DNA of 64,000 bases from Parcubacteria group bacterium (GTDB lineage: Bacteria > Patescibacteriota > Patescibacteriia > Patescibacteriales > GWC2-42-12): positions 3,306 to 67,305 of the forward strand of contig JACPHD010000020.1 of NCBI GenBank assembly GCA_016188785.1, written 5' to 3'. A model generated the notes under the pieces. That model was not told where the DNA came from, did not search any database, and was given only the letters and a program-made list of their open reading frames with translations. The position numbers and the translations under genes were made by a program. Positions 1 to 64,000 of the stretch are shown here, one piece after another (the stretch's first letter is position 1; each line of letters opens with the position of its first letter).

Positions 1-7
1 TTCGTCT

Positions 8-2893
8 ATGGAGGAGATCGGCAAACAGGCCGAGCAGATGAAGCAAGAGGCTGAACAGGCAATGAGGGAAGCAAAAGAAACTGGTGCTGATGAGATTACC
101 GAGGAGCAATTGCAAAAGCTGAAAGAGCAACTTGAACAATTGGAAGAGGTTGCCAAGCAAATTGCCGAGAGCGGCGCGTTGGAAAAAGAGCTCGCAAAAC
201 CGGAAGAGGAGCCGATGACTTACAATATCAAGGAATACGGCATTAACGAAGCCGAGCTCACTTCCGAGCAATTGGAGAATCTGCAGAAAACCAGGGTCTT
301 TGCACAAAATACTTCAAAAGTGTATCGCACGGCGATGCATCTTTTGATGATCGGCTACCAGCAAAAAAATCCTAAGTTTACGGACAAGATGATGCAGAAA
401 ATGATAGAGCGCAGTTATGATCTTCCTGATTTTTCTTTATATGGATCACGAGCGGCAGATGAATTCTTGTCAAAACAACAAGAACTAGGCATAGACGGTT
501 TTAGCGACAATTTTTTAGTGAATTTCCAACTGCCCCGACCTCTCGCAAAATTTTGGTACAAGGGCGGCAATGGGAGCAAGTCCGTACCGGTAAAAGAGGG
601 CGAGATCGAATGGGGGCATTTTTATAGAATGTGCATGCCCGTAATTTATAACGGAGTTGATCGGGCGCAGATGTCCGGTCTTTATCTGAATCGTTTGAAT
701 CAGTTCGGTCAGCATGATCCCAAAAAGTATTATTATCTTTGGGAGACCATAGACCTGGCGCAGGAAAAACAAAAACAGGAAAATGAAGCTCTTAAGGAAA
801 TGCAGGAACAGCTGAAAGAGATGAAAGAAAAATTGGATGAGATGAACGAACAATCCGGGAAGTCCGATGAAAAAGATGACCAAGCCGGACAAAGCGGAGA
901 AAAAAGCGAAAGCTCTAAACAAAAATCCAACGAGCAGAAACAATCCGTCCAGGAAAAGCAATCATCCGAACAAGGCGAGAATAAACCGTCGGCGCAAGAA
1001 CTTAAAAAGCAAATCGATGAATTGAAAAAGCAGGTTGACCAAATGATCAAAGACGCAGAAGAGCGGGGCGACCAAGCCGCGGCAGATGAGCTGAAAGAGA
1101 TGAAAGAACAGCTCGAACAAATGTCAAAAAAACTTGAAAAGGATGAACAGGGGGAAAAGGGCGAATCCGGCGAGCAGGGAGAGGGTCAAGAATCTGAAGG
1201 GCAAGAGGGTGAATCCGGTGAAAGTGAGGGTCAAGGCGAATCATCTCAAGGAAAAGGATCTGGCCAATCTGGCTCCGGGCAAGGACAAGGTCAGGGTGAA
1301 GGTGCAGGAGAAGGCGGTCAGGGTGGATCACAAGGCGGCCAGCCGGGTAAAGGTATGGGGCAAGGCGGTGGTCAACCTCAACCGGGCGGTCAAAAAGGAA
1401 TGGGTCAGGGGCCCGGCCAACCGGGAGGAGCAGAAGGGTCTGGTGAAATGGGTGGCGGCATGACTTCCCCGGGAGAGATGAAAGAATTGATGGATCAGAT
1501 GCAAGAGATGCTTAATCAGGCCAAAGAGCAAGGTGGTGTTCCCGGAGGTCAAGAAGCCATACAACAAATGCTTGACGAGCTTGCTTCGATGCAAGAAAGT
1601 TTGCAATCAGGAGCAAGTCCTCAAGAGTTAGCCAAGCAGATGTCGGAAGCTATGCAGAAAATGTCCGAAATGATGGGCGGCGAGGAAGGAGGCGAACCGG
1701 GACAGGATGGCCAAGAACAAGGGCAACAGAGTGAATCCGGTGGAGCATCAGGCCAAGAATCTTCTGGCGAAGGGTCTGAACAATCTGAAGGCGAATCCGG
1801 AGAGCAATCACATGACCAATTCCAAAAGGGCGGGAAAACGCATGAAGGAGCTGTTGAGGGAATGTTTAGTAAACCCAATGAAGAGTTATTAAAGCAACTT
1901 CGACAAGCTGAGGAAATGGTCGGCAGTAAATTTACCACTCAAGATGAAAGTGGCAATCTTGTGGCGAGAGATATGAGTCAGTCAATGGGTGAAAGTTTAA
2001 AAGCTGAAACCTCTCAACTTTCTCAAGCTCATGTGCGACAGATGGAAACGTTGGAAGAGCTCAAAAGACAACAGCAGTCAAAAATGGAAGCCATGTATCG
2101 GGAAATGTCGGGGCTTGATGGTGAAACTCTTCGCGTTTATGTGGATTATATGGAATCGTTGAAAAATTTTCGTGGAGAATTTAAAGAATTTTTAATAAAA
2201 AAGTTAAAATTAGATAAAAAATATTTAGAAGAGCGTAATAAAACAAGAGGAAGTCGTATGCAGAGAGATTTCCAGCGAAAAATAGTTGGTAAAAATCGTG
2301 ACGGTAAGCTAATAATACTTCCTACAATCATGAAAAGAAAAAGACCTCCAAGTCATCCAAATATTTGTTTTTCTGTAATAATTGATAATTCCGGTTCATG
2401 CTCTGGAGAAATAATTGAACAAGAAAAAAGAGTAGCGGTAAATTTGATTGAACTGGCAGATGAGCTTGATATAAATTTGGAAATAGTAACCTTCGGCGGT
2501 CCTGATCAATTTACATTTCTTAAGACATTCGAACAGAATATCGCCGGCGATGACTTGCAAAAAGTGGTATTGCTCAACGCAGATCAGGGAACGCCCGATG
2601 TTGTGACTCTTGATGCCGCCTGCACAAGTATGGAAAAATTCACTGATAAGTTTAGACGATCATACAATTTTGTGTATTTTATGACCGACGGACAATCCGG
2701 CTCAGGCTCAATTCAAGAAGTCATTAAAAAACACAAAAAGGATATGGTGATCACCGGTATCGGGATGGCTGGGGCGGCGCAAAACATAGCTCAGACATGG
2801 GGCAGAAATGCGGTCGAAGTGCCCGAAGTAAAAAAATTATCCGATGCTTTTATTAGAAAAGTTGAGGATCAGATAGATCAAACATTCGATTAA
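8..2893 (+). CDS. von Willebrand factor A (vWA/MIDAS) domain protein with a long acidic/Gly-Gln-rich low-complexity linker; possibly 5'-partial
   Basis: 961-aa ORF with no in-frame stop up to the window edge. C-terminal VIIDNSGSCSG matches the DxSxS MIDAS motif, and FMTDGQSGSG lies in a vWA-like fold pattern. Residues ~250-620 are E/K/Q/G/S low complexity. Confidence 0.7.
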   Translation: MEEIGKQAEQMKQEAEQAMREAKETGADEITEEQLQKLKEQLEQLEEVAKQIAESGALEKELAKPEEEPMTYNIKEYGINEAELTSEQLENLQKTRVFAQNTSKVYRTAMHLLMIGYQQKNPKFTDKMMQKMIERSYDLPDFSLYGSRAADEFLSKQQELGIDGFSDNFLVNFQLPRPLAKFWYKGGNGSKSVPVKEGEIEWGHFYRMCMPVIYNGVDRAQMSGLYLNRLNQFGQHDPKKYYYLWETIDLAQEKQKQENEALKEMQEQLKEMKEKLDEMNEQSGKSDEKDDQAGQSGEKSESSKQKSNEQKQSVQEKQSSEQGENKPSAQELKKQIDELKKQVDQMIKDAEERGDQAAADELKEMKEQLEQMSKKLEKDEQGEKGESGEQGEGQESEGQEGESGESEGQGESSQGKGSGQSGSGQGQGQGEGAGEGGQGGSQGGQPGKGMGQGGGQPQPGGQKGMGQGPGQPGGAEGSGEMGGGMTSPGEMKELMDQMQEMLNQAKEQGGVPGGQEAIQQMLDELASMQESLQSGASPQELAKQMSEAMQKMSEMMGGEEGGEPGQDGQEQGQQSESGGASGQESSGEGSEQSEGESGEQSHDQFQKGGKTHEGAVEGMFSKPNEELLKQLRQAEEMVGSKFTTQDESGNLVARDMSQSMGESLKAETSQLSQAHVRQMETLEELKRQQQSKMEAMYREMSGLDGETLRVYVDYMESLKNFRGEFKEFLIKKLKLDKKYLEERNKTRGSRMQRDFQRKIVGKNRDGKLIILPTIMKRKRPPSHPNICFSVIIDNSGSCSGEIIEQEKRVAVNLIELADELDINLEIVTFGGPDQFTFLKTFEQNIAGDDLQKVVLLNADQGTPDVVTLDAACTSMEKFTDKFRRSYNFVYFMTDGQSGSGSIQEVIKKHKKDMVITGIGMAGAAQNIAQTWGRNAVEVPEVKKLSDAFIRKVEDQIDQTFD

Positions 2894-2937
2894 TTTAAAA
2901 ACTATGCCTGAAAAAAATTGCAAAATAAAATTACCTA

Positions 2938-3534
2938 ATGTCAGCCGCTAATTTTTCCATAATTTTACCCTGGGTTTTAGTTCATGGCTATTTAATGATT
3001 TTTGTCGCCATTATAATTGGCGGTCCGATTTTTATTTCGGCCGCGGCCTTTGCCGCGGCCTTGGGTTATTTTAATGTTTATTTTATTTTCAGCTTGGCCT
3101 TTTTCGGTGAAATCACGGTTGATATTACGCTTTATTTAATCGGCTATAGCGGTCGCGCGGGCCTGGTAAAAAAATTCGGCCATTATTTCGGTTTAACTGC
3201 CGCCAGAATTTTAAGCTTGGAGAAACTTTTATCCCGGCATGTCTGGAAAGCGCTGTTTATAATTAAATATTCGCCGATTATACCGGTACCAGGTTTTATT
3301 ATCGCCGGCGCGGCCAGGCTTGAATTTAAGAAATTTTTTTATATTTTATTCATTTTAAGTCTGCCTAAGGCGGTTTTTTTTACTATGATAGGCTATTGGT
3401 TCGGCCGGGCTTATGAAACGTTCGCCGGTTATTTTTATTATGGCCAATATTTGATTGTCGTAGTAATAATTTTATTTATAGCCGCGCATTATTTATTTAG
3501 CCACTTTTCTAAGAAAATATCCGAAAAAAAATAA
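2938..3534 (+). CDS. DedA/VTT-family integral membrane protein
   Basis: 198 aa and multi-TM. The GEITVDITLYLIGY...KYSPIIPVPG pattern is typical of the DedA (SNARE-associated) family. Confidence 0.65.
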   Translation: MSAANFSIILPWVLVHGYLMIFVAIIIGGPIFISAAAFAAALGYFNVYFIFSLAFFGEITVDITLYLIGYSGRAGLVKKFGHYFGLTAARILSLEKLLSRHVWKALFIIKYSPIIPVPGFIIAGAARLEFKKFFYILFILSLPKAVFFTMIGYWFGRAYETFAGYFYYGQYLIVVVIILFIAAHYLFSHFSKKISEKK

Positions 3535-3541
3535 AATTAAT

Positions 3542-4729
3542 ATGAAGATCGCTATTTTTTCCGATAATTTTTACCCGGAGTTAAGCGGCATTTCTGATTC
3601 AATAATTTTGCTGGCTCGCGAGCTGGCCAAATTAAATCATGAAATAAATTTTTACGCGCCTAAATATAGCGCCAAGAATTATCAGGTCTTGAATTTAGCC
3701 GATCAAGAATTGGACCTTGGAGAAAATATTAAAATTAAACGGCTATTTTCTCTGCCAGCGTCGTTTATTAGTGATTATTCCAGGATAGTTATTCCCGTGC
3801 CGTGGCGCCGGCTGTTTAAAAATTTTAAGCCAGATATTATTCATACTCAGCTTTTTTTCGGCGCTGGGCTAAAAGCGCTGGCCGCGGCAAGATTAAATAA
3901 ATTTCCGCTGGTCGGCACTAATCATACGGCTATTTCAGAATTTATAAAACTCGCGCCGCTTAAGCTTAATTTTTTAAAAAATTTCAGTTTGAATTACGCG
4001 GTTTGGTATTATAACCGCTGTAATTTCGTAACCGCGCCGTCGCAATCAGTCTTTAAAGAAATGTTAGCTTACGGTTTTAATAAACCGCATCAAGTTATTT
4101 CCAATCCGCTTGATCTTAATACCTTTCGTCCGTCAGACCATAAATCAGAGTATAAGAAAAAATTTAATTTGTCCGATAAGGTCGTCGTCTATGCCGGCCG
4201 CTTATCTTTGGAAAAAAATATTGACGCGCTGATTAAAGCCGCGGCTTTAACTAAAAAAAGAATCAGTAATATTAATTTAGCTATCGCCGGATCAGGCCAG
4301 TTTGAAAATGAGCTTAAGCGACTAGTCAAAGAATTAGGTATAGAAAATGAAGTTAAGTTTTTTGGCAGATTAAGTAAAGACGATTTGGCAAAATTATATC
4401 AAGCCGCGGAAATTTTTTCTATCGCTTCCACCTCGGAAACCCAGAGTTTGACTTTAATGCAGGCCATGGCTTGCGGCCTGCCGGCCGTAGCGGTTGACTC
4501 GCGGGCTTTACCGGAATATGTTAATGGGCAAAACGGTTTTATAGTAAAAGCCGGCGATGAAAACGTTCTGGCGGAAAAATTTATTTTTCTTTTAGCCAAT
4601 AGTAAACTGCGCCAAGAATTAGGTCGCGGCGCGGCTGCTTCTGTCCAGCAATTTTCCGCTGAAAATATCGCCAAACAGTGGGAAAAGCTGTATGGCAGGG
4701 TAATAGAGGATTATAAAAATAAGGCTTGA
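3542..4729 (+). CDS. glycosyltransferase family 4 (GT-B, GT4)
   Basis: 395 aa. N-terminal MKIAIFSDNFYPELSGI and C-terminal AGRLSLEKN...STSETQSLTLMQAMACGLPAVA (E-x7-E region) are typical of GT4. Confidence 0.85.
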   Translation: MKIAIFSDNFYPELSGISDSIILLARELAKLNHEINFYAPKYSAKNYQVLNLADQELDLGENIKIKRLFSLPASFISDYSRIVIPVPWRRLFKNFKPDIIHTQLFFGAGLKALAAARLNKFPLVGTNHTAISEFIKLAPLKLNFLKNFSLNYAVWYYNRCNFVTAPSQSVFKEMLAYGFNKPHQVISNPLDLNTFRPSDHKSEYKKKFNLSDKVVVYAGRLSLEKNIDALIKAAALTKKRISNINLAIAGSGQFENELKRLVKELGIENEVKFFGRLSKDDLAKLYQAAEIFSIASTSETQSLTLMQAMACGLPAVAVDSRALPEYVNGQNGFIVKAGDENVLAEKFIFLLANSKLRQELGRGAAASVQQFSAENIAKQWEKLYGRVIEDYKNKA

Positions 4730-4753
4730 AAATTATTTAATTTATAGTATAAT
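4726..4753 (+). promoter_or_regulatory. sigma70-like promoter candidate (TTGAAA-16 nt-TATAAT)
   Basis: TTGAAA at 4726-4731, a 16-nt spacer, and TATAAT at 4748-4753. It lies directly upstream of the 4767-4921 palindromic motif and the GT2 gene. Confidence 0.4.
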
Positions 4754-4786
4754 ATATAGAGCTGAACTCATTTAGGGTTTTATCCT

Positions 4787-4888
4787 GTAAGCCGCAGAAA
4801 ATACTTATTTTCTCACTGCGGAACCCCCCGCACTAAATGCGGAGTCAAACAGTCATCGTTTCAAAAATAAGCATTTTCTGCGGCTTAC
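4787..4888. ncRNA. 102-nt conserved-core/covarying-stem motif, copy A (candidate structured RNA or structured DNA site)
   Basis: A 23-bp outer stem (4787-4809 / 4866-4888, one A-C mismatch) encloses the core ATTTTCTCACTGCGGAAC...hairpin...TCAAACAGTCATCGTTTCAAAA. A second copy at 60050-60151 has the same core but a completely different, still complementary stem. An extra outer pairing joins 4767-4781 with 4907-4921. Confidence 0.45.
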
Positions 4889-4946
4889 TTTAGACGAAAA
4901 ATAGAGAAAACTCTAAATAAGTTAATTAAATAAAATTCTTATTCTT

Positions 4947-5717
4947 ATGAAGTTAAGCGTAGTTGTTCCGGCTCATAACGAAGAGGCGCTGATTGGCGGC
5001 TGTTTAAATTCAATTTTAGCGGAAATGAACGGCCAAAATTATGACCTGGAAATTATAGCGGTTAATAATGCTTCAACCGATAAAACTAAAGAAATTATCA
5101 CTTCCTTCCCCCAAGTCAAATTAGTTAATGAACCTAATAAGGGTTTGGTAAAAGCGCGCCGCGCCGGTTTTTTAGCGTCAACGGGCGAACTGGTGGCTAA
5201 TATTGACGCGGACACCAGAATGATTCCAGGCTGGCTGGATAAAGTGTTTGAAGAATTTTCTAAAAATAAAAAACTGGCGGCTTTAAGCGGACCGTTTATT
5301 TATTATGATTTATCAAAGAATGCCAGGCTGGCCGTACGTACATTTTATTACGCCGGTTTTTTTATTTATCTTGTTAACCGCTACATCCTGGGCGTTGGTT
5401 CAATGCTTCAGGGCGGTAATTTTGTGGTTAAACGTTCGGCCATAGAAGCCATCGGCGGCTTTAATTCTAACTTTGACTTTTGGGGCGAAGATACTGATTT
5501 GGCGCGCCGGCTAGTTAAAGTCGGCGGCGTGAAATTTACTTTTGACCTGCCGATTTACGCTTCAGGCCGAAGACTGGAGCGCGAGGGCCTGGCTAAAACC
5601 GGCTGGACTTATATGCTTAATTATTTTTCCACGATTTTTTTTAAAAAACCCTATGACACGGTCAAAAAAGATTTTAAAAATAAATACGCGAAAACTTTGG
5701 CGAGAATTAAAGAGTAA
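4947..5717 (+). CDS. glycosyltransferase family 2
   Basis: 256 aa. LSVVVPAHNEE...AVNNASTDKT...DADT is the classic GT2 (GT-A, DxD) N-terminal signature. Confidence 0.85.
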   Translation: MKLSVVVPAHNEEALIGGCLNSILAEMNGQNYDLEIIAVNNASTDKTKEIITSFPQVKLVNEPNKGLVKARRAGFLASTGELVANIDADTRMIPGWLDKVFEEFSKNKKLAALSGPFIYYDLSKNARLAVRTFYYAGFFIYLVNRYILGVGSMLQGGNFVVKRSAIEAIGGFNSNFDFWGEDTDLARRLVKVGGVKFTFDLPIYASGRRLEREGLAKTGWTYMLNYFSTIFFKKPYDTVKKDFKNKYAKTLARIKE

Positions 5718-5727
5718 ATAATTATTT

Positions 5728-5903
5728 GTCATTGCGAGGACCTTAATTTTAAATTGTCATTGCGGGCTCCCGCCCGCCTCGCAAGCGAAGCGTTGCGGGC
5801 GCGGTGACCCGCAATCCAGGACGATGGGAATATTGACCAACATGGTTTTTCTGGATTCCTGCTTTCGCAGGAATGACGAAAGTAATTTACTCTTCGCAAT
5901 GAC
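5728..5903. repeat. cluster of GTCATTGCG/GGAATGAC TIR-type palindromic repeats with a nested GC-rich CGCAAGC palindrome
   Basis: GTCATTGCGAG (5728), GTCATTGCGGG...CCCGCCCGCCTCGCAAGCGAAGCGTTGCGGGC...CCCGCAATCCAGG, CTGGATTCCTGCTTTCGCAGGAATGAC, and CTTCGCAATGAC (ends 5903). The same words recur at 12 or more other loci. Confidence 0.85.
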
Positions 5904-5915
5904 AAGATTGAAAAT

Positions 5916-6932
5916 ATGAAAATATTAGTCACCGGCGGCGCCGGGTTTATTGGCTCTAACTTTATACGTTATTGGCTAAAAAAATATCCAGCTGACAGCC
6001 TAGTCAATCTGGACGCTTTAACCTACGCCGGCAATTTAGAAAATTTGTCGGATATTGAAAATAATAAAAATTACAAATTTATTAAAGGCAGTATTTGTGA
6101 TGATAATTTAGCCTACGATTTGGTTCAAGACTTGGATTTAATAGTAAATTTCGCGGCCGAGTCGCACGTTGACCGCTCAATTATGGACTGCCGCGATTTT
6201 ATCACAACCAATGTTGAGGGTACGCGAACTTTATTGGAGGCGGCTAAATCCGCCAGCCGGCGGAACGGCAAAATAAGATTTCATCATATTTCCACGGACG
6301 AAGTTTTCGGTTCGCTCGGCCCGAGCGATAAGCCGTTTAATGAAACTACTCCTTATGATCCAAGAAGCCCTTATAGCGCTTCTAAAGCCGCCGCCGATCA
6401 TCTGGTACGAGCCTATTGGCACACGTATGAGCTGCCTATTACCATTTCCAATTGTTCCAACAATTACGGCCCTTATCAATTTCCGGAAAAAATTATTCCA
6501 TTATTCATTACTAATCTCTTGGCCAATAAAAAAATCCCGGTCTACGGCCAGGGAAAAAATATACGCGATTGGATTTATGTTGATGATCATAACGCCGGCG
6601 TTGACGCTATTATTAAAAGAGGCAGACTCGGGCAGTCCTATTGTTTGGGCGGAAACAGCGAGCTGACTAATTTTAAGCTTACCAAAAAGATATTAAGTTT
6701 TATGGGCAAGGGCGAGGATATGATTGAATATGTAACGGACCGGCCGGGGCATGACCTGCGCTACGGCCTGGATTTTACCAAAGCTAAAAATGAACTGGGC
6801 TGGCGGCCGGCCGTGAACTTTAACGACGGCTTAAAGAAAACCATCGCTTGGTATAAAAATAATCAGGCTTGGTGGCAAAATATTAAAAGCGGGGAGTATT
6901 TAGAATATTATAAAAAGCAGTATGGCCAATAA
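5916..6932 (+). CDS. rfbB: dTDP-glucose 4,6-dehydratase
   Basis: 338 aa. MKILVTGGAGFIGSNF Rossmann motif, the YSASKAA catalytic motif, and DRPGHDLRY near the C-terminus. Confidence 0.95.
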   Translation: MKILVTGGAGFIGSNFIRYWLKKYPADSLVNLDALTYAGNLENLSDIENNKNYKFIKGSICDDNLAYDLVQDLDLIVNFAAESHVDRSIMDCRDFITTNVEGTRTLLEAAKSASRRNGKIRFHHISTDEVFGSLGPSDKPFNETTPYDPRSPYSASKAAADHLVRAYWHTYELPITISNCSNNYGPYQFPEKIIPLFITNLLANKKIPVYGQGKNIRDWIYVDDHNAGVDAIIKRGRLGQSYCLGGNSELTNFKLTKKILSFMGKGEDMIEYVTDRPGHDLRYGLDFTKAKNELGWRPAVNFNDGLKKTIAWYKNNQAWWQNIKSGEYLEYYKKQYGQ

Positions 6933-7785
6933 GAAAATTTTAATTTTAGGCGCTAAAGGAAATTTAGGTCGTCAGTTGCAAAAAGTTTTCGCGGCTGAAG
7001 ATGTTATGGCTTGGGATCGGGGAGAGATTGATATTACGGACCGGGAATTGATCTTAAAAAAAATTGCTGATTTAAAGCCGGAGCTGGTGATCAATGCCGC
7101 GGCTTATAACGCGGTTGATAAGTGCGAGGCTAGCGACGAGGAATATGAGCTGGCGAAAAAAATCAATATTGACGGACCTAAATTTTTAGCCGAAGCTTGC
7201 CTGCGGATTGGCGCGATTTTAGTCCATTATTCCACGGATTATGTTTTTGACGGCGTCCGCCGGAGCGGCTATATTGAGAACGACGAGCCAAAACCAATTA
7301 ACCGTTACGGCAAAACTAAATTCCACGGCGAAAAAAGGATTCTGGAATTAAGCGGCGCCGGGCTTAAGTGGTATTTAATCAGGACTTCAAAATTATTCGG
7401 GCCTAAAGGAGAAAGCCTGATGGCTAAACCGAGTTTCTTTGACATCATGCTGGAGAAAGCACGGATTAAGCCGAGTTTAGAGGCGGTTGACGATGAATTA
7501 AGCTGTTTTACTTATACGGTTGATCTGGCCGCGGCCACTAAAAAATTGGTTGACAACGGCGGCGGCTACGGCATCTATCATCTAGTAAATAGCGGCGCTG
7601 GCACTTGGTATGAAGCGGCCTTGGAATTATTTAAACTGGTTGGAATTAAGATTGAAGTGAAACCGGTAAGCAGTGAAAAGTTAGCTCGTCCGGCCAAAAG
7701 GCCGAAGTATTCAGTACTATTAAATACTAAACTGCCGTTGCTCCGGGATTATCGGCGGGCCTTGAGGGAATATTTGGGGAAATGA
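6922..7785 (+). CDS. rfbD: dTDP-4-dehydrorhamnose reductase
   Basis: 287 aa. ILILGAKGNLG, INAAAYNAVDKCE, STDYVFDG and YGKTK motifs. Overlaps the rfbB stop codon. Confidence 0.9.
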   Translation: MANKKILILGAKGNLGRQLQKVFAAEDVMAWDRGEIDITDRELILKKIADLKPELVINAAAYNAVDKCEASDEEYELAKKINIDGPKFLAEACLRIGAILVHYSTDYVFDGVRRSGYIENDEPKPINRYGKTKFHGEKRILELSGAGLKWYLIRTSKLFGPKGESLMAKPSFFDIMLEKARIKPSLEAVDDELSCFTYTVDLAAATKKLVDNGGGYGIYHLVNSGAGTWYEAALELFKLVGIKIEVKPVSSEKLARPAKRPKYSVLLNTKLPLLRDYRRALREYLGK

Positions 7786-7848
7786 ATAACGAATTATGAA
7801 TAATGAATAATGGGAAAATACAAAACCATAATTCATAATTCATAATTT
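7786..7848. repeat. AT-rich heptamer-tiled palindrome (GAATTAT/ATGAATA words) immediately after the rfbD stop
   Basis: CGAATTATGAATAATGAATAATGG ... CCATAATTCATAATTCATAATTT form imperfect inverted arms. Confidence 0.7.
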
Positions 7849-7854
7849 ATACGT

Positions 7855-8649
7855 ATGCGCGGAATAATTTTAGCCGGCGGAACGGCCACTCGCTTGTTTC
7901 CGCTTACGGCCACCACCTCAAAACAGCTTTTGCCGATTTATGACCGGCAGATGATTTTTTATCCGTTAAATGTTTTAGTAAAGGCCGGTATAAAAGATAT
8001 TTTGATTATTATCGCGCCGGAGCACTCCGGTCATTTTTTGAACTTGCTCGGGTCAATTTTTGATAAAAATGACATTCGTCTGGAATTTAAGGTGCAAAAA
8101 ATTCCGCGCGGTCTGGCCGACGCTTTTTTAATCGGCGAAAATTTTATTGATGGGGATAATGTTACTATGATTTTGGGCGATAATATTTTTGAAGATGATT
8201 TCTCCGAGGCGATAAAAAATTTTAAAAGTGGCGGCCAAGTTTTTGCGGTAAAAGTGCCTGATCCGGAACGTTCCGGCGTGGTGCAGTTTGATGATAAAAT
8301 GAAAGCGGTTAAAATCGTGGAAAAACCGAAAGAATGGCTTAGCGATTACATTATTCCCGGTTTATATATCTACGACAGCCGGGTGGTTGATGTAGCCAGA
8401 CAAGTTAAACCTAGCGCCCGAGGCGAGATTGAAATTACTGATTTGCATAATTGGTATTTAGAGAGGGGAGAGTTGACGGTTGGCTTAATAAAAGGCAAAT
8501 GGCTGGACGCCGGTACTTTTGACTCTCTACTTGAAGCCGGCCAGTACGTCAAGGAAAAGAAATTATACGAAAAATTTGACCCAATAATCAACCAGGCGAT
8601 TTTAGAATTTAATCAGGAGCTAAAAAATTTGGCTAAGAAAAAATTGTAA
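7855..8649 (+). CDS. rfbA: glucose-1-phosphate thymidylyltransferase (short form)
   Basis: 264 aa. MRGIILAGGTATRLFPLTATTSKQLLPIYDRQMIFYPL is the canonical nucleotidyltransferase N-terminus. Confidence 0.9.
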   Translation: MRGIILAGGTATRLFPLTATTSKQLLPIYDRQMIFYPLNVLVKAGIKDILIIIAPEHSGHFLNLLGSIFDKNDIRLEFKVQKIPRGLADAFLIGENFIDGDNVTMILGDNIFEDDFSEAIKNFKSGGQVFAVKVPDPERSGVVQFDDKMKAVKIVEKPKEWLSDYIIPGLYIYDSRVVDVARQVKPSARGEIEITDLHNWYLERGELTVGLIKGKWLDAGTFDSLLEAGQYVKEKKLYEKFDPIINQAILEFNQELKNLAKKKL

Positions 8650-8657
8650 ATTGAACT

Positions 8658-9623
8658 ATGGCCGAAAAATATAAAATTTATATCGGTTTTATAACTTACG
8701 GCGATTTAACGGCAAAATATTTGCCGTATTTTTTACCCAGCCTGAAACAGCAAAGTTTTAAAGATTTTAAGATTTTAGTCATTGATAATAGCGAGGTTGA
8801 GAATAATAATAATGCCAGCTATATAAAAAATAATTTTTCGGAAATTGATTTAACCTGGGCCGGCGATAATTTAGGCTTTGCCAAGGCTTTTAATATTATG
8901 ATCAGGCGGGCGATTCGCCAGGGCGCTGAATATTTTTTAGCGCTTAATCCGGATATGATTTTAGAGCCGGACGTAGTGGTTAAACTGGTAAATGAATTGG
9001 ACAACAACCAGGCGCTGGGATCGGCAACGGCCAAAATATTAAAGTGGAATTTTGCCGATCAGAAAAAAACTAATATTATAGATAGTTGTGGAATTAAATT
9101 ATTGCCAGGCTTAAGGTTCGTTGATTGCGGCCAGGGAGAGAAAGATGAAGCAGATTGCAATGATGAAATAATCGGTCCTTCCGGCGCTTGCGCGATTTAT
9201 CGCTTAAGCGCTTTGGAAAAAATTAAGCGCGTCGGGCAATATTTTGACGAACTGATGTTTATGTATAAAGAGGATTGTGATTTGGCTTACCGGCTTTATT
9301 TGGCCGGTTTTAAGTCAAACTGCGTTGTTAGCGCCGTGGTTTATCATGACCGCTCCAGCGCCGGCCGGGGCGAAAATAATTTGGCCGTGGCCTTAAACCG
9401 CAAGCATAAAAGCCGGCGGGTCAAGCAGTTGTCATTTTTAAACCAGCAGATTATTTTTATAAAATACTGGCGCTTGCAAAATTGGCGTGAAAAAATAAAT
9501 ATAATTTGGTTTGAAATTAAAATGCTGGTTTTCGCTTTATTTTTTGAACCGTATTTATTTAAAGAGTTAATAAATTTAAGTAAAATCAGCCATAAAATAA
9601 TAAGATACAAAAATGGGAATTAA
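8658..9623 (+). CDS. glycosyltransferase family 2 (rhamnosyltransferase-like)
   Basis: 321 aa. ILVIDNSE...GDNLGFAKAFN...LNPDM pattern of GT2. Confidence 0.8.
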   Translation: MAEKYKIYIGFITYGDLTAKYLPYFLPSLKQQSFKDFKILVIDNSEVENNNNASYIKNNFSEIDLTWAGDNLGFAKAFNIMIRRAIRQGAEYFLALNPDMILEPDVVVKLVNELDNNQALGSATAKILKWNFADQKKTNIIDSCGIKLLPGLRFVDCGQGEKDEADCNDEIIGPSGACAIYRLSALEKIKRVGQYFDELMFMYKEDCDLAYRLYLAGFKSNCVVSAVVYHDRSSAGRGENNLAVALNRKHKSRRVKQLSFLNQQIIFIKYWRLQNWREKINIIWFEIKMLVFALFFEPYLFKELINLSKISHKIIRYKNGN

Positions 9624-10125
9624 ATTAAATTTAGGTTGCGGCAATAAAAAGATCCCCGGCTTTATCGGGGTTGACCGAGTTAAAACAGCGGCCGCAGACT
9701 TAATTCATGATTTGAATATCAGGCCTTACCCGTTTGCCGATAATAGCGTTGATGAAATTATCGCCGATAATGTTCTAGAGCACTTAAATGACATAGTTGC
9801 GGTTATGGCCGAGTGGCATCGGATTTGCCGTCCGGGCGCCATCATTAAAATAAGCTTGCCATATTATAAATCAAGCGGCGCTTTTAGCGACCCGACGCAT
9901 CAGCATTTTTTTACGGAAAACAGCTTTCAGTATTTCAGTCCGGAGCATGAATATCATTTTTATGCCCAGACCAAGTTTAAAACTTTGAAAATTAAATTAT
10001 TAGCCAAAGATTTTAATGATTTTCGCCATAAATTAAGAAACCTTTTGCCGTTTAAGAAATTTTTTAATTTTTGGCTATTTAATATTTACGACGAAATTTA
10101 TTTTGAACTGGCCTGCGTAAAATAA
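9613..10125 (+). CDS. class I SAM-dependent methyltransferase (type 11-like)
   Basis: 170 aa. LNLGCG motif I and ADNVLEHL motif. Confidence 0.7.
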   Translation: MGIKLNLGCGNKKIPGFIGVDRVKTAAADLIHDLNIRPYPFADNSVDEIIADNVLEHLNDIVAVMAEWHRICRPGAIIKISLPYYKSSGAFSDPTHQHFFTENSFQYFSPEHEYHFYAQTKFKTLKIKLLAKDFNDFRHKLRNLLPFKKFFNFWLFNIYDEIYFELACVK

Positions 10126-10126
10126 T

Positions 10127-10975
10127 ATGGATTTATCAATCATCATCGTTTCCTGGAACGTTAAAGAAAAGCTGAAAGATAATTTAAGAGCGCTCTATGA
10201 AAGCCAAAACGTTGACTTTGAAATTTTTGTGGTGGACAATAATTCAAGCGACCAGACCGTGGCAATGGTAAAAAATGATTATCCAAAAGTGAAACTAATC
10301 GCTAATTCGGAAAATTTAGGTTTTGCTAAAGCTAATAACCAAGCGATTAAACTGGCCGCCGGCCGCTACATTCTTCTTTTAAATCCGGATATGCGCGTGT
10401 TTGACGATACTTTATCAAGAGTAGTTTCCTGGTCTGATAAGCATGAACGCGCCTGGGTGATCGGCTGCCGCTTAATAGATGAAAGCGCCAGAATCGTTAA
10501 GCAGGTGCGCTGTTTTCCCGGGCTGGCGGATCAACTAGCCATTATTTTAAAAGTTCCTCATATTTTCCCGGCCGTTTTAAATAAATACTTAATGAACGAT
10601 TTTGACTATTCTAAATCAGCTTCGGTTGATTCTATCAGGGGCGGCTTTTTTATGATTAGGCGGGAGGCGATTGCCAAAATCGGCTGGCTGGATGAAAGAT
10701 ATTTTTTATGGTTTGAGGAAGTTGATTATTGCCGGCGGGTTAAAGAGGCCGGCGGCGAAATTTGGTACGTGCCTGGCGCCGAATGCATTGATTTAATCGG
10801 GCAGAGTTTTAAGCAGGTTAATTTAGCCGTCAAGCAAAGATATTTCCGCGATTCCATGCTAAAATATTTTAAAAAGTGGCAGCCGGGTTGGCAGTACTGG
10901 CTTTTACGTTTAGCCTGGCCGCTGGGCTTAATGATTGTCCGGCTATGGAGCAGGTTAAGGGCTATTTTAAAATAG
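10127..10975 (+). CDS. glycosyltransferase family 2
   Basis: 282 aa. LSIIIVSWN...VVDNNSSDQT...NLGFAKANN...LLNPDM. Confidence 0.85.
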   Translation: MDLSIIIVSWNVKEKLKDNLRALYESQNVDFEIFVVDNNSSDQTVAMVKNDYPKVKLIANSENLGFAKANNQAIKLAAGRYILLLNPDMRVFDDTLSRVVSWSDKHERAWVIGCRLIDESARIVKQVRCFPGLADQLAIILKVPHIFPAVLNKYLMNDFDYSKSASVDSIRGGFFMIRREAIAKIGWLDERYFLWFEEVDYCRRVKEAGGEIWYVPGAECIDLIGQSFKQVNLAVKQRYFRDSMLKYFKKWQPGWQYWLLRLAWPLGLMIVRLWSRLRAILK

Positions 10976-11051
10976 TCTTAAAAGAATTATTCGTTTTTAT
11001 ATCTCAAAAAAAATAAATTCAAAGCGGCCAATGTAAGGTCAGGATGTTAAT

Positions 11052-12488
11052 ATGGATTTTAAAAAAATAAAAAAAATATATTTAATCGGCGTTAAAGGCG
11101 TGGGCATGACCATGCTGGGGCAATATCTGGCCGCCCAAGGCGCGCAGGTAAGCGGTTCGGATGGGCCGGAAAAATACATGACTGACGCGGCGCTGAAAAA
11201 TTCCGGCATAAAAATTATTGAGCATTTTAATGCGGCTAATATACCTAAGGACGTTGATTTAGTTATTTATTCAACCGCTTATAATGCCGAAACTAACGTT
11301 GAAGTGGCCGTGGCTTTGTCTGGAAAAATAAAAACGCTTACTTACGCCCAGGCTCTGGGCGAAGTGTTTAACCAGAAATACGGTCTGGCCGTGGTTGGTT
11401 CGCATGGCAAAACCACGACCACGGCCTGGTTAGGCTATGTTATGAAAATGGCCGAGCTTGAACCCAGTGTTATGGTAGGCGCCTCTGTACCGCAATTTAA
11501 CGGCTGCGCTTTAACGGGTGAGTCTGATTATTTATTGATTGAAGCGGATGAATATCAAAACAAACTTAAATATTACGAGCCCAAAGCCGTAATTTTAACT
11601 AATATTGATTATGATCATCCTGATTTTTTTTCCACCGCGGAAGATTATAAAAATGTTTTTCTAGAATTTATAAAAAAAATTCCGGTTAAAGGATTTTTAG
11701 TCGCGAATTTTGACGATCCGCTAATTAGAAAAATCGCCAGAGTGAATTGCCGCGGCCAAGTTATAACTTATGCTCTTAACGAAGCGGCCGATTATGTGGC
11801 TTATGATATTAAAAGCGACGGGCAGAGGCAGTATTTTAAAGTAAAATTAGGGGCAGGAGATGAAGATAATCCCCCCTACCCCCCTTTATCAAGGGGGGAT
11901 GAGCTGGGTGATTTTTCTATTCGGCTCTGTGGTCGGCATAATATTTATAATGCTTTGGCCGTGATTGCCGCTAGCGTTGAGCTGGGCATTGAGCTTTTTA
12001 AAATCAGAAAATATTTAGAAGAATTTTCCGGCGCGGCCAGAAGAATGCAGGTTTTAGGCGAATTCAAGGGCGCGCTGGTAATTGACGATTATGCCCATCA
12101 CCCCACAGAAATAAAAGCTACTCTGGAAGCGCTGCGACAGAAATATGGCGGCCGGAAATTAGTCGTGGCTTTTCATCCGCATACTTTCAGCCGCACTAAA
12201 GCTTTGTTTAATAATTTTGCCCAAAGTTTCAGCCAGGCCGATGAACTGATTATTATTGACATTTACGGTTCGGCGCGAGAAAAACAAGGCGGGGTGAGTA
12301 GTTTGGAATTGACGAGAGAAATAAGAATCAGGAATCAGGAATCAGGAATCAGGCAAACTGTGGATCATATTCCAACGCTGGCTGAATGTGAAGAATATTT
12401 ACGGCGAAAAGCCAAGAGAGATGATATTATTGTGTTAATGGGCGCCGGGGATATATTTAGGGTAGGAAATAATTTATTGAGCAAATAA
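11052..12488 (+). CDS. murC: UDP-N-acetylmuramate--L-alanine ligase, carrying two in-frame repeat insertions
   Basis: 478 aa. GVKGVGMTMLG, GSHGKTTTT P-loop, DYDHPD, GRHNIYNALA and DDYAHHPTEI motifs. Insertions at 11871-11899 and 12326-12353. Confidence 0.9.
   Translation: MDFKKIKKIYLIGVKGVGMTMLGQYLAAQGAQVSGSDGPEKYMTDAALKNSGIKIIEHFNAANIPKDVDLVIYSTAYNAETNVEVAVALSGKIKTLTYAQALGEVFNQKYGLAVVGSHGKTTTTAWLGYVMKMAELEPSVMVGASVPQFNGCALTGESDYLLIEADEYQNKLKYYEPKAVILTNIDYDHPDFFSTAEDYKNVFLEFIKKIPVKGFLVANFDDPLIRKIARVNCRGQVITYALNEAADYVAYDIKSDGQRQYFKVKLGAGDEDNPPYPPLSRGDELGDFSIRLCGRHNIYNALAVIAASVELGIELFKIRKYLEEFSGAARRMQVLGEFKGALVIDDYAHHPTEIKATLEALRQKYGGRKLVVAFHPHTFSRTKALFNNFAQSFSQADELIIIDIYGSAREKQGGVSSLELTREIRIRNQESGIRQTVDHIPTLAECEEYLRRKAKRDDIIVLMGAGDIFRVGNNLLSK
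11871..11899. repeat. C/G-run hairpin element (CCCCCCTACCCCCCTTTATCAAGGGGGG) in-frame inside murC
   Basis: Read directly. It translates as PPYPPLSRG within an otherwise MurC-like region. Confidence 0.7.
12326..12353. repeat. tandem heptamer AATCAGG x4 inside murC
   Basis: Four perfect AATCAGG copies, translated as RIRNQESGIR. Confidence 0.9.
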
Positions 12489-12493
12489 ATAGT

Positions 12494-12592
12494 TCTAATA
12501 ATACGAATTACGAATTTGTTACGAATTTACAAATACTGTCATAAATGTTTTGTTTAATTTCGTAAATTCGTAAAGGATTTGTAATTCGTATA
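12494..12592. repeat. AT-rich heptamer-tiled palindrome (ACGAATT/TTCGTAA words) after murC
   Basis: ATACGAATTACGAATTTGTTACGAATTTACAAAT ... ATTTCGTAAATTCGTAAAGGATTTGTAATTCGTAT form inverted arms. Confidence 0.75.
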
Positions 12593-12595
12593 TTT

Positions 12596-14386
12596 ATGAA
12601 AGAAAAATTAAACTTAAAATTAGATAAAAGGCCGGTTAAGATGCGGCAATTTTGGCGAAGATTGTGGCGGCTGATCGCGCCAACTCATAAGCAAATTATT
12701 TATTTGTTTATTTTAATCGCGGCTTATGAAATTTTTAAATTTGTCGGGCCGTATTTGCTTAAAAAAATTATTGATTTGATCACTGATTTTAAGCCCGAGC
12801 ATATAAAGAATATATTATTTTTTATATTTTTAATTTTAATTTTTGATTTAGTAGTGGCTATAATTGATTATTTCGCGGATAAAGAAAGTTTTAAGATATT
12901 AGCTGAAGTGGAAAGATACTTATCGGTTAACGCTCAGGAAAAAATGGTCAGGCTGGGCCTGGCTTATCATGAAAGAGAAAATACCGGCAATAAAATATTT
13001 AAAATCAGGCGCGGCATTGATAAAATAATTGAACTGTTGATGAATTCATTTTTTGAAGTCGGTCCGACCGTAATTCAGGTTATCCTTACCGCCATCATCA
13101 TGTTTTTTGTGGACTGGCGTTTTGGCTTGATTTTTTCTTTATTCGCGCCGCTGTTCGCCTGGCTGACCGCCAAACTGAATTTAGAAATTAGCCCTTTGCG
13201 CAAATTCCGGCATGACAGGTATGAAGAAGCGGCCGGTAAAATGGCCCAGACTATTATCAATATCAATACGGTAAAATCGTTCGTCCATGAAGAGCGGGAA
13301 ATAAAAGAATACGGCGCCATCGAGCAGAAAACTAAGCGAGTGGCTTTGTTTGAACATTTTAAAATGCTGAAATTTAATTTTTCCCGGATTATGGTAATAA
13401 CTTTAGGCCGGATTTCAATTATACTGTTCGGCGTTTATTTGGCCTGGCAGGGCAGTATCACTGTCGGCAGTCTGGTTTTTATTATTACCATTTCGGAAAA
13501 AGCTTTAATTTCTTTGTTTAGAATTTCCCGGCTGTATGACCGGATTATGGATTCAAGCGAAGCTATTGATCTGCTGTATAAATTAAATCGCGAAGCGCCG
13601 GACATAGTTAATCCCGAACAGGGCCTTAAAGTTAAAGGGCTTAAAGGCGCGGTTGAATTTAAGCAAGTTGATTTTATCTATCGCCATAGCAAAGTAAAAG
13701 CGCTTGACCGGGTAAGTTTTAAGATCAATGCCGGCGGTTTTACGGCTTTGGTCGGTCCGTCGGGCGGCGGCAAGACCACGGTGGCGCGCCTGATTTACCG
13801 CCACTACGATCCGGCTTCGGGCGCGGTCCTGCTTGATGGCAAAAATTTAACCGAATATGATTTGTACGGCTTTAGAAAATTCATGGCTATTGTGCCGCAA
13901 GAGGTGGAAATTTTTGATTCCAGCGCTAAAGACAATATCGCTTACGCCAGGCCGGATGCGAGTTTTAGGGAAATTACCGCCGCGGCTAAAATCGCCAATG
14001 CCGCGGAATTCATTGAAAAATTAGCTCAAGGCTATAATACTTTAGTGGGCGAGCGGGGCATAAAACTTTCCGGCGGACAAAGACAGCGCCTCGGCATCGC
14101 CCGGGCCGTACTGGCTAATCCGAAAATTTTAATTTTTGATGAAGCCACCTCTAATCTGGACTCTTACAGCGAGAAATTAATTCAAGAAGCTTTAAGTAAA
14201 ATCAGCCGCGGCCGAACGGTTATCGTGATCGCCCATCGGTTGAGTACAATTCAGCAAGCCGATAAAATAATCGTTTTGGAAAACGGCCAGGTGGCGGAGC
14301 AAGGCAGCCATCATGAACTTGCTAAAATAAACGGCGGTTTATATAAAAAATTGTTAAATCTCCAGCGATTGGGGGATATCAAGTAG
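12596..14386 (+). CDS. ABC transporter, fused permease/ATP-binding protein (MsbA-like exporter)
   Basis: 596 aa. Six-TM N-terminal domain, Walker A GPSGGGKTT, LSGGQRQR signature, and Walker B ILIFDEATS. Confidence 0.9.
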   Translation: MKEKLNLKLDKRPVKMRQFWRRLWRLIAPTHKQIIYLFILIAAYEIFKFVGPYLLKKIIDLITDFKPEHIKNILFFIFLILIFDLVVAIIDYFADKESFKILAEVERYLSVNAQEKMVRLGLAYHERENTGNKIFKIRRGIDKIIELLMNSFFEVGPTVIQVILTAIIMFFVDWRFGLIFSLFAPLFAWLTAKLNLEISPLRKFRHDRYEEAAGKMAQTIININTVKSFVHEEREIKEYGAIEQKTKRVALFEHFKMLKFNFSRIMVITLGRISIILFGVYLAWQGSITVGSLVFIITISEKALISLFRISRLYDRIMDSSEAIDLLYKLNREAPDIVNPEQGLKVKGLKGAVEFKQVDFIYRHSKVKALDRVSFKINAGGFTALVGPSGGGKTTVARLIYRHYDPASGAVLLDGKNLTEYDLYGFRKFMAIVPQEVEIFDSSAKDNIAYARPDASFREITAAAKIANAAEFIEKLAQGYNTLVGERGIKLSGGQRQRLGIARAVLANPKILIFDEATSNLDSYSEKLIQEALSKISRGRTVIVIAHRLSTIQQADKIIVLENGQVAEQGSHHELAKINGGLYKKLLNLQRLGDIK

Positions 14387-14923
14387 ATGATAGTAAAAAT
14401 AATCACTAATATTATATTGATAATCGTTTTGGCCGTGGTGCAGATTTCCTTAATTAGCGCCTTACCCGGCCTAGCCGGCAATTTGAATTTAGTTTTAGTG
14501 GCGCTAATTTTTATTTTAGGTTTTTCCAGTCTTGATTTCGCGGCCTGGTGGACGATTGGCCTTGGTTTTTTATTGGAAATTTTTTCTTTTTTGCCTTTTG
14601 GCGCTTATCTTATTAGCTTAAGCCTTACGCTTATGATCGCTAATTTTTTACTGAATTATTTTTTTACCAATCGTTCGCTTTATTCATTTTTAGCCCTTAC
14701 CGGTTTAGCCACGGTTATTTATGAATTAATAATTAATTTTTTTGTTTTAATTTTTATGGAGATAAATTTACCGGCGGCGCTAACGGCCGGTAATTTTTGG
14801 TTTTCCAAATTAGAGCAAATCGGCTTGAATCTTTTACTGGCTGTTATTATCTATTATATAATTCATTTTTTAGGCAGAAATTTAAGGCCGGTATTTTTAT
14901 TTCACGGGGTAAAAAAATATTAA
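14387..14923 (+). CDS. polytopic membrane protein, possibly MreD-like
   Basis: 178 aa and highly hydrophobic. It lies directly upstream of PBP2 and is translationally coupled to it. The assignment rests on position only. Confidence 0.35.
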   Translation: MIVKIITNIILIIVLAVVQISLISALPGLAGNLNLVLVALIFILGFSSLDFAAWWTIGLGFLLEIFSFLPFGAYLISLSLTLMIANFLLNYFFTNRSLYSFLALTGLATVIYELIINFFVLIFMEINLPAALTAGNFWFSKLEQIGLNLLLAVIIYYIIHFLGRNLRPVFLFHGVKKY

Positions 14924-14924
14924 C

Positions 14925-16874
14925 ATGGTTTTTTCATTTAGAAAACAATTTAAAAGAAGCCAGCCTTTTACCATCAGACAAGGCGAGATTAAGTTTGGCA
15001 AGTTGAACCGTGGCGCGGCCGCCGATTGGCTGGAAGAGACCGTTGGCACTAAAGAAACTATTGGCAGAAATTTTGACATAAATAAAATTTTTAAAATAAA
15101 TTTAGTCTGGCTTTTTTTTATGCTGATTATTGTCGGCCGCGCCGCCTGGCTGCAGTTAGCCAAAGGAGATTATTACCATGAATTAGCCGAAGGCAACCGC
15201 ATCAGAGTTGAAAGGCTGGAAAGCCGGCGGGGGATAATTTATGATCGCGCGCTTAGGCCCTTAGTCAGAAATTCGGCTAATTTTTTATTATATCTGGTGC
15301 CGGCCGATTTGCCGAAAGATAGTTTGGCGCGCCAGGTCATTATTAAAAAGCTTAGTGAAAATTTAGGCAATTTAGAGCTTGAGGACATGGTAAGTTCGCT
15401 GTCCAAAGTTAAGCCTGGTTCGCTGGAATCATATCAGCCGCTGTTTATCGCCGATAATATTGAATATGATAAGGCCCTAAAGCTTTATTTAGCCTCGGCT
15501 AACCTGCCCGGCGTGGTTATAACCAATAAAACCAGGCGGGAATATAATTTATTCAGCTTGTCTTTATCGCATATCCTGGGTTATACGGGAAAAATTAATG
15601 ATAAAGAATTGGCTAAATTCGGTTTAGACTATCTGCCGATTGATTATATCGGCAAAAGCGGTTTGGAAAATTTTTGGGAAAACGAAATGAAGGGCGCTAA
15701 TGGCCAGAAACAAATTGAAGTTGACGCTTTAGGCAAAGAAAAAAAGATTATTAACCAAGAAGCCGGCCAGGACGGGCATAATTTAGTTTTATCAATTGAC
15801 ATTGATTTACAGAAAAAATTGGAGCGGTCGGTCATAGCCGTTTTAGAGAAAATTCATCTTAATAAAGCTTGCGCCATCGCCTTGGATCCAAATAACGGCG
15901 AAATTTTAGCCATGATCAGCTTGCCTTCATACAATAATAATGATTTTGCCCGCGGTTTAACGGCCGCAGAGTATCAGAATATCGCCAATCATCCTGACCA
16001 CCCTTTATTCAACCGCTGTATTTCCGGCGAATACCCGTCAGGTTCAACTATCAAGCCTGTCATCGCGGCCGCGGCGCTTGAGGAAAAGGTCATTAACGAG
16101 ACTACCAGTTTTTTAAGCGCCGGAGGCATAAGAATCGGCCAGTGGTTTTTTCCGGACTGGAAAGCCGGCGGGCATGGTGCGACTAATGTCAGGCGGGCCT
16201 TAGCCGAGTCAGTTAATACTTTTTTTTATTATATCGGCGGCGGTTATCAGGATTTTCAAGGACTAGGACTGGAACGGATGGTACGATATGAAAAATTATT
16301 CGGCTTGGCCGCTCAAGCCGGCATTGATCTGCCGAGCGAAGCCGGCGGGTTTTTACCGACCGCGGAATGGAAGCAAAAAACTAAAGGCGAGCCCTGGTAT
16401 ATCGGCGATACTTATCATTTAGCCATTGGCCAGGGTGATACTTTAGTTACACCTTTACAGATTGCCGACTATACGGCGATTTTTGCTAATCACGGCTCTT
16501 TATACCGGCCGCATTTAATCAGGCAGATTTTAAACAGCCGCGATGAGTTAATCGGTCAGGTTGATAACCGGCCGGTCAAAGTTAATATTATCAGTTCTAA
16601 AAATATAGAGATTGTCCGGCAGGGCATGAGGCAGGCGGTGACGGCCGGCAGCGCGCGCAGTCTGCAGTCAGTGCCGGTCCCAGTAGCCGGCAAAACCGGC
16701 ACGGCGCAATGGTCAGCCAATAAGCCGACTCATGCCTGGTTCACCGGTTTCGCGCCTTACGATAAGCCGCAAATCGTGATCACGATTTTAATTGAGTCCG
16801 GCGGCGAAGGCTCGTCTACGGCCGTACCAATCGCCAATGAAGTTTTGAGCTGGTGGTTTAGTCAGAAGAGATAG
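14925..16874 (+). CDS. mrdA: penicillin-binding protein 2 (class B transpeptidase)
   Basis: 649 aa. N-terminal TM, then the SGSTIKP (SxxK), SVN-like and KTGTA motifs. Confidence 0.9.
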   Translation: MVFSFRKQFKRSQPFTIRQGEIKFGKLNRGAAADWLEETVGTKETIGRNFDINKIFKINLVWLFFMLIIVGRAAWLQLAKGDYYHELAEGNRIRVERLESRRGIIYDRALRPLVRNSANFLLYLVPADLPKDSLARQVIIKKLSENLGNLELEDMVSSLSKVKPGSLESYQPLFIADNIEYDKALKLYLASANLPGVVITNKTRREYNLFSLSLSHILGYTGKINDKELAKFGLDYLPIDYIGKSGLENFWENEMKGANGQKQIEVDALGKEKKIINQEAGQDGHNLVLSIDIDLQKKLERSVIAVLEKIHLNKACAIALDPNNGEILAMISLPSYNNNDFARGLTAAEYQNIANHPDHPLFNRCISGEYPSGSTIKPVIAAAALEEKVINETTSFLSAGGIRIGQWFFPDWKAGGHGATNVRRALAESVNTFFYYIGGGYQDFQGLGLERMVRYEKLFGLAAQAGIDLPSEAGGFLPTAEWKQKTKGEPWYIGDTYHLAIGQGDTLVTPLQIADYTAIFANHGSLYRPHLIRQILNSRDELIGQVDNRPVKVNIISSKNIEIVRQGMRQAVTAGSARSLQSVPVPVAGKTGTAQWSANKPTHAWFTGFAPYDKPQIVITILIESGGEGSSTAVPIANEVLSWWFSQKR

Positions 16875-16887
16875 GTATATACAGATA

Positions 16888-16929
16888 CAGACCCGCGTGG
16901 TCTGCAAGCCTGCAGACCCCGCGGGTCTG
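16888..16929. terminator. GC-rich nested palindrome after mrdA (possible terminator/structured element)
   Basis: CAGACCCGCG-T-GGTCTGCA-AGCC-TGCAGACC-C-CGCGGGTCTG. No clean U-tract follows on the plus strand. Confidence 0.4.
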
Positions 16930-16937
16930 GTAAAAAA

Positions 16938-16964
16938 TTAGCACTCTTGACAAGAGAGTGCTAA
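16938..16964. promoter_or_regulatory. CIRCE operator (HrcA binding site)
   Basis: TTAGCACTC-N9-GAGTGCTAA is a perfect match to the CIRCE consensus. Confidence 0.95.
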
Positions 16965-16976
16965 TTGCTGTAAAAT
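16947..16976 (+). promoter_or_regulatory. sigma70-like promoter overlapping CIRCE (TTGACA-18 nt-TAAAAT)
   Basis: TTGACA at 16947-16952 lies in the CIRCE spacer. TAAAAT is at 16971-16976. Confidence 0.6.
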
Positions 16977-16989
16977 GGTTTTATATGGA

Positions 16990-17050
16990 CCCCGTTAGAT
17001 AAAATATAAGTTTAACGGCGGTCATAAATATATGAAGATATCTAACGGGG
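16990..17050. repeat. CCCCGTTAGA...TCTAACGGGG hairpin element, copy 1 (overlaps the hrcA start)
   Basis: Arms CCCCGTTAGAT / ATCTAACGGGG with a 39-nt interior. The annotated hrcA ATG (17032) lies inside it. Confidence 0.8.
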
Positions 17051-17745
17051 TGGATAAACGCAAGGAATTGATACTGAAAACCATTATTAAAGAGCATATT
17101 AAAACCGCTTTGCCGGTCGGCTCAGAAGGCTTAGTTGATAAGTATAATTTAGACATTTCTTCGGCCACGGTCAGAAACGAAATGGCCGAACTGGAACAAT
17201 CCGGCTATATTGCCCAGCCGCACACTTCAGCCGGCCGCATACCTACGGAAAAGGCTTATAATTTCTACTTAGAAAATTTAAGCGAAAAAAATTTAAGCCA
17301 GGCCGAGGTTAAGCAGTTTGAGAAGTTATTGGCTAAAAAAAATGAAATCAGTTTTAAGCAGGCGGCTAAAGATATGGCGAAAATTTCTGACAACGCGGTT
17401 TTTTGGGCCTTTCATAAGCATAATCTTTATTACACCGGCATTTCTAATCTCCTGCATCAGCCGGAGTTTTCCCAAACCGGTTTGATCTATGATATTTCCG
17501 AAGTGATTGACCGGGTTGATGAAATTATCGGGCAGATTTTTAATGATTTGAAGTTCGGGCCGCAAATTATGCTGGGTTCAAAAAATCCGTTTAGCCCGCA
17601 TTGCGGCGCGGTTTTAGCCAAGTATCGGCTTAATGATAATATCGGCTTAGTCGGCATTTTAGGCCCGGTCAGGATGAATTATGAAAAAAATTTGGCCTTG
17701 ATAAAATTTATAAATAATATATTAATGGACCCCGTTAGAAGTTAA
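17032..17745 (+). CDS. hrcA: heat-inducible transcription repressor HrcA (short form)
   Basis: 237 aa. N-terminal wHTH with PVGSEGL...SSATVRNEMAELEQSGYIAQPHTSAGRIPTEKAY. A CIRCE operator lies upstream. Both termini overlap repeat elements. Confidence 0.85.
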   Translation: MKISNGVDKRKELILKTIIKEHIKTALPVGSEGLVDKYNLDISSATVRNEMAELEQSGYIAQPHTSAGRIPTEKAYNFYLENLSEKNLSQAEVKQFEKLLAKKNEISFKQAAKDMAKISDNAVFWAFHKHNLYYTGISNLLHQPEFSQTGLIYDISEVIDRVDEIIGQIFNDLKFGPQIMLGSKNPFSPHCGAVLAKYRLNDNIGLVGILGPVRMNYEKNLALIKFINNILMDPVRS

Positions 17746-17808
17746 GATTTTAACGAGTAATACGATAAGTATTTTAATTATAAACTTGCCTGCTGACTTC
17801 TAACGGGG
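17730..17808. repeat. CCCCGTTAGA...TCTAACGGGG hairpin element, copy 2 (overlaps the hrcA stop)
   Basis: Arms CCCCGTTAGAAG / CTTCTAACGGGG. The preceding ATGGACCCCGTTAGA is identical to the sequence at 16985-16999. Confidence 0.8.
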
Positions 17809-17823
17809 CGGGAAAATAATATT

Positions 17824-18762
17824 ATGACGGAAGAAAAAGAGATTAATAATTTTGGTTGTAAGTACGCTATTAGCGGCGCCAGCGCGTTTATTTTTAATGA
17901 GCAAGGCAAATTATTTTTAACCAGATCGCCGAAATGGAATAATTTATGGGTGGTCCATGGCGGCAAAGTTGAATTTGGCGAGAGTTTAGAGGAGGCTTTA
18001 AAAAGGGAAATTAAAGAAGAAACCAATTTATCTATAAGAGATATCAGATATTTTATAACAGTAGAATTAAATAGAACCGAAGCGAGGCCTGATCTGCATA
18101 TGGTGGTGAATGAATATATCGCGCTAACCAGCGATAGCGAGGTAAAATTAAATAATGAACATAGCGAATTTGATTGGCGTACGCCTGAAGACTGGCTTAA
18201 AGAAAAAGATTTATATCCTAATGTCAGAGAGGCAATTGAATATTATTTAAATGAATTTTTACCTAAACAAGACTGTGAAAATTTATATAAGCGCGCTTTA
18301 GCCGATTATCAAAATTTATTAAAACAAACGGCTAAAGAAAAAATGCAATTCGCGGCTTACGCCAATGAGCAGATGTTAAGAGAAATTTTGCCGGTGTATG
18401 ATCATTTAAAATTAGCCATGGAGCATCATACCGCGTCCGCAACGCCTTGCCACGCCTGCCTTGCAAGCAAGGCATTGCGGGCAGGCTTGCGAGACGGGCG
18501 GGACGGCGAGTCAGCCGACGACTGGCTTAAAGGCGTAGAGTATGTGGTTAAGCAATTTAAAGATGTTTTGGAAAAAAGCGGCATTGAAGAGATAAAAATT
18601 GAAGATAAAAAATTTGACCATAATTTAATGGAGGCGTTAAATAGCGAAGAAACCGATGACCAAAATCTTGACGGCCAAGTGGCCAGACAGATTAAAGCCG
18701 GCTATAAGCTGAACGGGAAAATTATTGAGCCGGTTAAGGTGGTGGTATATAAGTTGAAATAA
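17824..18762 (+). CDS. grpE: NUDIX hydrolase domain fused to nucleotide exchange factor GrpE
   Basis: 312-aa continuous ORF. The N-terminal half carries a NUDIX box, GGKVEFGESLEEALKREIKEETNL. The C-terminal half is GrpE-like (LREILPVYDHLKLA...GYKLNGKIIEPVKVVV). A GC-rich palindrome is inserted in-frame at ~18431-18510. Confidence 0.8.
   Translation: MTEEKEINNFGCKYAISGASAFIFNEQGKLFLTRSPKWNNLWVVHGGKVEFGESLEEALKREIKEETNLSIRDIRYFITVELNRTEARPDLHMVVNEYIALTSDSEVKLNNEHSEFDWRTPEDWLKEKDLYPNVREAIEYYLNEFLPKQDCENLYKRALADYQNLLKQTAKEKMQFAAYANEQMLREILPVYDHLKLAMEHHTASATPCHACLASKALRAGLRDGRDGESADDWLKGVEYVVKQFKDVLEKSGIEEIKIEDKKFDHNLMEALNSEETDDQNLDGQVARQIKAGYKLNGKIIEPVKVVVYKLK
18431..18510. repeat. GC-rich palindromic element in-frame inside grpE
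   Basis: CCGCGTCCGCAACGCCTTGCCACGCCTGCCTTGCAAGCAAGGCATTGCGGGCAGGCTTGCGAGACGGGCGGGACGGCG. GC content is far above that of the flanking gene. It is related to the CGCAAGC/GCTTGCG family. Confidence 0.7.
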
Positions 18763-18876
18763 TTTTCAATTTTCAATGATCAATTTTCAATGAATGACCA
18801 ATTATCAAATTTTCAATTGAAAATTATAATATTGGAAATTGTTTGAAAATTGGAAATTGATAATTGAAAATTGAAC
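18763..18876. repeat. AT-rich heptamer-tiled palindrome (TTTTCAA/TTGAAAA words) after grpE
   Basis: Symmetric about TTTTCAATTGAAAA. The same TTTTCAA tiling occurs in-frame inside miaB. Confidence 0.8.
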
Positions 18877-18952
18877 AAAGATTAAATAATAATTAAATTT
18901 ATTTCCGCGGTTAATTCTGGCAAACGGAATTAACGCGGTGGAGGAAAAAAAT

Positions 18953-19381
18953 ATGCCCATCATAAAATGGACGCCATTCCTTGAACCGTTTGAGGAGATG
19001 GATAAAATGTTTGAAAGTTTAATGCCGACGCGCGGCGACTATACCGGCTATATGCCGGCCGTGGATGTTTATCAGGACAAAGATAAAGTTTATGTGGAAA
19101 CGCAATTGGCCGGCATTGATCCGGATAAAGTTGACATTTCCATTGAAAATGATGTTTTAACCATTAAAGGCGAAAGCGAAAAGAAAAGCGAAGTGGAAGA
19201 TAAAAATTATTACCGCAAGGAAATCAGGCGCGGCAGTTTTTTCAGGAGCGTGCCTTTGCCGGCGCATGTTTTAGGGGGAGAGGCTAGCGCCGAAGCGGTT
19301 AACGGCATTTTAAAAATTACCGCGCCCAAAGCGCCCGAAGCCAAGCCTAAGACGATTAAAATTAAGACAAATAGGAAGTAG
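18953..19381 (+). CDS. Hsp20/alpha-crystallin small heat-shock protein
   Basis: 142 aa counted from the ATG at 18953, which is preceded by GGAGG. The alpha-crystallin domain reads PAVDVYQDKDKVYVETQLAGIDPDKVDISIENDVLTIKGE...RSVPLP. Confidence 0.9.
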   Translation: MPIIKWTPFLEPFEEMDKMFESLMPTRGDYTGYMPAVDVYQDKDKVYVETQLAGIDPDKVDISIENDVLTIKGESEKKSEVEDKNYYRKEIRRGSFFRSVPLPAHVLGGEASAEAVNGILKITAPKAPEAKPKTIKIKTNRK

Positions 19382-19406
19382 AAGTTAGAAGTAATAAAAT
19401 TCATCT

Positions 19407-19690
19407 GTCATTGCGAGGAGCCCGCATCTGCGGGAGATGAAGCAATATTTTTATTTGTCATTCCGGCCTCCGAGCCGGAATCCAGGATTCAGTGGCACAG
19501 ACATCTTATTTTATTATAACCTTAGCAAACCGAACTGCCTACGGACTTATCATGGATTCCCGCTTTCGCGGGAATGACAAAAAGAAAGTAGTCGCTCGCC
19601 ATGACAATTACCTTTTGTCATTCCCGAAGCCGCAGGCTGTCGGGAATCCATGGGTGGGCGGTAGGGATGTTTTTATTGCGAGGACGCGAG
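19407..19690. repeat. cluster of GTCATTGCG/GTCATTCC...GGAATGAC TIR-type repeats
   Basis: Contains GTCATTGCGAGGAGCCCGCATCTGCGGGA. It also holds a full unit, GTCATTCCGGCCTCCGAGCCGGAATCCAGG...ACCGAACTGCCTACGG...GGATTCCCGCTTTCGCGGGAATGAC, followed by GTCATTCCCGAAGCCGCAGGCTGTCGGGAATCCA. Confidence 0.85.
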
Positions 19691-19737
19691 TTAGTTAATA
19701 AGAAAAAAAATACAACATCAAAATAATAATTTATAGT

Positions 19738-20082
19738 ATGAAAAAGTCACTGCAAAGAATTGAAAACTTTTATTTGAGTCAAGGTTGTAAAGGATATGAA
19801 TTACGCAAAGTTTTATTGAAAGATAAAGATTATCAAAAACTTCTTAAAGAAAGAAGACAAAAATTGACTAAAAAAATTTCGTTGACAAAAACAGAAGAAA
19901 AGAAATATGCAATGTCAATAGATAAAGATTACGAGATTTTATTCAAAGTCAAACAGCTTGAAAAATTAAAGCTAAACAAAGAGGAAAAATTTTTGATTAA
20001 ATTTATACGAACCCAACTAGAACATGATTGGAGAAAATGGCTGATAGAACAACTTGACAAAATTTTACTAAAATATCAATAA
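19738..20082 (+). CDS. hypothetical Lys-rich protein (orphan flanked by repeat clusters)
   Basis: 114-aa ORF, AT-rich, with no recognisable motif. It sits between two repeat clusters inside the heat-shock locus. Confidence 0.45.
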   Translation: MKKSLQRIENFYLSQGCKGYELRKVLLKDKDYQKLLKERRQKLTKKISLTKTEEKKYAMSIDKDYEILFKVKQLEKLKLNKEEKFLIKFIRTQLEHDWRKWLIEQLDKILLKYQ

Positions 20083-20090
20083 CTTAACTT

Positions 20091-20290
20091 GTCATTGCGG
20101 CGCGCTTAAGCCTGGATTACCCCCGCAGATGCGGGGCGGGAATGACAGAAAAAAAGACCGGAATAACAAAGAAAAAATAATTAACAAATAATAATTAATT
20201 CGTTTTTGTGAAAAGTTGTGGTGATAAAGCAAGCTCTAAATAAATATTATGTTTGTGAGATTGCTTCGTCGCTTCGCTCCTCGCAATGAC
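20091..20290. repeat. cluster of GTCATTGCG/GGAATGAC and GAGATTGCTTCG...CTCGCAATGAC repeats
   Basis: GTCATTGCGGCGCG...CCCCCGCAGATGCGGGGCGGGAATGAC (20091-20146) and GTGAGATTGCTTCGTCGCTTCGCTCCTCGCAATGAC (20255-20290). Confidence 0.85.
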
Positions 20291-20301
20291 AAAGAATAAA
20301 T

Positions 20302-22230
20302 ATGTCAAAAATTTTAGGAATTGATTTGGGAACGACTAATTCGGCTATGGCGATTATTGAAGGCGGCCAGCCGAAAATTTTAGAAAACGCCGAAGGCAAT
20401 CGGACCACGCCTTCCATCGTGGCGATTTCTAAAAATGGCGAACGATTAGTCGGCTTAACCGCCAAAAGGCAAGCCGTGACTAATCCGGAAAATACGGTCT
20501 ACGCGGTTAAGCGCTTAATCGGCCGCAGTTTTGAATCTGATGAAGTCCAGCGCGATATTAAAATTTCGCCTTATAAAATAGTTAAGGCTAACGGCGGCGT
20601 GAAAATAAAAATGTCGGACAAAGAATACACGCCGCAGGAAGTTTCGGCCATGATTTTAGCTAAATTAAAAGCCGACGCCGAAGCTAAATTAGGCGAGAAA
20701 ATTACCGAAGCCATTATCACCGTGCCGGCTTATTTTGACGATTCGCAAAGACAGGCGACTAAAGACGCCGGACGCATCGCCGGGCTTGACGTTAAACGGA
20801 TTATTAACGAACCCACGGCCGCGGCTTTAGCTTATGGCTTTGAAAAAAAGAAAGGCGAGCAGATTGCGGTCTATGATTTAGGCGGCGGCACTTTTGATAT
20901 TTCCATCTTAGACGTAAGCGCCGATACGGTTGAAGTTAAGTCCACTAACGGCGATACTCATTTAGGCGGCGAAGATTTTGACCAGAGAATTATAAACTGG
21001 ATAATCGGCGAGTTTAAAAAAGACCAGGGCCTGGATTTATCTAAAGACACGCTGTCTTTGCAAAGAATAAAAGAAGCCGCGGAAAAAGCCAAAATTGAAT
21101 TGTCAACCACTATGGAAACGGAAATTAACCAGCCGTTTATAACCACTGACGCTAACGGGCCGAAGCATTTAGTCATGAAAATATCGCGGGCCAAACTTGA
21201 GGAATTAGTCGGGGATTTAGTGGAGAAAACCATCGCGCCCTGCCAGTCGGCTTTAAAAGATGCCGGTTTTACGGTTAACGATATTCAGGAAGTAATTTTA
21301 GTCGGCGGCATGACCCGTATGCCCTTAGTACAGAAAAAAGTTAAAGAGTTTTTTAATAAAGAGCCGAATTTATCAGTTAATCCGGATGAAGTTGTGGCCG
21401 TGGGCGCGGCCGTGCAGGCCGGAGTCTTAGCTGGCGACGTTAAAGATGTTTTACTTTTAGACGTTACGCCCTTAACTTTAGGCATTGAAACTTTAGGCGG
21501 CGTGGCTACGCCCTTGATTGATCGCAATACTACTATACCAACCTCAAAATCGCAAACCTTTTCCACGGCGGCCGATGGCCAGACTAGCGTGGAAATTCAT
21601 GTCTTGCAAGGCGAGCGCCCGATGGCGGCTGACAATAAAACTCTGGGCCGGTTTATTTTAGACGGCATTCCCTCGGCGCCGCGCGGCGTGCCGCAGGTTG
21701 AAGTAAGTTTTGACATAGATGCTAACGGCATTCTTAATGTTAAGGCTAAAGATAAAGCTACTAGTAAAGAGCAAAAAATTACCATTACCGCTTCTTCCGG
21801 TCTGTCTAAAGAAGAAGTGGAAAAAATGAAAAAAGAAGCCGAACTGCACGCCGAGGAAGACAAGAAAAAAAGAGAGCAGGTAGAAATAAAGAATCAGGCC
21901 GAAGCGGTTATTTTTCAGACGGAAAAATTAATTAAAGACGCGGGCGATAAAATAAAACCAGAAGATATAAAAGAACTGCAGGATAAAATTGAAGATTTAA
22001 AAAAAGTTAAAGATAGCGATCAGGCTGATGATATAAAAAAGAAATTAGAAGAATTAAATATGGCGGCGCAAAAAATCGGCGCGGCCATGTATCAGGCCGC
22101 CTCCGCTGACGCTTCGGCGAGCCAAGCAGGACAGACTGGTTCGACTGACGGTGGAGCGCAACCTGGTGATGGTAAAAGCGATGATAAAGACAAAGGTCCG
22201 ATTGAAGGGGAATTTACGGAAAAAAAGTAG
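20302..22230 (+). CDS. dnaK: molecular chaperone DnaK (Hsp70)
   Basis: 642 aa. [17 protein letters not shown] and [11 protein letters not shown] signatures. Confidence 0.98.
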
Positions 22231-22263
22231 ATTCAATTTACAATTACAAATTAACAATTACGA

Positions 22264-22626
22264 ATGAAAGATAATATAATAAAGACAAAAAGCTATAATT
22301 TTGCCATAAGAATTGTTAATTTATATAAATATTTGACTGTAAATAAAAGAGAATATATATTATCAAAACAAATTTTAAGAAGCGGTACTTCAATCGGCGC
22401 TAATGTGGAAGAGGCGATAGGCGGACAATCAGAAAAAGATTTTGTTTCAAAATTATCAATGGCGTATAAAGAAGCTAGGGAAACCAGATATTGGATAAAT
22501 CTATTAGTTGATACTTATATTTTAGAAAAAAATTTGTCTCTTTCTCTTTTAAATGATTGTGAAGAAATATGCAAAATAATTGGCAGAATACAAAAAACTA
22601 CTAAAGATAAAATTCGTAATTCGTAA
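22264..22626 (+). CDS. four-helix-bundle protein (23S rRNA intervening-sequence protein / Avd-like family)
   Basis: 120 aa. SKQILRSGTSIGANVEEA...DFVSKLSMAYKEARETRYWINLL is the family signature. The gene is flanked by inverted heptamer-tiled repeats at 22231-22263 and 22610-22652. Confidence 0.9.
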   Translation: MKDNIIKTKSYNFAIRIVNLYKYLTVNKREYILSKQILRSGTSIGANVEEAIGGQSEKDFVSKLSMAYKEARETRYWINLLVDTYILEKNLSLSLLNDCEEICKIIGRIQKTTKDKIRNS

Positions 22627-22652
22627 TTCGTAATTGATAATTGTTAATTGAC

Positions 22653-23759
22653 ATGTCTAAAGACTATTACAATATACTCGGCGTGGACAAGAACGCTTCA
22701 CCGGACGAAATTAAAAAAGCTTTTCGTAAGCTGGCGCATGAGCATCATCCGGATAAAAAGAGCGGCGATGAAGCTAAATTCAAGGAGCTTAATCAAGCTT
22801 ATCAGATTTTAAGCGATCCTAAAAAACGAGCCCAATACGATCAATTCGGCTCGGATTTCGGAGAAGCTCGAGCCGGTGGTGGCCAGGGTTTTTCCGGTTT
22901 TAGTGATTTTACCGGCGGGTTTAACATCAATATGGATGATCTGGGCGATATTTTCGGCGGGCTGGGCGATGTCTTTAATTTTTCCGGTCAGGGCGGTTCT
23001 CGCGGCCGGCGGTCCAGGCGCGGCAATGATATTCAGGCGCTTTTGGCCATTGATTTTAATGAAGCGGTTTTTGGCGCGGAAAAGGAAATCAGTTTAAAAA
23101 AAACCGTGAAATGCTCCAGGTGCCAGGGCGAAGGGCGAGAACCGGGCACAGAGGTTATTACTTGTAAAACCTGCGGCGGCCAAGGGCGCGTCACTAGAGT
23201 TCAGCGGACAATTTTAGGCAATATGCAAGTGCAAATGACCTGCGAGGCTTGCCATGGCGAGGGTAAAATATTTAAAGAAAAATGTTCAGCTTGCCGCGGC
23301 GCCGGCTTGGCCCAGCAAATCGTTAATTTAAAAATTAAAATTCCGGCCGGCATTGATAATAATGAAACCATAAGATTATCCGGCCAGGGCGAAGCCGCGC
23401 CCAAAGGCGCTTCGGCCGGCGATCTGTATTTAAAAATAAGAGTTAATGCTGACCGCCGTTTTGAGCGCGACGGCGTTAATATAAAATCTTGGGCGGAAAT
23501 CAGCTTTTCCCAGGCCGCTTTAGGCGATAAAATTGAAGTAGTGACGGTTGACGGGCCGGTTGATTTAAAAATTCCCGAAGGCACGCAGTCGGGCAAAATT
23601 TTTATTTTGCGCGGCAAGGGCGTGCCTTATTTAAACGGCCGCGGCGCTTTCGGCAGGACTCAAGCTAAGCGCGGCGATCATTTGGTTGAGGTGATTGTTA
23701 AAACGCCGGCCGGATTGTCAAAGAAGCAGAAAGAATTATTGAAAGAGTCTGGCCTATGA
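22653..23759 (+). CDS. dnaJ: molecular chaperone DnaJ
   Basis: Start moved to the ATG at 22653 (MSKDYYNILGV). J-domain HPD motif, a G/F region, and four CxxCxGxG zinc-finger repeats. Confidence 0.95.
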   Translation: MSKDYYNILGVDKNASPDEIKKAFRKLAHEHHPDKKSGDEAKFKELNQAYQILSDPKKRAQYDQFGSDFGEARAGGGQGFSGFSDFTGGFNINMDDLGDIFGGLGDVFNFSGQGGSRGRRSRRGNDIQALLAIDFNEAVFGAEKEISLKKTVKCSRCQGEGREPGTEVITCKTCGGQGRVTRVQRTILGNMQVQMTCEACHGEGKIFKEKCSACRGAGLAQQIVNLKIKIPAGIDNNETIRLSGQGEAAPKGASAGDLYLKIRVNADRRFERDGVNIKSWAEISFSQAALGDKIEVVTVDGPVDLKIPEGTQSGKIFILRGKGVPYLNGRGAFGRTQAKRGDHLVEVIVKTPAGLSKKQKELLKESGL

Positions 23760-25195
23760 AAACTTACCATATAATCACCATCGGCTGCCAGATGAATAAG
23801 TCTGACAGCGAAAGACTGGCCGGCCGGCTGGAACAAAATGGCTATAAAAAGACTGATAATAAGTATCAAGCCGATTTAATTGTGGTTAATACTTGCGGCG
23901 TGCGCCAATCGGCCGAGGATAGAATTTACGGTTTGATTCCCGGGATTAAAAAAGCCAATCAAAAAGCCAAGATAGTTTTAACCGGCTGTCTGGCGGCTAG
24001 GCAAGATGTAAAAAATAGATTGAAAGATTATGTTGATGAGTGGCTGCCAATCAGTGAAATTTTCAATTTTCAATTTTCAATTTTCAAACAAACTCTAATT
24101 TTCAATTTTCAAGCAAATGCGAAATGCAAAAACGACTATTTAAAAATCATTCCTAAATACGAATCTGAATTTTCCGCTTTTGTGCCCATCGGCAATGGTT
24201 GTAATAATTTTTGTTCCTATTGCGTCGTGCCCTACGCGCGCGGCCGGGAAGTTTATCGGCCGGTTGAAGATATATTGGCTGAAGTAAAAGAGCTGGTTAA
24301 AAAAAATTATAAAGAAATTATTTTGATCGCGCAAAATGTCAATTCATATAAATCCCAAATTCCAAATCCCAATAACCAAACAAATTCCAAATCCCAAATT
24401 AAAAATTCAAAAAATAAAATAATAGATTTTTCAGACTTGCTTAAGATGGTCAACGGCATTCAGGGTGATTTTTGGCTTAGGTTTATGACTAGCCATCCTA
24501 AAGATATGTCGGATAAGTTGATTGAAACTATGGTTGACTGCGAAAAAGTCTGCCATCAGGTTCATTTGCCGGCGCAGGCCGGCGATGATGAGGTGCTTGC
24601 TAGCATGAATAGAAAGTATAAAATAGCCGATTATGTTGAATTGGTTGGGAAGATAAGAAGTATTTTAAATGACCAAATCCCAATAACCAATAACCAAACA
24701 AATTCTAAATTCCAAGTCCCAAATTCCAAACAAAGTTTGTGGAAACAACCAGTTTCAATTACTACTGATCTTATAGTCGGCTTTCCGACTGAAACTAAAA
24801 GGCGGTTTGCTAATACAGCCAAACTGATGCGGCAAATAAAATTTGATATGGCTTATATCGCTAAATACAGCGCGCGGCCGGAAACCGCGGCCGCGAAAAT
24901 GCAAGATAATGTGTCTACGGTTGAAAAGAAAAGGCGCGAGCAAATCTTAATGAAAATTTTAAGAAAAACAGCGCTGGAAAATAATAAAAAATATCTGGGC
25001 AAAATTATGAAGGTGCTGGTGGAAGGGGAAAGTAAAAGCGAAGAGTGGGCAGGGCGGACGGCAACCAATAAAAATGTCAAATTTCCATCCGCCAGCTGGC
25101 GGACAAATGACAAAAATAATTTAATAGGGAAGTTTGTAAATGTTAAAATTATTAAGGCGCAAGATTTTGGCCTGGCCGGGGAGTTAATCAGTTAA
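23756..25195 (+). CDS. miaB: tRNA-i6A37 methylthiotransferase MiaB with three in-frame AT-rich repeat insertions
   Basis: 479 aa. TIGCQMNKSDSE N-terminus, radical SAM motif CNNFCSYCVVPYARG, and a TRAM-like C-terminus. Insertions at 24058-24113, 24350-24420 and 24672-24732. Confidence 0.9.
   Translation: MKTYHIITIGCQMNKSDSERLAGRLEQNGYKKTDNKYQADLIVVNTCGVRQSAEDRIYGLIPGIKKANQKAKIVLTGCLAARQDVKNRLKDYVDEWLPISEIFNFQFSIFKQTLIFNFQANAKCKNDYLKIIPKYESEFSAFVPIGNGCNNFCSYCVVPYARGREVYRPVEDILAEVKELVKKNYKEIILIAQNVNSYKSQIPNPNNQTNSKSQIKNSKNKIIDFSDLLKMVNGIQGDFWLRFMTSHPKDMSDKLIETMVDCEKVCHQVHLPAQAGDDEVLASMNRKYKIADYVELVGKIRSILNDQIPITNNQTNSKFQVPNSKQSLWKQPVSITTDLIVGFPTETKRRFANTAKLMRQIKFDMAYIAKYSARPETAAAKMQDNVSTVEKKRREQILMKILRKTALENNKKYLGKIMKVLVEGESKSEEWAGRTATNKNVKFPSASWRTNDKNNLIGKFVNVKIIKAQDFGLAGELIS
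24058..24113. repeat. heptamer tiling ATTTTCA x4+ inside miaB
   Basis: AAATTTTCAATTTTCAATTTTCAATTTTCAAAC...AATTTTCAATTTTCAAGC, translated as EIFNFQFSIFKQTLIFNFQ. Confidence 0.85.
24350..24420. repeat. AT-rich CCAAAT/AACCAAA tiling inside miaB
   Basis: AAATCCCAAATTCCAAATCCCAATAACCAAACAAATTCCAAATCCCAAATTAAAAATTC. The same word set occurs in the intergenic elements at 35472-35644 and 42859-42985. Confidence 0.8.
24672..24732. repeat. AT-rich CCAAAT/AACCAAA tiling inside miaB (second copy)
   Basis: CCAAATCCCAATAACCAATAACCAAACAAATTCTAAATTCCAAGTCCCAAATTCCAAAC. Confidence 0.8.
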
Positions 25196-25201
25196 TAATT
25201 T

Positions 25202-26176
25202 ATGCAGAATAATAAAAAAATTATTGTGATACTTGGTCCGACGGCCAGCGGCAAAACTAAGTTGGCGGTTGACTTAGCCCTGAAATTTAATGGCGAGATT
25301 GTAAGCGCCGATTCCAGGCAGGTATATAAGGGGATGGATGTTGGCACCGGTAAAGACCTTAAAGACTATCGTCTTAAATTTCCAATTTCCAATTTCCAAT
25401 TTCCAATTAAATTCAAAATTCAAAATTCAAAATTTATTGAAATTCCTTATCACTTAATTGATGTAGTAAATCCAAAGACGCAATTTGACTTAGCCAAGTA
25501 TCAGAAAATGGCTTTTTCGGCCATTGACGATATTTTAAAACGCGGTAAATTGCCAATTTTAGCCGGCGGTTCAGGGCTTTATTTACAAGCTGTGGTAGAT
25601 AATTATAAATTGTCTGATATAAAAAGTGATTTAATTTTAAGAAAAAAACTAGAGAAGTATAATGCTCAAGAATTGTTTGAAAAATTAGAAAAGCTGGCGC
25701 CGAAGCTGGCGGCTAAACTTAATCAAAGCGATAAAAATAATAAGCGCCGGCTAGTCAGATATTTAGAAATTTTAGCGCAAGACAAAAATTTTAAAAGCCG
25801 TCGCGGTCAAAGAAAATATCAGGCCTTGCTGGTCGGCCTTAAATTCGGCAAAGATATTTTAAAGCAGAGAATTTTTAAAAGATTATTAGCAAGAGTTAAA
25901 GAGCAAAATATGCTCGGCGAAGTGGAAAATTTGCGTAACCAGGGCTTAAGCTGGAAAAGGCTGGAAGATTTCGGTCTGGAATATAAATTTATTGCCTGGT
26001 ATTTGCGGGGCAAATTGCCATACGACCAGATGATAGAAAAATTAAACGCGGCTATTTATCAGTTTGCTAAACGTCAGCTTGCCTGGTTTAAGCGCTGGGA
26101 AAAGCAGGGCGCGAACATAAATTGGCTGAAAGACAGTAAAAAAATTGAAAAGTTGGTTAGAGAATTTTTAAAATAA
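25202..26176 (+). CDS. miaA: tRNA dimethylallyltransferase MiaA with an in-frame repeat insertion
   Basis: 324 aa. GPTASGKT P-loop, SADSRQVYKGMDVGTGK, and HHLID-like YHLIDV. Heptamer insertion at 25376-25436. Confidence 0.9.
   Translation: MQNNKKIIVILGPTASGKTKLAVDLALKFNGEIVSADSRQVYKGMDVGTGKDLKDYRLKFPISNFQFPIKFKIQNSKFIEIPYHLIDVVNPKTQFDLAKYQKMAFSAIDDILKRGKLPILAGGSGLYLQAVVDNYKLSDIKSDLILRKKLEKYNAQELFEKLEKLAPKLAAKLNQSDKNNKRRLVRYLEILAQDKNFKSRRGQRKYQALLVGLKFGKDILKQRIFKRLLARVKEQNMLGEVENLRNQGLSWKRLEDFGLEYKFIAWYLRGKLPYDQMIEKLNAAIYQFAKRQLAWFKRWEKQGANINWLKDSKKIEKLVREFLK
25376..25436. repeat. heptamer tiling AATTTCC x3-4 then AAATTCA x3 inside miaA
   Basis: Read directly. It translates as LKFPISNFQFPIKFKIQNSKF. 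Confidence 0.85.
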
Positions 26177-26181
26177 AAAGT

Positions 26182-26203
26182 GGGGTTGCGTGAAAGCAAC
26201 CCC
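26182..26203. terminator. bidirectional stem-loop terminator between convergent genes
   Basis: GGGGTTGC-GTGAAA-GCAACCCC, with a T-run on the minus-strand side and TTTTT 10 nt downstream on the plus strand. Confidence 0.6.
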
Positions 26204-26230
26204 GGTGATTGGTTTTTGCGCCGCCTTTAT

Positions 26231-26605
26231 TTAGGCGGTAGTTTGTATTGGCTGATCCAGCGCGTTTTTTCTTATGCTAGTTTTAATCATCGCTATGATA
26301 TTAGCGATTTCCTCGGACTTTAAATTACGGTCGCATATCTTCCCCCTGATCTTGGGGAAGTATATTGCTATGACGCACTGGTTTTCTACTACGCATTTGA
26401 TATGAATTATAGCTCTAAGCCAAAGAGGCAGGTCGCATTTACATAAGCGGTCATCATAGCCGTAGGCAACCATAATCGGACATGGTAATTTTTCAATCTG
26501 CCGAAATTTAGCAGCCTCCGGACAATCTTTTTCCTCTTCTTCTCCCTTCTCCCGGCAAAATGCTCCGCCAAGGTGACAGATATTTTCATAAAAAGAGCAG
26601 CGCAT
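26231..26605 (-). CDS. hypothetical Cys-rich protein
   Basis: 124 aa with 10 Cys residues. A strong SD (AAGGAGG) lies 7 nt upstream of the ATG. No family was recognised. Confidence 0.6.
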   Translation of the reverse strand: MRCSFYENICHLGGAFCREKGEEEEKDCPEAAKFRQIEKLPCPIMVAYGYDDRLCKCDLPLWLRAIIHIKCVVENQCVIAIYFPKIRGKICDRNLKSEEIANIIAMIKTSIRKNALDQPIQTTA

Positions 26606-26699
26606 GATTATTTCCTCCTTTTCTTTTAAAGATCGTTGTCTTTTGTTCCGCCTAATGCCATATTCGGCGGCAATTCCTAAAATTACTCCCTAAAAAATT

Positions 26700-26724
26700 C
26701 CCCCCACCAAAATTTGGTGGGGGG
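26700..26724. terminator. intrinsic terminator for the minus-strand gene 26741-27136
   Basis: CCCCCCACC-AAAATTT-GGTGGGGGG, flanked by T/A runs on both strands. Confidence 0.7.
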
Positions 26725-26740
26725 AATTTTTAAATGATTT

Positions 26741-27136
26741 TTAATTTAAATCAGGCCTTTTAGTTTTCTCCATCAGTTCTTTCATAATTTCTTCAACGAT
26801 TATCTCGCGCCGATCGTTTTCTTCATGTTCGGCATTCCAAATTAATTTTTCTTTGATTCGCGCGGACTCTGCCGGATCATTTTTTAAGCCGTCAAACAAC
26901 CGATCAGCTTGTTCGGCGGTTAAATTGCCGCGCCTCGCTTCAAGCTGGAGCTGAGCACGGATCAATTTTAAAGTGTTCTCCAGCAAGGTTTTGCCTTTAT
27001 GTTTTTCGGCTTGCTCTAATAAAGCCGCTTCTTCGGGGTTGTTGACTTTCAAATTTATTCTTTGAGACTCTGGTGTGAGTTTTTTTGAAAATTTTTCGTT
27101 AATTTCCTCTGACGATTTATATATTTCTACGCCCAT
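26741..27136 (-). CDS. hypothetical protein (helical, charged)
   Basis: 131-aa ORF followed by a terminator. No motif was recognised. Confidence 0.5.
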   Translation of the reverse strand: MGVEIYKSSEEINEKFSKKLTPESQRINLKVNNPEEAALLEQAEKHKGKTLLENTLKLIRAQLQLEARRGNLTAEQADRLFDGLKNDPAESARIKEKLIWNAEHEENDRREIIVEEIMKELMEKTKRPDLN

Positions 27137-27187
27137 AATTTATGATTAAATATTTATAATAAAATTATATCATGGTTATTTTTTTTG

Positions 27188-28696
27188 TCAATTTTTTAAG
27201 GTATTTTTTAATATTTCCAGCAATAATTTTGGATTAGCTTTGCCTTTGGTGGCTGACATAATTTGCCCGACCAGGAACTGCAAAACATTGGCTTTGCCGG
27301 CTTTATACTCGTCAACTTGTTTTTGGTTTTTAAATACGACTTCAGCGATAATTTTTTCTAAAGCCGCCCGGTCATCAAGCTGTTCCAGTCCTAAATCAGC
27401 CATGATAGCGGTCGGATCGCCGCCTTGCTTAAACATTTTTTCCAAAATAGTCTGGGCGGCCGAGGAGTTTATTTTTTCCTGGTAAATCAGGCAGATAAGT
27501 TCGGCAAAATTTTCCGGAGTTATTTTTAGCTCGGCAATATTAAGTCCGTTGATTTTCAGATGCTTAAATAATTCATTGATTAGCCAATTAGCCGTGGCTT
27601 TGGCTAATTTGTGTTTTTGCCTTTGCCAGTCGTCGCCGGTTGCTTCAATCCAGGCGCGCAATTCGGAAATTACTTTTTCCGTGTAATCGGCCAAAGCCTT
27701 ATCGTCGGTTAAAATTTCCGCTTCCGCAGCGCTAAACAAATATTCGTCTTTAAAGCGCTTGATTTTTTGCGCCGGCAATTCGGCCAGCTGGCATTTTATT
27801 TCATCCAGCCAAGTTTGAGTAATTTTAAGCGGCGGAATATCCGGCTCGGGAAAATAGCGGTAATCAGCCGAGGTTTCTTTTATTCTCTGGCTAAAAGTTA
27901 GGCCTTGGTCATTATTCCAGCCGCGTGTTTCCTGTATCAGCTTCTCGCCTAGAGCTAAAGCCTTAAGCTGGCGCTTAATTTCATAGTCAACGGCTTTTTC
28001 CATATATCTAAAAGAATTAATGTTTTTTAATTCCACTTTAGGGTTTAGTTTGTAATCTCCTAAAGGTAAAATCTGGCCGTTGGCATATTGCCATCTGCCT
28101 GGCTCCTGCAGGCTGATATTGGCTTCGCAGCGCATTTCGCCTTTTTCCATGTCCGCGTTGGAAATATCTAAAAATCTTAAAATCTGCTGGTAGTTTTGAG
28201 CGAATTTTTTGGCCGTAGCCGCGTCCTTAATCACCGGCTCGGTTACCAGTTCAATCAGTGGCGTGCCGGCGCGGTTATAATCAACCAAAGAATATTTTTT
28301 TCCGGCCGGATGAATTAACTTGCCCGTGTCTTCTTCTAAATGGATTCTGGTGATTAAAACCGGCTTATCGTCAATTTCCAAAAAACCGTCATAAGCGATG
28401 GGCAAGTCATATTGGGATATCTGATAGCCTTTGGGCAGGTCAGGATAAAAATAATTTTTTCTATCAAACTTGGACAGTTCGTTAATTTTGCAATTTAAAG
28501 CCAGGCCGATTAAAATCGTCCATTCTATGGCTTGCTTATTAGGCAAGGGCAGGGTGCCGGGGTGCGCCAGACAGATCGGACAGACCATAGTATTCGGCTC
28601 TTTACCCTGCGCGTCGTTATTACAGCGGCAGAACATTTTTGATTTGGTTTTCAGTTCGGCATGGATTTCCAGGCCGATGATTGTGTCGTAATTCAT
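27188..28696 (-). CDS. gatB: Asp-tRNA(Asn)/Glu-tRNA(Gln) amidotransferase subunit B
   Basis: 502 aa. GLEIHAEL, NRAGTPLIELVTEP and a C-terminal GatB/YqeY domain. Confidence 0.95.
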   Translation of the reverse strand: MNYDTIIGLEIHAELKTKSKMFCRCNNDAQGKEPNTMVCPICLAHPGTLPLPNKQAIEWTILIGLALNCKINELSKFDRKNYFYPDLPKGYQISQYDLPIAYDGFLEIDDKPVLITRIHLEEDTGKLIHPAGKKYSLVDYNRAGTPLIELVTEPVIKDAATAKKFAQNYQQILRFLDISNADMEKGEMRCEANISLQEPGRWQYANGQILPLGDYKLNPKVELKNINSFRYMEKAVDYEIKRQLKALALGEKLIQETRGWNNDQGLTFSQRIKETSADYRYFPEPDIPPLKITQTWLDEIKCQLAELPAQKIKRFKDEYLFSAAEAEILTDDKALADYTEKVISELRAWIEATGDDWQRQKHKLAKATANWLINELFKHLKINGLNIAELKITPENFAELICLIYQEKINSSAAQTILEKMFKQGGDPTAIMADLGLEQLDDRAALEKIIAEVVFKNQKQVDEYKAGKANVLQFLVGQIMSATKGKANPKLLLEILKNTLKN

Positions 28697-28709
28697 AATT
28701 GTTGTCCGG

Positions 28710-29393
28710 TTAAAGTTTTAGCAGTTTATTTATTTCCCTCCAGACTAAATCGCCAATCTGCTCGCGGCTTAAGATTTTTCCGTTTTTAGCGCCTTCAATT
28801 AAGACCGTGTCAGGAAAATTTTTAGCGATTTCTAGATAAGTTTGTTCGGCTTTTTTAAGATGCTCTAAGCTATTGTGATGAATGTCGTTAGTTTTTCCGC
28901 GCCAATCTATTTTTTTTCTTTGCTCGGCTAAAGTTTGGGAAATTTTCGCGCCTAGATGCAGAATAATATTTAAGTCAGGCCTGGGGATGTTAAAAATTTC
29001 ATATTCTAAATGATAGAGCCAGGCAAAAAATTTTTTTCGTTCCAGCGGGTCGTTGATTTTTCCGCCTTGATGGCCCAGATTAGCCGTAACGTAACGGTTA
29101 GAAATAACTATTTTGCCTTGCGAGAGCCAGTTTTTTATTTTAAAACTGGCGTCATAGCGGTCGGCCGCGTAAAAAATTGAAGCCCGATACGGTCCGACTT
29201 GTTCGGGCGAGCCATATTTGCCTTCTAAATAATTTTCCACCAGTCCGGCCGATTTAGTATTGTATTGGGGAAAGTCGGCTAACTCCACGGCCAGACCGGC
29301 TTGTTTTAGTCTTTGAGCTAAAATTTCCGTTTGTGTGGCCTTGCCCGAGCCGTCAACGCCGTCAATCACGATTAGTTTTCCTGGATGATTCAT
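28710..29393 (-). CDS. tmk: thymidylate kinase
   Basis: 227 aa. IVIDGVDGSGKATQ P-loop and a DRY motif (AADRYD). Confidence 0.9.
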   Translation of the reverse strand: MNHPGKLIVIDGVDGSGKATQTEILAQRLKQAGLAVELADFPQYNTKSAGLVENYLEGKYGSPEQVGPYRASIFYAADRYDASFKIKNWLSQGKIVISNRYVTANLGHQGGKINDPLERKKFFAWLYHLEYEIFNIPRPDLNIILHLGAKISQTLAEQRKKIDWRGKTNDIHHNSLEHLKKAEQTYLEIAKNFPDTVLIEGAKNGKILSREQIGDLVWREINKLLKL

Positions 29394-29932
29394 AATATTT
29401 GGTCAATCTGCTTATGTAAATTAGCCAAATCGCCCTGGTTAATAATAGTGAAATTAGCCATAGCAATCGGACCGCCCTGGTGTAAGTTTTCAATTTGCGC
29501 GTAATCGCGGCTTATCGCTTGCCTGGAAGTAAGCGGCCGGTAATTTCTGCTCTCCAGCCTTTGATATCTTGCTCGCGGCGAAGCGTAAACGGCAATGGTA
29601 AAAAGATTATTTTTAAATTTATTTTTTAAGTATTTATATTCATCCCAGCCGTAAAGACTTTCCAAAAGTATTATTTTTTTATTTTTTAATTTATTAATTT
29701 TTTTATAAACCTGCCTGGCATAATAATCCAGGCCGTATTTTTTTCTGATTGCCTCTCTAACCAACCTTTCATTTTTTTCGTTAATCGGCAGTTTTCTTTT
29801 TTTTATTTCGTCAAACGTAACCTCGCCGAAATAAACTTTTGGCCAGTTGAATTTTTTTATTAAATATTCTATAACCTCGGTTTTACCCGAGCCGGGCAAA
29901 CCCAGAATAGCGATAATTTTTTTATTTTTCAT
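29390..29932 (-). CDS. P-loop nucleotide/nucleoside-monophosphate kinase-like protein
   Basis: 180 aa. ILGLPGSGKTE Walker A. It is embedded in the dNTP-metabolism cluster. Substrate is not assignable from the sequence. Confidence 0.55.
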   Translation of the reverse strand: MKNKKIIAILGLPGSGKTEVIEYLIKKFNWPKVYFGEVTFDEIKKRKLPINEKNERLVREAIRKKYGLDYYARQVYKKINKLKNKKIILLESLYGWDEYKYLKNKFKNNLFTIAVYASPRARYQRLESRNYRPLTSRQAISRDYAQIENLHQGGPIAMANFTIINQGDLANLHKQIDQIL

Positions 29933-30428
29933 GTTTTTCTTTTAAAGCCTGCTCAATTATTTTTAGGCTGTTTTTATTGCCCAGGGAATTATAAAATTTT
30001 ATTTTGCCAAGCTTTTTTATATCAATCCATTCAGCCAGATCCGCGTATTTTCTTTCATATCCGTCAAGATTGGCTTTTGATAGTTCACCGCTGATTTTTT
30101 TAACTAAAAAATAAAACAACTGGCAGTTCCAGCATTTTTTTCTGAAGATTGCGTTAAAAAAAGAGCTGCCCACATAAATAATTTTTACTGACTTAACCTT
30201 AAAGCCGGTTTCTTCCCAAAATTCTCTTTTTAAAGTTTGTTCAATAGTTTCATGAAGTTCGGCGCCGCCGCCGGGAAAATCATAGCCGTCCCATTGTTTT
30301 GACAGCAAGACTTTATTTTTTTCTATTAAAATACCGTAAATTGACGGGCGGAAAGTTAATTTATTAGCTTCTACTTTATACAGCTTGCCGTCTCTATCAT
30401 GGCAAACAACGGTTTTATTTATAGCCAT
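29922..30428 (-). CDS. NUDIX hydrolase
   Basis: 168 aa. NUDIX box GGGAELHETIEQTLKREFWEETG. Confidence 0.8.
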   Translation of the reverse strand: MAINKTVVCHDRDGKLYKVEANKLTFRPSIYGILIEKNKVLLSKQWDGYDFPGGGAELHETIEQTLKREFWEETGFKVKSVKIIYVGSSFFNAIFRKKCWNCQLFYFLVKKISGELSKANLDGYERKYADLAEWIDIKKLGKIKFYNSLGNKNSLKIIEQALKEKHEK

Positions 30429-30430
30429 AT

Positions 30431-30910
30431 TTATTTAGTTAATTCTACAAAACTATATTTATAGCCGCTGGATTCTTTGGCTTCGGCTTTTATAATATTC
30501 TTAAACTCCGCGTATTCAGGAAAAAAAGTATCAGCCTGCGCCGGCTCATCATCAACAATGGTTAAATATAATTTATCAGCCAAAGGCAAAGCTTGCGCGT
30601 AAATTTGTCCGCCGCCGATAAAAAAAATCTCGCCTTTATTTTGCGCTTTAGCTAACTCAATTGCTCGTTCTAATGAATGCGCGATCAAGCAATTTTCAGC
30701 TTTAAAATTATTATTTTTAGTTAAAATTATATTTACCCGATTGGGCAGGGGACGGCTGTTCATAGAGCGAAAAGTATTCTCGCCCATGATAACCGTATGT
30801 CCGCTAGTGATAGCCTGAAAATGTTTCATGTCTTCCGGAATATCATAAAGCAGTTTATTATTAAAACCGATAGCGCGGTTTTTGGCGATAATGGCAATCA
30901 GGGAAATCAT
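30431..30910 (-). CDS. folA: dihydrofolate reductase
   Basis: 159 aa. ISLIAIIAKNRAIG...LPNRVNIILT...FFIGGGQIYAQAL. Confidence 0.9.
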   Translation of the reverse strand: MISLIAIIAKNRAIGFNNKLLYDIPEDMKHFQAITSGHTVIMGENTFRSMNSRPLPNRVNIILTKNNNFKAENCLIAHSLERAIELAKAQNKGEIFFIGGGQIYAQALPLADKLYLTIVDDEPAQADTFFPEYAEFKNIIKAEAKESSGYKYSFVELTK

Positions 30911-30915
30911 AGTTA

Positions 30916-31914
30916 TTAATTTTTCTTATACAGTTTATCTTTTACAAAATTTTTCCAATTATCAGTTGTTAAGCCGCCGGTTGGTGTCAATTCGGCTTTA
31001 ATCGGCGGGTGCGGGTCGTAATTTTCTAATTTAACATGTTCCGGCCTAAAATCATCAATTTCTTTGACGCTTTCATCAAGGACGACGCGGGGAAACTGTT
31101 TCGGCTTCCTGGTTAATTGCTCTTTCACCTGCTCAATATGATTGGAATATATATGAGCGTCGCCGAAAGTATGGATGAATTCGCCCGCCCTGTTGCCCGT
31201 AACTTTGGCCAGTATTATGGCCAAGAGAGCGTAGCTGGCGATATTAAACGGCACGCCTAAAAACATGTCAGCCGTCCTTTGGTATAAATGTAAAGACAAT
31301 TTGCCATTTTTGACATTGCATTGATACATATTATGGCAGATAGGAAAACGAGAGGCTTCTTCAGGCTTAGCCATTTGATATAAATATTCAGGATTCCAGG
31401 AATTTACTAAGGTGTTATGAGCGTCAGGGTCTTTTTTTAATTCGTTAACCAGCCACCCTACTTGATCAATACCGCGGCCGTCTTTAGCCGGCCAGCGCCG
31501 CCACATCTGGCCATAAATATGTTTTAGCTCGCCGTATTTTTTTGCATAATCATCGTCCCCGGCGATTTTTTTTATGAACTCTTCTTGCGTCAATTCCGGC
31601 TCCAAGCCTTTTTCCATCAGCTCGCGGTAGATTTTATAAGGATAATCGTCCCAGATATGAACGTTATTATCCACTAAAAATTTTATATTGGATTGGCCGG
31701 ATAAAAACCAATATAATTCATATAGCACGCCTTTCCAATAAATCTTTTTGGTGGTTAACAGGGGAAAGTCCTGATTCAGATCAAAGCGGATTTGCCGGCC
31801 GAAGACGCTATAAGTAATGGCGCCGGTTCCCATATCTTCCTGTTTAACGCCATTATCTAAAATGTCCTGAAGCAAATTTAAATATTGATATTCGGGGTGA
31901 GTTTGGTTTGGCAT
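30916..31914 (-). CDS. thyA: thymidylate synthase ThyA (long form)
   Basis: 332 aa. YQYLNLLQDIL, and FPICHNMYQCNV containing the catalytic Cys. The DAHIY motif is also present. Confidence 0.95.
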   Translation of the reverse strand: MPNQTHPEYQYLNLLQDILDNGVKQEDMGTGAITYSVFGRQIRFDLNQDFPLLTTKKIYWKGVLYELYWFLSGQSNIKFLVDNNVHIWDDYPYKIYRELMEKGLEPELTQEEFIKKIAGDDDYAKKYGELKHIYGQMWRRWPAKDGRGIDQVGWLVNELKKDPDAHNTLVNSWNPEYLYQMAKPEEASRFPICHNMYQCNVKNGKLSLHLYQRTADMFLGVPFNIASYALLAIILAKVTGNRAGEFIHTFGDAHIYSNHIEQVKEQLTRKPKQFPRVVLDESVKEIDDFRPEHVKLENYDPHPPIKAELTPTGGLTTDNWKNFVKDKLYKKN

Positions 31915-32001
31915 ATTGATTATTTGTGATTTATATGATTATATAAAATTGGCACTTTGTAAAACTAGGTCTGACAAAAAATTAATTTAAGGAGGTAGAT
32001 C

Positions 32002-32424
32002 GTGGAGAGAACTTTGGCATTGATCAAACCACATGTATTTTATCTGGATCCTAGTAACACACTTAATGCTATGGCTGACATCATCGGCCGGTATCTTAGC
32101 ACCGGATTGATGTTGGAATCTATTAAAACGTTAACTTTTACGTCCGAGACGGCCGCCGAATTTTATCGCGAGCATTTAAAAGAACGGTTTTTCCCGGAGT
32201 TGGCTGAAGAAATGACGTTCGACCAATGTGTAGCCATGATTTTCGTGGGTGAAAACGCGGTACAAAAAGTCAGAGAGATCAACGGGGTTACCAATCCGGC
32301 CGAAGCTTTACCAGGCACCTTGCGTCATAAATATGGCATTAAAAAGAAGGGACCGAGAAATGCGGTACATGGGTCTGATTCACTAGAAAGCGCTGAGAGG
32401 GAAATCAAAGTGATTTTCAGTTAA
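32002..32424 (+). CDS. ndk: nucleoside diphosphate kinase
   Basis: 140 aa with a GTG start preceded by AAGGAGG. ERTLALIKP, the GVTNPAEALPGTLR region and NAVHGSDS (catalytic His) are present. Confidence 0.85.
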   Translation: MERTLALIKPHVFYLDPSNTLNAMADIIGRYLSTGLMLESIKTLTFTSETAAEFYREHLKERFFPELAEEMTFDQCVAMIFVGENAVQKVREINGVTNPAEALPGTLRHKYGIKKKGPRNAVHGSDSLESAEREIKVIFS

Positions 32425-32469
32425 GACTTAAAGGAACGAAGAGGATGTCAATTCGGCATCCTCATTTTT

Positions 32470-33054
32470 TTATTTATTTTTTTTCCAGCGAGCTAAATAT
32501 TTTTCTGTTTTAGCTAATAGCTGTTTAAGTATTTTTTTACCTGACTTTGTTTTATAATATTTCATCCGTTTTTTAAAAGTGGTGGATAAAAATAATTCAG
32601 TATTTTTTTTGTCATAGCTTGGCTTACAATTATACCAGTCAATTTGCGCCAAGCCATCAGCTTCAAAAACTAATTGCCGGTCAGGTTCTATTATTTTTGA
32701 ATGTTTATCATGATTTTTTACTAAATAGGCGACGCGGCTTATTTCTGCTGACTTAAAATAATTTAATGTTGGCAAAAATTTTTTTATATTTTCCGCGCTA
32801 CGTTTGGAATGGTCGGGCTTGGCCGCCATAACCTGCTTATGGTTATAACCCAAGGGCAGTTTTTCATAACCAGTATCATGAAAATAAATCGCCGGAATTA
32901 AGATTTTTTCATCCCCGCCTTCTAATTTTATTAGTTTTTTTAGCCATTTTACCGCGCATAAAGTATGGCGCTTGTCCCAGTTAGCGCGGCCGGATTTTAA
33001 TAATTTTAAGGCTTGCTGCTTAATTTTGGCTTCAATTTTTTTGTCTAATTTCAT
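32470..33054 (-). CDS. HD-domain phosphohydrolase
   Basis: 194 aa. H...HD motif (IYFHDTGY) with a downstream D. Confidence 0.65.
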   Translation of the reverse strand: MKLDKKIEAKIKQQALKLLKSGRANWDKRHTLCAVKWLKKLIKLEGGDEKILIPAIYFHDTGYEKLPLGYNHKQVMAAKPDHSKRSAENIKKFLPTLNYFKSAEISRVAYLVKNHDKHSKIIEPDRQLVFEADGLAQIDWYNCKPSYDKKNTELFLSTTFKKRMKYYKTKSGKKILKQLLAKTEKYLARWKKNK

Positions 33055-33599
33055 ATCTGCGTTTCCTTACCCTCGGTGCCGACCCGGCCGCCCTGCCATT
33101 GGCCGCGGTAATGATTGCCTTGGCCTAAGACTTCATGAAAAGCAATATGCGCGATGCGCGCGCTGAAAGAAATTTTAATCTGGCTCTTGCCTAAATTAGA
33201 GATGCCGAAAGTAAGCTCGCCCGAGTAGCCGGGCTGGACAAGGCCATTAAACATGCCTAAACCGGAACGGAACATGGTGGTGCGGGGAAAAATTAGGCCG
33301 GACAAATTAGCCGGCAAATTAACTTTTTCCATGGTTTTAATTAAATAATATTTGCCTGGTTCAAAAATAAAAAAGTTCTTCTCTTCAGGTTTTTCCGGTT
33401 CATGCATAGCTAATAGTTTTATTTTTGGCGTGTATCTTTCTTCAACGCCTAAAAAACCGTCGCCGGTTAATTCATAAATTTCGCCTAAGCGCAAATCAAA
33501 ACCCGCGCCTTCGGGATTATTCATCTCCCGCTCGCACAAGTTTTCCACTAAATTTATTTCCTTAACTAATTCGTGAAGTTTTTTTATGCCGAGAATCAT
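33051..33599 (-). CDS. dcd: dCTP deaminase/dUTPase-superfamily protein
   Basis: 182 aa. GAGFDLRLG and VQPGYSGELTFGISN motifs of the Dcd/Dut fold. Confidence 0.75.
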   Translation of the reverse strand: MILGIKKLHELVKEINLVENLCEREMNNPEGAGFDLRLGEIYELTGDGFLGVEERYTPKIKLLAMHEPEKPEEKNFFIFEPGKYYLIKTMEKVNLPANLSGLIFPRTTMFRSGLGMFNGLVQPGYSGELTFGISNLGKSQIKISFSARIAHIAFHEVLGQGNHYRGQWQGGRVGTEGKETQI

Positions 33600-33607
33600 A
33601 ATTGTTA

Positions 33608-34120
33608 TTAGACGTTAATATGAAATCTGCCTACGTATTTTCTTACTTTAATGCCTCGTCTTTCGGCCAAGTCCCAGGCTTCGCGCTCTTCTTCAAATCT
33701 TTCGCCGCCGGTTTGGATGCGGCGGTAAATATCATTATAAACGATTTCTTTGATGCCGGCGTTATTGAGCGCTTTCAGGCAGTCGTAGCAGGGAAAAAAA
33801 GTGGCATAGAGCGTAGCGCCGTTCAGCCGCCGCGTATCCTGGGAATTTATCACGCCGTTTATTTCCGCGTGCACGCCGCGGCAACGTTCAAGTTTTTTAG
33901 TAAGCGGATTGCCGTCAACTTTGGCGCAACCGGCTTCCAGGCAGTGATAATCGCCCTCGGACGGGCCGTTATAACCTAAAGAAATGATTCTTTTTCGGTC
34001 ATCAACAAAAACCGCGCCGACCGTATGATAGCGGCAGGCGGTTCTCTCTGATACCAGCAAAGCTAAATTCATAAAAGTTTCGTCCCAGCTTAAACGGCTG
34101 AAATGTTTAACTTCGGCCAT
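33608..34120 (-). CDS. comEB: dCMP deaminase (ComEB family)
   Basis: 170 aa. Zinc motifs HAEINGV and PCYDCLK. Confidence 0.9.
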   Translation of the reverse strand: MAEVKHFSRLSWDETFMNLALLVSERTACRYHTVGAVFVDDRKRIISLGYNGPSEGDYHCLEAGCAKVDGNPLTKKLERCRGVHAEINGVINSQDTRRLNGATLYATFFPCYDCLKALNNAGIKEIVYNDIYRRIQTGGERFEEEREAWDLAERRGIKVRKYVGRFHINV

Positions 34121-34225
34121 AAATTTTGAAATTAAAAAGTTATTTTATTTTAGCAAATAGATAAAATAATGGCATAATTTAAGATTAGCAAAAGATGATG
34201 AAAAAGGCAACCAGTAATAAAAACA

Positions 34226-34257
34226 GGGCGCAACGGATATAATTTCGCGTTGCGCCC
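34226..34257. terminator. bidirectional stem-loop terminator
   Basis: GGGCGCAACG-12 nt-CGTTGCGCCC, followed by TTTT on the plus strand and TGTTTTT on the minus strand. Confidence 0.6.
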
Positions 34258-34275
34258 TTTTGCGGGGTGTCTCTA

Positions 34276-34464
34276 CTAGCCTGTTCTCAGGCTTTGCTCC
34301 AAGTGAGCGCTCTGCCAAGCGTTTTTCAGAACTTCTTGAGCCCTTCTTAAGGCCTTGCTCTCATTGTTTTCCAGAATACCTTGCTCTTTTACGATTTTTC
34401 TCAGCCAGGCATTTTTTCTTTCCTCCAGTTCAGAAATCTGCTCTACGAGATTTTTTTCTGCCAT
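34276..34464 (-). CDS. small hypothetical protein (62 aa)
   Basis: This is the internal ATG of the 134-aa ORF in the track. It is preceded by AAGGAGAG at proper spacing, and a terminator lies downstream. The protein is predicted to be helical. Confidence 0.45.
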   Translation of the reverse strand: MAEKNLVEQISELEERKNAWLRKIVKEQGILENNESKALRRAQEVLKNAWQSAHLEQSLRTG

Positions 34465-34628
34465 TTTTTTTCTCTCCTTTTTAAGAAATGGCGGTGTGTT
34501 TTGCTGGCAGATAAACTGCCACTTAAAAGAACCAATCCCCGCGGAATTGCGAGGATGATGATTTTGATCTTGGTTAGACAAAATATCAAAATCATAATTC
34601 TCGCAATTAATTCTTAAAAACAAAAAAA

Positions 34629-34653
34629 CCTTCGCTACTGGCGAAGGTTTTTT
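34629..34653. terminator. intrinsic terminator downstream of rplA (minus strand)
   Basis: CCTTCGC-TACTG-GCGAAGG, with T-runs on both strands. Confidence 0.7.
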
Positions 34654-34788
34654 GTCTAAGAGTTCTTTGCTTAAACACAAACAAGCCTTCGCCGGAAAAG
34701 GTTCATCATCATGGCCATCATAATTTGCGCTTGTTTATAATTTTTCATAACTAATTGCATTGTAGCATAGAGCTAAAAGTTGTCAAGG

Positions 34789-35451
34789 CTATAAAGCTAG
34801 TTTTAGACCCGGGCCCATAGTTGAACTAATATAAGCTTTTTTCAGGTAAACACCTTTGGCAGTCGCCGGCTTGGCTTTTTTTACGGCTTCTAAAAGCGCT
34901 TCAAAATTTTCAATTAATTTTTCCGCGGTAAAGGAAACTTTGCCGATAGCCACGTGCAGATTGCCGGTGTCGTCGTTTTTCAGGCTGACCTTGCCTTTTT
35001 TAAGTTCAGCCACGGCTTTAGCCGGGTCGGTGGTAACGGTTTCATTCTTAGGAGAGGGCATCAGGCCGCGCGTGCCTAAAATTTTAGCGATAGCGGCTAA
35101 ATTTTTCATCAGGGCCGGTTCGGCCACGGCTACCTGGAAATCGGTTTTTTCGGTTTTTTTTATTTCATTGATTAAATCTTCGCCGCCAACATAATCCGCG
35201 CCGACTTGGCGGACTTCGGCTTCTTTAGCCGGAGTGACAAAAGCCGCCACCTTAACGGTTTTACCAGTGCCATGAGGCAAAGACACGGCTAACCTTACCT
35301 GCTGTTCGCCTTTTTTAGTATCAATGCCTAACTTGAAATGGATTTCTACTGAAGCGTCAAATTTTGTTCGCGACAATTTTTTAGCCAAGTCAACGGCTTC
35401 CGCGATCGGATAAGCCTTTGACTTGTCAAAATCAACTGTTTCTTTTTTCAT
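34789..35451 (-). CDS. rplA: 50S ribosomal protein L1
   Basis: 220 aa. FDASVEIHFKLGID...LPHGTGK. Confidence 0.95.
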   Translation of the reverse strand: MKKETVDFDKSKAYPIAEAVDLAKKLSRTKFDASVEIHFKLGIDTKKGEQQVRLAVSLPHGTGKTVKVAAFVTPAKEAEVRQVGADYVGGEDLINEIKKTEKTDFQVAVAEPALMKNLAAIAKILGTRGLMPSPKNETVTTDPAKAVAELKKGKVSLKNDDTGNLHVAIGKVSFTAEKLIENFEALLEAVKKAKPATAKGVYLKKAYISSTMGPGLKLAL

Positions 35452-35471
35452 AATTTATTCAATATTTATTC

Positions 35472-35644
35472 AATGTAAAGTTAAAATTACAAATAACAAA
35501 TTCCAAACAATATCTAAATTCAAATTTACTAATATCTAGAATTATATTGTTAGTATTTATAATTTAGAATTTGTTTGTGATTTGGCGTTTGGTTATTGGA
35601 ATTTTTAATGATATTTTTATTTTTAACTGTAATTTTACATTTTG
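35472..35644. repeat. long AT-rich tiled palindrome between rplK and rplA
   Basis: AATGTAAAGTTAAAATTACAAATAACAAATTCCAAACAATATCTAAATTC pairs with ...TTAACTGTAATTTTACATTTT. The 50-nt word TTACAAATAACAAATTYCAAACAATMTCTAAATTC recurs at 42917 and, inverted, at 37201. Confidence 0.8.
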
Positions 35645-35672
35645 TCAGCCAACTGGCGGATTTAATTTTCAA

Positions 35673-36095
35673 CTATTTTATCTCCACGCCCATCTGTCTG
35701 GCCGTGCCGGCGATAATTTTCATGGCCGCCTCAATGTTATTGGCGTTTAGGTCTGGCATTTTTATTTCCGCTATTTCTTTAAGTTGGGACTTAGTAATTG
35801 AACCGACTTTCTCGGTTAGGGGCTTGCCTGAACCTTTGGGGATTTTCGCGAATTTTTTGATTAGTTCCGCAGCCGGCGGAGTTTTCAGAATAAAAGTATA
35901 AGTTCTGTCTTCAAAAACAGTAATTTCCACCGGCGTGATGTCGCCCATTTTATCTTTGGTTTTTTCATTAAAAGCCTGACAGAATTGGGCGATATTTAAG
36001 CCATGCTGACCTAAGGCCGGACCGACCGGCGGCGCCGGATTGGCCTGGCCGGCCGGAATTTGCAATTTAATTTTAGTTAATATTTTTTTTGTCAT
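35673..36095 (-). CDS. rplK: 50S ribosomal protein L11
   Basis: 140 aa. [23 protein letters not shown]. Confidence 0.97.
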
Positions 36096-36128
36096 ACTAA
36101 TTAGGTTAGTTGTTTTATAATCTTTTTA

Positions 36129-36216
36129 CCCCACAAATCTACGAATTGGCTACAAATATTACAAATAATAAGAAGCCTCTATTTGTAGATTTGTAGTTGA
36201 TTTGTAGATTTGTGGG
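36129..36216. repeat. AT-rich tiled palindrome (ATTTGTAG words) between nusG and rplK
   Basis: CCCCACAAATCTACGAATTGGCTACAAAT ... ATTTGTAGATTTGTAGTTGATTTGTAGATTTGTGGG. Confidence 0.75.
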
Positions 36217-36217
36217 A

Positions 36218-36763
36218 TTATATTTTTTTAATCTGCAAAAAATCCAGTTCTACCGGTGTTTCCCGGCCGAACATGGCTACCGCGACCTTGATTTTACCCT
36301 TAGCTTCGTCAATGTCGGCCACCTTGCCTTCTAAATTTTTAAACGGCCCGTCAGTGATGCGCACCGGCGAGTTAACCGAAACATCAATTTTAAATTTAGG
36401 CTCTTCCACGCCCATCCGTTTTTGCAAATCTTTTATTTCGGCCTCAGAGATGGGCGTCGGGATGGTGCCGGTGCCGATAAAGCCGGTTACGTTCGGCGTA
36501 TTTCTAACCACGTACCAGGAATCGTCGTTAACGATCATTTCCACTAAAACATAGCCGGGAAAAATTTTTTCTTCAACGATTTTTCGTTTGCCGTTTTTAA
36601 TTTTAATTTTCTTTTCCGTGGGAATTAAAATATTATAAATTTTATTTTCCATGTCCATGGATTCAATTCTTTGCTTTAAATTTTGCGAGACGTTTTCTTC
36701 GTAGCCGGAATAAGTATGCAAAACGTACCAGCGCCGGCCTTGATTTAATGTTTGTTTAGCCAT
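36218..36763 (-). CDS. nusG: transcription termination/antitermination factor NusG
   Basis: 181 aa. WYVLHTYSGYE NGN domain and a KOW motif (VRITDGPFKNLEGKV). Confidence 0.95.
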   Translation of the reverse strand: MAKQTLNQGRRWYVLHTYSGYEENVSQNLKQRIESMDMENKIYNILIPTEKKIKIKNGKRKIVEEKIFPGYVLVEMIVNDDSWYVVRNTPNVTGFIGTGTIPTPISEAEIKDLQKRMGVEEPKFKIDVSVNSPVRITDGPFKNLEGKVADIDEAKGKIKVAVAMFGRETPVELDFLQIKKI

Positions 36764-36769
36764 ATGTGT

Positions 36770-36958
36770 TTACTTGTTTATAATTAAATACTCTAGGCCT
36801 TTGGTAAAAACCAGATCTAAAACTCCCAAAAATAAAGCCATGCCCAAGCTAATAAAGATTACCAGTAAAGTGTAATTATAGGTTTCTTTTTTAGTCGGCC
36901 AAGCGACTTTTTTCGTTTCTTCAATCGCGGCCTTTAGATAATTGATTATTTTATCCAT
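36770..36958 (-). CDS. secE: preprotein translocase subunit SecE
   Basis: 62 aa with a single C-terminal TM, KVAWPTKKET motif, and a position upstream of nusG. Confidence 0.85.
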   Translation of the reverse strand: MDKIINYLKAAIEETKKVAWPTKKETYNYTLLVIFISLGMALFLGVLDLVFTKGLEYLIINK

Positions 36959-37084
36959 ATCGTTCTATTAAAAAACAGCCCTGGCGGGCGGCATTTATTT
37001 ATGTTTATATATTACCTAATTGCTTAAAGGCTGTCAAGGGCTTGGTGAAATTAAGGGGAATGTGGTATAATATAAATATAAAAT

Positions 37085-37335
37085 TTCTAATTTTTTTAAT
37101 TGACCTAATTAAATCCCAATGTCTAATAAAATTCCAAATCACAAACGCCAAATCACAAACAAATTCAAAATAACAAAGCCTAAACGATATATTTATTTTA
37201 GATATTGGTAAATTAGAATTTTGATATTGTTTGTCATTTGTTATTTGTAATTTTAGAAATTTGCTTGGTCATTGGTCATTTAGATTTATGATTTAACTTA
37301 GAAATTAGGTAATTAGATATTTTAGAGATTAATTT
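37085..37335. repeat. AT-rich tiled repeat region (CAAATCACAAAC, TTACAAATAACAAAT-family words)
   Basis: Contains an inverted copy of the 35487/42917 word (GATATTGGTAAATTAGAATTTTGATATTGTTTGTCATTTGTTATTTGTAA) and tandem TCATTGG/AAATCAC words. Confidence 0.7.
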
Positions 37336-37338
37336 TTT

Positions 37339-37704
37339 ATGTTCTCAAATAGTTTCATTTTTTACAGCCTGCAAATTTTTATTGAACTAATTGGCGATGT
37401 TTTATATTTCCCCGTCTGGTGGTATTCGCGCGGGCTGTTAAATTTAATTATTGGCCTTAAAAATTTTTTGCTTGATAAGGAAAAAGCTTTGGCGCTGTTG
37501 GTCTGGATAAAAAATATTTTTAAGCCCATGTACGCCCAATATGATTGGCAGGGGATGTTAATCAGTTTTTTTATGCGGCTGGCGCAGATTATTTTCAGAG
37601 GCCTGATTATGCTGTTCTGGCTGGCTTTTTCTTTGGCCGTGATAATCGGCTGGATTTTGCTTCCGCTACTGGCGGTTTATGAAATAATTTTGCAATTAAT
37701 TTAG
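37339..37704 (+). CDS. hypothetical membrane protein
   Basis: 121 aa with 3 predicted TM segments. No motif was recognised. Confidence 0.5.
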   Translation: MFSNSFIFYSLQIFIELIGDVLYFPVWWYSRGLLNLIIGLKNFLLDKEKALALLVWIKNIFKPMYAQYDWQGMLISFFMRLAQIIFRGLIMLFWLAFSLAVIIGWILLPLLAVYEIILQLI

Positions 37705-37708
37705 TTGT

Positions 37709-37841
37709 GTCATTGCGAGCGACCGGAGGGAGAGAAGCAATCTCACGAATTAGGAGTTTAAACTAAAGTGGAAAATTTTATAGCAATTCGTCGTACGTGA
37801 GATTGCTTCGTCCCCCGCAGATGCGGGGTCCTCGCAATGAC
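37709..37841. mobile_element. MITE-like element with ~35-nt TIRs (GTCATTGCGAG..GAAGCAATCTCAC / GTGAGATTGCTTC..CTCGCAATGAC)
   Basis: 133 nt. The TIRs carry nested hairpins (CCCCGCAGATGCGGGG). The interior GGAGTTTAAACTAAAGTGGAAAATTTTATAGCAA is the reverse complement of the interior of the 41381-41505 copy. Confidence 0.75.
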
Positions 37842-37853
37842 ATACAATAAATA

Positions 37854-40610
37854 ATGCCCGAAGAAGCTAAGCCAAAAGACAAAACGCAATTTATAACTTG
37901 CCCGACTTGCGGCGGCGCCGGTAAAGCCGGCCCTGGTTCAGCTTGCAAAAATTGTTCAGGCGCGGGCGTGATCGCTTTTTTAGACGGGCGGTTTTTTTAT
38001 TGGAATTTGCCTTTAACCGTTCCGGCCATAAAGTTAAGGCATTTAAAAAAAGGTTTAAATTTAATTTTAAATTTATCCGCCTATATTATGGGGCTGATCG
38101 GACTAATGGCTCTGACTTATTGGGTTTGGGCGGCCGGCGAGAAGACGGAGACTTTAGCGGCCTTTTCTTTTTGGCGCGTAAAAAGTCCGTTGATTTTAAC
38201 TTTTTGGTTAAGCGCTTTGTCCGATATGTTCGTCGTCTATCGCTTAAGCCGGGAAGAAGCGGCTAAGCAGAAAATCATCAAACTTAAATATCAGGAAACG
38301 GCCGAATCTAATTTTCCTGACAATTGGTCTGAATTTAACAAAGTAAAAAGCAAATATAAAATCGAAGTTTCGGGCGGCTTCAGCCCGGCCGCGCTTAAGG
38401 CGGTTGAACAAGCTTTTAATTTAGCCGATCGCGCCAGGCAGGGCCGGGTCAGGCCGGTTCATTTGTTTTTCAGTTTATTTAAGTACCCGGCGGTAGCGGC
38501 GGTTTTTTCCCGCCTGAATATTGATTCGACCAAACTAATCGCTAAATTAAAAAATCAATTATTGGCCATAGGGGCCGGGACCGAGTCGACCGAAATATCC
38601 GCGGAAATTAAAGAAATTTTTCTGGCGGCCTATATCAGCGCCTTAAATTACGGGCAAAAAAAAGTTGAGCCGGTTAATTTTATTTTGCCGATTTTAGCCA
38701 GGGATAAAAATTTAAGTGAACTGCTTTACGATTTGGAAATTGACCATGATAAGATAAATAACGTTATCCAATGGTTTTTAATAAATGAGCGTTTGCTTGA
38801 TAATTACCGCCGCTACCGCCAGGCGGCCCGTTTTAAGCCAGGCCAAGCCATGGATCGCGCCTATACGGCCGTGGCCACGCCAATCTTAAATCATTTTTCT
38901 TATGATTTGACCTTGGCCGCTAAATGGGGCCGGCTGGAATTATCCGTGGGCCGGGAAGATGAAATCAAAGCCGTTTTTCAGGCGCTGGAAAGCGGTAAAA
39001 GCGGAGCGCTTCTTGCCGGGCCGCCGGGCGTGGGTAAAAATATGGTTATCTGGCAAATCGCGCGAGACATGGTAGAAGAAGATGTGCCAAAAATGCTAAC
39101 CGATAAACGACTTTTAGAATTAGACATAACGCGCCTTTTAAGCGGGGCTTCGGCGGCCGAGGCCGAACAAAGGCTTTTGGTTATAATTGATGAAGTGGTC
39201 CGCGCCGGCAATATTATTTTATATATTAACAATCTGGAAAATTTAACCGGCATTACGGCTGGCAACGAAGCCAGTCTGGAGCTGTCGGAAGTTTTAGCCA
39301 GCGCCCTGGGACGGCATAATCTTATTTGTTTAGCCAGCGTCAGCCAGGATAATTATGCCAAATATATTGAAAATAAGCCTTTGGGTAATATTATGGCTAA
39401 AGTGGAAGTTAGCGAGCCGGATAATAATTTAGCCATTCAAATGCTGGAAAGTAAAATCGGTTTTTATGAAGCCAAATTTAAAGTTTATTTTACTTACGAT
39501 AGTTTAGCTAAGGCCGTGGAATTATCGGCTAAATATATTTATGATAAATACCTGCCGGCCAAAGCGGTTGATATTTTAGAAGCGATCGCGGTTAAAGTTT
39601 CTCAAGATAAAGGACTAAATAGTTTAGTCGGCGTTGAGGACGTGGCGGCCATCGTCAGTCAAAAGACAAAAATTCCTTTGACCAAGATTACTCAGACCGA
39701 AAGCGAAGTTTTACTTAATTTAGAGGAAAAAATGCATAGCCGCATGATTGGCCAGGCCGAAGCCGTAACCATGGTGGCGGCCAGTTTAAGGCGGGCCCGG
39801 ACCGAACTTAGGGAAACTAACAGGCCGATCGCCAGTTTTTTATTTTTAGGTCCGACCGGCGTGGGTAAAACCGAATTGGCTAAAACCGTGGCTGAAGTTT
39901 ATTTCGGCAACGAGGATTATATGACGCGCTTGGACATGAGCGAATACCAGCGGCAGGAGTCGTTGGAAAAAATGATCGGTTCGCCGGACGACGTTTCCGG
40001 TTATTTAACCGAGGCCGTGCGTCAGGCGCCGTTTTCTTTAATTCTCTTGGACGAACTGGAAAAAGCGCATCCGGACATCTTAAATTTATTTTTGCAGGTT
40101 ATGGATGATGGCCGTTTGACCGACGGGCAGGGGCGGACGATCAATTTTACTAATTGCATTATTATCGCGACTTCCAATATCGGCGCGGTTTATATTCAGG
40201 AGCAAATTAAAGCCGGCGCCGCGATTGAACAAATTAAGCAATCGCTAATTAACGACCAGCTAAATAAATATTTAAGGCCGGAGCTGATAAATCGTTTTGA
40301 CGGCGTGGTGGTGTTTAAGCCTTTGGCTATGGAGGAAGTGGAAAAAATTACCGAGTTGATGTTAAATAAAGTTCGACGGCTGTTAGAAGCTAAAGGCATT
40401 GGCTTAAAATACGGCCAGCTGGCGGTTAAAAAAATAGCTGAACTGGGTTTTGATCCGAAATTCGGCGCGCGGCCTTTGCGCCGTTTAATCCAGGAAAAAA
40501 TTGAAAACCAAATCGCGGACAAGGTTTTGGCCGGCGAGCTTAAAAGGCGGGATACGGTCGTGATTGACGGCCAGGCGCTCGTGAGCGTGGAAAAGGGCAG
40601 AAAGCTCTAG
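37854..40610 (+). CDS. membrane-anchored Clp/Hsp100-family AAA+ ATPase with an N-terminal double CxxCxGxG zinc ribbon and a degenerate first AAA module
   Basis: 918 aa. CPTCGGAG and CKNCSGAG, two TM segments, and two Clp_N-like repeats. D1 has Walker A GPPGVGKN and Walker B position ILYINNLE (no D/E). D2 is intact, with GPTGVGKTELAK and LILLDELEKAH. Confidence 0.8.
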   Translation: MPEEAKPKDKTQFITCPTCGGAGKAGPGSACKNCSGAGVIAFLDGRFFYWNLPLTVPAIKLRHLKKGLNLILNLSAYIMGLIGLMALTYWVWAAGEKTETLAAFSFWRVKSPLILTFWLSALSDMFVVYRLSREEAAKQKIIKLKYQETAESNFPDNWSEFNKVKSKYKIEVSGGFSPAALKAVEQAFNLADRARQGRVRPVHLFFSLFKYPAVAAVFSRLNIDSTKLIAKLKNQLLAIGAGTESTEISAEIKEIFLAAYISALNYGQKKVEPVNFILPILARDKNLSELLYDLEIDHDKINNVIQWFLINERLLDNYRRYRQAARFKPGQAMDRAYTAVATPILNHFSYDLTLAAKWGRLELSVGREDEIKAVFQALESGKSGALLAGPPGVGKNMVIWQIARDMVEEDVPKMLTDKRLLELDITRLLSGASAAEAEQRLLVIIDEVVRAGNIILYINNLENLTGITAGNEASLELSEVLASALGRHNLICLASVSQDNYAKYIENKPLGNIMAKVEVSEPDNNLAIQMLESKIGFYEAKFKVYFTYDSLAKAVELSAKYIYDKYLPAKAVDILEAIAVKVSQDKGLNSLVGVEDVAAIVSQKTKIPLTKITQTESEVLLNLEEKMHSRMIGQAEAVTMVAASLRRARTELRETNRPIASFLFLGPTGVGKTELAKTVAEVYFGNEDYMTRLDMSEYQRQESLEKMIGSPDDVSGYLTEAVRQAPFSLILLDELEKAHPDILNLFLQVMDDGRLTDGQGRTINFTNCIIIATSNIGAVYIQEQIKAGAAIEQIKQSLINDQLNKYLRPELINRFDGVVVFKPLAMEEVEKITELMLNKVRRLLEAKGIGLKYGQLAVKKIAELGFDPKFGARPLRRLIQEKIENQIADKVLAGELKRRDTVVIDGQALVSVEKGRKL

Positions 40611-40647
40611 AAAATTACGAATTAGAAATTACGAATTACGAATTTTT
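40611..40647. repeat. heptamer tiling (ATTACGA/ATTAGAA) after the clp gene
   Basis: AAAATTACGAATTAGAAATTACGAATTACGAATTTTT. Confidence 0.75.
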
Positions 40648-40650
40648 CTT

Positions 40651-40849
40651 GTCATTCCCGCGCAGGCGGGAATCCAGGAGGGAGTGGTAGGAAGATTATT
40701 ATATATATGAAGATGGCCAGTATATAGAAATTGAACGCTATATAATATAAGATAATCCGGCTTGGCGTGATTTGTTTGTTAATATGCTATAAATAACAGT
40801 TGTACGTTTAATCCCTGGATTCCCGATAGCCTGCGGCTTCGGGAATGAC
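40651..40849. mobile_element. MITE-like element with hairpin-containing TIRs (GTCATTCCCGCGCAGGCGGGAATCCAGG / CCTGGATTCCCG..CGGGAATGAC)
   Basis: 199 nt. The left and right ends are reverse complements, and each end folds on itself. The interior is AT-rich and non-coding. Confidence 0.75.
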
Positions 40850-40940
40850 AAATAAATGACAAATAAGAGAAAAGGACGGCCTCATATAAATTTTAGAGGA
40901 GAAAATTTATATAAAGTCGTCCTTGGTTAAAGACTTGGGC

Positions 40941-41210
40941 TTAGTAAAAGGTTACTGAATTCAACCCTTCTATGCGGAGAAAAACATTTACCTCGCTGGA
41001 GTCAATGTACGGCATATTTTGTCCTATTTTTTTATAACATTTTACTTCTTTTACCGTTATTCCCATATTCCCCAGCCACTCGCGGGCAATGGTCTCAAAT
41101 TGATCTTTCATGGGCCAATGTTTTCGTTTAAGACCCAAAAAGGCAACAACCGACTGACCAGGAGAAAAGATCATCGGCTCCGACGGGTTAGACAAAAGAT
41201 AATTTTCCAT
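40941..41210 (-). CDS. hypothetical protein (orphan flanked by MITE-like elements)
   Basis: 89 aa. A strong SD (AAGGGGAG) lies upstream of the ATG. No motif was recognised. Confidence 0.5.
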   Translation of the reverse strand: MENYLLSNPSEPMIFSPGQSVVAFLGLKRKHWPMKDQFETIAREWLGNMGITVKEVKCYKKIGQNMPYIDSSEVNVFLRIEGLNSVTFY

Positions 41211-41380
41211 TTTTTCTCCCCTTAGATGAGCGATTTTGAAAAAGTTAATTGCCCATGTTCACCTTAATTTCACCTCCTTATTTTGTTTATTTTTAGGGAT
41301 TTAGTTTATCCATAAAGTTTGTTATAACCTAATTTTTTTAAAAAAGCAAGTTTAAATTGTGGATAAGTTTATACTAAGAT

Positions 41381-41505
41381 GTCATTGCGAGCGACCGGAG
41401 GGAGCGAAGCAATCCCACTAACAAAGAGTTGCAATAAAACTTTCCACTTTACTTTAAACTTCTTGTCCGTGAGATTGCTTCGTCGCTATCGCTCCTCGAA
41501 ATAAC
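41381..41505. mobile_element. MITE-like element of the GTCATTGCGAG family (right TIR degenerate)
   Basis: GTCATTGCGAGCGACCGGAGGGAGCGAAGCAATCCCAC ... GTGAGATTGCTTCGTCGCTATCGCTCCTCGAAATAAC. The interior matches the 37709 copy in inverted orientation. Confidence 0.7.
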
Positions 41506-41516
41506 AAAAAAATAAT

Positions 41517-42545
41517 ATGTCATTTTATTTTCAAATTTTTATAATTACTCTTCTCTTGTCGGCCGGATTGACTTGGCTGGTAATTAAGCTGGCCGTGAAA
41601 CTGAAAATTACGGATAAACCTGACCGAGACAGAAAAATTCACGCGCGGGAAACGCCGCTACTCGGTGGTTTAGCCGTGTTTTTAGCTTTTTTTATTGTTT
41701 TATATTTTACGCGAGGCGCTCTTTTGTCCGGCAATTTAGAGCCGCGGCATTGGCTGGGATTTTTTGTGGGCGCCGGTTTTTTAATGTTCGGCGGCTGGTT
41801 AGATGATAAATACAGTTTAAAACCAATCCAACAAATTATCTGGCCGGCGCTGGCGGTTGCCAGCATTATCGCCGGCGGCGTGCAAATTGAGAAAATCACC
41901 AATCCGTTCGGCGGCTATATTTATTTAGGCGCGGTTTCGGCCGGGCTGATCGCGGTCTGGCTTTTTGGTATGATGTACGCCACCAAACTCTTGGACGGTC
42001 TGGATGGTTTGGTTTCCGGCCTGACGGCTATCGGCGCTATAATAATTTTTTTATTTACCCAGACGGCGAAATATTATCAGCCGGATATCGGCTTGGCCGC
42101 TTTAATTTTAGCCGCCGCTTGTTCAGGCTTTTTAATTTTTAACTGGCAGCCGGCAAAAATATTTTTAGGCGAAGGCGGCTCGCTTTTTTTAGGCTACGCC
42201 CTGGGCGTGCTTTCAATCATCTCCGGCGGCAAAATCGCCATGGCTTTATTAGTTATGGGCTTGCCGGTTTTGGACCTGGCCTGGACTATCGTCAGGCGAA
42301 TCATGGCCGGAAAAAATCCTTTTAAATTCGCGGATAGAAAACATCTGCATTTTCGCCTGTTAAATCTTGGTTTAACCGTTAGAAAATCAGTTTTATTTTT
42401 TTACGCCATTTCTCTAATTTTTGGCTTAGCCGCCTTATTTTTACAAAGTAAAGGCAAGGCCTTGGCCTTAGCCGCTTTGGGCTTAATTATGATAGTGATA
42501 ATATTGTTATTTTATTATCTTGACAGAAAGAATAAAATGATTTAA
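41517..42545 (+). CDS. MraY/WecA-family polyprenyl-phosphate N-acetylhexosamine-1-phosphate transferase
   Basis: 342 aa with ~10 TM segments. DDKYSL, KLLDGLDGL and NWQPAKIFLGEGGSLFLGY motifs. Confidence 0.85.
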   Translation: MSFYFQIFIITLLLSAGLTWLVIKLAVKLKITDKPDRDRKIHARETPLLGGLAVFLAFFIVLYFTRGALLSGNLEPRHWLGFFVGAGFLMFGGWLDDKYSLKPIQQIIWPALAVASIIAGGVQIEKITNPFGGYIYLGAVSAGLIAVWLFGMMYATKLLDGLDGLVSGLTAIGAIIIFLFTQTAKYYQPDIGLAALILAAACSGFLIFNWQPAKIFLGEGGSLFLGYALGVLSIISGGKIAMALLVMGLPVLDLAWTIVRRIMAGKNPFKFADRKHLHFRLLNLGLTVRKSVLFFYAISLIFGLAALFLQSKGKALALAALGLIMIVIILLFYYLDRKNKMI

Positions 42546-42555
42546 GATAATTTTT

Positions 42556-42858
42556 ATGATAGCAGTGATTAAAACCGGTGGCAAGCAATACAAAGTCGCG
42601 GTCGGGCAAAATTTAAAGATTGAAAAAATTGACGCCCAAGTCGGCGCGGTTTTAAAGTTTCCAACTTTGCTTACGGCCGAAGCGGAAGAGGTTAATTTAG
42701 GCAAGCCTTATTTAGGCGAGATAGTTGAGGGCCGGGTTTTAGAGCAAGGCAAGGGCAAAAAAATCAGCGTGGTAAAGTTTAAAAATAAAACCAGGTATAA
42801 AAGAAATGTCGGCCATCGGCAGCCGTTCACGAAAGTAGAAATAACTAAGATTGTATAA
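42556..42858 (+). CDS. rplU: 50S ribosomal protein L21
   Basis: 100 aa. IAVIKTGGKQYKV...FKNKTRYKRNVGHRQPFTKVEI. Confidence 0.95.
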   Translation: MIAVIKTGGKQYKVAVGQNLKIEKIDAQVGAVLKFPTLLTAEAEEVNLGKPYLGEIVEGRVLEQGKGKKISVVKFKNKTRYKRNVGHRQPFTKVEITKIV

Positions 42859-42985
42859 AATTAGAAATTTAAAATGTAAATATCAAAATGAAAAATGACA
42901 AGGCAAAATTTAAAATTACAAATAACAAATTTCAAACAATCTCTAAATTCTAATTTGCTAATTTCCAAAAAAACTTAATTTTTTA
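42859..42985. repeat. AT-rich tiled repeat between rplU and recR
   Basis: Contains TTACAAATAACAAATTTCAAACAATCTCTAAATTCTAATTTGCTAATTTC, which is near-identical to 35487-35536. Confidence 0.8.
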
Positions 42986-43597
42986 GTATTTGTTATTTAG
43001 AATTTGTTTGTTCCTATACTTTAGCGCGTTAGTCAGGGTAATTTCGTCCGCGTATTCTAAATCCGCGCCCATGGGCAGGCCCTTAGCTAAGCGGGTGATT
43101 TTTATTTTATGTGATTTTAATAATTTAGTCAGATACATAGAAGTAGTTTCGCCTTCAAGATCAGGATTAAAAGCCAAAATAACTTCTTTGGCGCTAGTTT
43201 GTTTTAAATGGTTTAATAGGGCCTTAAGATTTAACTGCTCCGGTTTTATGCCTTCAATCATATTTATGACTCCGCCTAAAATATGATAGACGCCGTTATA
43301 TTGCTTAGTAGCTTCAATGGCTAACATATCCCGCGTGTCCGCGATTAGGCAGATGATAGACTGATTTCTTTTCGCGTCAGAGCAGATTGGGCAAGGGTTA
43401 GATTCGGCTATGGCTAAACAGGTTTCGCAAACTGTGGTTTTTTCTTTAACTTCGGCCAGAGCTTGAGCGAATTGCTGCAGCCATTCAGCGTGCTGGCTTA
43501 ATAAATAAAAAACATAGCGCTCGGCCGTTTTAGGGCCGACGGTCGGCAGCTTGGAAAAATAATTTATTAGATTTTGGATAGAAGTGGGATAACGCAT
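42983..43597 (-). CDS. recR: recombination protein RecR
   Basis: 204 aa. LPTVGPKTAERY HhH motif, a C4 zinc finger (CETC...CPIC), and a Toprim domain. Confidence 0.95.
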   Translation of the reverse strand: MRYPTSIQNLINYFSKLPTVGPKTAERYVFYLLSQHAEWLQQFAQALAEVKEKTTVCETCLAIAESNPCPICSDAKRNQSIICLIADTRDMLAIEATKQYNGVYHILGGVINMIEGIKPEQLNLKALLNHLKQTSAKEVILAFNPDLEGETTSMYLTKLLKSHKIKITRLAKGLPMGADLEYADEITLTNALKYRNKQILNNKY

Positions 43598-43800
43598 AAA
43601 AAAATGACAAATGACTAATTTCTAATGACAAATCAATGTCAAAATCCCCGGCCCGCCTCGCGTTAAATATATTACTGATAATTACTCATTAGCATCTACT
43701 GAACAACTTAAATTGATAGACAAGTTAACGGCGAGCGGGGCAGGCCAAATGTCAAAAAATATTTTTAAATTTGTCATTTGTCATTGGAAATTTGTCATTC
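43598..43800. repeat. long composite palindrome between ybaB and recR
   Basis: AAATGACAAATGACTAATTTCTAATGACAAAT...CCCCGGCCCGCCTCGCGTTAA pairs with TTAACGGCGAGCGGGGCAGGCC...ATTTGTCATTTGTCATTGGAAATTTGTCATT. The interior is ~60 nt. Confidence 0.7.
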
Positions 43801-44065
43801 CGCTTAGTCCGCCCATTTCCTGTACCTTTTTAGCCATTAGCTTTTGCGCCCGTTTGATAGTTTCGTTAACGGTCTGGGTTAAAATATTTTCCAGATTGCC
43901 GTTGCGCGTCTCGGCGTTTATGGTCAGCTTGGTAATTTCCAGATTGCCGTTCATGGTTATTTTAACGCCATTTTTTTCATATTCAACCGATTCCAGCGCT
44001 AAAGCGTTTTGCAGAGTTTTGGCTTGATTTCTTAAGTCTTTAAATTGTTTTAATTTGTTAAACAT
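43781..44065 (-). CDS. ybaB: YbaB/EbfC-family nucleoid-associated protein
   Basis: Start trimmed to MFNKLKQFKDLRNQAK (ATG at 44065). The 19 codons upstream of that ATG in the track ORF derive from a repeat element. The gene is 94 aa and lies upstream of recR. Confidence 0.85.
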   Translation of the reverse strand: MFNKLKQFKDLRNQAKTLQNALALESVEYEKNGVKITMNGNLEITKLTINAETRNGNLENILTQTVNETIKRAQKLMAKKVQEMGGLSGMTNFQ

Positions 44066-44075
44066 AATGAGTATT

Positions 44076-44224
44076 GTCATTGCGAGCGACCCCGCATCTG
44101 CGGGGGAGCGAAGCAATCTCACGGATGTCTTGTAAGTATGATGGTGGTAATATTTTAGTGAAAAGTCGTTGTTTGTGAGATTGCTTCGTCGCTTCCGCCT
44201 GCTGGCGGAGCTCCTCGCAATGAC
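44076..44224. mobile_element. MITE-like element of the GTCATTGCGAG family
   Basis: 149 nt. GTCATTGCGAGCGACCCCGCATCTGCGGGGGAGCGAAGCAATCTCAC ... GTGAGATTGCTTCGTCGCTTCCGCCTGCTGGCGGAGCTCCTCGCAATGAC. Confidence 0.8.
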
Positions 44225-44234
44225 AATTAATTTT

Positions 44235-45626
44235 TTAGTATTCTGGCGCTTCCATGCCGGTTTTTTCCATGTTTTTAAAGCTCACCGTATCTTCATCAAA
44301 AAATAAATTAACTTTGCCGGTCGGTCCGTTTCTGTGCTTGGCAATATGCACTTCAGCCAGATGTTTTTCACTTTCCGGCAGTTCATCATAATTATAGCCT
44401 CGATCAGCCGCCTTGCGGTAAATAAACATGACCACGTCCGCGTCCTGCTCAATTGAGCCTGATTCTCTTAAATGGGCCAGCCGGGGTATGGCCGGCCGGG
44501 ACATTTCCGCGGCGCGCGATAATTGAGACAGAGCGAAGACCGGGATATTAAGTTCGCGGGCAATGCCTTTAAGGCCGCGGGTAATTTCGGAAACTTCCTG
44601 CACGCGGTTATCGCCGTATTGGCCCCGGCCTTCCATTAATTGCAAGTAGTCCACGATCAATAAACCCAGGCCTTTTTCAACCTGAAGCCGGCGCGCTTTA
44701 GTCCTTATTTCCATGATATTGGAACTGGCCGAGTCGTCGATATAAATCGGCGCTTCGGATAACCGGCCCATAGCCTCGCCGATGCGCGAGAAATCATTAT
44801 CTTCTTCTCTATCCGATAATTTACCGGTGCGCATGCGCCATAAGCTGACGTTGGCCTGGGCGCAAAGCATGCGGTCAACCAATTGCTCTTTGCTCATTTC
44901 CAAAGAAAATATGCCGATCGGGGTTTTACTGATTAAGCCCGCTTGCCGGGCAACATCCAGAGCTAAAGAAGTTTTACCCACGCTCGGCCTGGCGGCTAAA
45001 ATTATTAAATCTGATTTTTGCAAGCCGGCCAAAAGGTTATCCAAATCAGGAAAACCAGTGGGCAAGCCGCGCAGTTTGCCGCTTTGTTTATGCAATTCGT
45101 CAATGCGATCAAAAGCCTCGGCTAATAAATTATCAATCGGCTGAAAAACATTTTTTAAATATTTTTGCGAAACGCCGAATAATTTTTGTTCGGCTTGGTC
45201 CAGCAGTTTTTCAATTTCTTCATCTTCGCGATAGCCAAGTTCGGTTATTTCGGCCGAAGCTGAAAGCAAGCGCCTTAAAGTGGCTTTGCGCTGGATAATA
45301 TTAGAGTAGTGGACGGCATGGGCCGAAGTCGCCACTGTATTGCCCAATTCCGCTATGTAGGTTCGCCCGCCCACGGCTTCTAATTTATTTTTTTCTTCCA
45401 GTTTTGAAGTTAATGTTAAAATATCAATCGGTTCATGGCGGGCATAAAGCTCCCGCATAACTTCATAGATAAGGCTGTGACTGTCTTTATAAAAATCTGC
45501 CGGCCTTAAAGTGTCGGCGATTTTAAAAATCGCGTCTTTATCTATCATTAAACAGCCTAAAATAGAAGCCTCGGCCTCAAGATTTTGCGGCGGTAATTTT
45601 GTAATGGAATTTTTATTTTCGGCCAT
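44235..45626 (-). CDS. dnaB: replicative DNA helicase DnaB
   Basis: 463 aa. PPQNLEAEASILGC, Walker A ARPSVGKTS and Walker B LLIVDYLQLM. Confidence 0.95.
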   Translation of the reverse strand: MAENKNSITKLPPQNLEAEASILGCLMIDKDAIFKIADTLRPADFYKDSHSLIYEVMRELYARHEPIDILTLTSKLEEKNKLEAVGGRTYIAELGNTVATSAHAVHYSNIIQRKATLRRLLSASAEITELGYREDEEIEKLLDQAEQKLFGVSQKYLKNVFQPIDNLLAEAFDRIDELHKQSGKLRGLPTGFPDLDNLLAGLQKSDLIILAARPSVGKTSLALDVARQAGLISKTPIGIFSLEMSKEQLVDRMLCAQANVSLWRMRTGKLSDREEDNDFSRIGEAMGRLSEAPIYIDDSASSNIMEIRTKARRLQVEKGLGLLIVDYLQLMEGRGQYGDNRVQEVSEITRGLKGIARELNIPVFALSQLSRAAEMSRPAIPRLAHLRESGSIEQDADVVMFIYRKAADRGYNYDELPESEKHLAEVHIAKHRNGPTGKVNLFFDEDTVSFKNMEKTGMEAPEY

Positions 45627-45713
45627 AGTTTCATACTACAATGGCTGGCCGGTTTAAGCAAGAGCGATTTTTCTTGCCATTTCTAATGTTATATGTTATT
45701 TTAATAATGTTAA

Positions 45714-45763
45714 CCCCGTTAAATCCCAATTATTATTGGGGCGTAAAGCATATTTTAACGGGG
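45714..45763. repeat. CCCCGTTAAA...TTTAACGGGG hairpin element, copy 3
   Basis: Arms TTAACCCCGTTAAA / TTTAACGGGGTTAA with a 30-nt interior. Confidence 0.8.
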
Positions 45764-45788
45764 TTAATCAATCGCTAAATGCGGTTTC

Positions 45789-45850
45789 GCGCTGTTACCG
45801 CGCCCGCTAACGCCTAAGCGTAGCGATGGCGGGCGGGGCTCAGTTGGCAG
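45789..45850 (+). pseudogene. tRNA-Lys 5' fragment (22 tRNA nt, 26-nt repeat with the 5' TTTC flank) interrupted by a 40-nt GC-rich palindrome
   Basis: GCGCTGTTA (45789-45797) plus GCTCAGTTGGCAG (45838-45850) equals the first 22 nt of the tRNA at 46106, and the preceding TTTC is also shared. The insert at 45798-45837 is CCGCGCCCGCTAACGCCTAAGCGTAGCGATGGCGGGCGGG. Confidence 0.8.
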
Positions 45851-45859
45851 GCAAAGTAT

Positions 45860-46096
45860 ATGTATTATACTTATGTACTAATCAGTATAAAAGATAAAAA
45901 ATTATATATTGGGTTTACTAATGATTTAAGCAAAAGGTTTCTTGAACATCAGAATGGCCAAGTAAATTCCACAAGAGATAGAAGACCATTAAAATTAGTA
46001 TATTATGAGGCTTGCCATGATAAATATAAAGCCTTAGGCAGGGAAAAATATTTTAAAACAGGTTTTGGCAGAAAGTTTTTAGAAAATAGAATATAA
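45860..46096 (+). CDS. small GIY-YIG nuclease-domain protein
   Basis: 78 aa. YYTYVLIS...KLYIGFTNDLSKRFLEHQNG...RPLKLVYYE is the GIY-YIG (URI) signature. Confidence 0.85.
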   Translation: MYYTYVLISIKDKKLYIGFTNDLSKRFLEHQNGQVNSTRDRRPLKLVYYEACHDKYKALGREKYFKTGFGRKFLENRI

Positions 46097-46105
46097 TATA
46101 ATTTC

Positions 46106-46181
46106 GCGCTGTTAGCTCAGTTGGCAGAGCAGCTCCCTTTTAAGGAGAAGGTCACTGGTTCGAATCCAGTACAGCGCACCA
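46106..46181 (+). tRNA. tRNA-Lys (anticodon UUU), CCA encoded
   Basis: The cloverleaf was read manually. Acceptor GCGCTGT/ACAGCGC, D arm GCTCAGTTGGCAGAGC, anticodon loop CTTTTAA, T arm ACTGGTTCGAATCCAGT, and terminal ACCA. Confidence 0.9.
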
Positions 46182-46182
46182 A

Positions 46183-47340
46183 ATGAAAGATCAGGAATCT
46201 AGAAAAGTTTTAAAGATTTTCGGCTGGGCTTCGTTTTTAAACGATTTTGGCTCGGACATAATTTTTCCTTTGTGGCCGATATTTCTGACTTCAGTGTTAG
46301 GCGCCAATATGGCGGTTTTAGGTTTTATTGACGGCCTGGGTGACGCTATAGTTTCTATAGCTCAAGCTGTTGCCGGCTATCTGGCTGACAAAACCGGCAA
46401 AAGAAAAATTTTTGTCTGGCTGGGCTATGTTTTTGCCGGCCTGGCCCGCCTGGGTTACGCGCTAGCGCCGGCTTGGCAATATCTTATTCCGTTTCGCGTC
46501 TTAGATCGGGCCGGGAAAATGCGCGGCGCGCCCCGGGACGCTATTATCGCGGATATTTCTACCGCTGAAAATCGGGGCCGGAATTTCGGCTATTTAAGAA
46601 TGATGGATAATTTAGGCGCGGTTGGCGGCGTGATTTTTACTATTTTATTTTTTAAGTATTTAGGTTATCGCCATATTTTTCTGTTGGCCGCTCTGCCATC
46701 GTTGGCTGGCGCGCTTCTTGTTTGGCGCTCGATAAATGAGAATTTAGCCGTTGACAAAAAGATTTTTAAAGGCATCAGGTTTAGTGATTTTCACCGTGAT
46801 ATGAAATTATATTTGCTACTTAGCGCGGTTTTCGCCTTAGCTTCTTTTAGCTATTCGTTTTTACTTATTTTTGCCGAGCAAGCCGGCTTCGCGGTTGTTG
46901 TCATACCGGTTTTGTATTTAGCCTATAACATCGTGGCCTCGCTGGTCTCTTTGCCGTTCGGCAAATTAGCCGATAAAATAAATCGCCGAACCGTGCTTCT
47001 CTTATCGTTTTTCTTTTGGCTATTGGTTTGCGCGGTTTTTATTTATTTTCATAATCCGGTAGCTATGGTTATAGCTTTTTTACTATACGGACTGCATTTA
47101 GGCGCGATTGAGCCGGTGCAGAAAGCGCTAGTGTCTGAACTGTCAGTATCTGAATTTAGAGCCAGCACTTTAGGCAGTTTTCAGATGGTGGTAGGATTAG
47201 CGGCCTTGCCCGCTTCTTTAATTGCCGGTCTGCTCTGGGATAAAGTTAATTTAGCCGCGCCCTTTTATTTTTCCGCGGCCTTAACTATAATAGCTATAAT
47301 AATGCTCTTATTCGTTAAAGAAAAAAGAGTTGCTGTTTAA
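46183..47340 (+). CDS. MFS transporter
   Basis: 385 aa with ~12 TM segments and an MFS-like motif, LADKTGKRKI, between TM2 and TM3. Confidence 0.85.
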   Translation: MKDQESRKVLKIFGWASFLNDFGSDIIFPLWPIFLTSVLGANMAVLGFIDGLGDAIVSIAQAVAGYLADKTGKRKIFVWLGYVFAGLARLGYALAPAWQYLIPFRVLDRAGKMRGAPRDAIIADISTAENRGRNFGYLRMMDNLGAVGGVIFTILFFKYLGYRHIFLLAALPSLAGALLVWRSINENLAVDKKIFKGIRFSDFHRDMKLYLLLSAVFALASFSYSFLLIFAEQAGFAVVVIPVLYLAYNIVASLVSLPFGKLADKINRRTVLLLSFFFWLLVCAVFIYFHNPVAMVIAFLLYGLHLGAIEPVQKALVSELSVSEFRASTLGSFQMVVGLAALPASLIAGLLWDKVNLAAPFYFSAALTIIAIIMLLFVKEKRVAV

Positions 47341-47351
47341 GTAGTTTATAA

Positions 47352-47567
47352 GCCACCCTAGCTCAGTTGGTAGAGCAACGGTTTTGCCCGCCCGCCTCGC
47401 AAGCGAAGCGTTGCGGGCAGGCCCGCCCGCCTTGACATGCCGAAGTAGCTCAATGGTAGAGCAACGGTTTTGTAAACCGTAGGTTACCGGTTCAAATCCG
47501 GTCTTCGGCTCAAGGCATGTCGGGCGCGGTAAACCGTAGGTCGTCGGTCCGAATCCGACGGGTGGCT
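47352..47567 (+). tRNA. tRNA-Thr(UGU) outer gene, interrupted in the anticodon loop by a 143-bp insert (halves 47352-47386 and 47530-47567)
   Basis: The joined halves give acceptor GCCACCC/GGGTGGC and D arm GCTCAGTTGGTAGAGC. The anticodon arm is ACGGT-TTTG|TAA-ACCGT. The T arm GTCGG-TCCGAAT-CCGAC has an unusual C at position 55. Confidence 0.7.
47439..47510 (+). tRNA. tRNA-Thr (anticodon UGU), intact, nested inside the outer tRNA-Thr gene
   Basis: Acceptor GCCGAAG/CTTCGGC, D arm GCTCAATGGTAGAGC, anticodon arm ACGGT-TTTGTAA-ACCGT, and T arm ACCGG-TTCAAAT-CCGGT. No CCA is encoded. Confidence 0.9.
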
Positions 47568-47577
47568 CTTTTTTAAT

Positions 47578-48948
47578 ATGATGAAGACTTACAAAATTTA
47601 TACTTTAGGCTGTAAGGTCAATCAATATGATTCAGGCAAGCTGTCCGCCCAGCTTCAGGCAGCCGGATTAGTTATGGCGGGTAAGCAAGCTGATCTGGCC
47701 ATAATCAACAGCTGTGCCGTGACTAAAACCGCCATGATAAAAAGCGGACGGATGATTAGATCTGCTAAAAAGGAAAATCCAGGGGCGAAAATTGCGTTAA
47801 TTGGTTGCTGGGTTAGAGCTTCTGAAACTAAACTTGCGGGGGTAGATTTTGTAATCGGAGGCAAAGAAATTATTAAACAGATAAATAGAATTATGAATTA
47901 TGAATCAGGAATTAGGAATAAAATTCAAAATCCAAATAATAAAAATAATAAAATAATTATAAATAGTGATAAATCTCGTTATTTTATAAAAATTCAGGAT
48001 GGCTGTGAGCAGTTTTGCAGTTATTGCATTATTCCGTACGCCCGTGGCGGACTAAAAAGCCGGGGAGAGGCGGAAGTTATTGGCGAGGTTGAGCAGGCGG
48101 TAAAAGCCGGCTATGGCGAAATTGTTTTGTCCGGTATTCATTTGGGGCTATACGGAAAAGAAAGTCAACTGCTATATTCTGTCATTCCGGCCTCCGAGCC
48201 GCCCCGCAAAATGCGGGGTGGATTGCGGATCACCCGCCCGTACCGAACGGGTACGTTCGGGCGGGAGCCCGCAATGACAAATTATTATAATGGCGCTCGT
48301 GATGAAAACTTGGCCAGCCTTTTAAAAAAATTAGTTAAACTTAAAAATTTAGGCCGGATCAGGTTGAGTTCTATTGAAATTACCGAAGTAAGCGATGAAT
48401 TGATTGAACTAATAAAAAACAGCGGCAAAATCTGCCGCCAGCTGCATCTGCCGCTCCAGTCCGGTTCGGATAAAATTTTAAAACTAATGAACCGGCCTTA
48501 TGATATGAATTATTTTAAAAATAAAATTAAACAAATCAGGCGAGTTCTGCCGGATATGGCTATTACTACCGATGTCATCGTCGGTTTTCCCGGAGAAAGC
48601 GAAAAAGATTTTCGCGCTACGGAAAAATTTATCAGACAAATAAAATTCAGCCGTTTGCATGTTTTTCCCTTTTCCGCTCAGGAAAAAACGTCGGCCGCGA
48701 AAATGTCCGGACAAGTTAAGGAAAAAATAAAAAAGCGCCGCGCTGATTTATTGAGAAAGTTAAATTTGAAGTTGATGGCAGATTATAAAAATAAATTTAA
48801 AGGCCGAGACCTGAAAATCGCGGTCGAGCAGATCAAACAAAATAAAGTTATGGGCAAAACCGAGTATTATTTTGATGTTTCAGCCGATAAGAAAAGTTTG
48901 AAAAATAAAAATATTAGAGTAGGGCAGATTATCAAGATAAAAATTTGA
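47578..48948 (+). CDS. mtaB: MtaB-like radical SAM methylthiotransferase with two in-frame repeat insertions
   Basis: 456 aa. TLGCKVNQYDS N-terminus, radical SAM motif CEQFCSYCIIPYARG, and a TRAM-like C-terminus. Insertions at 47888-47945 and 48181-48279. Confidence 0.85.
   Translation: MMKTYKIYTLGCKVNQYDSGKLSAQLQAAGLVMAGKQADLAIINSCAVTKTAMIKSGRMIRSAKKENPGAKIALIGCWVRASETKLAGVDFVIGGKEIIKQINRIMNYESGIRNKIQNPNNKNNKIIINSDKSRYFIKIQDGCEQFCSYCIIPYARGGLKSRGEAEVIGEVEQAVKAGYGEIVLSGIHLGLYGKESQLLYSVIPASEPPRKMRGGLRITRPYRTGTFGREPAMTNYYNGARDENLASLLKKLVKLKNLGRIRLSSIEITEVSDELIELIKNSGKICRQLHLPLQSGSDKILKLMNRPYDMNYFKNKIKQIRRVLPDMAITTDVIVGFPGESEKDFRATEKFIRQIKFSRLHVFPFSAQEKTSAAKMSGQVKEKIKKRRADLLRKLNLKLMADYKNKFKGRDLKIAVEQIKQNKVMGKTEYYFDVSADKKSLKNKNIRVGQIIKIKI
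47888..47945. repeat. heptamer tiling (GAATTAT, GAATCAG, GAATTAG...) inside mtaB
   Basis: GAATTATGAATTATGAATCAGGAATTAGGAATAAAATTCAAAATCCAAATAAT, translated as IMNYESGIRNKIQNPNN. Confidence 0.8.
48181..48279. mobile_element. GTCATTCC...CGCAATGAC TIR element (99 nt = 33 codons) in-frame inside mtaB
   Basis: GTCATTCCGGCCTCCGAGCC...CCCCGCAAAATGCGGGG...CGGGAGCCCGCAATGACA. The GC-rich block translates as VIPASEPPRKMRGGLRITRPYRTGTFGREPAMT. Confidence 0.8.
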
Positions 48949-48977
48949 CATAAAAAGGCTATTCTTATGAAAAGAAC

Positions 48978-49006
48978 CCCCGCTGCGGCAAAAACAGCGG
49001 GGTTTT
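48978..49006 (+). terminator. intrinsic terminator after mtaB
   Basis: CCCCGCTG-CGGCAAAAA-CAGCGGGG followed by TTTT. Confidence 0.8.
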
Positions 49007-49064
49007 GCTGTTGACAGGAATAAAGTAAAGTGATAAGGTTTGGGATAAAATATTCAAGAAATCT

Positions 49065-49886
49065 ATGGAACTAAAAGAATTTATTTTATTACTGGCTAAA
49101 AATAAAGCAACCATGTTTTTTGTTGTTTTTATTTTCTTAATTTTAGCCTTAATTTTGACTGTCATACAACCTTTTAAATACGGGGCCAACTCGCGGGTTT
49201 TAGTAATTCAGAATTTTAGCAATCCGGATCCGTATCTGGCCGCAAAATCAACCGAATATTTAAGCAATGTTTTAGCTAAGGTAATTTATTCCAATTCATT
49301 TTTTGACAATGTTCTAAGCTCCGGTTATTTTATCAATAAAAATTATTTTGGCCAGACCGTAAAAGGCCAAATGAAAATTTGGCATAAAACCGTTAGCGCT
49401 AAAGCCGTGAACGATTCGGGCATAATTGCTATTAATGTTTATCACAAAGACCGCCCTCAGGCTGAGCTGATCAATCGTGCCGTGATCTACACTTTGCAAG
49501 CCAAGCATGGGCTTTATCATGGTGGCGGAAACAGCGCGGCCATAAAAGTTATTGACCAACCCATCACCAGCAATTATCCGGTTCAGCCGAATTTAATTTT
49601 AAATTTTGGTTTGGCTTTAGCCTTAGGCTTGGTTTTTGCTTTAACTTATATTTATTTATTTCCCGAAGAAAAATATAATATCAAGCTGGCGCCTAAATTC
49701 GCCGCGCGCGTTACCCGGGCCGGCTTATTGGAGAAATCGGCGCTGGCGCCGGCCACGCTCGAGCCGGACTATAAGTTAAGCGAAAATTTTAATAAAATAA
49801 ATGATAATGATTATGATGATCTGGACATTCATGAAGAAATAATTCAGCGCGGCAGTATGAAAAATATATTTGGTAAGCCGTTTTAA
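49065..49886 (+). CDS. Wzz-like polysaccharide chain-length determinant protein
   Basis: 273 aa. It has an N-terminal TM after LKEFILLLAKNK, a periplasmic-type domain, and a second TM (LILNFGLALALGLVFALTYIYLF). Confidence 0.6.
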   Translation: MELKEFILLLAKNKATMFFVVFIFLILALILTVIQPFKYGANSRVLVIQNFSNPDPYLAAKSTEYLSNVLAKVIYSNSFFDNVLSSGYFINKNYFGQTVKGQMKIWHKTVSAKAVNDSGIIAINVYHKDRPQAELINRAVIYTLQAKHGLYHGGGNSAAIKVIDQPITSNYPVQPNLILNFGLALALGLVFALTYIYLFPEEKYNIKLAPKFAARVTRAGLLEKSALAPATLEPDYKLSENFNKINDNDYDDLDIHEEIIQRGSMKNIFGKPF

Positions 49887-49890
49887 TTTT

Positions 49891-49970
49891 CTGGATTTCT
49901 GTCTGCGCAGGAATAATCGTCATTCCTGCGAAAGCAGGAATCCAGAAAGAATTTTTCTGGATTTCATGGG
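49891..49970. repeat. CTGGATTYC/GGAATGAC-family repeat cluster
   Basis: CTGGATTTCTGTCTGCGCAGGAATAATCGTCATTCCTGCGAAAGCAGGAATCCAGAAAG...CTGGATTTCATGG. Confidence 0.8.
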
Positions 49971-50000
49971 TGGCACCTTGACAACGGGCGGATGCCCTGC

Positions 50001-50051
50001 ATACCTCCGAATGGAGGAAATTTGACAATATCCTATACCTCTGAATAGAGG
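50001..50051 (+). promoter_or_regulatory. two tandem small hairpins with a compensatory change, upstream of the LysM gene
   Basis: ATACCTCC-GAAT-GGAGG (50001-50017) and ATACCTCT-GAAT-AGAGG (50035-50051). The stem pair changes from C:G to T:A. The second hairpin abuts the SD. Confidence 0.4.
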
Positions 50052-50068
50052 GGAAAGGAAGGAAGTAG

Positions 50069-50860
50069 ATGAAAAAGTTAGTTAGTGGCTTAACATCATT
50101 GTTCGTTTTTACGCTGGTTTTGGCATCTCTGGCGATTGCCGGGGATAAGGTAGTCTACACAGTTAAAAATGGCGACACGTTGGGTGAGCTGATGTACGTC
50201 TGGCGGGTGCAGGGCGTGGAGATTGAAAAACTTTACGGCTGGAACCCTGGCCTGGGTACGCAAATAAAAGTCGGACAGGAAATTGTTTATTATTTGCCTG
50301 ACCGCCCAGATCAACAAGACGTTAAAAAAATGTCCGAGCAAGAAGTTAAAAAAATCGTCGCGGAAACTATTGCCCGGATTGCAACGGTGAAAGCGGAGCC
50401 TGCCGTGGCCAAAACGTCGGTTTCAACGACCGCCATGATCGTTGGTTTTATTGTAATGGCTTTAATTCTGTCGGCGTTTATTTTGTCGTTAAAACGGCGA
50501 AGGAGGCGAAGTGAAATTTTAATCGCCGAAATGGCCGAAGCGGAAAAGGCCAGGGCCATCGCTGAAGCCGAGGCTAAAGTTAGAGCTGAAACCGCGCTTG
50601 AAATCAAATGGGTTGAGGCTGCTGATATGGGAGAAATAATCTACTTGGTGCGCGTGATAAAAAAGAGCGACGGTAGATGGCATGCGCCATTTACCTTTAG
50701 GGCACATGATGGGGTGAGTTTGCCTCTTTCTAGGGTAGATTTTAACAAGATTACGAAAGAGGTTAGAAAATGCATGAAAAATCCACTTTGCGCTGAGCAA
50801 TTTAAGCGCCTGCTGGACGCTGGTCAAGACGTTCGGCGCAAATGCGCAGATGTCAGTTAG
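50069..50860 (+). CDS. LysM-domain membrane protein (signal/anchor, LysM, TM, charged cytoplasmic domain)
   Basis: 263 aa. LysM YTVKNGDTLGELMYVW...GQEIVYYLP, a TM followed by KRRRRR, and a strong SD (AGGAAGG). Confidence 0.7.
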   Translation: MKKLVSGLTSLFVFTLVLASLAIAGDKVVYTVKNGDTLGELMYVWRVQGVEIEKLYGWNPGLGTQIKVGQEIVYYLPDRPDQQDVKKMSEQEVKKIVAETIARIATVKAEPAVAKTSVSTTAMIVGFIVMALILSAFILSLKRRRRRSEILIAEMAEAEKARAIAEAEAKVRAETALEIKWVEAADMGEIIYLVRVIKKSDGRWHAPFTFRAHDGVSLPLSRVDFNKITKEVRKCMKNPLCAEQFKRLLDAGQDVRRKCADVS

Positions 50861-50931
50861 AGAAAATCAAGGAGGGGTTGGTTTTATAGCCGCCCCTTTT
50901 TTCACATTCAGAAAAAGAAAGGGAGGAAAAG

Positions 50932-51951
50932 ATGAAAAAGAATGCCTGGTTGCTCATAGCTTTGGCTGTGTTGATGGCGGGCTGCGGCCGGCGATATATG
51001 ATGACTCGGCCGGATATGCACTTGGCACCGGCGTTAGAGCAATTGCCGGATAAAATTACGGTGGTCACTTACGTCGTTAATCCGGAGTTGGATTTGGCTG
51101 AAGGCGGGGACGGGCGATTTGCCTGGCCCGCCGTATTATTCTGTGGAGATAAGGCTGATAATGAAACAAAATTGTTAGCCTTAAATCTCGCTAAATTCGG
51201 AGTTGACAAGCAGTTTTTGACTGTCATTCCGAAATCGCTAGCTGAATTAGCCGGTTGCCGTTTAGCTGTGTTTGACCACGGCGGCAAGCGAATATATAAC
51301 CATAAGGGTGAGGTACGTTTTCTGGACAGTATGTTCAGAAAAGTGGACCTAAAAAAATACCCAGATTTTTTGCCGGAACTGGGTCCGGACCCCAGCTTTA
51401 TTAAAGAGCTGGACACTAGTTCAGAAGAGTTTCAGGCCATTGTTAAACTTTACGCGGATTTTCGAATCAGCGAATTGGAAATAGCGCGTAAATATATATA
51501 TATAAAATTCGGTTCAAATTTTACCAGCGAACAGCTGGACCAGCTTGCCAAAGAAGATGCTATTGTCCGCGGCTTTGCTTATTGGCTAGGCCGTGATTGG
51601 AAATTTTTTGTAACGATTCCGTTCGTCGGCTTTGACAGTACGGCCTTAGCCGCGGGCGTGGCCAAAGTTCTTACCTTGCCAAGTATCTGGGGCGACGATC
51701 GGCTTGACCGGCCAGGGTATATGGAACATCGGCTGGACGCCGGTGATGCTGCCAAAATGATTTTGCGCGGGATCAATGAATATGGCAGGCCTACGGCAGC
51801 AACGTTCGTGCAACCGGAAGATATGCCTTTACCGGCAAAAGCCTCAATCAAAGGCACTGCTTGCGCGGCGGAAGAAATTTATACATATAGGGCGTACAAT
51901 AAGTGCGTCCAGGAGTATAATAGTAAAATAGCAACCGAAAATGAAAAATAA
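50932..51951 (+). CDS. lipoprotein, function unknown
   Basis: 339 aa. Lipobox LMAGC after a hydrophobic signal sequence, and a strong SD (GGGAGG). Confidence 0.7.
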   Translation: MKKNAWLLIALAVLMAGCGRRYMMTRPDMHLAPALEQLPDKITVVTYVVNPELDLAEGGDGRFAWPAVLFCGDKADNETKLLALNLAKFGVDKQFLTVIPKSLAELAGCRLAVFDHGGKRIYNHKGEVRFLDSMFRKVDLKKYPDFLPELGPDPSFIKELDTSSEEFQAIVKLYADFRISELEIARKYIYIKFGSNFTSEQLDQLAKEDAIVRGFAYWLGRDWKFFVTIPFVGFDSTALAAGVAKVLTLPSIWGDDRLDRPGYMEHRLDAGDAAKMILRGINEYGRPTAATFVQPEDMPLPAKASIKGTACAAEEIYTYRAYNKCVQEYNSKIATENEK

Positions 51952-52019
51952 AAACATCTGACTTTCAGCTAATTTTTTCCTGAAAAATTTTTCTTAAATT
52001 TTTATTCCAGGAAGCCAGG

Positions 52020-52103
52020 CATCTGCTAGGCTTAAAAAGATTTTCCATCTGGAAAATTCGTTCTTGACTAGTCATCTGGCAAGTTAAGAGCCGCCGTCAT
52101 CTG
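52020..52103. promoter_or_regulatory. array of four CATCTG boxes spaced 25-27 bp apart
   Basis: CATCTG at 52020, 52046, 52073 and 52098, plus one at 51955. Two boxes share GTCATCTG. The array lies upstream of the 52186 gene. Confidence 0.3.
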
Positions 52104-52185
52104 TCGGCGCCAAAGGAATAAGAAGGCAAGGAAAATTTGTAGGGAAGAAAAAAGCGGTTAAGTCTGATTGAAAAGGAGCGGGCAG

Positions 52186-53844
52186 ATGAAGCGTATAATG
52201 CAGATAATGTTTATACTATCTGTGTTAGTGTTAGCCGCGGCATCTGCCAACGCCGCGGTCTACACAGTTAAAAAAGGGGATACTTTGTCCAAAATTGGCC
52301 AGATGTATAGTCTGACTTGGCAAGTGATTGCTAAGGCCAATGCGGATAAAGTAAAAAATCCCGACAAGATTTACGTCGGGCAGAAACTGGCTATTCCAGA
52401 AAGAGGCAAGAAGGCTGTGGCTACGGCCAAACCAAAAGTTTCTGTTATTAAGATAAAGAAACTGGGAGCTCATAAATTTGGTCCCAGGCGTGATCCGGTT
52501 AAGGCGATTAAAAAATTTGAGCTTCCGCAGGAAGTTAAAGATGCTTTAATCGCCGAGCTAAAAGCCGGAAGGTTTTCTTGGGCAACGTTAAAAAAAGGCG
52601 ATCGGCGAGAGCAGATGGCCTTTGGTAATTATAGAATTACTGGCGGCAAAGGGACTGTCCTGGAAATGGATTTTCCCGAAGGCCATAAAGAGGCTGTTCG
52701 CCGGTATTCGGTTGAGCATGAAGGCTGGATTTTCCATCTGGAAATTCCGCTTAAGTGCGACAATCCGACTTGGTGGAAGGAAAAGATACCTACTCCGCCA
52801 CCGCCTGCGCCCAAACCTGAACCAGCGCCAGAAATTGTGCCTGTTCCGCCGCCACCAGAACCGAAAAAGCCGAAACAGAAATTTCTACTGATGCGGATTC
52901 CGCCGCCGGTGCAAATTGTCGCGCCGCCGGCGTTAGAAATATTAGAAGCGCCGCCGGAAAAAGTTTTCGGGCCGGACGTTGATATCTCTGTTGGCTCTTT
53001 TGCCGATTGGCATAAGAGTGGCAACAACCCCAGAGGTATTTGGGGAGTGGGAAATTTTTATTCCCATAACATCAGCGACGGGGACAGGCTTCATTCCTTC
53101 GGGTTCGCGCTTGAGGGAAATTATTGGAATGGCGTAACCGGTGATGAGCCGCATGGCTTTCACTATCTTGGCAATCGTTACGCGATTGGCCCGGCCTACC
53201 GCCTGCTCACGGCTGATATGGAGTTTCAGGTTAGGGCGGGTCTGGGCGAGGTCAATGACTGGGGTCACGTCAAGACTGATCCGGCCGGAGAATTCAAATC
53301 CTCGCAAACCTCAACGATTATGACTGCCTACGCGGGGTTAGAGAAAAAACGGTCGGGTACGCCCTGGCTTAACCGAATTAGGTATTCGGGTCAAACCGAT
53401 ATTGATATTCATCGGTCGGATAAGTCTGATCGGTGGATTGACGGTAAGGGGAAAAGCTGGCCTTTAAACGGCAAGGCTAGCAGTAAAAATATGTATAGTT
53501 TGGGGGTTGATGCTTCTATCTATAAGCTGAATAACATTGTCAGCTTGGCCGGAGGAGCGTCTGCTACCCATTATCAAGAAGGTCAAAAAACCGGACTTCG
53601 CTTAGGTCCGGGATTGGATTTTTACGCCGCTAATATGCCAATCGGCGGCTTAAGATTCAATCTGACACATTGGTCAGATTCGGATCATTCAATCGGCCTT
53701 GGCGGTTTTCTTGATTTAAGTAATCTGATTAAACATTTGTTCCCGAATTTACTGCCAAAGCGAACTTTTGGCGGTGAAGAATGGAAACAGGAAGAAATAG
53801 ATCAGGAAAGCCAGGAAAAAATTATTCAAGATTTATTAAGATGA
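52186..53844 (+). CDS. secreted LysM-domain protein with a Pro-rich linker and a beta-rich C-terminal domain
   Basis: Start set at the ATG at 52186, after AAAGGAG. It has a signal peptide ending ANA-AV, a LysM domain (YTVKKGDTLSKIGQMY...GQKLAIP), the tract PTPPPPAPKPEPAPEIVPVPPPPEPKKPK, and a ~300-aa Gly/aromatic-rich C-terminal region. Confidence 0.7.
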   Translation: MKRIMQIMFILSVLVLAAASANAAVYTVKKGDTLSKIGQMYSLTWQVIAKANADKVKNPDKIYVGQKLAIPERGKKAVATAKPKVSVIKIKKLGAHKFGPRRDPVKAIKKFELPQEVKDALIAELKAGRFSWATLKKGDRREQMAFGNYRITGGKGTVLEMDFPEGHKEAVRRYSVEHEGWIFHLEIPLKCDNPTWWKEKIPTPPPPAPKPEPAPEIVPVPPPPEPKKPKQKFLLMRIPPPVQIVAPPALEILEAPPEKVFGPDVDISVGSFADWHKSGNNPRGIWGVGNFYSHNISDGDRLHSFGFALEGNYWNGVTGDEPHGFHYLGNRYAIGPAYRLLTADMEFQVRAGLGEVNDWGHVKTDPAGEFKSSQTSTIMTAYAGLEKKRSGTPWLNRIRYSGQTDIDIHRSDKSDRWIDGKGKSWPLNGKASSKNMYSLGVDASIYKLNNIVSLAGGASATHYQEGQKTGLRLGPGLDFYAANMPIGGLRFNLTHWSDSDHSIGLGGFLDLSNLIKHLFPNLLPKRTFGGEEWKQEEIDQESQEKIIQDLLR

Positions 53845-53854
53845 AAGGAGGTTA

Positions 53855-53889
53855 AATTAGGAATTAGGAATTAGGAATTAGGAAGTAGG
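53855..53889. repeat. tandem heptamer AATTAGG x4 (+AAGTAGG)
   Basis: Read directly, immediately after the stop codon at 53844. Confidence 0.9.
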
Positions 53890-53929
53890 AATAAATAAAA
53901 ACAAAAAAAATAAATAAGGGAGAAAAGTC

Positions 53930-54568
53930 GTGAAAAAGCTGTTTATGGCGGTTTTGATCGCGCTGGCGGCAATGTTTTGCCAGTCGGCGCAAGCGGCCGA
54001 AGAGTGGGTTCCTAATATGGATGCGCCTGTAGTTGGCGATGTGCCTACTGACGTGACCAATTTGGGCGGTTCGGCCATTGATATCAAGCCGGTTGAAGGG
54101 GGCAATCGGTTTGAGATAACTTTTTATGGCGTTAAAGTGACGCCAAGGGGCGGTCCGGCTCTGTATGATGCTGAGATCGTCCGGATCGCCTCTGGTATTT
54201 TGGACGCGGCCAAAGCGTCCGGCAACAAGAAGGTGGCGAGCGAGTATGTCGCCGATGTGGTACCATCGGCGAATGGGGTTGTGAATTTTACAACCCTCAA
54301 CTATGCCATGGCCACTAGTGTTCCGGTAGTAGAGCACCTCTGGGGCATCGGCAAGACCAAGGGGGATAACCAGGTAAAATACCTGGTTTTGAATCCTGAT
54401 TCGCCCTGGGTCTGTTATGAAACATTGGGCAACGGCAAGCCCAATTTGGAAACTTTGGCCATCGGCATACTGATGTGCCCTGATGGCCAGGCAGTGCCCC
54501 TGAAATCCCTGGGTAAGGGAAAAATAAAACAGGGAAAACATCCAGAGCTGGCCGACGCCTGCAAGTGA
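53930..54568 (+). CDS. secreted protein, function unknown
   Basis: 212 aa with a GTG start after AAGGGAGA and a signal peptide ending AQA-AE. The opposite-strand 263-aa ORF is judged spurious. Confidence 0.65.
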   Translation: MKKLFMAVLIALAAMFCQSAQAAEEWVPNMDAPVVGDVPTDVTNLGGSAIDIKPVEGGNRFEITFYGVKVTPRGGPALYDAEIVRIASGILDAAKASGNKKVASEYVADVVPSANGVVNFTTLNYAMATSVPVVEHLWGIGKTKGDNQVKYLVLNPDSPWVCYETLGNGKPNLETLAIGILMCPDGQAVPLKSLGKGKIKQGKHPELADACK

Positions 54569-54605
54569 TCGCCGGCGTCTGCTGAAAAAGCAAAAAAGAT
54601 CACCC

Positions 54606-55961
54606 CTAACCCCCGGTTTCTCTTGAGAGACCGGGGTCTTTTTTATTCTTAACACTTAAAATCGCGCCTATGAGCGCCCAGAACGACCACTCAAGCGCGG
54701 TATTTCTTAAAATATTATCAGCCGCGCTCATGATATAAAAAGCGATTGACAAGCCGATGGCCGTTAGAATTAAAATTTGAAATCGCGTTCGCCCTGCCAC
54801 TGAATACTTTTTTATTAAACTAATAAACAAACTGATAATCAGCGAAACATAAGCTAATAAGCCGATCAGGCCGTTTTCAATGGCAATTTTTAAATAATCA
54901 TTATGCGGGTCGCTGGAACCGAAGCGCTCTCCCCGTTTTTTTAAAATTAGCTCGTTAGCCACGCCCGCGCCATAACCGAACCAAGGCCGGTCTTTAATAT
55001 ATTCTTTAGCATCGTTCCAAAGATCAAGCCGCCACTGGATGGAACTGCCAGAGCTGCCGGACAGCAAATCGTTAACGCGGTAATTTATGGGTCCGATTAA
55101 AAGATAGGTTAGCGCCATAAAAATTACCGTAGCAATAAGTAAAGCGCGATAACGGAAAACGCCGATAACCGCCATAACAATTAAAAATGACAGCCAGGCG
55201 CCGCGAGTGAAAGTAAGGGCTAAAATAATTATCAGATAACCGGAGAATAGAAAATATAAAATATTGCCTATTTGTTTTTTATGGCCGCTTAAAAACAAAT
55301 ACAGAGATAAAGCCAGGGGTAAAAGCAAATAATAGGCCAATAGATTAGGGTGGGCAAAAGTACCGTAGATTCTATTATAAATGCCTTCAAACGGCACGTT
55401 CAGACCGGTATCGGCAAAAAATTGCCATAAGGCGAAGAGCGACGGAATAACCACAGAAGCGATAATGATTTTAATAAGATTTTTTAAATCTGATTCTGAA
55501 TTTAATAAAAAATAAGCTAGGCAGTAAATCGCCAGGATGCTTAATAAGCGCAAACTTTCAGCCAGGCTTAAATAAGCGTTAAAAGAGTAAAAAATTGAGA
55601 CTAAAACTAGGGCAATAAAAACGAGCCAACTATATTTAAGCGGCAGAGTTTTAATGCCGGAAAAATTTTTTATTATAATAACCGCGGAAAATAAAATAAC
55701 CATGACGGCCAAGAGTGAAGCGAAATTCAGGCTGAAATTTTCCGTTTGAATAACCGGCCGGCCGGTTAAAATATCTAAACAGGGCCGGGCGATTATTAAG
55801 AGAAACAAGCCGAGTTTGGGTTTTATGGCCGCGACCGCGTCAATGCAGAATAAAATAAAAAACAGTATTTTAAAAATAACGTCTAGGCTAATAAATAGAA
55901 AAAAACCCAGCCAAATTAGCCCGGCGAGTAAAAAAATTATTTGAATTTTTTTATTTGACAT
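54606..55961 (-). CDS. O-antigen ligase/polymerase-like (Wzy_C domain) membrane protein
   Basis: 451 aa with ~11 TM segments and a YGTFAHPNLLAYYL motif in a periplasmic loop. Confidence 0.8.
   Translation of the reverse strand: MSNKKIQIIFLLAGLIWLGFFLFISLDVIFKILFFILFCIDAVAAIKPKLGLFLLIIARPCLDILTGRPVIQTENFSLNFASLLAVMVILFSAVIIIKNFSGIKTLPLKYSWLVFIALVLVSIFYSFNAYLSLAESLRLLSILAIYCLAYFLLNSESDLKNLIKIIIASVVIPSLFALWQFFADTGLNVPFEGIYNRIYGTFAHPNLLAYYLLLPLALSLYLFLSGHKKQIGNILYFLFSGYLIIILALTFTRGAWLSFLIVMAVIGVFRYRALLIATVIFMALTYLLIGPINYRVNDLLSGSSGSSIQWRLDLWNDAKEYIKDRPWFGYGAGVANELILKKRGERFGSSDPHNDYLKIAIENGLIGLLAYVSLIISLFISLIKKYSVAGRTRFQILILTAIGLSIAFYIMSAADNILRNTALEWSFWALIGAILSVKNKKDPGLSRETGG
54611..54645 (+). 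terminator. intrinsic terminator after the island genes
   Basis: CCCCGGTTTCTC-TT-GAGAGACCGGGG followed by TCTTTTTT. Confidence 0.75.
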
Positions 55962-55993
55962 TTATTTGTAATTATGTTAATTTTCATTGTTAA

Positions 55994-56174
55994 GTCGAGA
56001 TGATTGCAAAACTATTTCGTAGCGAAATTTAGATATTTTTAGTCAAGACGAGGAAAACAAGCAAAATGATTTGAGCCGTAATAGCATTACGGTGAAAATC
56101 ATTTTGCGCAGTTTGACGAAGTCTTAGCTAAAAATAGCAAATTGCAGTAGAAATAGTTTTGCAACCATCTCGAC
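55994..56174. other. 181-nt multi-bulged long hairpin in a divergent intergenic region
   Basis: Outer 25-bp stem GTCGAGATGATTGCAAAACTATTTC / GAAATAGTTTTGCAACCATCTCGAC (one A-C mismatch). An inner perfect 12-bp stem, GCAAAATGATTT/AAATCATTTTGC, encloses CCGTAAT-AGC-ATTACGG. Confidence 0.6.
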
Positions 56175-56190
56175 ATATTATTATAATCTC

Positions 56191-57144
56191 ATGAAAAAAT
56201 CAAGCTATAAGGATTTAGTCATAGCCATTACTTACCAATGCAATTCTCGTTGCCGGATGTGCAATATTTGGCGTAAAAATGCGGCCGGCGGTTTAAAGGC
56301 CGAGGACTACAATAAAATACCCACTGGTTTATCAAATATCAATATTACCGGCGGCGAGCCGTTTTTGCATCCGGAATTGGTGGAAATAGTTAAAACTGTT
56401 CATAATCGCTGTCCTAAAGCCGCGATAATTATTTCCACTAATGGTTTTGCCACGGAATTGATTATCAAGCAAACAGAAAAAATAAAAAAATTTATTTCCA
56501 ATCTCGGCCTGGCGGTTTCTTTAGATGGCCTTGGTGGCAAGCATGATGAAATTCGCGGCATGGCCGGTGGTTTTGACAAGGTTATGTCAACCATAGCCGG
56601 TTTAAAAAAAATCGGTCTGAAAAATTTGCGGCTGGCCTTCACTTTAGGGGACTATAACATAGCAGAGCTGGCTAAAATTTATAATTTAAGCCGCGAGCTG
56701 GGCCTAGAAATGACCTTAGCCGCGGTTCATTCCGGCGAAAATTATTTTAGCGCCAATAATCGGATTGAAAAAAAACAAGAAATGGCTAAAGCGCTGGATC
56801 TTCTGATTAGGCGCGAGCTTATGAGTTTGTCCATAAAAAGATGGCTACGCGCTTATTTTACTTTTGGCTTAAAAGAATTTATTTTGACCGGACAGAGGAT
56901 TTTACCTGATTATTCCGGCCGATATAATTTATTCGTAGCTCCGGACGGCGACATCTATCCGAGCGACGCAGCAGACAAAAAAATCGGTAATTTGCGCCTC
57001 GGCTTTACTAATTTAAAACCGGTTTCCGCGGCTGAAAATCCAAGCTGGATGATCTGCACAGCCAGAACTGCCATTAGAAAAAATTGGCCGAAATTTATTT
57101 TTTGGCTGGTAAAAGCCCATTATGAAAGTTCTGCAAATAAATAA
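56191..57144 (+). CDS. radical SAM domain protein
   Basis: 317 aa. CNSRCRMC (CxxxCxxC) and a GGEPFL motif. It lies in the glycan locus. Confidence 0.85.
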   Translation: MKKSSYKDLVIAITYQCNSRCRMCNIWRKNAAGGLKAEDYNKIPTGLSNINITGGEPFLHPELVEIVKTVHNRCPKAAIIISTNGFATELIIKQTEKIKKFISNLGLAVSLDGLGGKHDEIRGMAGGFDKVMSTIAGLKKIGLKNLRLAFTLGDYNIAELAKIYNLSRELGLEMTLAAVHSGENYFSANNRIEKKQEMAKALDLLIRRELMSLSIKRWLRAYFTFGLKEFILTGQRILPDYSGRYNLFVAPDGDIYPSDAADKKIGNLRLGFTNLKPVSAAENPSWMICTARTAIRKNWPKFIFWLVKAHYESSANK

Positions 57145-58339
57145 ATTTTATTATCTTAAGGGCGGAAGCGAGCGCCATATTTTCGCCTTGTCAAAATTAT
57201 TGGCAGACAGCGGCCATCAAGTCGTGCAATTTTCCATGGCAGATGATAAAAATTATTATTCAAAATTCAGCCAATATTTTAGCAAACCGGTTAATCTTGA
57301 TAAATTCAGTTTAAAAAATATTTTTAAATTATTTTATAACCGCGAGGCCGCGAAAAAACTGGAAAACCTAATTAGGGCCGAGCGGCCGGATCTGGCTCAT
57401 TTGCATAATATTTCCCACCAATTAAGTTCGTCTGTTATTAAAGTTTTAAAAAAATATAATATTCCCCTAGTGCAAACTTTGCATGATTATAAATTGATTT
57501 GCCCTAATTATAAACTGTTTTCCCATGGTCGAGTCTGCTATAAATGCCGAGGCGGGAAATATTATAATTGTTTTTTAAATAAATGTTTAAAAAATTCATA
57601 TTTAATTAGTTTCTTGGCGATGTTTGAGGCCTATTATTGCCGCTGGCAGAAGGTTTATGAAAAAATAAATTTATTTATCGCTCCCAGCCGCTTTATGAAA
57701 GATATATGCGTTAAATTTGGCGTGCCGGAAAATAAAATCAAGCTGATTTATAATTTTATAAACCCCGAAACTGGCGCGGTCGAAAACCTTGCGGAAAAAA
57801 GTCAGCCGGATTATTTTTTGTATTTCGGCCGCTTGTCCGAGGAAAAGGGGATTCGAGTATTACTGGAAGCCATGAAAAAATTAAACGGCATAAAATTAAA
57901 AATAGCCGGCGCCGGACCTGACTATAAAAAATATCAATCACTGGCGGCTGAATATAAATTGAATGACCGGGTAGAATTCTTAGGGCCTAAATACGGCGAC
58001 GAATTGCGGCGGCTGATTAAGCAGGCTAAAGCCGTAATTATGCCGTCCTTATGGCCGGAGAATCTGCCTTATACCGCCTTAGAGTCCCTGTCTTTAAATA
58101 AAATAGTTATTGCCAGTAATATTGGCGGTTTGCCGGAAATTATTCAAGACGGCTTTAACGGGCTTTTATTTAAGAGCGGCGACAGTCTTGATTTAGCTGG
58201 AAAAATAAGCCTGATTTTAAATGATGAACGGATGGCAAAAAGCATTGAAACTAATGCCAAATCCAGCTTAAACAAATTTAATAGTCAGGAGCATTACCGG
58301 GCGATTAGCCGGGTATATCAAAATTTAGTAAAATTTTAG
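57122..58339 (+). CDS. glycosyltransferase family 4
   Basis: 405 aa. MKVLQINKFYYLKGGSERH, FGRLSEEKG, and an E-x7-E region (PENLPYTALESLSLNKIVIA). Confidence 0.85.
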   Translation: MKVLQINKFYYLKGGSERHIFALSKLLADSGHQVVQFSMADDKNYYSKFSQYFSKPVNLDKFSLKNIFKLFYNREAAKKLENLIRAERPDLAHLHNISHQLSSSVIKVLKKYNIPLVQTLHDYKLICPNYKLFSHGRVCYKCRGGKYYNCFLNKCLKNSYLISFLAMFEAYYCRWQKVYEKINLFIAPSRFMKDICVKFGVPENKIKLIYNFINPETGAVENLAEKSQPDYFLYFGRLSEEKGIRVLLEAMKKLNGIKLKIAGAGPDYKKYQSLAAEYKLNDRVEFLGPKYGDELRRLIKQAKAVIMPSLWPENLPYTALESLSLNKIVIASNIGGLPEIIQDGFNGLLFKSGDSLDLAGKISLILNDERMAKSIETNAKSSLNKFNSQEHYRAISRVYQNLVKF

Positions 58340-58372
58340 CTAATATTAGATAAAATAAAATTAAATCAGCCC

Positions 58373-58401
58373 TTGACTGGCTCTACTTGGTATGATAAAA
58401 T
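58373..58401 (+). promoter_or_regulatory. sigma70-like promoter (TTGACT-17 nt-TAAAAT)
   Basis: TTGACT at 58373-58378 and TAAAAT at 58396-58401, upstream of the 58445 gene. Confidence 0.55.
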
Positions 58402-58444
58402 AGTTTTTCAAGAAATATATCAATATAATTAAGAGAGAAAGTTT

Positions 58445-60013
58445 ATGAAAAAAAAATTATTGTTGGCATCATTTATTATTGTCGCCTTATCCCTGGTTTT
58501 TATTTCCGGCGTTAAAGGTAAAACAAGCTCAGCTAATGGCGACGCGCTTTATTTTAGAGGCAAGGTTTATTTAGTCGCGATTAACTCGGGCGCGGCTGAA
58601 TTATATAAAATTGATAACACTAAAATTACTAAAACCGCCACGATTAACGCGATTGCCGGAGATGCCGGCTGCCAGGATTTTATTGACGCGGTTTTAACCA
58701 TTGATTCTAACGGTTTGTATATTGTTTTAACGGATGGCAAGTATATTTATAAGTATGATGTTAATGACCCTTATAACCCGGTCTTATTTAAAAAATCAAA
58801 TGATAATTCTAATGATAAATATCTAGGCCTGGGTAAAATGTATAACCAAATTTTTTCAGTCTCTAATCATGGCCTAAGGATTTGGAGCGATAATATGGAA
58901 ATATATTATACCGCTAATATAAACAACCCTCTGCCTCATAATATAAAATTCAGCCAGCAAGGCAGTTTTGTTTTTAATATAAATAATGGCAAATTGGAAA
59001 TTTACGACGCTTTTTCGCAAAAACTGCTTTCTGCAATTAACCTAGCAGCCCGAGACAGCCATGAAAGAAATATTTATAATGATCAGACCGACAGTTCTAT
59101 TTATTTAGTTGACGACCGGGCGGTTAAGCAGGTTGATTTTTCAGGCAACATAATCAAGAGCTTTAAGCATACCTCAAGCCAAGGCTATGATATCGCTTAT
59201 GTGCCGGGCGATGATCATTTGTATTTTTCCGACGGCATCGGCATTGTAAAATTAAATAAAAGCGACTTAAAGCCCTTAAGCTGGATTTATACTGAAGAGT
59301 TTAGCGGGCCGAGCGGCCTGGCCGCTGGCTTAAAAGTGGTTAGCGATAATTACGGTGAAAAAATTTTTGTTTTTGACAACTATAATATTATTATTTTAGA
59401 TCAGGCTTATAATAAAATCGGCGCGATCGCCATAGATAATAATAATCAGTTTTGCCTGGCGCGAGAGAGTTTGTCTTTAATTTTAGATAAGCCGGCCGCT
59501 TTAGCCGGCGAGGCAGTGGCTTTAAGCGGCCGCGGTTTCAGCCCGGAGGAAATTTTATCTATTTATCTTTCTGATAAAAAAATTGATTCAACTAAGGCGG
59601 ATAATCGGGGCCGGTTTTTTAAGACTATTACCGTTCCCAGGTTTAATCCGAACATCCTCGAATTCAAGCCGGGCAAGACGGATATTAAAATTTTAGGCGA
59701 AAATTCAGGCCGAACTTACAGCGTGAATTTTCAAATTGAAGGAATGGTTGAAGCGGGTTTCTCGTTGTCGGTTAATAAAAATCGCGCTTTAGCCGGCGAG
59801 GAGGTGGCTTTAAGCGGCCGGGGTTTTAATCCGAACGAGTATGTGATAATTTATGTGGCGGACAAAAAAGTCGCTTTGGCCAGAACCGATGATAACGGTG
59901 GTTTTAGCGCGGTTATCACTATGCCTGAAGTTAAGCCGGGCCGGACCGAGATTAGGGTGTCGGGAGAAAATTTCGGCAGTAAAAATTATAGTATTGATTT
60001 TACCATAGAATAA
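58445..60013 (+). CDS. secreted protein with two C-terminal Ig-like repeats
   Basis: 522 aa with a signal peptide. The C-terminus holds two ~85-aa repeats (ALAGEAVALSGRGFSPEE... and ALAGEEVALSGRGFNPNE...). The N-terminal region is beta-rich. Confidence 0.7.
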   Translation: MKKKLLLASFIIVALSLVFISGVKGKTSSANGDALYFRGKVYLVAINSGAAELYKIDNTKITKTATINAIAGDAGCQDFIDAVLTIDSNGLYIVLTDGKYIYKYDVNDPYNPVLFKKSNDNSNDKYLGLGKMYNQIFSVSNHGLRIWSDNMEIYYTANINNPLPHNIKFSQQGSFVFNINNGKLEIYDAFSQKLLSAINLAARDSHERNIYNDQTDSSIYLVDDRAVKQVDFSGNIIKSFKHTSSQGYDIAYVPGDDHLYFSDGIGIVKLNKSDLKPLSWIYTEEFSGPSGLAAGLKVVSDNYGEKIFVFDNYNIIILDQAYNKIGAIAIDNNNQFCLARESLSLILDKPAALAGEAVALSGRGFSPEEILSIYLSDKKIDSTKADNRGRFFKTITVPRFNPNILEFKPGKTDIKILGENSGRTYSVNFQIEGMVEAGFSLSVNKNRALAGEEVALSGRGFNPNEYVIIYVADKKVALARTDDNGGFSAVITMPEVKPGRTEIRVSGENFGSKNYSIDFTIE

Positions 60014-60049
60014 ACATAGCACTTACGCGCTTAAAAAATATTTGTGAAA

Positions 60050-60151
60050 GCAGTTGGCTGGAATCAGTAATTTTCTCGTTGCGGAACTCGCCCCGCCAAG
60101 GCGGTGCTCAAACAGTCCTCACTTCAAAAATTACTAATTCCAGCCAACTGC
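60050..60151. ncRNA. 102-nt conserved-core/covarying-stem motif, copy B
   Basis: Same length and core as 4787-4888 (ATTTTCTCGTTGCGGAAC...TCAAACAGTCCTCACTTCAAAA). The 23-bp outer stem, GCAGTTGGCTGGAATCAGTAATT/AATTACTAATTCCAGCCAACTGC, is unrelated in sequence. Confidence 0.45.
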
Positions 60152-60177
60152 CAATTAACCATGTAAGTCTATAATAC

Positions 60178-61356
60178 ATGAAAATATATTTTATCGGTCA
60201 AAAAGGCTTGCCGGCTATATATGGCGGAGTAGAAAAGCATGTTGAAGAGTTGTCAACGCGCCTGGTTAAGGCCGGGCATGAAGTTTTCGTCTATACCCGG
60301 CCTAATTATACGGCTAAAAATTTAACAAAGTATCAGGGCGTTAATTTAATCAGCCTGTCGGCTATCGCCACTAAGCATTTAGACGCTATCAGCCATACTT
60401 TCCGCGCCTGCCTGGATTTAAGAAAACGCCAAGTTGATCTTATCCATTTTCATTCTATCGGCCCCTCGTCTTTAATTTGGCTGGTTAAATTATTAAAACC
60501 CGGCGTGCCGGTGGTTTTTACTTTTCATACTAAATGTTATGAGCATAAAAAATGGGGCCGTTTGGCCAGACTGGCGTTAAAAATAGGCGAGCGCATCGCC
60601 TGCCGCCTGGCTGATAAAGTGATTGTAATTTCGCCGTCGCTTTATGAATATGTTTTGGTTAAATATAAGATTGGCGCGGCTTATATCCCTAATGGAGTAA
60701 GCCGGCCTAAAATAGTTAAAGCCGATAAAATAAAAAAATTGGGTTTAAAAAAGGATAATTATATTTTAGCGGTTAGCCGGCTGGTCGGGCATAAAGGCCT
60801 GCAATATTTAATCGCGGCTTATAAAAATTTAAGGACTAACAAGAAGTTAGTCATAGTCGGCGGCGGCGCTTATACTGATAATTATGTTAAAGAATTGACA
60901 GCCGCGGCTCAAGGCAATAAAAATATAATTTTTACCGGCAATCAAACCGGTGCGGAACTGGCTGAATTATTTTCTAACGCTTATGTTTTCGTTCAGCCAT
61001 CCGAGTCAGAAGGGCTGTCCATTTCTTTACTGGAAGCCATGTCTTATAAAAATTGCGTTTTGGTAAGCGATATCAGGGAAAATATTGACGCGGCGGGAAA
61101 TTGCGGCTTTAGTTTTAAAAACAAAAATGTTAAAAGCCTGCAAATGAAATTGTCATATTTGTTGAAACACTCTGTTCTGGTAAAAAAGCAGGGCCGGTTA
61201 GCCGGATTAAGAGTTGGCCAGAATTATAATTGGCCCGGCTTAATTTCCGCTACCATAAAAATTTATCAGCAAACCTTAACCGACGCGAGTCAGCGGCCAC
61301 ATCATTTTTTTAGGTTAAAACTATTAAGAAGAATAGTGGCTATGTTTATGTTGTAA
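60178..61356 (+). CDS. glycosyltransferase family 4
   Basis: 392 aa. GLPAIYGGVEKHVEEL, VSRLVGHKG, and SESEGLSISLLEAMSYKNCVLVSD. Confidence 0.85.
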   Translation: MKIYFIGQKGLPAIYGGVEKHVEELSTRLVKAGHEVFVYTRPNYTAKNLTKYQGVNLISLSAIATKHLDAISHTFRACLDLRKRQVDLIHFHSIGPSSLIWLVKLLKPGVPVVFTFHTKCYEHKKWGRLARLALKIGERIACRLADKVIVISPSLYEYVLVKYKIGAAYIPNGVSRPKIVKADKIKKLGLKKDNYILAVSRLVGHKGLQYLIAAYKNLRTNKKLVIVGGGAYTDNYVKELTAAAQGNKNIIFTGNQTGAELAELFSNAYVFVQPSESEGLSISLLEAMSYKNCVLVSDIRENIDAAGNCGFSFKNKNVKSLQMKLSYLLKHSVLVKKQGRLAGLRVGQNYNWPGLISATIKIYQQTLTDASQRPHHFFRLKLLRRIVAMFML

Positions 61357-61357
61357 G

Positions 61358-61589
61358 TTGAATTTATTATTGTCATTGCGGTAGTTGCCTCCGGATTGTC
61401 ATTGCGGCCTCCGAGCCGCAATCCAGGTTTCAACGCCACGAATATTCTATTTAACAATCAACTCAACCAACCGAACTGCCTACGGGTTTAACCTGCCGCG
61501 CCCGCCATGCGAGCCGCAAGGCGAGGCGGGCGGGGATTCCCCCCGCCCCGCATTTGCGGGGCGGGGCGGGAATGACAAGAAAGAAAAGC
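61358..61589. repeat. 232-bp composite of GTCATTGCGG/GGAATGAC and GC-rich palindromic repeats bounded by a 20-bp direct repeat
   Basis: GGCTATGTTTATGTTGTAAG occurs at 61338-61357 and at 61590-61609. The interior shares GTCATTGCGGCCTCCGAGCCGCAATCCAGG and ACCGAACTGCCTACGG with the unit at 19447-19578. Confidence 0.8.
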
Positions 61590-61691
61590 GGCTATGTTTA
61601 TGTTGTAAGGAGAGGAGGGAATGAACATTGACAATTAAGTAAGTGGTGGCGAAAAAGGGAAAATTAAAAAAACAAGAAGAGGAGAAAGGCA

Positions 61692-63272
61692 ATGAGAAAA
61701 TTGGTAGTTTCTTTGGCCATGGCAATGTTTTTGGCGTTGACGATCATCGGTCAGAGTTGGGCAGGCAAGGCACCTAAACCGCCTAAACCGGTAAAAAACG
61801 ATAGTATTATCAAATCGGTAGTATCAGCCAAAATGCTGCCTGATTTCAGGTGGCATTATGTTTTAAAGCTGAAAAAGTCAGCCAAAAGTAAGAGCCTGCC
61901 TTTTCTGCCCTTCGCTATGGGGGAATTTGATGAATGGCAAGTGCAGGATTTGGACGCGCCCAAGAGCAAGAAGTATTATCTCCTGGAGATCATTACTTTC
62001 AACCGCGAAATCGCATTAACTTATGGCGGCTGGTATGATCAGGCTTTACCACCAGAGAAGTGGAACTGGGCGGCCATCCAGAAATCAAAATTCTATGACA
62101 AAGACAGAAAAGTTTTGGTCATAGGATTTTATAACGGCCAGCTGTACAAAAAAGGCACGGCTCCGTTCGCGCCGGCGCCGGGCAAGTTTGGCGATAACGT
62201 CATCCGCTTTGACATCAGCGGCGACCAGCTGACCGCGTATTTTAATAATAACACGGTGAACGGCTCGGTGGCACATCCGGTCTATATGGCCAATGTGCAA
62301 AAATGGGCGGTCAATCCCCAGCTGATTCAAGATTCGGATGGCTGGGGTAGTACCATATTTCAAGTCCAGTTTCCGCTAACTTTAAAAGTTAATTTTAGCG
62401 GAGACGATGAAAGCGGCAGCTGGGCCGATATATCTTCGTCCAACTATTATTACCGGGACGAGGATGGCAGTCAGTATCTGCAGGCTTGCTTTGATCCAGA
62501 TCAAAGCCGAAAGGTTGCCGCTCTCGCCGACGTGGCTGAAGTGAGCATAACTGCGTGCAAAGTGATACTCAACTTTGAACCGGTTAAGCTACTTTCCAGG
62601 CAGCGGCTTCCAGACTTGCGTTGGCAGTACCAGCTTGGCCTGGATAAATATAGCATTATCGGACCCAGATTGTTGCCTAGCGTCATCACCGACGTGATCA
62701 ATAATTTTGCGGTGACGGCGCTGAAGGACGAAGATGGCGACGGCTTTTATGAAGTCGTCATTGAGACTTTTAACAGGGAAATTAGCCTGAATTATGGCGA
62801 TAACTTGGGCGACCCGGATTTAAGTAAAAGGAGATTTGCCGATGTTAGACATTCGGTTTTCTGGAGCCAGGTCAGCCAGACCTTAATTATTGGTCTGCAT
62901 GAAGGCGCGCTGTTTACCAAAGGCCGAGCGCCTTTCGCGGCTCCGCCCGGAGCTCAAGGAGATGATTTTTTAAGATTCAATTTTGACGGCCACAAACTGG
63001 CCGTCTACTTTAACAATGGTAGGGTCAATGGTTCTGTTGCCAAGCCGTTTAAAATGTGGAATCTTGATCGCTGGGTTCCCGCAAACCAGCTGATTGAAGA
63101 TTCAAATGGCTGGGGCAAAGCCGAAGTTGAAGTTGGCCTGCCTTTAACTCTTGATCTAACCTACGGCGGAGACCAGGCCGGCAACTCCTGGGTTACCGGA
63201 ATGCAAAACAGCATGTTCTTTTTTAAAGATCCGTTAAGCGGAGATGAATTTTTCCGCGTGTGCATTCAATAA
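61692..63272 (+). CDS. secreted protein built from two tandem ~250-aa homologous modules
   Basis: 526 aa with a signal peptide. The modules align: LPDFRWHY/LPDLRWQY, ITFNREIALTYGG/ETFNREISLNYGD, YFNNNTVNGSVAHP/YFNNGRVNGSVAKP, and QDSDGWG/EDSNGWG. A strong SD (AGGAGA) precedes the gene. Confidence 0.7.
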   Translation: MRKLVVSLAMAMFLALTIIGQSWAGKAPKPPKPVKNDSIIKSVVSAKMLPDFRWHYVLKLKKSAKSKSLPFLPFAMGEFDEWQVQDLDAPKSKKYYLLEIITFNREIALTYGGWYDQALPPEKWNWAAIQKSKFYDKDRKVLVIGFYNGQLYKKGTAPFAPAPGKFGDNVIRFDISGDQLTAYFNNNTVNGSVAHPVYMANVQKWAVNPQLIQDSDGWGSTIFQVQFPLTLKVNFSGDDESGSWADISSSNYYYRDEDGSQYLQACFDPDQSRKVAALADVAEVSITACKVILNFEPVKLLSRQRLPDLRWQYQLGLDKYSIIGPRLLPSVITDVINNFAVTALKDEDGDGFYEVVIETFNREISLNYGDNLGDPDLSKRRFADVRHSVFWSQVSQTLIIGLHEGALFTKGRAPFAAPPGAQGDDFLRFNFDGHKLAVYFNNGRVNGSVAKPFKMWNLDRWVPANQLIEDSNGWGKAEVEVGLPLTLDLTYGGDQAGNSWVTGMQNSMFFFKDPLSGDEFFRVCIQ

Positions 63273-63291
63273 GGAGCAAGATAAACTTTTA

Positions 63292-63335
63292 CCCCCGCAA
63301 GGTTTTAACAAAAAACCGAGCGGGGGTTTTATTTT
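63292..63335 (+). terminator. intrinsic terminator
   Basis: CCCCCGC-AA-GGTTTT-AAC-AAAAAACC-GA-GCGGGGG followed by TTTTATTTT. Confidence 0.8.
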
Positions 63336-63360
63336 GAATTATATGAGAACTTATAAATTC

Positions 63361-63434
63361 GTCATGCCTGCGAAAGCAGGCATCCAGAAATTACACGAAG
63401 ATTTTTTCTGGATTCCTGCCTGCGCAGGAATGAC
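63361..63434. mobile_element. minimal (74-nt) member of the GTCAT..CCAG / CTGGATTCC..GGAATGAC TIR family
   Basis: GTCATGCCTGCGAAAGCAGGCATCCAG-20 nt-CTGGATTCCTGCCTGCGCAGGAATGAC. Confidence 0.75.
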
Positions 63435-63494
63435 GATACTTGTCGGATAATCTGTTTATTTGTAAATACTTCTTTATTCTGCTAAATTTATTTC

Positions 63495-63950
63495 ATGACA
63501 TTATTTATCAATACAACCTATAATGACCAGGTTCTGATTATGTTAAAACATGGCGATGGTTCAGTCTTGGCCAGTAAAAAATTCAAAGCGCGTTTTCGGC
63601 AGAGTGAAAAGCTTTTGCCGGCCATAGATAAACTGCTTAAAGACAATCAATTAAAATTAAGTGATTTGAGCGGCCTGGAAGTGGAAAACCGCGGCGGTTC
63701 GTTCACCCCGTTAGAAAAACCTTTTCTAACGGGGTTCACAGCTTTGCGTATCGGCGTGGTTACGGCCAACGCCCTGGCCTACGCGCTGGCAATTCCGCTT
63801 ATGGCGGCCGGAAGCAAAAAGTTAAAAATTAAAAGCCAAAAATTTTCCGTAGTTGAGCCTTTATATGACCGAGAGCCGGAGATAACAGTTAAAAAGATTT
63901 CTATTTCTGTCATTGCGGCCTCCGAGCCGCAATCCAGGAGTAAACCGTAA
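63495..63950 (+). CDS. tsaB: tRNA t6A37 biosynthesis protein TsaB (YeaZ-like), short, with a hairpin insertion in its conserved motif and a repeat-derived C-terminal tail
   Basis: 151 aa. GGSFT[PLEKPFLTGFT]ALRIGVVTANALAYAL compares with the canonical G(P)GSFTGxRIG(x)A motif. The last ~14 residues (VIAASEPQSRSKP) are read from a GTCATTGCGG repeat. Confidence 0.7.
   Translation: MTLFINTTYNDQVLIMLKHGDGSVLASKKFKARFRQSEKLLPAIDKLLKDNQLKLSDLSGLEVENRGGSFTPLEKPFLTGFTALRIGVVTANALAYALAIPLMAAGSKKLKIKSQKFSVVEPLYDREPEITVKKISISVIAASEPQSRSKP
63706..63734. repeat. CCCCGTTAGA...TCTAACGGGG hairpin element, copy 4 (inside tsaB)
   Basis: CCCCGTTAGAAAAACCTTTTCTAACGGGG, flanked by the direct repeat GTTCAC (63701-63706 and 63734-63739). 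Confidence 0.85.
63909..63938. repeat. left-end unit of the GTCATTGCGG...CGCAATCCAGG repeat at the tsaB 3' end
   Basis: GTCATTGCGGCCTCCGAGCCGCAATCCAGG is identical to 61395-61424. Confidence 0.85.
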
Positions 63951-64000
63951 TAATCTAATTTTAATTTCTAATTGTTTTAATATCGCAATTTATTGTTTTT

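Follow-up and report, generated by a model that had tools for sequence, protein, structure and literature searches.

The tRNA-Lys(UUU) locus of the window, i.e. of the whole 64,000-nt stretch of DNA analysed here, probably harbors a member of a widespread family of very small selfish cassettes that would insert, in a homing-like manner, in the 5' regions of tRNA genes of Patescibacteria. Across this phylum, the recurrence, at numerous tRNA genes and at two genes for tmRNA, of a three-part layout (a duplicated 5' stub, a GC-rich hairpin and a small GIY-YIG nuclease gene) points to a small selfish DNA element.

In the window, the motif TTTCGCGCTGTTA has exactly two occurrences, at 45785-45797 and 46102-46114 (0.24 expected with at most one mismatch), and GCTCAGTTGGCAG is found without mismatch at 45838-45850 and 46115-46127 (0.01 expected), the two pairs being collinear and in the same order in both copies. 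Since ARAGORN and Rfam (70.5 bits) place the tRNA-Lys(UUU) gene at 46106-46181 on the plus strand, the repeat comprises 4 nt of tRNA leader (TTTC) and tRNA nucleotides 1-22. The downstream copy is contiguous at the intact tRNA (46102-46181 with its leader). The upstream copy, located 317 nt away, is a stub on the same strand that includes part A (45785-45797; leader and nucleotides 1-9), a 40-nt GC-rich hairpin (CCGCGCCCGC...GGCGGGCGGG; 45798-45837) cleanly inserted between nucleotides 9 and 10, and part B (45838-45850; nucleotides 10-22). The hairpin folds as DNA at -15.6 kcal/mol (z = -3.05). The stub is followed by a gene encoding a 78-aa GIY-YIG nuclease (45860-46096, plus strand), which is the sole ORF in a unique insert of about 251 nt and whose stop lies 9 nt before tRNA-Lys. 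A previous sequence-only reading had proposed this duplication of 4 nt of flank and tRNA nucleotides 1-22, with an offset of 317 nt; exact matches bear it out, and the hairpin split, the ORF and the tRNA all lie where that reading had placed them. The 3' end of tRNA-Lys is not repeated elsewhere in the 64-kb window, where Rfam recognizes two tRNAs only, the hairpin and stub matching no known RNA family.

The gene order dnaB, tRNA-Lys, tRNA-Thr, miaB is common to nine close relatives (DnaB 85-92% identical), in which dnaB and tRNA-Lys are separated by 143-333 nt. The metagenome loci of these nine relatives contain neither a GIY-YIG gene nor a hairpin-arm motif, and copies of the tRNA 5' end do not exceed 8 nt there. 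Therefore, the ORF, the stub and the hairpin found at tRNA-Lys result from an insertion. The alignment to the empty sites shows that stub part A is continuous with the ancestral leader and marks the ancestral tRNA position, 317 nt upstream of the present gene; the tRNA-Lys itself is nearly identical to that of the empty-site relatives. The sequence-only reading had suggested that a GIY-YIG cassette had inserted and that the tRNA had been rebuilt, and had called for a search of empty sites in related genomes: the relatives devoid of the ORF are also devoid of the repeat, and these sites, together with the recurrence at tRNA genes described below, support its proposal. The MFS transporter gene that it had named as a second synteny anchor was unhelpful, being absent from all relatives.

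Two filled sites, in the window and at locus L003, and nine empty ones are known at this conserved position, i.e. a presence/absence polymorphism such as is expected of free-standing homing endonuclease genes. In the DnaB tree, the two filled lineages bracket three empty ones (L083, L084 and L102), and this interleaving implies either gain and clean loss or lateral transfer. Since dS between the ORFs of the window and of L003 reaches 0.83, the insertion in the window is old, and a perfect 26/26 repeat of such age requires gene conversion or constraint. In identical-protein look-ups for two proteins (P0092 and P0042), neighboring genes were always shared across many contigs; because identical proteins always lie in the same genomic context, recent jumps within genomes have no direct evidence.

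The encoded protein matches the GIY-YIG profile PF01541 (E = 4.1e-16; 59.5 bits for a cut-off of 22.6) over profile positions 1-74 of 78, and scores below the cut-off of the group I intron endonuclease model (23 versus 56 bits). Among 58 homologues, Y5, Y16, R26 and E50 never vary and H30 is conserved to at least 90%; we presume catalytic roles for these Tyr, Tyr, Arg, His/Tyr and Glu residues from their counterparts in I-TevI and UvrC. The AlphaFold model (pLDDT 95.9; elements E2-9, E15-20, H23-31, E44-52, H55-65 and H68-77) displays the beta-beta-alpha-beta-alpha core of GIY-YIG domains and matches 1ZG2 and the domains of Slx1, I-TevI and UvrC. Foldseek TM scores are 0.63-0.71 with Slx1, 0.58 with UvrC and 0.52-0.55 with I-TevI, and the only sequence matches in the PDB are 1ZG2 and 1YWL. 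The protein is hence closest to UPF0213/Slx1, and not to I-TevI. The sequence-only reading had relied on GIY-YIG nucleases being established homing endonucleases: the family assignment is right, but the qualification is too strong for a protein that consists of a catalytic domain only and whose nearest relatives are UPF0213 and Slx1. The protein is under purifying selection, since dN/dS between the window and L003 ORFs is 0.11. To judge from this ratio, the conserved catalytic residues and the confident fold, the predicted protein is functional. Clustered at 50% identity, the family to which it belongs counts 6,841 cluster representatives (E <= 0.001).

A survey of 87 homologous ORFs from 80 reference genomes shows that the association with tRNA genes is recurrent. 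A co-oriented tRNA lies 0-200 nt, mostly 0-20 nt, downstream of 45 of the 87 ORFs, with 12 amino-acid types represented, and a tmRNA follows the ORF at two other loci (L038 and L053). The tRNA-linked ORFs end at exactly 78 aa, with their stop 0-9 nt before the tRNA. Furthermore, nucleotides 1-9 of the adjacent tRNA are found exactly within the 130 nt upstream of the ORF at 18 of 32 loci versus none of 866 mismatched locus pairs, and the stub is therefore specific to the adjacent tRNA. The prediction that other GIY-YIG genes would lie next to tRNA genes and 5'-end duplications is thus strongly upheld. Stubs are split at about 27 loci, with the hairpin site at nucleotides 3-22 and the stub end at nucleotides 12-36, and the flanking duplications measure about 12 to 72 nt. 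Two loci (L006 and L018) carry tandem units, which are repeated insertions into one tRNA; those of L018 differ in the type and position of their hairpins. With one exception, proteins that share at least 78% identity are associated with the same tRNA type, and nearest-neighbor proteins share their tRNA type in 17 of 44 cases (6.4 expected). At L016/L037 and L050/L082, the stub is unlike the acceptor stem of the adjacent tRNA, yet conserved between genomes; such stubs fit a joint travel of stub, hairpin and ORF better than a simple local duplication. A search for homologues in phages yielded only distant, uninformative matches (<45% identity, from Rhizobium, Listeria and Staphylococcus phages).

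The hairpin is also a recurrent component. Members of its family are present at 40 of the 45 tRNA-linked ORFs, usually splitting a copy of the 5' end of that very tRNA, and occupy the equivalent place in the stub at 36 of these 45 loci. The palindrome had been viewed initially as an incidental further split of the stub; the split is real, but it is a regular part of the architecture. With a detector that admits a few false positives with long spacers, 56 of the 65 hairpins found in the GIY-YIG loci were within 150 nt of a GIY-YIG ORF, whereas only 2 of 69 tRNAs devoid of such an ORF had a hairpin nearby. This statistical association favors the possible link between nuclease and hairpins that the sequence-only reading had proposed as a speculation. 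The hairpin ends, CC(C/T)GCC(C/T)GC and GC(R)GGC(R)GG, are conserved across many genomes and the interior is variable. The right end always lies 10-33 nt from the ATG, the piece of stub that follows averaging 10 nt (SD 3.6). Both orientations relative to the ORF are seen. The hairpin was rejected as a fixed end of the cassette on the basis of these two orientations and of its differences between tandem units that carry near-identical ORFs.

The window contains about 6-8 copies of this GC-rich family, including those at 5769-5803, 18432-18485, 47387-47421, 48233-48265 and 61497-61534, the first and third being nearly identical. Hairpin families do not, as had been claimed, saturate the window as far as this family is concerned, yet 63 inverted-repeat pairs are present overall. 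Hairpins also occur without the ORF, inside another repeat and inside a coding gene, as in the window, where a MiaB-like gene contains one in-frame. In addition, some members of the family hold a whole tRNA gene between their arms. Like MITEs, the hairpin at 45798-45837 has terminal inverted repeats and several copies per genome; no target-site duplication flanks it, tRNA nucleotides 9 and 10 being continuous on either side with at most one ambiguous G.

Upstream of the stub, a consensus scan identified a putative promoter (TTGCCA-17-TATTTT, with TG; 45674-45702, plus strand) equivalent to the ancestral tRNA-Lys promoter. The motif cttgcc...tatgttatttta precedes tRNA-Lys in the empty-site relatives and the stub in L003, which suggests that the old tRNA promoter has been kept upstream of the stub. 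A 58-nt mini-element with perfect 14-nt inverted ends (TTAACCCCGTTAAA; 45710-45767; z = -6.06) lies between this promoter and the stub. It is also found at the same place in L084, which is devoid of the cassette, and its core ACCCYGTTAAAT matches inverted repeats that flank homologues of the ORF outside CPR. This mini-element is a neighbor of the cassette and not a part of it. A second promoter-like match, identified solely by the consensus scan (TTGGCA-16-TAGAAT; 46065-46092, plus strand), lies within the final codons of the ORF at 14 nt from the tRNA, for which it is a possible outward promoter; its AGAAT corresponds to conserved C-terminal Arg-Ile codons. Such an outward promoter was rejected as a general feature, since the gap between stop and tRNA is 0-3 nt at several loci.

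From these data we infer the role and target of the nuclease, its co-transcription with the tRNA and the origin of the duplication as follows. The mobile unit would be little more than the nuclease gene itself (about 250 nt of unique sequence). It would enter a tRNA gene, now and then a tmRNA gene, in its 5' part, with direct duplication of the 5' segment of the target, an intact tRNA being rebuilt right after the stop codon and a dead stub being left beside the old promoter. The nuclease gene would then lie within the tRNA leader and would probably be transcribed from the tRNA promoter, with RNase P separating the tRNA. The hairpins may be the DNA substrate or a by-product of the nuclease, or may be selected because they break the direct repeat that would otherwise delete the cassette. 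Between related genomes, the cassette would most likely spread as free-standing homing endonuclease genes do: once the folded tRNA gene or its vicinity is broken, repair would copy a filled allele, with the homology supplied by the tRNA and its flank.

Several points qualify this scheme. No module that could bind a long specific target was found in the protein, which is in its entirety a 78-aa predicted catalytic domain and has no evident way to recognize a site. Given its similarity to Slx1 and its lack of a DNA-binding domain, the nuclease more plausibly recognizes a DNA structure (folded tDNA or hairpins) than a long sequence. Moreover, since the rebuilt tRNA and the stub are the same over 26 nt, an enzyme directed at the 5' region of the tRNA would find its target in the filled allele as well, contrary to what classical homing immunity requires. 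Finally, the hairpin, found in both orientations, is not carried unchanged with the ORF, which makes its mechanistic link with the cassette less clear.

Alternatively, the ORF and the hairpin could be moved by machinery encoded elsewhere, such as a hairpin-specific transposase or a recombinase that would act on the hairpin as integron integrases do on attC, the GIY-YIG protein being cargo, for instance a nuclease for defence or repair, and not the driver. By themselves, GIY-YIG enzymes, which cleave DNA by hydrolysis, are unable to join strands, and a promoterless single ORF with minimal flanks, beside an imperfect palindrome with conserved ends and variable interior, has the appearance of a passenger. 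Furthermore, hairpins outnumber the ORF in the window (6-8 versus one) and, as mentioned above, can lie in a repeat or a coding gene without it. However, no integrase or transposase is encoded in or beside the 251-nt insert, the hairpin is found in both orientations relative to the ORF, a duplication that varies between about 12 and 72 nt is unlike the product of site-specific recombination, and the hairpins cluster at GIY-YIG ORFs and not at tRNAs generally. We consider such passive transport unlikely.

It is still less probable that the hairpin is the primary mobile element, landing in tRNA 5' regions, and that the ORF homes about 10 nt beside it, duplicating the segment that contains the hairpin, layouts like that of the window resulting from later deletion between repeats. 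This order of events would account for the five loci (L007, L017, L032, L006 and L173) in which a complete stub with its hairpin stands on either side of the ORF, for those (L011, L014, L045, L069 and the tmRNA loci) in which the hairpin is at nucleotide 3/4 of the functional RNA gene and the ORF 30-45 nt upstream, and for the spacing between hairpin and ATG given above. However, tRNAs with an adjoining hairpin and no ORF are rare (the 2 of 69 mentioned above), interrupting the D-arm of a single-copy tRNA with a hairpin would kill the cell before any rescue, and the empty sites are devoid of hairpin.

That stub and hairpin form a functional RNA leader or regulatory structure of a host nuclease-tRNA operon, with a duplication due to local slippage, is very improbable: the stub and hairpin of L016 and L037 are better conserved (62/66 nt) than the ORF (78%), and the 26/26 identity of the window stub with the tRNA has persisted despite the dS of 0.83 to L003, but the whole set is absent from close relatives, the layout arose separately at 12 tRNA types, with junctions that differ, the hairpin interior differs between the window and L003, and the predicted fold of the leader RNA is no better than that of shuffled sequences (z = -1.7). 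A classical integrase-mediated island was rejected, since the insert encodes no recombinase and the duplicated end is the 5' one and not the 3' one.

The selfish cassette that we favor shares features with several known systems. Phage T4 SegB, a free-standing GIY-YIG homing endonuclease gene in a tRNA cluster, is an example of "intronless homing" (PMC2330249). As for SegB, the gene of the cassette lies between or beside tRNA genes and not in an intron, its presence varies between relatives, and it is expected to spread by break repair with co-conversion of flanking tRNA sequence. In contrast, enzymes of the SegB type bind DNA through a dedicated region and cleave at a defined sequence, and SegB leaves neither a duplicated tRNA 5' stub nor a hairpin; its host is a phage, whereas those of the cassette are cellular Patescibacteria. 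Integrative elements that target tRNA or tmRNA genes rely on an integrase of the tyrosine or serine type, and it is the 3' end that they duplicate. The cassette resembles these islands in that a copy of the displaced part keeps the target functional and direct repeats flank the insert. Unlike them, it duplicates the 5' end over 12 to 72 nt and spans only about 250 nt: the insert of the window encodes no tyrosine or serine recombinase, and its repeat is not a tRNA 3' end but covers nucleotides -4 to 22. The best sequence and fold matches of the protein, Slx1 and UPF0213/YhbQ (PDB 1ZG2, 1YWL, 4XLG and 7CQ3), have the same Tyr, Tyr, Arg, His and Glu positions. Slx1 and UPF0213, to whose branch the cassette protein belongs, are presumably structure-specific nucleases. 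Slx1 has a partner, Slx4, and a RING/PHD domain that is absent from the 78-aa protein; for UPF0213 proteins, we know of no assigned function and of no description as mobile.

Among palindromes, the Rickettsia palindromic elements are mobile in AT-rich genomes. The same holds for the GC clusters of the AT-rich yeast mitochondrial genome (PMC4478555), and sponge mitochondrial hairpin elements are likewise mobile GC-rich palindromes (PMC2800124). The cassette hairpins are similar to all these elements in being short, non-coding and GC-rich in an AT-rich genome, with some in-frame in protein genes, but differ by their CC(C/T)GCC(C/T)GC ends, by their clustering at one nuclease family and at tRNA stubs, and by the members that enclose a whole tRNA gene. 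A palindrome beside a promoterless ORF is also reminiscent of integrons, but here the palindrome lies upstream of the ORF, is found in either orientation and belongs to no cassette array. In CPR rRNA genes, GIY-YIG ORFs are found in non-intron insertion sequences, most rRNA insertions being at the top or base of stem-loops (PMC11270868). From their description, these insertions resemble the cassette, with a GIY-YIG ORF in a structured RNA gene without intron in the same phylum; unlike it, they lie inside rRNA, and neither tRNA association, target duplication nor hairpin partner was reported (PMC11270868). We found no description of the cassette architecture in the searchable literature, which misses most subscription journals.

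If the nuclease drives the insertion, the cassette would be among the smallest self-mobilizing units known (about 250 nt, with a catalytic domain only), and would be the mirror image of classic tRNA-targeting islands, with the 5' end duplicated and no integrase. The hypothesis of a structure-recognizing mini-nuclease can be tested, and such an enzyme could be of use in practice. As regards annotation, fragments of tRNAs and tRNAs split by a hairpin close to such ORFs are remnants of insertion and not assembly errors. More tentatively, and with more reserve than for the window locus itself, the cassettes may constitute a class of autonomous mobile elements in which a Slx1-like GIY-YIG nuclease of about 80 aa and GC-rich hairpins recognize the folded DNA of highly transcribed genes for structured RNAs (tRNA, tmRNA and perhaps rRNA), insert in their 5' part with a long and variable duplication and hijack their promoters; the hairpins that carry whole replacement tRNA genes and the homologues of 84-86 aa bounded by inverted repeats in other phyla could belong to the same system, which could then be one of the main forces behind the turnover of tRNA genes in Patescibacteria. 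Such cassettes offer an explanation for the abundance of small genes annotated as "GIY-YIG nuclease family protein" in Patescibacteria and may explain the stubs, nested tRNAs and hairpins found at the tRNA loci of their reduced genomes.

The window stems from a Parcubacteria-group MAG. The duplicated segment at its tRNA-Lys(UUU) gene (46106-46181, ARAGORN and Rfam) comprises a 4-nt leader and tRNA nt 1-22. Its first half, TTTCGCGCTGTTA, occurs in two places (45785-45797 and 46102-46114; 0.24 matches expected by chance in shuffles, with at most 1 mismatch), as does its second half, GCTCAGTTGGCAG (45838-45850 and 46115-46127; 0.01 matches expected likewise). In the upstream copy, hereafter the stub, a 40-nt palindrome (hairpin H, 45798-45837) separates tRNA nt 9 from nt 10; the predicted fold of its DNA is a GC-rich hairpin (-15.6 kcal/mol, z = -3.05). 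The two copies enclose a GIY-YIG ORF of 78 codons (45860-46096; PF01541, E = 4e-16), the sole ORF of this kind within the window. Hence, the sequence-only reading, which described a 26-nt repeat, one copy split by a palindrome, around a 78-aa ORF, is borne out. Two short-read Logan contigs from SRR12113425/6 (L001 and L002) carry an identical ORF and stop within ~55 nt past its stop codon, at the tRNA start; these assemblies may break there because the tRNA 5' segment is duplicated.

The GIY-YIG cassette is an insertion at tRNA-Lys, and the site is polymorphic among relatives, whose loci were retrieved via the neighbouring DnaB protein. Nine of them (L083-L087, L089-L091 and L102; DnaB 85-92% identical) show the order dnaB, 143-333 nt, tRNA-Lys(UUU), tRNA-Thr(UGU) and miaB; in the window, dnaB and tRNA-Lys are 480 nt apart. 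None of the nine has a GIY-YIG ORF between dnaB and tRNA-Lys, and in their dnaB-tRNA spacers neither a hairpin-arm motif nor more than 8 nt of a copied tRNA 5' end was found. The comparison of related genomes proposed from the sequence thus found ORF, 5'-end copy and hairpin missing together. The same filled site, with hairpin position and orientation as in the window, is found in a reference MAG (L003; DnaB 88-89% and GIY-YIG 86% identical). There, the ancestral leader and a promoter-like sequence continue directly into the stub, and the rebuilt tRNA keeps only ~9 nt of the ancestral leader. In the DnaB tree, (L003,(WIN,(L083,(L084,L102)))) with WIN the window, a single-gene neighbour-joining tree to be read with caution, filled and empty lineages are interleaved, implying that the cassette was either gained and later cleanly lost or transferred laterally. 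The ORFs of the window and L003 differ with a dN/dS of 0.11 (dS = 0.83); therefore, the nuclease gene is maintained under selection and the window insertion is not recent.

The architecture of the window locus is widespread. Among 80 loci from GTDB species representatives encoding relatives of the ORF, 45 of the 87 homologous ORFs are followed within 200 nt by a co-oriented tRNA, which in most cases begins 0-20 nt past the stop codon, and 12 amino-acid types are represented. Several seeming exceptions correspond to contig ends, to tRNAs with group I introns (L042) or to tmRNA genes (L038 and L053). Group I introns are known from Patescibacteria tRNAs (PMC13011429). The tRNAs right after the cassettes of L042 (4235-4512) and L022 (4040-4300) were missed by ARAGORN because of such an intron in the anticodon loop, recognized by Rfam in L042 and by eye in L022. 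In the tmRNA cassettes (L038, 4235-4639; L053, 741-1257), ORF and hairpin lie between a smpB-like CDS and the tmRNA, whose 5' end adjoins the hairpin (Rfam tmRNA, 103 and 86 bits, respectively). In 18 of 32 loci, the 130 nt preceding the ORF include an exact copy of the type-specific nt 1-9 of the adjacent tRNA, vs 0 of 866 mismatched locus pairs: the stub is that of the local tRNA. The association of GIY-YIG genes with tRNA genes and duplications, which the earlier reading had put up for checking in the same genome, thus recurs in other genomes. Stubs split as in the window by a 35-60-nt GC-rich hairpin were found in ~27 loci, the hairpin following tRNA nt 3-22 and the stub ending at nt 12-36.

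Other layouts were also observed. In L083, 2020-2511 (window orientation), a distant GIY-YIG paralogue (42% identity) shows the mirror order, i.e. intact foreign tRNA-Thr, 1 nt, ORF and the remaining 3' part of the ancestral tRNA-Thr, whose D-loop carries a small hairpin. Immediately upstream of these, the intact tRNA-Lys is followed by a tRNA-Lys 3' fragment composed of GGTTC, two hairpins and GAATCCAGTACGGCGCACCA. Secondary GIY-YIG paralogues are found directly downstream of tRNAs in L009, L066 and L080.

Across loci, the hairpins share the ends CC(C/T)GCC(C/T)GC ... GC(R)GGC(R)GG around an interior that varies but is self-complementary; both orientations are found. Of the 45 tRNA-linked ORFs, 40 have a hairpin at most 60 nt upstream or in the gap to the tRNA. 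Nearly all of the 33 ORFs lacking both tRNA and hairpin come from other phyla. Since 56 of the 65 hairpins detected in GIY loci have a GIY ORF no more than 150 nt away, and only 2 of 69 tRNAs without ORF have one within 120 nt, the hairpin is tied to the cassette and not to tRNAs generally. Its site is close to the middle of the stub (position/length 0.51, SD 0.14), and the longest unbroken stub piece is shorter than with random placement (13.3 vs 16.1 nt), a comparison weakened by a detection bias against very short pieces. The hairpin could be a substrate, a cleavage by-product or a repeat-breaker stabilising the cassette. In L011, L014, L045, L069 and the tmRNA loci, it sits at nt 3/4 of the functional RNA, whose 5' end is restored by the terminal GGG. 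Two complete stub and hairpin copies flank the ORF in L007, L017, L032, L006 and L173. Insertions at the same tRNA were repeated, as seen from the tandem units of L006 and L018, which in L018 are unlike in hairpin type and position.

Nuclease pairs at least 78% identical share, with one exception, the same tRNA type, which is scrambled below 78%. Nearest neighbours have the same type in 17 of 44 cases vs 6.4 expected (17 was reached in 0 of 2000 permutations). Vertical descent could account for the syntenic pairs L016/L037 and L026/L031. Between L050 and L082, the nuclease is 73-78% identical vs 46% for the host protein beside it, and in the tRNA-Asn group, cassettes 80-84% identical (DNA) lie within unalignable flanks. 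Furthermore, the stub acceptor sequence of L016, L037 and L050 is unlike the adjacent tRNA, yet conserved across genomes, and in L037 a 3' piece of the old tRNA, which matches the stub, is still found downstream. Replacement of the functional tRNA can therefore leave stub, hairpin and ORF together as one unit.

The nuclease belongs to a family of 6,841 representatives of 50%-identity clusters (E <= 0.001), and Y5, Y16, R26 and E50 are invariant among homologues, H30 nearly so. The AlphaFold model of the 78-aa protein (pLDDT 95.9) includes no extra domain, in particular no binding domain; the only solved structures with a sequence match are the UPF0213 proteins 1ZG2 and 1YWL, and the closest folds are 1ZG2 and Slx1 (TM 0.63-0.71, vs 0.52-0.55 for the I-TevI catalytic domain). 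The tRNA-linked ORFs encode exactly 78 aa (...RI-stop), and homologues from other phyla 84-86 aa. Inverted repeats of 14-22 bp, reading (T)TTACCCYGTNAAATAA, lie on both sides of the latter, the right one encoding the C-terminus (...KSYLTG), in Deltaproteobacteria, Planctomycetes, Bacteroidales, Cloacimonadota and others (loci L039-L081). The gene seems to exist here in a second mobile form, bounded by inverted repeats. Two mini-elements of the window (45710-45767 and 16989-17051) have inverted ends that read TTAACCCCGTTAAA(T) and share with these repeats the core ACCCYGTNAAAT(AA), which suggests ORF-less derivatives of that form; the 45710 mini-element is also present in L084, which is without cassette.

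The 3' side of tRNA-Lys and other parts of the window carry further repeats and apparent insertions. An MFS transporter gene (46183-47340) starts 1 nt past the tRNA-Lys 3' end and is missing in L003 and all DnaB relatives, where tRNA-Thr directly follows tRNA-Lys. Besides unnamed metagenome proteins, its closer homologues include named proteins of Omnitrophica, Peregrinibacteria and archaea. The gene was apparently acquired separately at the tRNA 3' side; the window has the tRNA-Lys 3' end only once. Downstream (47350-47567), a tRNA-Thr(UGU) is split by ~145 nt between nt 35 and 36, the favoured site of Patescibacteria tRNA group I introns (PMC13011429). The insert contains, besides one hairpin (47387-47421), another pair of hairpin-type arms (47422-47528) that encloses a complete, different tRNA-Thr(UGU) (47439-47511). 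Since joining the outer halves yields the intact tRNA-Thr found in L084 and L102, the resident gene was broken by an element carrying its own replacement; this design recurs in L097 and L091 (Thr) and L008 (Val, D-loop). Moreover, hairpin 47387-47421 is almost identical to 5769-5803, suggesting recent copying in this genome. The latter lies within another repeat family, ttgtcattgcgggc ... gacccgcaatccagg (5729-5900), and a double GC hairpin (61497-61571) sits beside more 'gtcattgcgg' repeat copies (61360-61600). A MiaB/MtaB-like methylthiotransferase ORF (47578-48948) has an in-frame ~45-aa insert (about 48185-48320) made of GC-rich hairpins (48199-48221 and 48231-48267), reminiscent of Rickettsia palindromic elements. 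At this point, relatives have other repeat-derived inserts (...SLRGAPAT..., ...RGNDG) and L084 none; it is a palindromic-repeat hot spot inside a coding gene. In total, the window has 63 inverted-repeat pairs with arms at most 120 nt apart, which belong to several AT-rich families (e.g. 18761-18872, 12496-12596 and 4787-4888 / 60050-60151) unrelated to each other and to the GC-rich one.

Concerning expression, the ORF would lie in the tRNA leader, be read from the tRNA promoter, for which a candidate lies upstream of the stub (45674-45702), and be released by RNase P. The promoter-like TTGGCA-16-TAGAAT in the last ORF codons (46065-46092) might serve the tRNA in the window; it cannot hold as a general feature. 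Concerning spread, we favour a homing-like process in which a structure-recognising Slx1-like nuclease would break a folded tRNA gene, the break then being repaired from the filled allele. Weak points are that the protein has no binding domain and that a target-like sequence is still intact in the filled allele.

Empty relatives and recurrent architecture support the core of the sequence-only reading, i.e. a GIY-YIG cassette inserted in tRNA-Lys with an intact copy regenerated. The cassette restores its target as tRNA-targeting islands do, but has no integrase and duplicates the 5' end, whereas islands duplicate the 3' end. Mitochondrial GC clusters and Rickettsia palindromic elements are similar to its hairpins. 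In its way of working, the cassette comes closest to free-standing GIY-YIG homing endonuclease genes, e.g. T4 segB, which lies in a tRNA cluster (PMC2330249), although it lacks the DNA-binding module that defines these genes. For CPR rRNA genes, non-intron insertions with GIY-YIG ORFs have been reported (PMC11270868); no published description of a tRNA-5' cassette was found in the searchable literature, and this architecture appears to be undescribed so far. We rate the cassette as a selfish nuclease gene at tRNA genes, a kind already known, in a new form, and see a substantial probability of its being a minimal mobile element of a new class.

What the first reader, a model, noticed from the sequence alone, without database searches (positions are those of the whole stretch)
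47352..47567. tRNA-Thr(UGU) gene split in its anticodon loop by a 143-bp insert that carries a second, intact tRNA-Thr(UGU)
What the sequence shows:
- 47352-47386 is GCCACCC-TA-GCTCAGTTGGTAGAGC-A-ACGGT-TTTG.
- 47530-47567 is TAA-ACCGT-AGGTC-GTCGG-TCCGAAT-CCGAC-GGGTGGC-T.
- Joined, they form a perfect 73-nt cloverleaf with a 7/7 acceptor stem and anticodon loop TTTGTAA (UGU).

The 143 nt between the halves consist of three parts:
- (a) A GC-rich CGCAAGC-family palindrome bracketed by a direct duplication of CCCGCCCGCC (47387-47431). It looks like a secondary insertion with a target duplication.
- (b) A complete 72-nt tRNA (47439-47510). It has a different acceptor stem (GCCGAAG/CTTCGGC) but an identical anticodon arm and anticodon.
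- (c) 19 nt partly complementary to the 5' flank (CGCCCG/CGGGCG, ACATG/CATGT).

The interruption lies at loop position 35/36, or 34/35 because one G is ambiguous. That is not the canonical 37/38 site. The insert is too short for a group I intron and shows no bulge-helix-bulge geometry. The outer T-loop reads TCCGAAT (C at position 55), which could signal decay.

Three readings are possible:
- A mobile unit hit the anticodon loop and brought a replacement isoacceptor.
- The insert is an excised intron of a new kind.
- RNase P/Z release of the inner tRNA leaves two outer halves held together by the GC helix, a split-tRNA-like arrangement.

I am not aware of a described bacterial tRNA-within-tRNA arrangement.
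Basis: partly seen in the sequence, partly recalled or inferred. Interest (0 to 1): 0.85.

Follow-up and report, generated by a model that had tools for sequence, protein, structure and literature searches.

The report
tRNA gene nested inside tRNA gene
A small DNA cassette carrying a complete threonine tRNA gene sits exactly inside the anticodon loop of the genome's original threonine tRNA gene, and the same "tRNA-in-tRNA" arrangement recurs in many uncultured Patescibacteria, which suggests an undescribed kind of selfish tRNA-replacement element.

Summary
Two halves (47352-47386 and 47530-47567) join into a perfect tRNA-Thr(UGU). They are split between nt 35 and 36 by 143 nt that contain an intact second tRNA-Thr(UGU) at 47439-47510.

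The outer gene is the syntenic ortholog. Uninterrupted copies in related Parcubacteria are 72/73 identical, including the "odd" TCCGAAT T-loop, so C55 is a lineage trait and not decay.

The arrangement is not unique. One metagenome scan found 18 distinct loci from deeply divergent Patescibacteria (Lloydbacteria and Jorgensenbacteria among them). In each, a tRNA-Thr 5' half ending TTTTG is followed by an inverted-repeat arm, and in 17 of 18 by a complete co-oriented tRNA-Thr(UGU). Most then have a complementary arm and the old 3' half. Some nests are multi-level. Many outer halves are decayed. No interrupted gene lacks a replacement beside it except one short contig.

No group I core or bulge-helix-bulge motif is present.

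Best reading: a DNA-level, ORF-less, inverted-repeat-bounded cassette replaces the resident gene, and the inner tRNA is the working one. How it moves is unknown. Small GIY-YIG nuclease genes that invade neighbouring tRNA genes are the leading suspects. No prior description was found.

The parts
47352..47386 (+). Outer (resident) tRNA-Thr(UGU), 5' half, nt 1-35, ending ...AACGGTTTTG
   Evidence: Identical except one D-loop base to nt 1-35 of uninterrupted L129/L131. The 5' junction is reproduced in the independent assembly L173.
47387..47421 (+). Hairpin-only GC module (E4a): CCCGCCCGCC-TCGCAAGCGAAGCGTTGCG-GGCAGG
   Evidence: Its first 32 nt are identical to E1 at 5769-5800. It has the same 5' terminus as the cassette that follows.
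47422..47438 (+). Left arm L1 of the tRNA cassette (CCCGCCCGCCTTGACAT)
   Evidence: Pairs with L2. The terminus CCYGCCYGCC is conserved in 7 type-A cassettes from divergent hosts.
47439..47510 (+). Inner, intact tRNA-Thr(UGU); presumed functional gene
   Evidence: ARAGORN; Rfam RF00005 at 78.7 bits. Only 76% identical to the outer tRNA and 85-86% to the inner tRNAs of L143, L163 and L170. Compensatory changes occur in all four stems across cassettes.
47511..47529 (+). Right arm L2 of the cassette (CAAGGCATGTCGGGCGCGG)
   Evidence: Complementary to L1. Homologous to the L2 of L143, CAAGGCGTGTCGGGCGGG.
47530..47567 (+). Outer tRNA-Thr(UGU), 3' half, nt 36-73, followed by a T-run
   Evidence: Identical to L129/L131 over nt 36-73, including the TCCGAAT T-loop. 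A terminator-like site was found at 47547-47563 plus the T-run.
5769..5804 (+). E1, a hairpin-only member of the same GC element family, sitting in the loop of another palindrome
45798..45837 (-). E2, a hairpin-only member inserted at nt 9/10 of a tRNA-Lys 5' fragment (45789-45797 plus 45838-45850)
   Evidence: Relative L008 has the same arrangement with a different hairpin centre.
61496..61534 (-). E3, a hairpin-only member in an intergenic cluster of palindromes
45860..46096 (+). 78-aa GIY-YIG nuclease ORF between the tRNA-Lys 5' fragment and the intact tRNA-Lys (46106-46181). Context and candidate driver, not part of the insert.
   Evidence: Pfam PF01541, E = 4e-16. Homologs lie inside the tRNA clusters of L008, L137, L155/158, L156, L170 and L177.

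Best explanation
This is a DNA-level insertion, not an intron.

What is inserted:
- An ORF-less cassette of about 108 nt: two mutually complementary arms (L1 and L2) flanking a complete tRNA-Thr(UGU).
- A 35-nt hairpin-only module of the same element family, immediately upstream of the cassette.
- Both lie precisely between nt 35 and 36 of the resident, syntenic tRNA-Thr(UGU) gene, with no target duplication.

Consequences for the genes:
- The resident gene is left as two flanking halves that no longer yield a tRNA (inferred).
- The cassette's tRNA is the working tRNA-Thr(UGU) (inferred).

How the inner tRNA would be made (all inferred):
- It is transcribed by read-through from upstream, since no promoter of its own was found.
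- It folds on its own because L1:L2 form a GC clamp that continues the old anticodon stem.
- It is released by RNase P at the 5' end, followed by 3' trimming and CCA addition.

Wider pattern:
- The cassette belongs to a family that repeatedly occupies tRNA-Thr(UGU) genes across Patescibacteria (shown).
- Each new insertion replaces the previous working gene. This gives Russian-doll nests and orphan halves that then decay (shown as a pattern).

How it moves is not established. My preferred inference is that a nuclease cleaves the intact tRNA gene and the break is repaired from an interrupted allele (homing-like gene conversion). Transposition of an inverted-repeat-bounded, MITE-like unit is the alternative. 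The small GIY-YIG nucleases that invade neighbouring tRNA genes are the best candidate enzyme.
For: The outer gene is the resident ortholog, and the insertion is precise:
- Relatives keep RecR-YbaB-DnaB-tRNA-Lys-tRNA-Thr-MtaB with an uninterrupted tRNA-Thr.
- L129 and L131 are 72/73 identical to the joined outer tRNA.

The architecture recurs:
- The single metagenome scan gave 18 distinct tRNA-Thr loci interrupted after TTTTG.
- 17 of the 18 have an intact, co-oriented tRNA-Thr(UGU) inside or beside the interruption.
- Hosts are deeply divergent: RpsB and Tsf are 31-50% identical between loci, and two loci are named Lloydbacteria and Jorgensenbacteria.

The inner tRNAs are functional-looking and have a separate history:
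- 12 pairs with compensatory changes all lie in inner tRNA stems.
- The window's inner tRNA is 76% identical to its own outer tRNA but 85-86% to the inner tRNAs of other loci.
- Outer tRNAs of the window, L156 and L163 are 91-95% identical to each other, while their inner tRNAs are only 77-86% alike.

The outer halves are not maintained:
- About 5-6 nests have intact outer halves.
- About 11 have deletions, mismatched anticodon stems, extra hairpin insertions or a missing 3' half.
- Multi-level nests and orphan 3' halves occur in L147, L152 and L161.

Every cassette is bounded by complementary arms of 9-28 bp from at least four unrelated sequence families. Sense and antisense strands fold equally well (summed dG -401.7 against -399.0), as expected for DNA inverted repeats.

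The terminal motif CCYGCC/GGCRGG is conserved in sequence across divergent hosts. Hairpin-only members of the family occur elsewhere in the window, and one shares 32 identical nt with the module in the insert.

There is a possible segregating empty site. Logan contig L174 (SRR12113431) matches window 46123-47386 with 0 mismatches and then reads TA instead of CC exactly at the junction.

An ORF-bearing analogue exists. L137 has a tRNA-Thr(GGU) 5' fragment, a GIY-YIG gene, a complete tRNA-Thr(GGU) and then the old 3' fragment.

No ribozyme or splicing motif was found.
Against: - No mobilising enzyme is encoded in the insert, and none has been tied to it.
- There is no target-site duplication, so it is not a classical MITE.
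- The outer halves in the window are flawless. This fits a recent insertion, but it would also fit continued selection on a spliced product.
- The insert forms a helix coaxial with the anticodon stem, as real tRNA introns do.
- My scan pattern fixed the interruption at 35/36, so site specificity is not demonstrated. Other levels of nests show breaks at about 24/25, 27/28 and 42/43.
- The L174 'empty allele' extends only 2 nt past the junction. It could be de Bruijn graph cross-talk with another organism's identical tRNA 5' half.
- No expression data exist.
- The rest of this genome was not available, so other tRNA-Thr(UGU) copies could not be counted.
Confidence: 0.68

Rival explanations
1. 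The insert is a new kind of bacterial tRNA intron. It would be removed from the transcript: the inner tRNA is cut out by RNase P and RNase Z, the arms are removed by an unknown endonuclease, and the outer halves are ligated, for example by RtcB. One gene would then yield two tRNA-Thr(UGU).
For: - The insertion is precise, in the anticodon loop, with no duplication.
- The outer exons in the window, L136, L143, L156 and L163 are flawless.
- In all nests the arms form a helix coaxial with the anticodon stem.
- Patescibacteria do carry tRNA introns at 35/36, although those are group I (PMC13011429).
- In the window, a 34/35 register would give U at -1 and G as the last insert base.
Against: - No group I core: there is no RF00028 hit even at E <= 10, and only 71 non-tRNA nt are available.
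- No bulge-helix-bulge geometry.
- The type C and type D inserts read in full (L161, L153, L162) end in A or G after a G at -1 (TTTTG|CTCC...GGGA|TAAA in L161), so there is no shared splice-site rule.
- Arm sequences fall into at least four unrelated families.
- The arms show no G-U enrichment on the sense strand.
- Most outer halves elsewhere are decayed.
- Every interrupted gene but one has a replacement beside it, which a spliced intron would not need.
Confidence: 0.07
2. Local rearrangement without a mobile element. The nest would arise by duplication, gene conversion or replication template switching at the tRNA locus. The recurrence would then reflect a fragile palindromic site rather than a spreading cassette.
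For: - In L136 the inner tRNA is 97% identical to the outer, and the trailer L2 is repeated after the outer 3' half.
- In L161 the innermost and outermost 5' halves are identical.
- Break points lie at the centres of palindromes (tRNA loops; the E1 site).
Against: - In the window and in L143, L156, L163, L142 and L170 the inner tRNA differs from the outer by 14-32%.
- The window's inner tRNA and arms are homologous to those of L143, a different host and gene context.
- Simple double-strand-break repair or tandem-duplication schemes give flanking chimeras or tandem copies, not nests (reasoned, not computed).
Confidence: 0.12
3. Split-tRNA-like use. After the inner tRNA is released, the two outer halves stay paired through the acceptor stem, the anticodon stem and the L1:L2 helix, and function or are matured in trans.
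For: The halves are perfectly complementary, and the arms could hold them together.
Against: - The break lies inside the anticodon (35/36), so an unligated molecule cannot decode.
- There is no BHB motif for an archaeal-type endonuclease.
- The halves are decayed in most other nests.
Confidence: 0.02
4. Chimeric metagenome assembly.
For: The locus contains short repeats: a 19-31 nt shared anticodon arm and a 32-nt repeat shared with E1.
Against: - The independent Logan assembly L173 reproduces the 5' junction exactly.
- The path returns to the correct outer 3' half, which repeat-induced chimeras do not do.
- Eighteen other distinct loci from other projects and assemblers show the same architecture.
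- Host proteins of two nest loci (L146, L162) are each recorded on 10 or more contigs.
Confidence: 0.01

Closest known systems
Group I introns in the anticodon loop of Patescibacteria tRNA genes, including the unusual 35/36 site (Nakagawa et al. 2026, PMC13011429; Williams 2020 bioRxiv 10.1101/2020.01.27.920355)
   Same: Same phylum and same kind of target (the anticodon loop, even position 35/36). The insertion is precise with no duplication. The interrupted gene is missed by default tRNA finders.
   Different: - Those introns are self-splicing ribozymes of 200 nt or more, have U at -1 and G at omega, and contain no tRNA.
- Here there is no catalytic core and no shared splice rule.
- The insert carries a complete cognate tRNA, and the outer halves decay in many loci.
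Free-standing GIY-YIG homing endonucleases in tRNA gene clusters, e.g. phage T4 SegB (PMC2330249)
   Same: A GIY-YIG nuclease gene sits among tRNA genes and drives preferential inheritance of its own tRNA region. In these Patescibacteria, 78-aa GIY-YIG ORFs sit between a broken old tRNA fragment and a complete new cognate tRNA.
   Different: - The window's tRNA-Thr insert has no ORF.
- SegB-type homing replaces sequence and does not nest a gene inside its cognate gene.
- Nuclease activity and target of the Patescibacteria proteins are untested.
Integrative elements that use tRNA genes as attachment sites and restore the gene (tyrosine integrases; Williams 2002, from my own knowledge)
   Same: They target a tRNA gene, often in the anticodon loop, and compensate for the disruption by bringing tRNA sequence along. 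Displaced tRNA fragments are left as relics, and serial integrations give arrays of fragments.
   Different: Those elements are kilobases long, encode an integrase, bring only the 3' part of the tRNA, and leave one direct-repeat fragment at the far end. Here about 108-143 nt bring a whole tRNA, and both old halves flank it.
MITEs and other small inverted-repeat-bounded non-autonomous elements (from my own knowledge)
   Same: Small and ORF-less, with terminal inverted repeats. There are family members with and without a passenger, multiple copies per genome, and insertion in either orientation of the frame.
   Different: There is no target-site duplication and no known cognate transposase. Insertion is at the centres of palindromes or tRNA loops. 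The passenger is the cognate of the target gene.
Archaeal disrupted tRNA genes: BHB introns, split and permuted tRNAs (review PMC4033280; details partly from my own knowledge)
   Same: tRNA genes are interrupted at non-canonical positions by short GC-rich helical inserts thought to be mobile. Halves are held together by complementary sequences.
   Different: Those are archaeal and depend on a BHB motif plus the EndA endonuclease and a ligase. No tRNA sits inside the intron. Here the host is bacterial and no BHB is present.

Membership tests
Group I intron in tRNA | Conserved catalytic core (P3-P9) detectable by the covariance model; size of about 200 nt or more | tested here: not met
   No RF00028 match at gathering score or at E <= 10 on 47250-47650. 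The insert is 143 nt, of which 72 nt are a tRNA.
Group I intron in tRNA | [quoted passage not shown] | tested here: inconclusive
   This is possible in the window if the boundary is read as 34/35. However, L161 (type C) and L153 (type D), at the same site, have G at -1 and A as the last insert base.
Group I intron in tRNA | Located in the anticodon loop of a bacterial tRNA gene | tested here: met
   The insert lies between nt 35 and 36.
BHB (archaeal/eukaryal-type) tRNA intron | Two 3-nt bulges separated by a 4-bp helix at the exon-intron junctions | tested here: not met
   Folds of 8 nests show the arm helix starting flush with, or 1-4 nt from, the junctions, with no consistent bulge geometry.
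BHB (archaeal/eukaryal-type) tRNA intron | Splicing endonuclease (EndA) and ligase present in the organism | not tested
   Only 64 kb of the genome was available. No search was made.
tRNA-targeting integrative element (integrase-mediated) | Integrase gene within the inserted DNA | tested here: not met
   The insert is 143 nt with no ORF.
tRNA-targeting integrative element (integrase-mediated) | attL/attR direct repeats: a partial tRNA copy at one end only, with a reconstituted tRNA at the other | tested here: not met
   Both old halves flank a complete inner gene. The junctions carry no repeated anticodon-arm core.
MITE-like inverted-repeat element | Terminal inverted repeats | tested here: met
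   L1/L2 pair in all 18 cassettes tested (9-28 bp), equally well on both strands. The termini are conserved.
MITE-like inverted-repeat element | Target-site duplication | tested here: not met
   Comparison of the empty site (L129/L131) with the filled site shows no duplication. At most one ambiguous G is shared.
MITE-like inverted-repeat element | Several copies in one genome | tested here: met
   Five occurrences of the terminal 10-mer against 0.34 expected. E1, E2, E3, E4a and E4b are all in the 64-kb window.
MITE-like inverted-repeat element | Cognate autonomous element or transposase | not tested
   None was seen in the window or loci. No systematic search was possible.
Homing-endonuclease-driven element | Precise presence/absence polymorphism in a conserved gene | tested here: met
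   Empty sites in L129, L131, L133 and L006. A possible same-strain empty allele in L174 (weak, only 2 nt).
Homing-endonuclease-driven element | Endonuclease gene inside or adjacent to the element | tested here: inconclusive
   There is none inside the insert. A GIY-YIG ORF lies 1.3 kb upstream in the window, and others lie within the tRNA clusters of L137, L155, L156, L170 and L177. L137 has one inside a tRNA-Thr(GGU) nest.
Homing-endonuclease-driven element | The endonuclease cleaves the uninterrupted allele | not testable with these tools
   This needs biochemistry.
Split / permuted tRNA | Halves transcribed separately and joined through a BHB formed in trans | tested here: not met
   The halves are co-linear and 143 nt apart on one strand, and no BHB is present.

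The most novel reading that the evidence does not exclude
The insert is a new class of bacterial tRNA intron, a 'tRNA-bearing intron'. Host tRNA-processing enzymes release the inner tRNA, the arm helix is then removed and the outer halves are ligated, so one gene yields two tRNA-Thr(UGU). This would be the first protein-dependent tRNA splicing in Bacteria.

A less extreme but still novel version, which I consider about even odds: these cassettes are an autonomous-in-effect new class of selfish element, tRNA genes that home into their own cognate gene, mobilised by a structure- or tRNA-gene-specific nuclease such as the 78-aa GIY-YIG family.
Probability: 0.07. Interest if true: 0.95.

Novelty: new variant of a known kind. 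Interest (0 to 1): 0.8.

Why it matters
- **tRNA gene turnover.** tRNA genes in the very reduced Patescibacteria genomes appear to be turned over by small cassettes. Each cassette replaces the essential gene it destroys. That would be a way for a selfish element to sit inside an indispensable, single-copy RNA gene without needing to splice.
- **A route to disrupted tRNA genes.** The nests give a concrete, observable route by which split, nested and fragmentary tRNA genes arise. This bears on the old question of where disrupted tRNA genes and tRNA introns come from.
- **An enzyme to look for.** The pattern points to an uncharacterised activity that recognises tRNA genes or palindrome centres. 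The ubiquitous 78-aa GIY-YIG proteins of Patescibacteria are candidates.
- **Annotation.** Default tRNA finders see only the inner gene. Intron-aware settings produce chimeric or 'ghost exon' calls. Both affect tRNA counts used to judge genome completeness.

Tried and rejected
- **Related loci in reference genomes.** The search for related loci with MtaB in genome contigs returned only distant homologs at 25-30% identity.
- **Exact look-up of MtaB.** The look-up without its stop codon found nothing. Relatives were reached instead through the search for homologous proteins and the look-up of encoding contigs.
- **Viral contigs.** The inner tRNA 5' part gave no hit. The terminal-motif pattern gave 120+ hits, all high-GC chance matches, with no true member in low-GC DNA. 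The junction pattern gave only chance matches in phage coding DNA. There is therefore no sign of a phage vector.
- **Rfam.** The scan at E <= 10 gave only the tRNA and noise: YrlA at 20.7 bits, E = 0.06.
- **BHB geometry and group I splice rules.** Both were considered and rejected.
- **IS200/IS605-type (PATE) and integron attC-type models.** Rejected on anatomy by inspection only. The ends lack separate subterminal hairpins and R-box cores.
- **C55 as decay.** Rejected.
- **CCCGCCCGCC as a target duplication.** Rejected.
- **Strand asymmetry of the arm pairing.** This test for an RNA-level helix found none.
- **Own promoter for the nest.** None was found within 450 nt upstream.
- **MAFFT alignment of the window against L129/L131.** It aligned the uninterrupted gene to the inner tRNA and was not useful for showing the empty site. 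The identity matrix was used instead.
- **High-GC loci L135/166, L157/160 and L169.** These have a tRNA-like 5' half followed by unrelated DNA. ORFs were listed for L135 and L157 but none of the five loci was pursued.
- **Literature.** Six searches found no description of tRNA-in-tRNA nests.
Full report
**1. What is in the window**

Exact coordinates:

| Part | Coordinates | Sequence or note |
|---|---|---|
| Outer 5' half | 47352-47386 | ends ...AACGGTTTTG |
| GC hairpin module (E4a) | 47387-47421 | 35 nt |
| Left arm L1 | 47422-47438 | CCCGCCCGCCTTGACAT |
| Inner tRNA-Thr(UGU) | 47439-47510 | intact |
| Right arm L2 | 47511-47529 | CAAGGCATGTCGGGCGCGG |
| Outer 3' half | 47530-47567 | followed by a T-run |

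- By default ARAGORN and Rfam see only the inner tRNA (78.7 bits).
- With introns allowed, ARAGORN calls tRNA-Thr(tgt) 47352-47568 with a 143-nt insert at position 35.
- The whole unit folds as a cloverleaf within a cloverleaf (dG -106.6, z = -6.7).

**2. Organism and orthologous locus**

- The flanking MtaB-like protein is 100% identical to a protein of a 'Parcubacteria group bacterium' MAG. Its next relatives are about 63% identical and include Falkowbacteria.
- Seven related genomes keep the order RecR-YbaB-DnaB, tRNA-Lys(UUU), tRNA-Thr(UGU), MtaB. In all seven the tRNA-Thr is uninterrupted.
- The tRNA-Thr genes of L129 and L131 are 72/73 identical to the joined outer tRNA of the window. 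This includes the T-loop TCCGAAT, which L133 has as well.
- Three conclusions follow:
  - The outer halves are the resident, syntenic gene.
  - C55 is a lineage trait, not decay.
  - The insertion is precise, with no target duplication. One G is ambiguous in the window, but type C relatives fix the site at 35/36.
- In the window an MFS transporter gene also separates tRNA-Lys from tRNA-Thr. The terminator hairpin found after tRNA-Thr in relatives is missing.

**3. The arrangement is recurrent**

This is a tRNA-Thr 5' half followed by anything except the expected T36.

- It returned 37 loci.
- About ten are chance matches in coding DNA, two are ordinary tRNA-Pro and tRNA-Ala genes, and five are high-GC loci that I did not pursue.
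- Eighteen distinct loci are tRNA-Thr 5' halves followed by an insert.
- In 17 of the 18, a complete co-oriented tRNA-Thr(UGU) lies in or next to the insert. The exception is the 2.2-kb contig L152.

Clean nests have a 7/7 outer acceptor stem and junctions TTTTG|...|TAAACCGT. They are L136 (104-nt insert), L143 (106), L156 (106), L163 (119) and L142 (146, with one extra A).

The arms fall into at least four unrelated sequence families:

| Type | Arm sequences | Loci |
|---|---|---|
| A | CCYGCCCGCC ... GGCRGGCGGG | window and six loci |
| B | CCCCGY ... RCGGGG | several loci |
| C | (C)TCC(T)CGAT ... ATCGGGA | L152, L161 |
| D | a 26-bp perfect stem | L162; a homologous but degraded version in L153 |

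- Multi-level nests and orphan 3' halves occur in L147, L152 and L161.
- Hairpin-only inserts occupy the same site in L137, L151 and L154. In each of these, an intact tRNA-Thr(UGU) follows.
- Host genes differ from the window. In most loci the cluster is rpsB-tsf-...-Thr(UGU)-Tyr-Thr(GGU)-Trp.
- The hosts are deeply divergent. RpsB and Tsf are 31-50% identical between loci. Two loci belong to Candidatus Lloydbacteria and Jorgensenbacteria.

*Caveat.* The scan pattern fixed the break at 35/36, so I cannot claim that this is the only or the preferred site. Deeper levels of nests, which the pattern did not constrain, show one more 35/36 break (the orphan 3' half in L161). They also show breaks near 24/25, 27/28, 42/43 and a replaced anticodon arm.

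**4. Anatomy shared by the nests**

- In every nest folded, the old anticodon stem (plus U32-A38 and U33-A37) runs straight into an L1:L2 helix capped by the inner cloverleaf.
- An alignment of seven type A cassettes gives 12 base pairs with compensatory double changes. All 12 lie in the stems of the inner tRNA, so the inner tRNAs evolve as working tRNAs.
- The terminal 6-bp arm helix is conserved in sequence, with only C-G to U-G changes.
- Over 18 arm pairs, the sense and antisense strands fold equally well (summed dG -401.7 against -399.0). The complementarity therefore looks like a DNA inverted repeat rather than an RNA helix that has accumulated G-U pairs.

**5. Histories of inner and outer genes differ**

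- The outer tRNAs of the window, L156 and L163 and the uninterrupted L129 and L131 are 91-97% identical to each other.
- Their inner tRNAs are only 77-86% alike.
- The window's inner tRNA is 76% identical to its own outer tRNA but 85-86% identical to the inner tRNAs of L143, L163 and L170.
- The window's arms are homologous to those of L143 (TTGACAT against TTGCAC; CAAGGCATGTCGGGCGCGG against CAAGGCGTGTCGGGCGGG). L143 is a different host tRNA in a different gene context.
- In L136 the inner tRNA is 97% identical to the outer, and the resident gene already carries an L2-like trailer. That is what a cassette inserting into a copy of itself would give.

**6. Are the outer halves maintained?**

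- Five or six nests have flawless outer halves.
- About eleven show one or more of the following:
  - loss of the 3' strand of the anticodon stem;
  - mismatched stems;
  - one-base deletions;
  - extra GC hairpins in the D- or T-loops;
  - a missing 3' half.
- I saw no interrupted tRNA-Thr(UGU) carrying only a hairpin and lacking a replacement.
- This argues that the inserts are tolerated because a replacement is present, not because they are spliced out.

**7. Splicing models**

- There is no group I core, even at E <= 10.
- There is no bulge-helix-bulge motif.
- There is no common splice-site rule. Type A could be read as U|G...G|G, but L161 (type C) reads G|C...A|U.
[quoted passage not shown] They were found by requiring a group I hit, so nests would have been missed.
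- Splicing is not excluded, but nothing supports it.

**8. The element family within the window**

- The 10-mer CCCGCCCGCC occurs five times against 0.34 expected.
- It begins four hairpin-only modules: E1 (5769-5804), E2 (45798-45837, minus strand), E3 (61496-61534, minus strand) and E4a. It also begins the tRNA cassette E4b.
- E1 and E4a share 32 identical nucleotides. E1 ends with the same CGGGCGCGG as the tRNA cassette.
- E1 sits in the loop of another palindrome. E2 sits at nt 9/10 of a tRNA-Lys 5' fragment.

**9. A related phenomenon next door**

- Upstream of the intact tRNA-Lys (46106-46181) lie, in order:
  - a conserved promoter-like site, TTGCCA-17-TATTTT;
  - a tRNA-Lys 5' fragment, nt 1-22, carrying E2;
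  - a 78-aa GIY-YIG ORF (Pfam E = 4e-16).
- Relative L008 has the same arrangement with a different hairpin centre.
- Homologs of this ORF lie inside the tRNA clusters of several nest loci. The layout is always the same: old 5' tRNA fragment (often with GC hairpins in its loops), GIY-YIG ORF, complete cognate tRNA.
  - tRNA-Tyr in L170 and L156.
  - tRNA-Thr(UGU) in L177, where hairpin-bearing 5' fragments flank the ORF on both sides.
  - tRNA-Thr(GGU) in L137, where the old 3' fragment also follows. That makes L137 a nest with a nuclease gene inside.
- The family is very widespread in Patescibacteria and about 70% identical across candidate phyla.
- The closest known analogue is the free-standing GIY-YIG homing endonuclease SegB in the T4 tRNA cluster (PMC2330249).
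- This makes nuclease-initiated gene conversion a plausible driver of tRNA gene turnover here. No link to the ORF-less tRNA-Thr cassettes has been shown.

**10. Independent assemblies**

- Logan contig L173 (SRR12113425) equals window 46121-47416 with no mismatch, so it confirms the 5' junction. It stops inside the 32-nt repeat, as expected for k = 31.
- L174 (SRR12113431) equals window 46123-47386 with no mismatch and then reads TA instead of CC. This hints at an uninterrupted allele next to the same MFS gene.
- The extension is only two bases. It could also be graph cross-talk with another organism's identical tRNA 5' half.

**11. Conclusion**

Shown:
- The nest is real.
- The outer gene is the resident ortholog.
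- The insertion is precise.
- The architecture recurs across divergent Patescibacteria with several arm families.
- The inner tRNAs evolve as functional tRNAs with histories separate from their hosts.
- The outer halves commonly decay.

Inferred:
- The insert is a DNA-level replacement cassette.
- The inner tRNA is the working gene, expressed by read-through and released by ordinary tRNA processing.
- The cassettes spread by nuclease-initiated conversion or by transposition of the inverted-repeat unit.

Six literature searches found no description of such nests.

I rate it a new variant of known kinds (tRNA-targeting, self-compensating mobile DNA). There is a small chance that it is something categorically new, namely a protein-dependent bacterial tRNA intron.

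Noticed in passing
window 45789-46181: In order: a tRNA-Lys 5' fragment (nt 1-9, then the GC hairpin E2, then nt 10-22), a 78-aa GIY-YIG ORF (45860-46096), and an intact tRNA-Lys. A promoter-like site (TTGGCA-16-TAGAAT, 46065-46092) lies inside the end of the ORF. Relative L008 (2456-2850) has the same layout with a frameshifted ORF. It looks like a nuclease gene that inserted into the tRNA gene and restored it by carrying a new copy.
   Followed up: partly
L137, minus strand of 2850-3800: A tRNA-Thr(GGU) nest with a gene inside: 5' fragment (hairpins in the D-loop), GIY-YIG ORF, complete tRNA-Thr(GGU), a 16-nt spacer, then the old 3' fragment (hairpins in the T-loop).
   Followed up: partly
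L177 1420-1910: A GIY-YIG ORF is flanked on both sides by tRNA-Thr(UGU) 5' fragments. Each is interrupted at nt 10/11 by a homologous GC hairpin that differs by compensatory changes. A complete tRNA-Thr(UGU) follows. The hairpin resembles the arms of the L142 cassette.
   Followed up: partly
window 5730-5870 and 61380-61600: Intergenic clusters of nested palindromes of the GTCATTGCGAG / ...CGCAATGAC type, with GC hairpins of the CCCGCC-loop-GGCGGG type. Element E1 sits in the loop of one such palindrome. Similar repeats lie between tRNA-Lys and tRNA-Thr in L004.
   Followed up: no
window 46183-47340: An MFS transporter gene is wedged between tRNA-Lys and tRNA-Thr, with 1 nt and 11 nt of spacer. 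In seven relatives the two tRNAs are 22-175 nt apart. A 35%-identical MFS gene lies just after the tRNA cluster in L150.
   Followed up: partly
window 47568-47577 compared with L129 2962-2995: The stem-loop terminator that follows tRNA-Thr in relatives (CCCGTAAAACGGG plus a T-run) is missing in the window. Only the T-run remains, 10 nt before the MtaB start codon.
   Followed up: no
window 45705-45770 and L008 2370-2440: A conserved long hairpin (AACCCCGTTAAATCCCAAT...TTTTAACGGGGTT) lies between the shared promoter-like site and the tRNA-Lys fragment. It is present only in the two loci that carry the GIY-YIG insertion.
   Followed up: no
L155 11034-11696 (-) and 12475-13077 (+): Two paralogous ORFs of about 200 aa, each with an N-terminal homeodomain-like HTH (HTH_23) and otherwise unknown, lie in the tRNA cluster on either side of the tRNA-Thr(UGU) nest, next to a GIY-YIG ORF. 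L165 has a 67-aa HTH fragment.
   Followed up: no
L146, minus strand, about 250 nt downstream of the nest: A tRNA-like 5' part (GCCAATGTAGCTCAGCTGGTAGAGCAACTCCATGGT) is followed by non-tRNA sequence (GGAACGCAAGATCCCGCCC...). It may be a tRNA-Thr(GGU) interrupted at 36/37, a site reported for divergent group I introns in PMC13011429. There was no Rfam hit at gathering score.
   Followed up: partly
L174 1265-1266 (= window 47387-47388): A Logan contig from SRR12113431 is identical to the window for 1264 nt and then reads TA instead of CC exactly at the insertion point. This may be an uninterrupted allele in the same population.
   Followed up: partly
L135/L166, L157/L160, L169: Loci, read as high-GC by eye (GC content not computed), in which a tRNA-Thr-like 5' half ending TTTTG is followed by unrelated DNA and no tRNA is called. 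They may be junctions of larger integrated elements.
   Followed up: no
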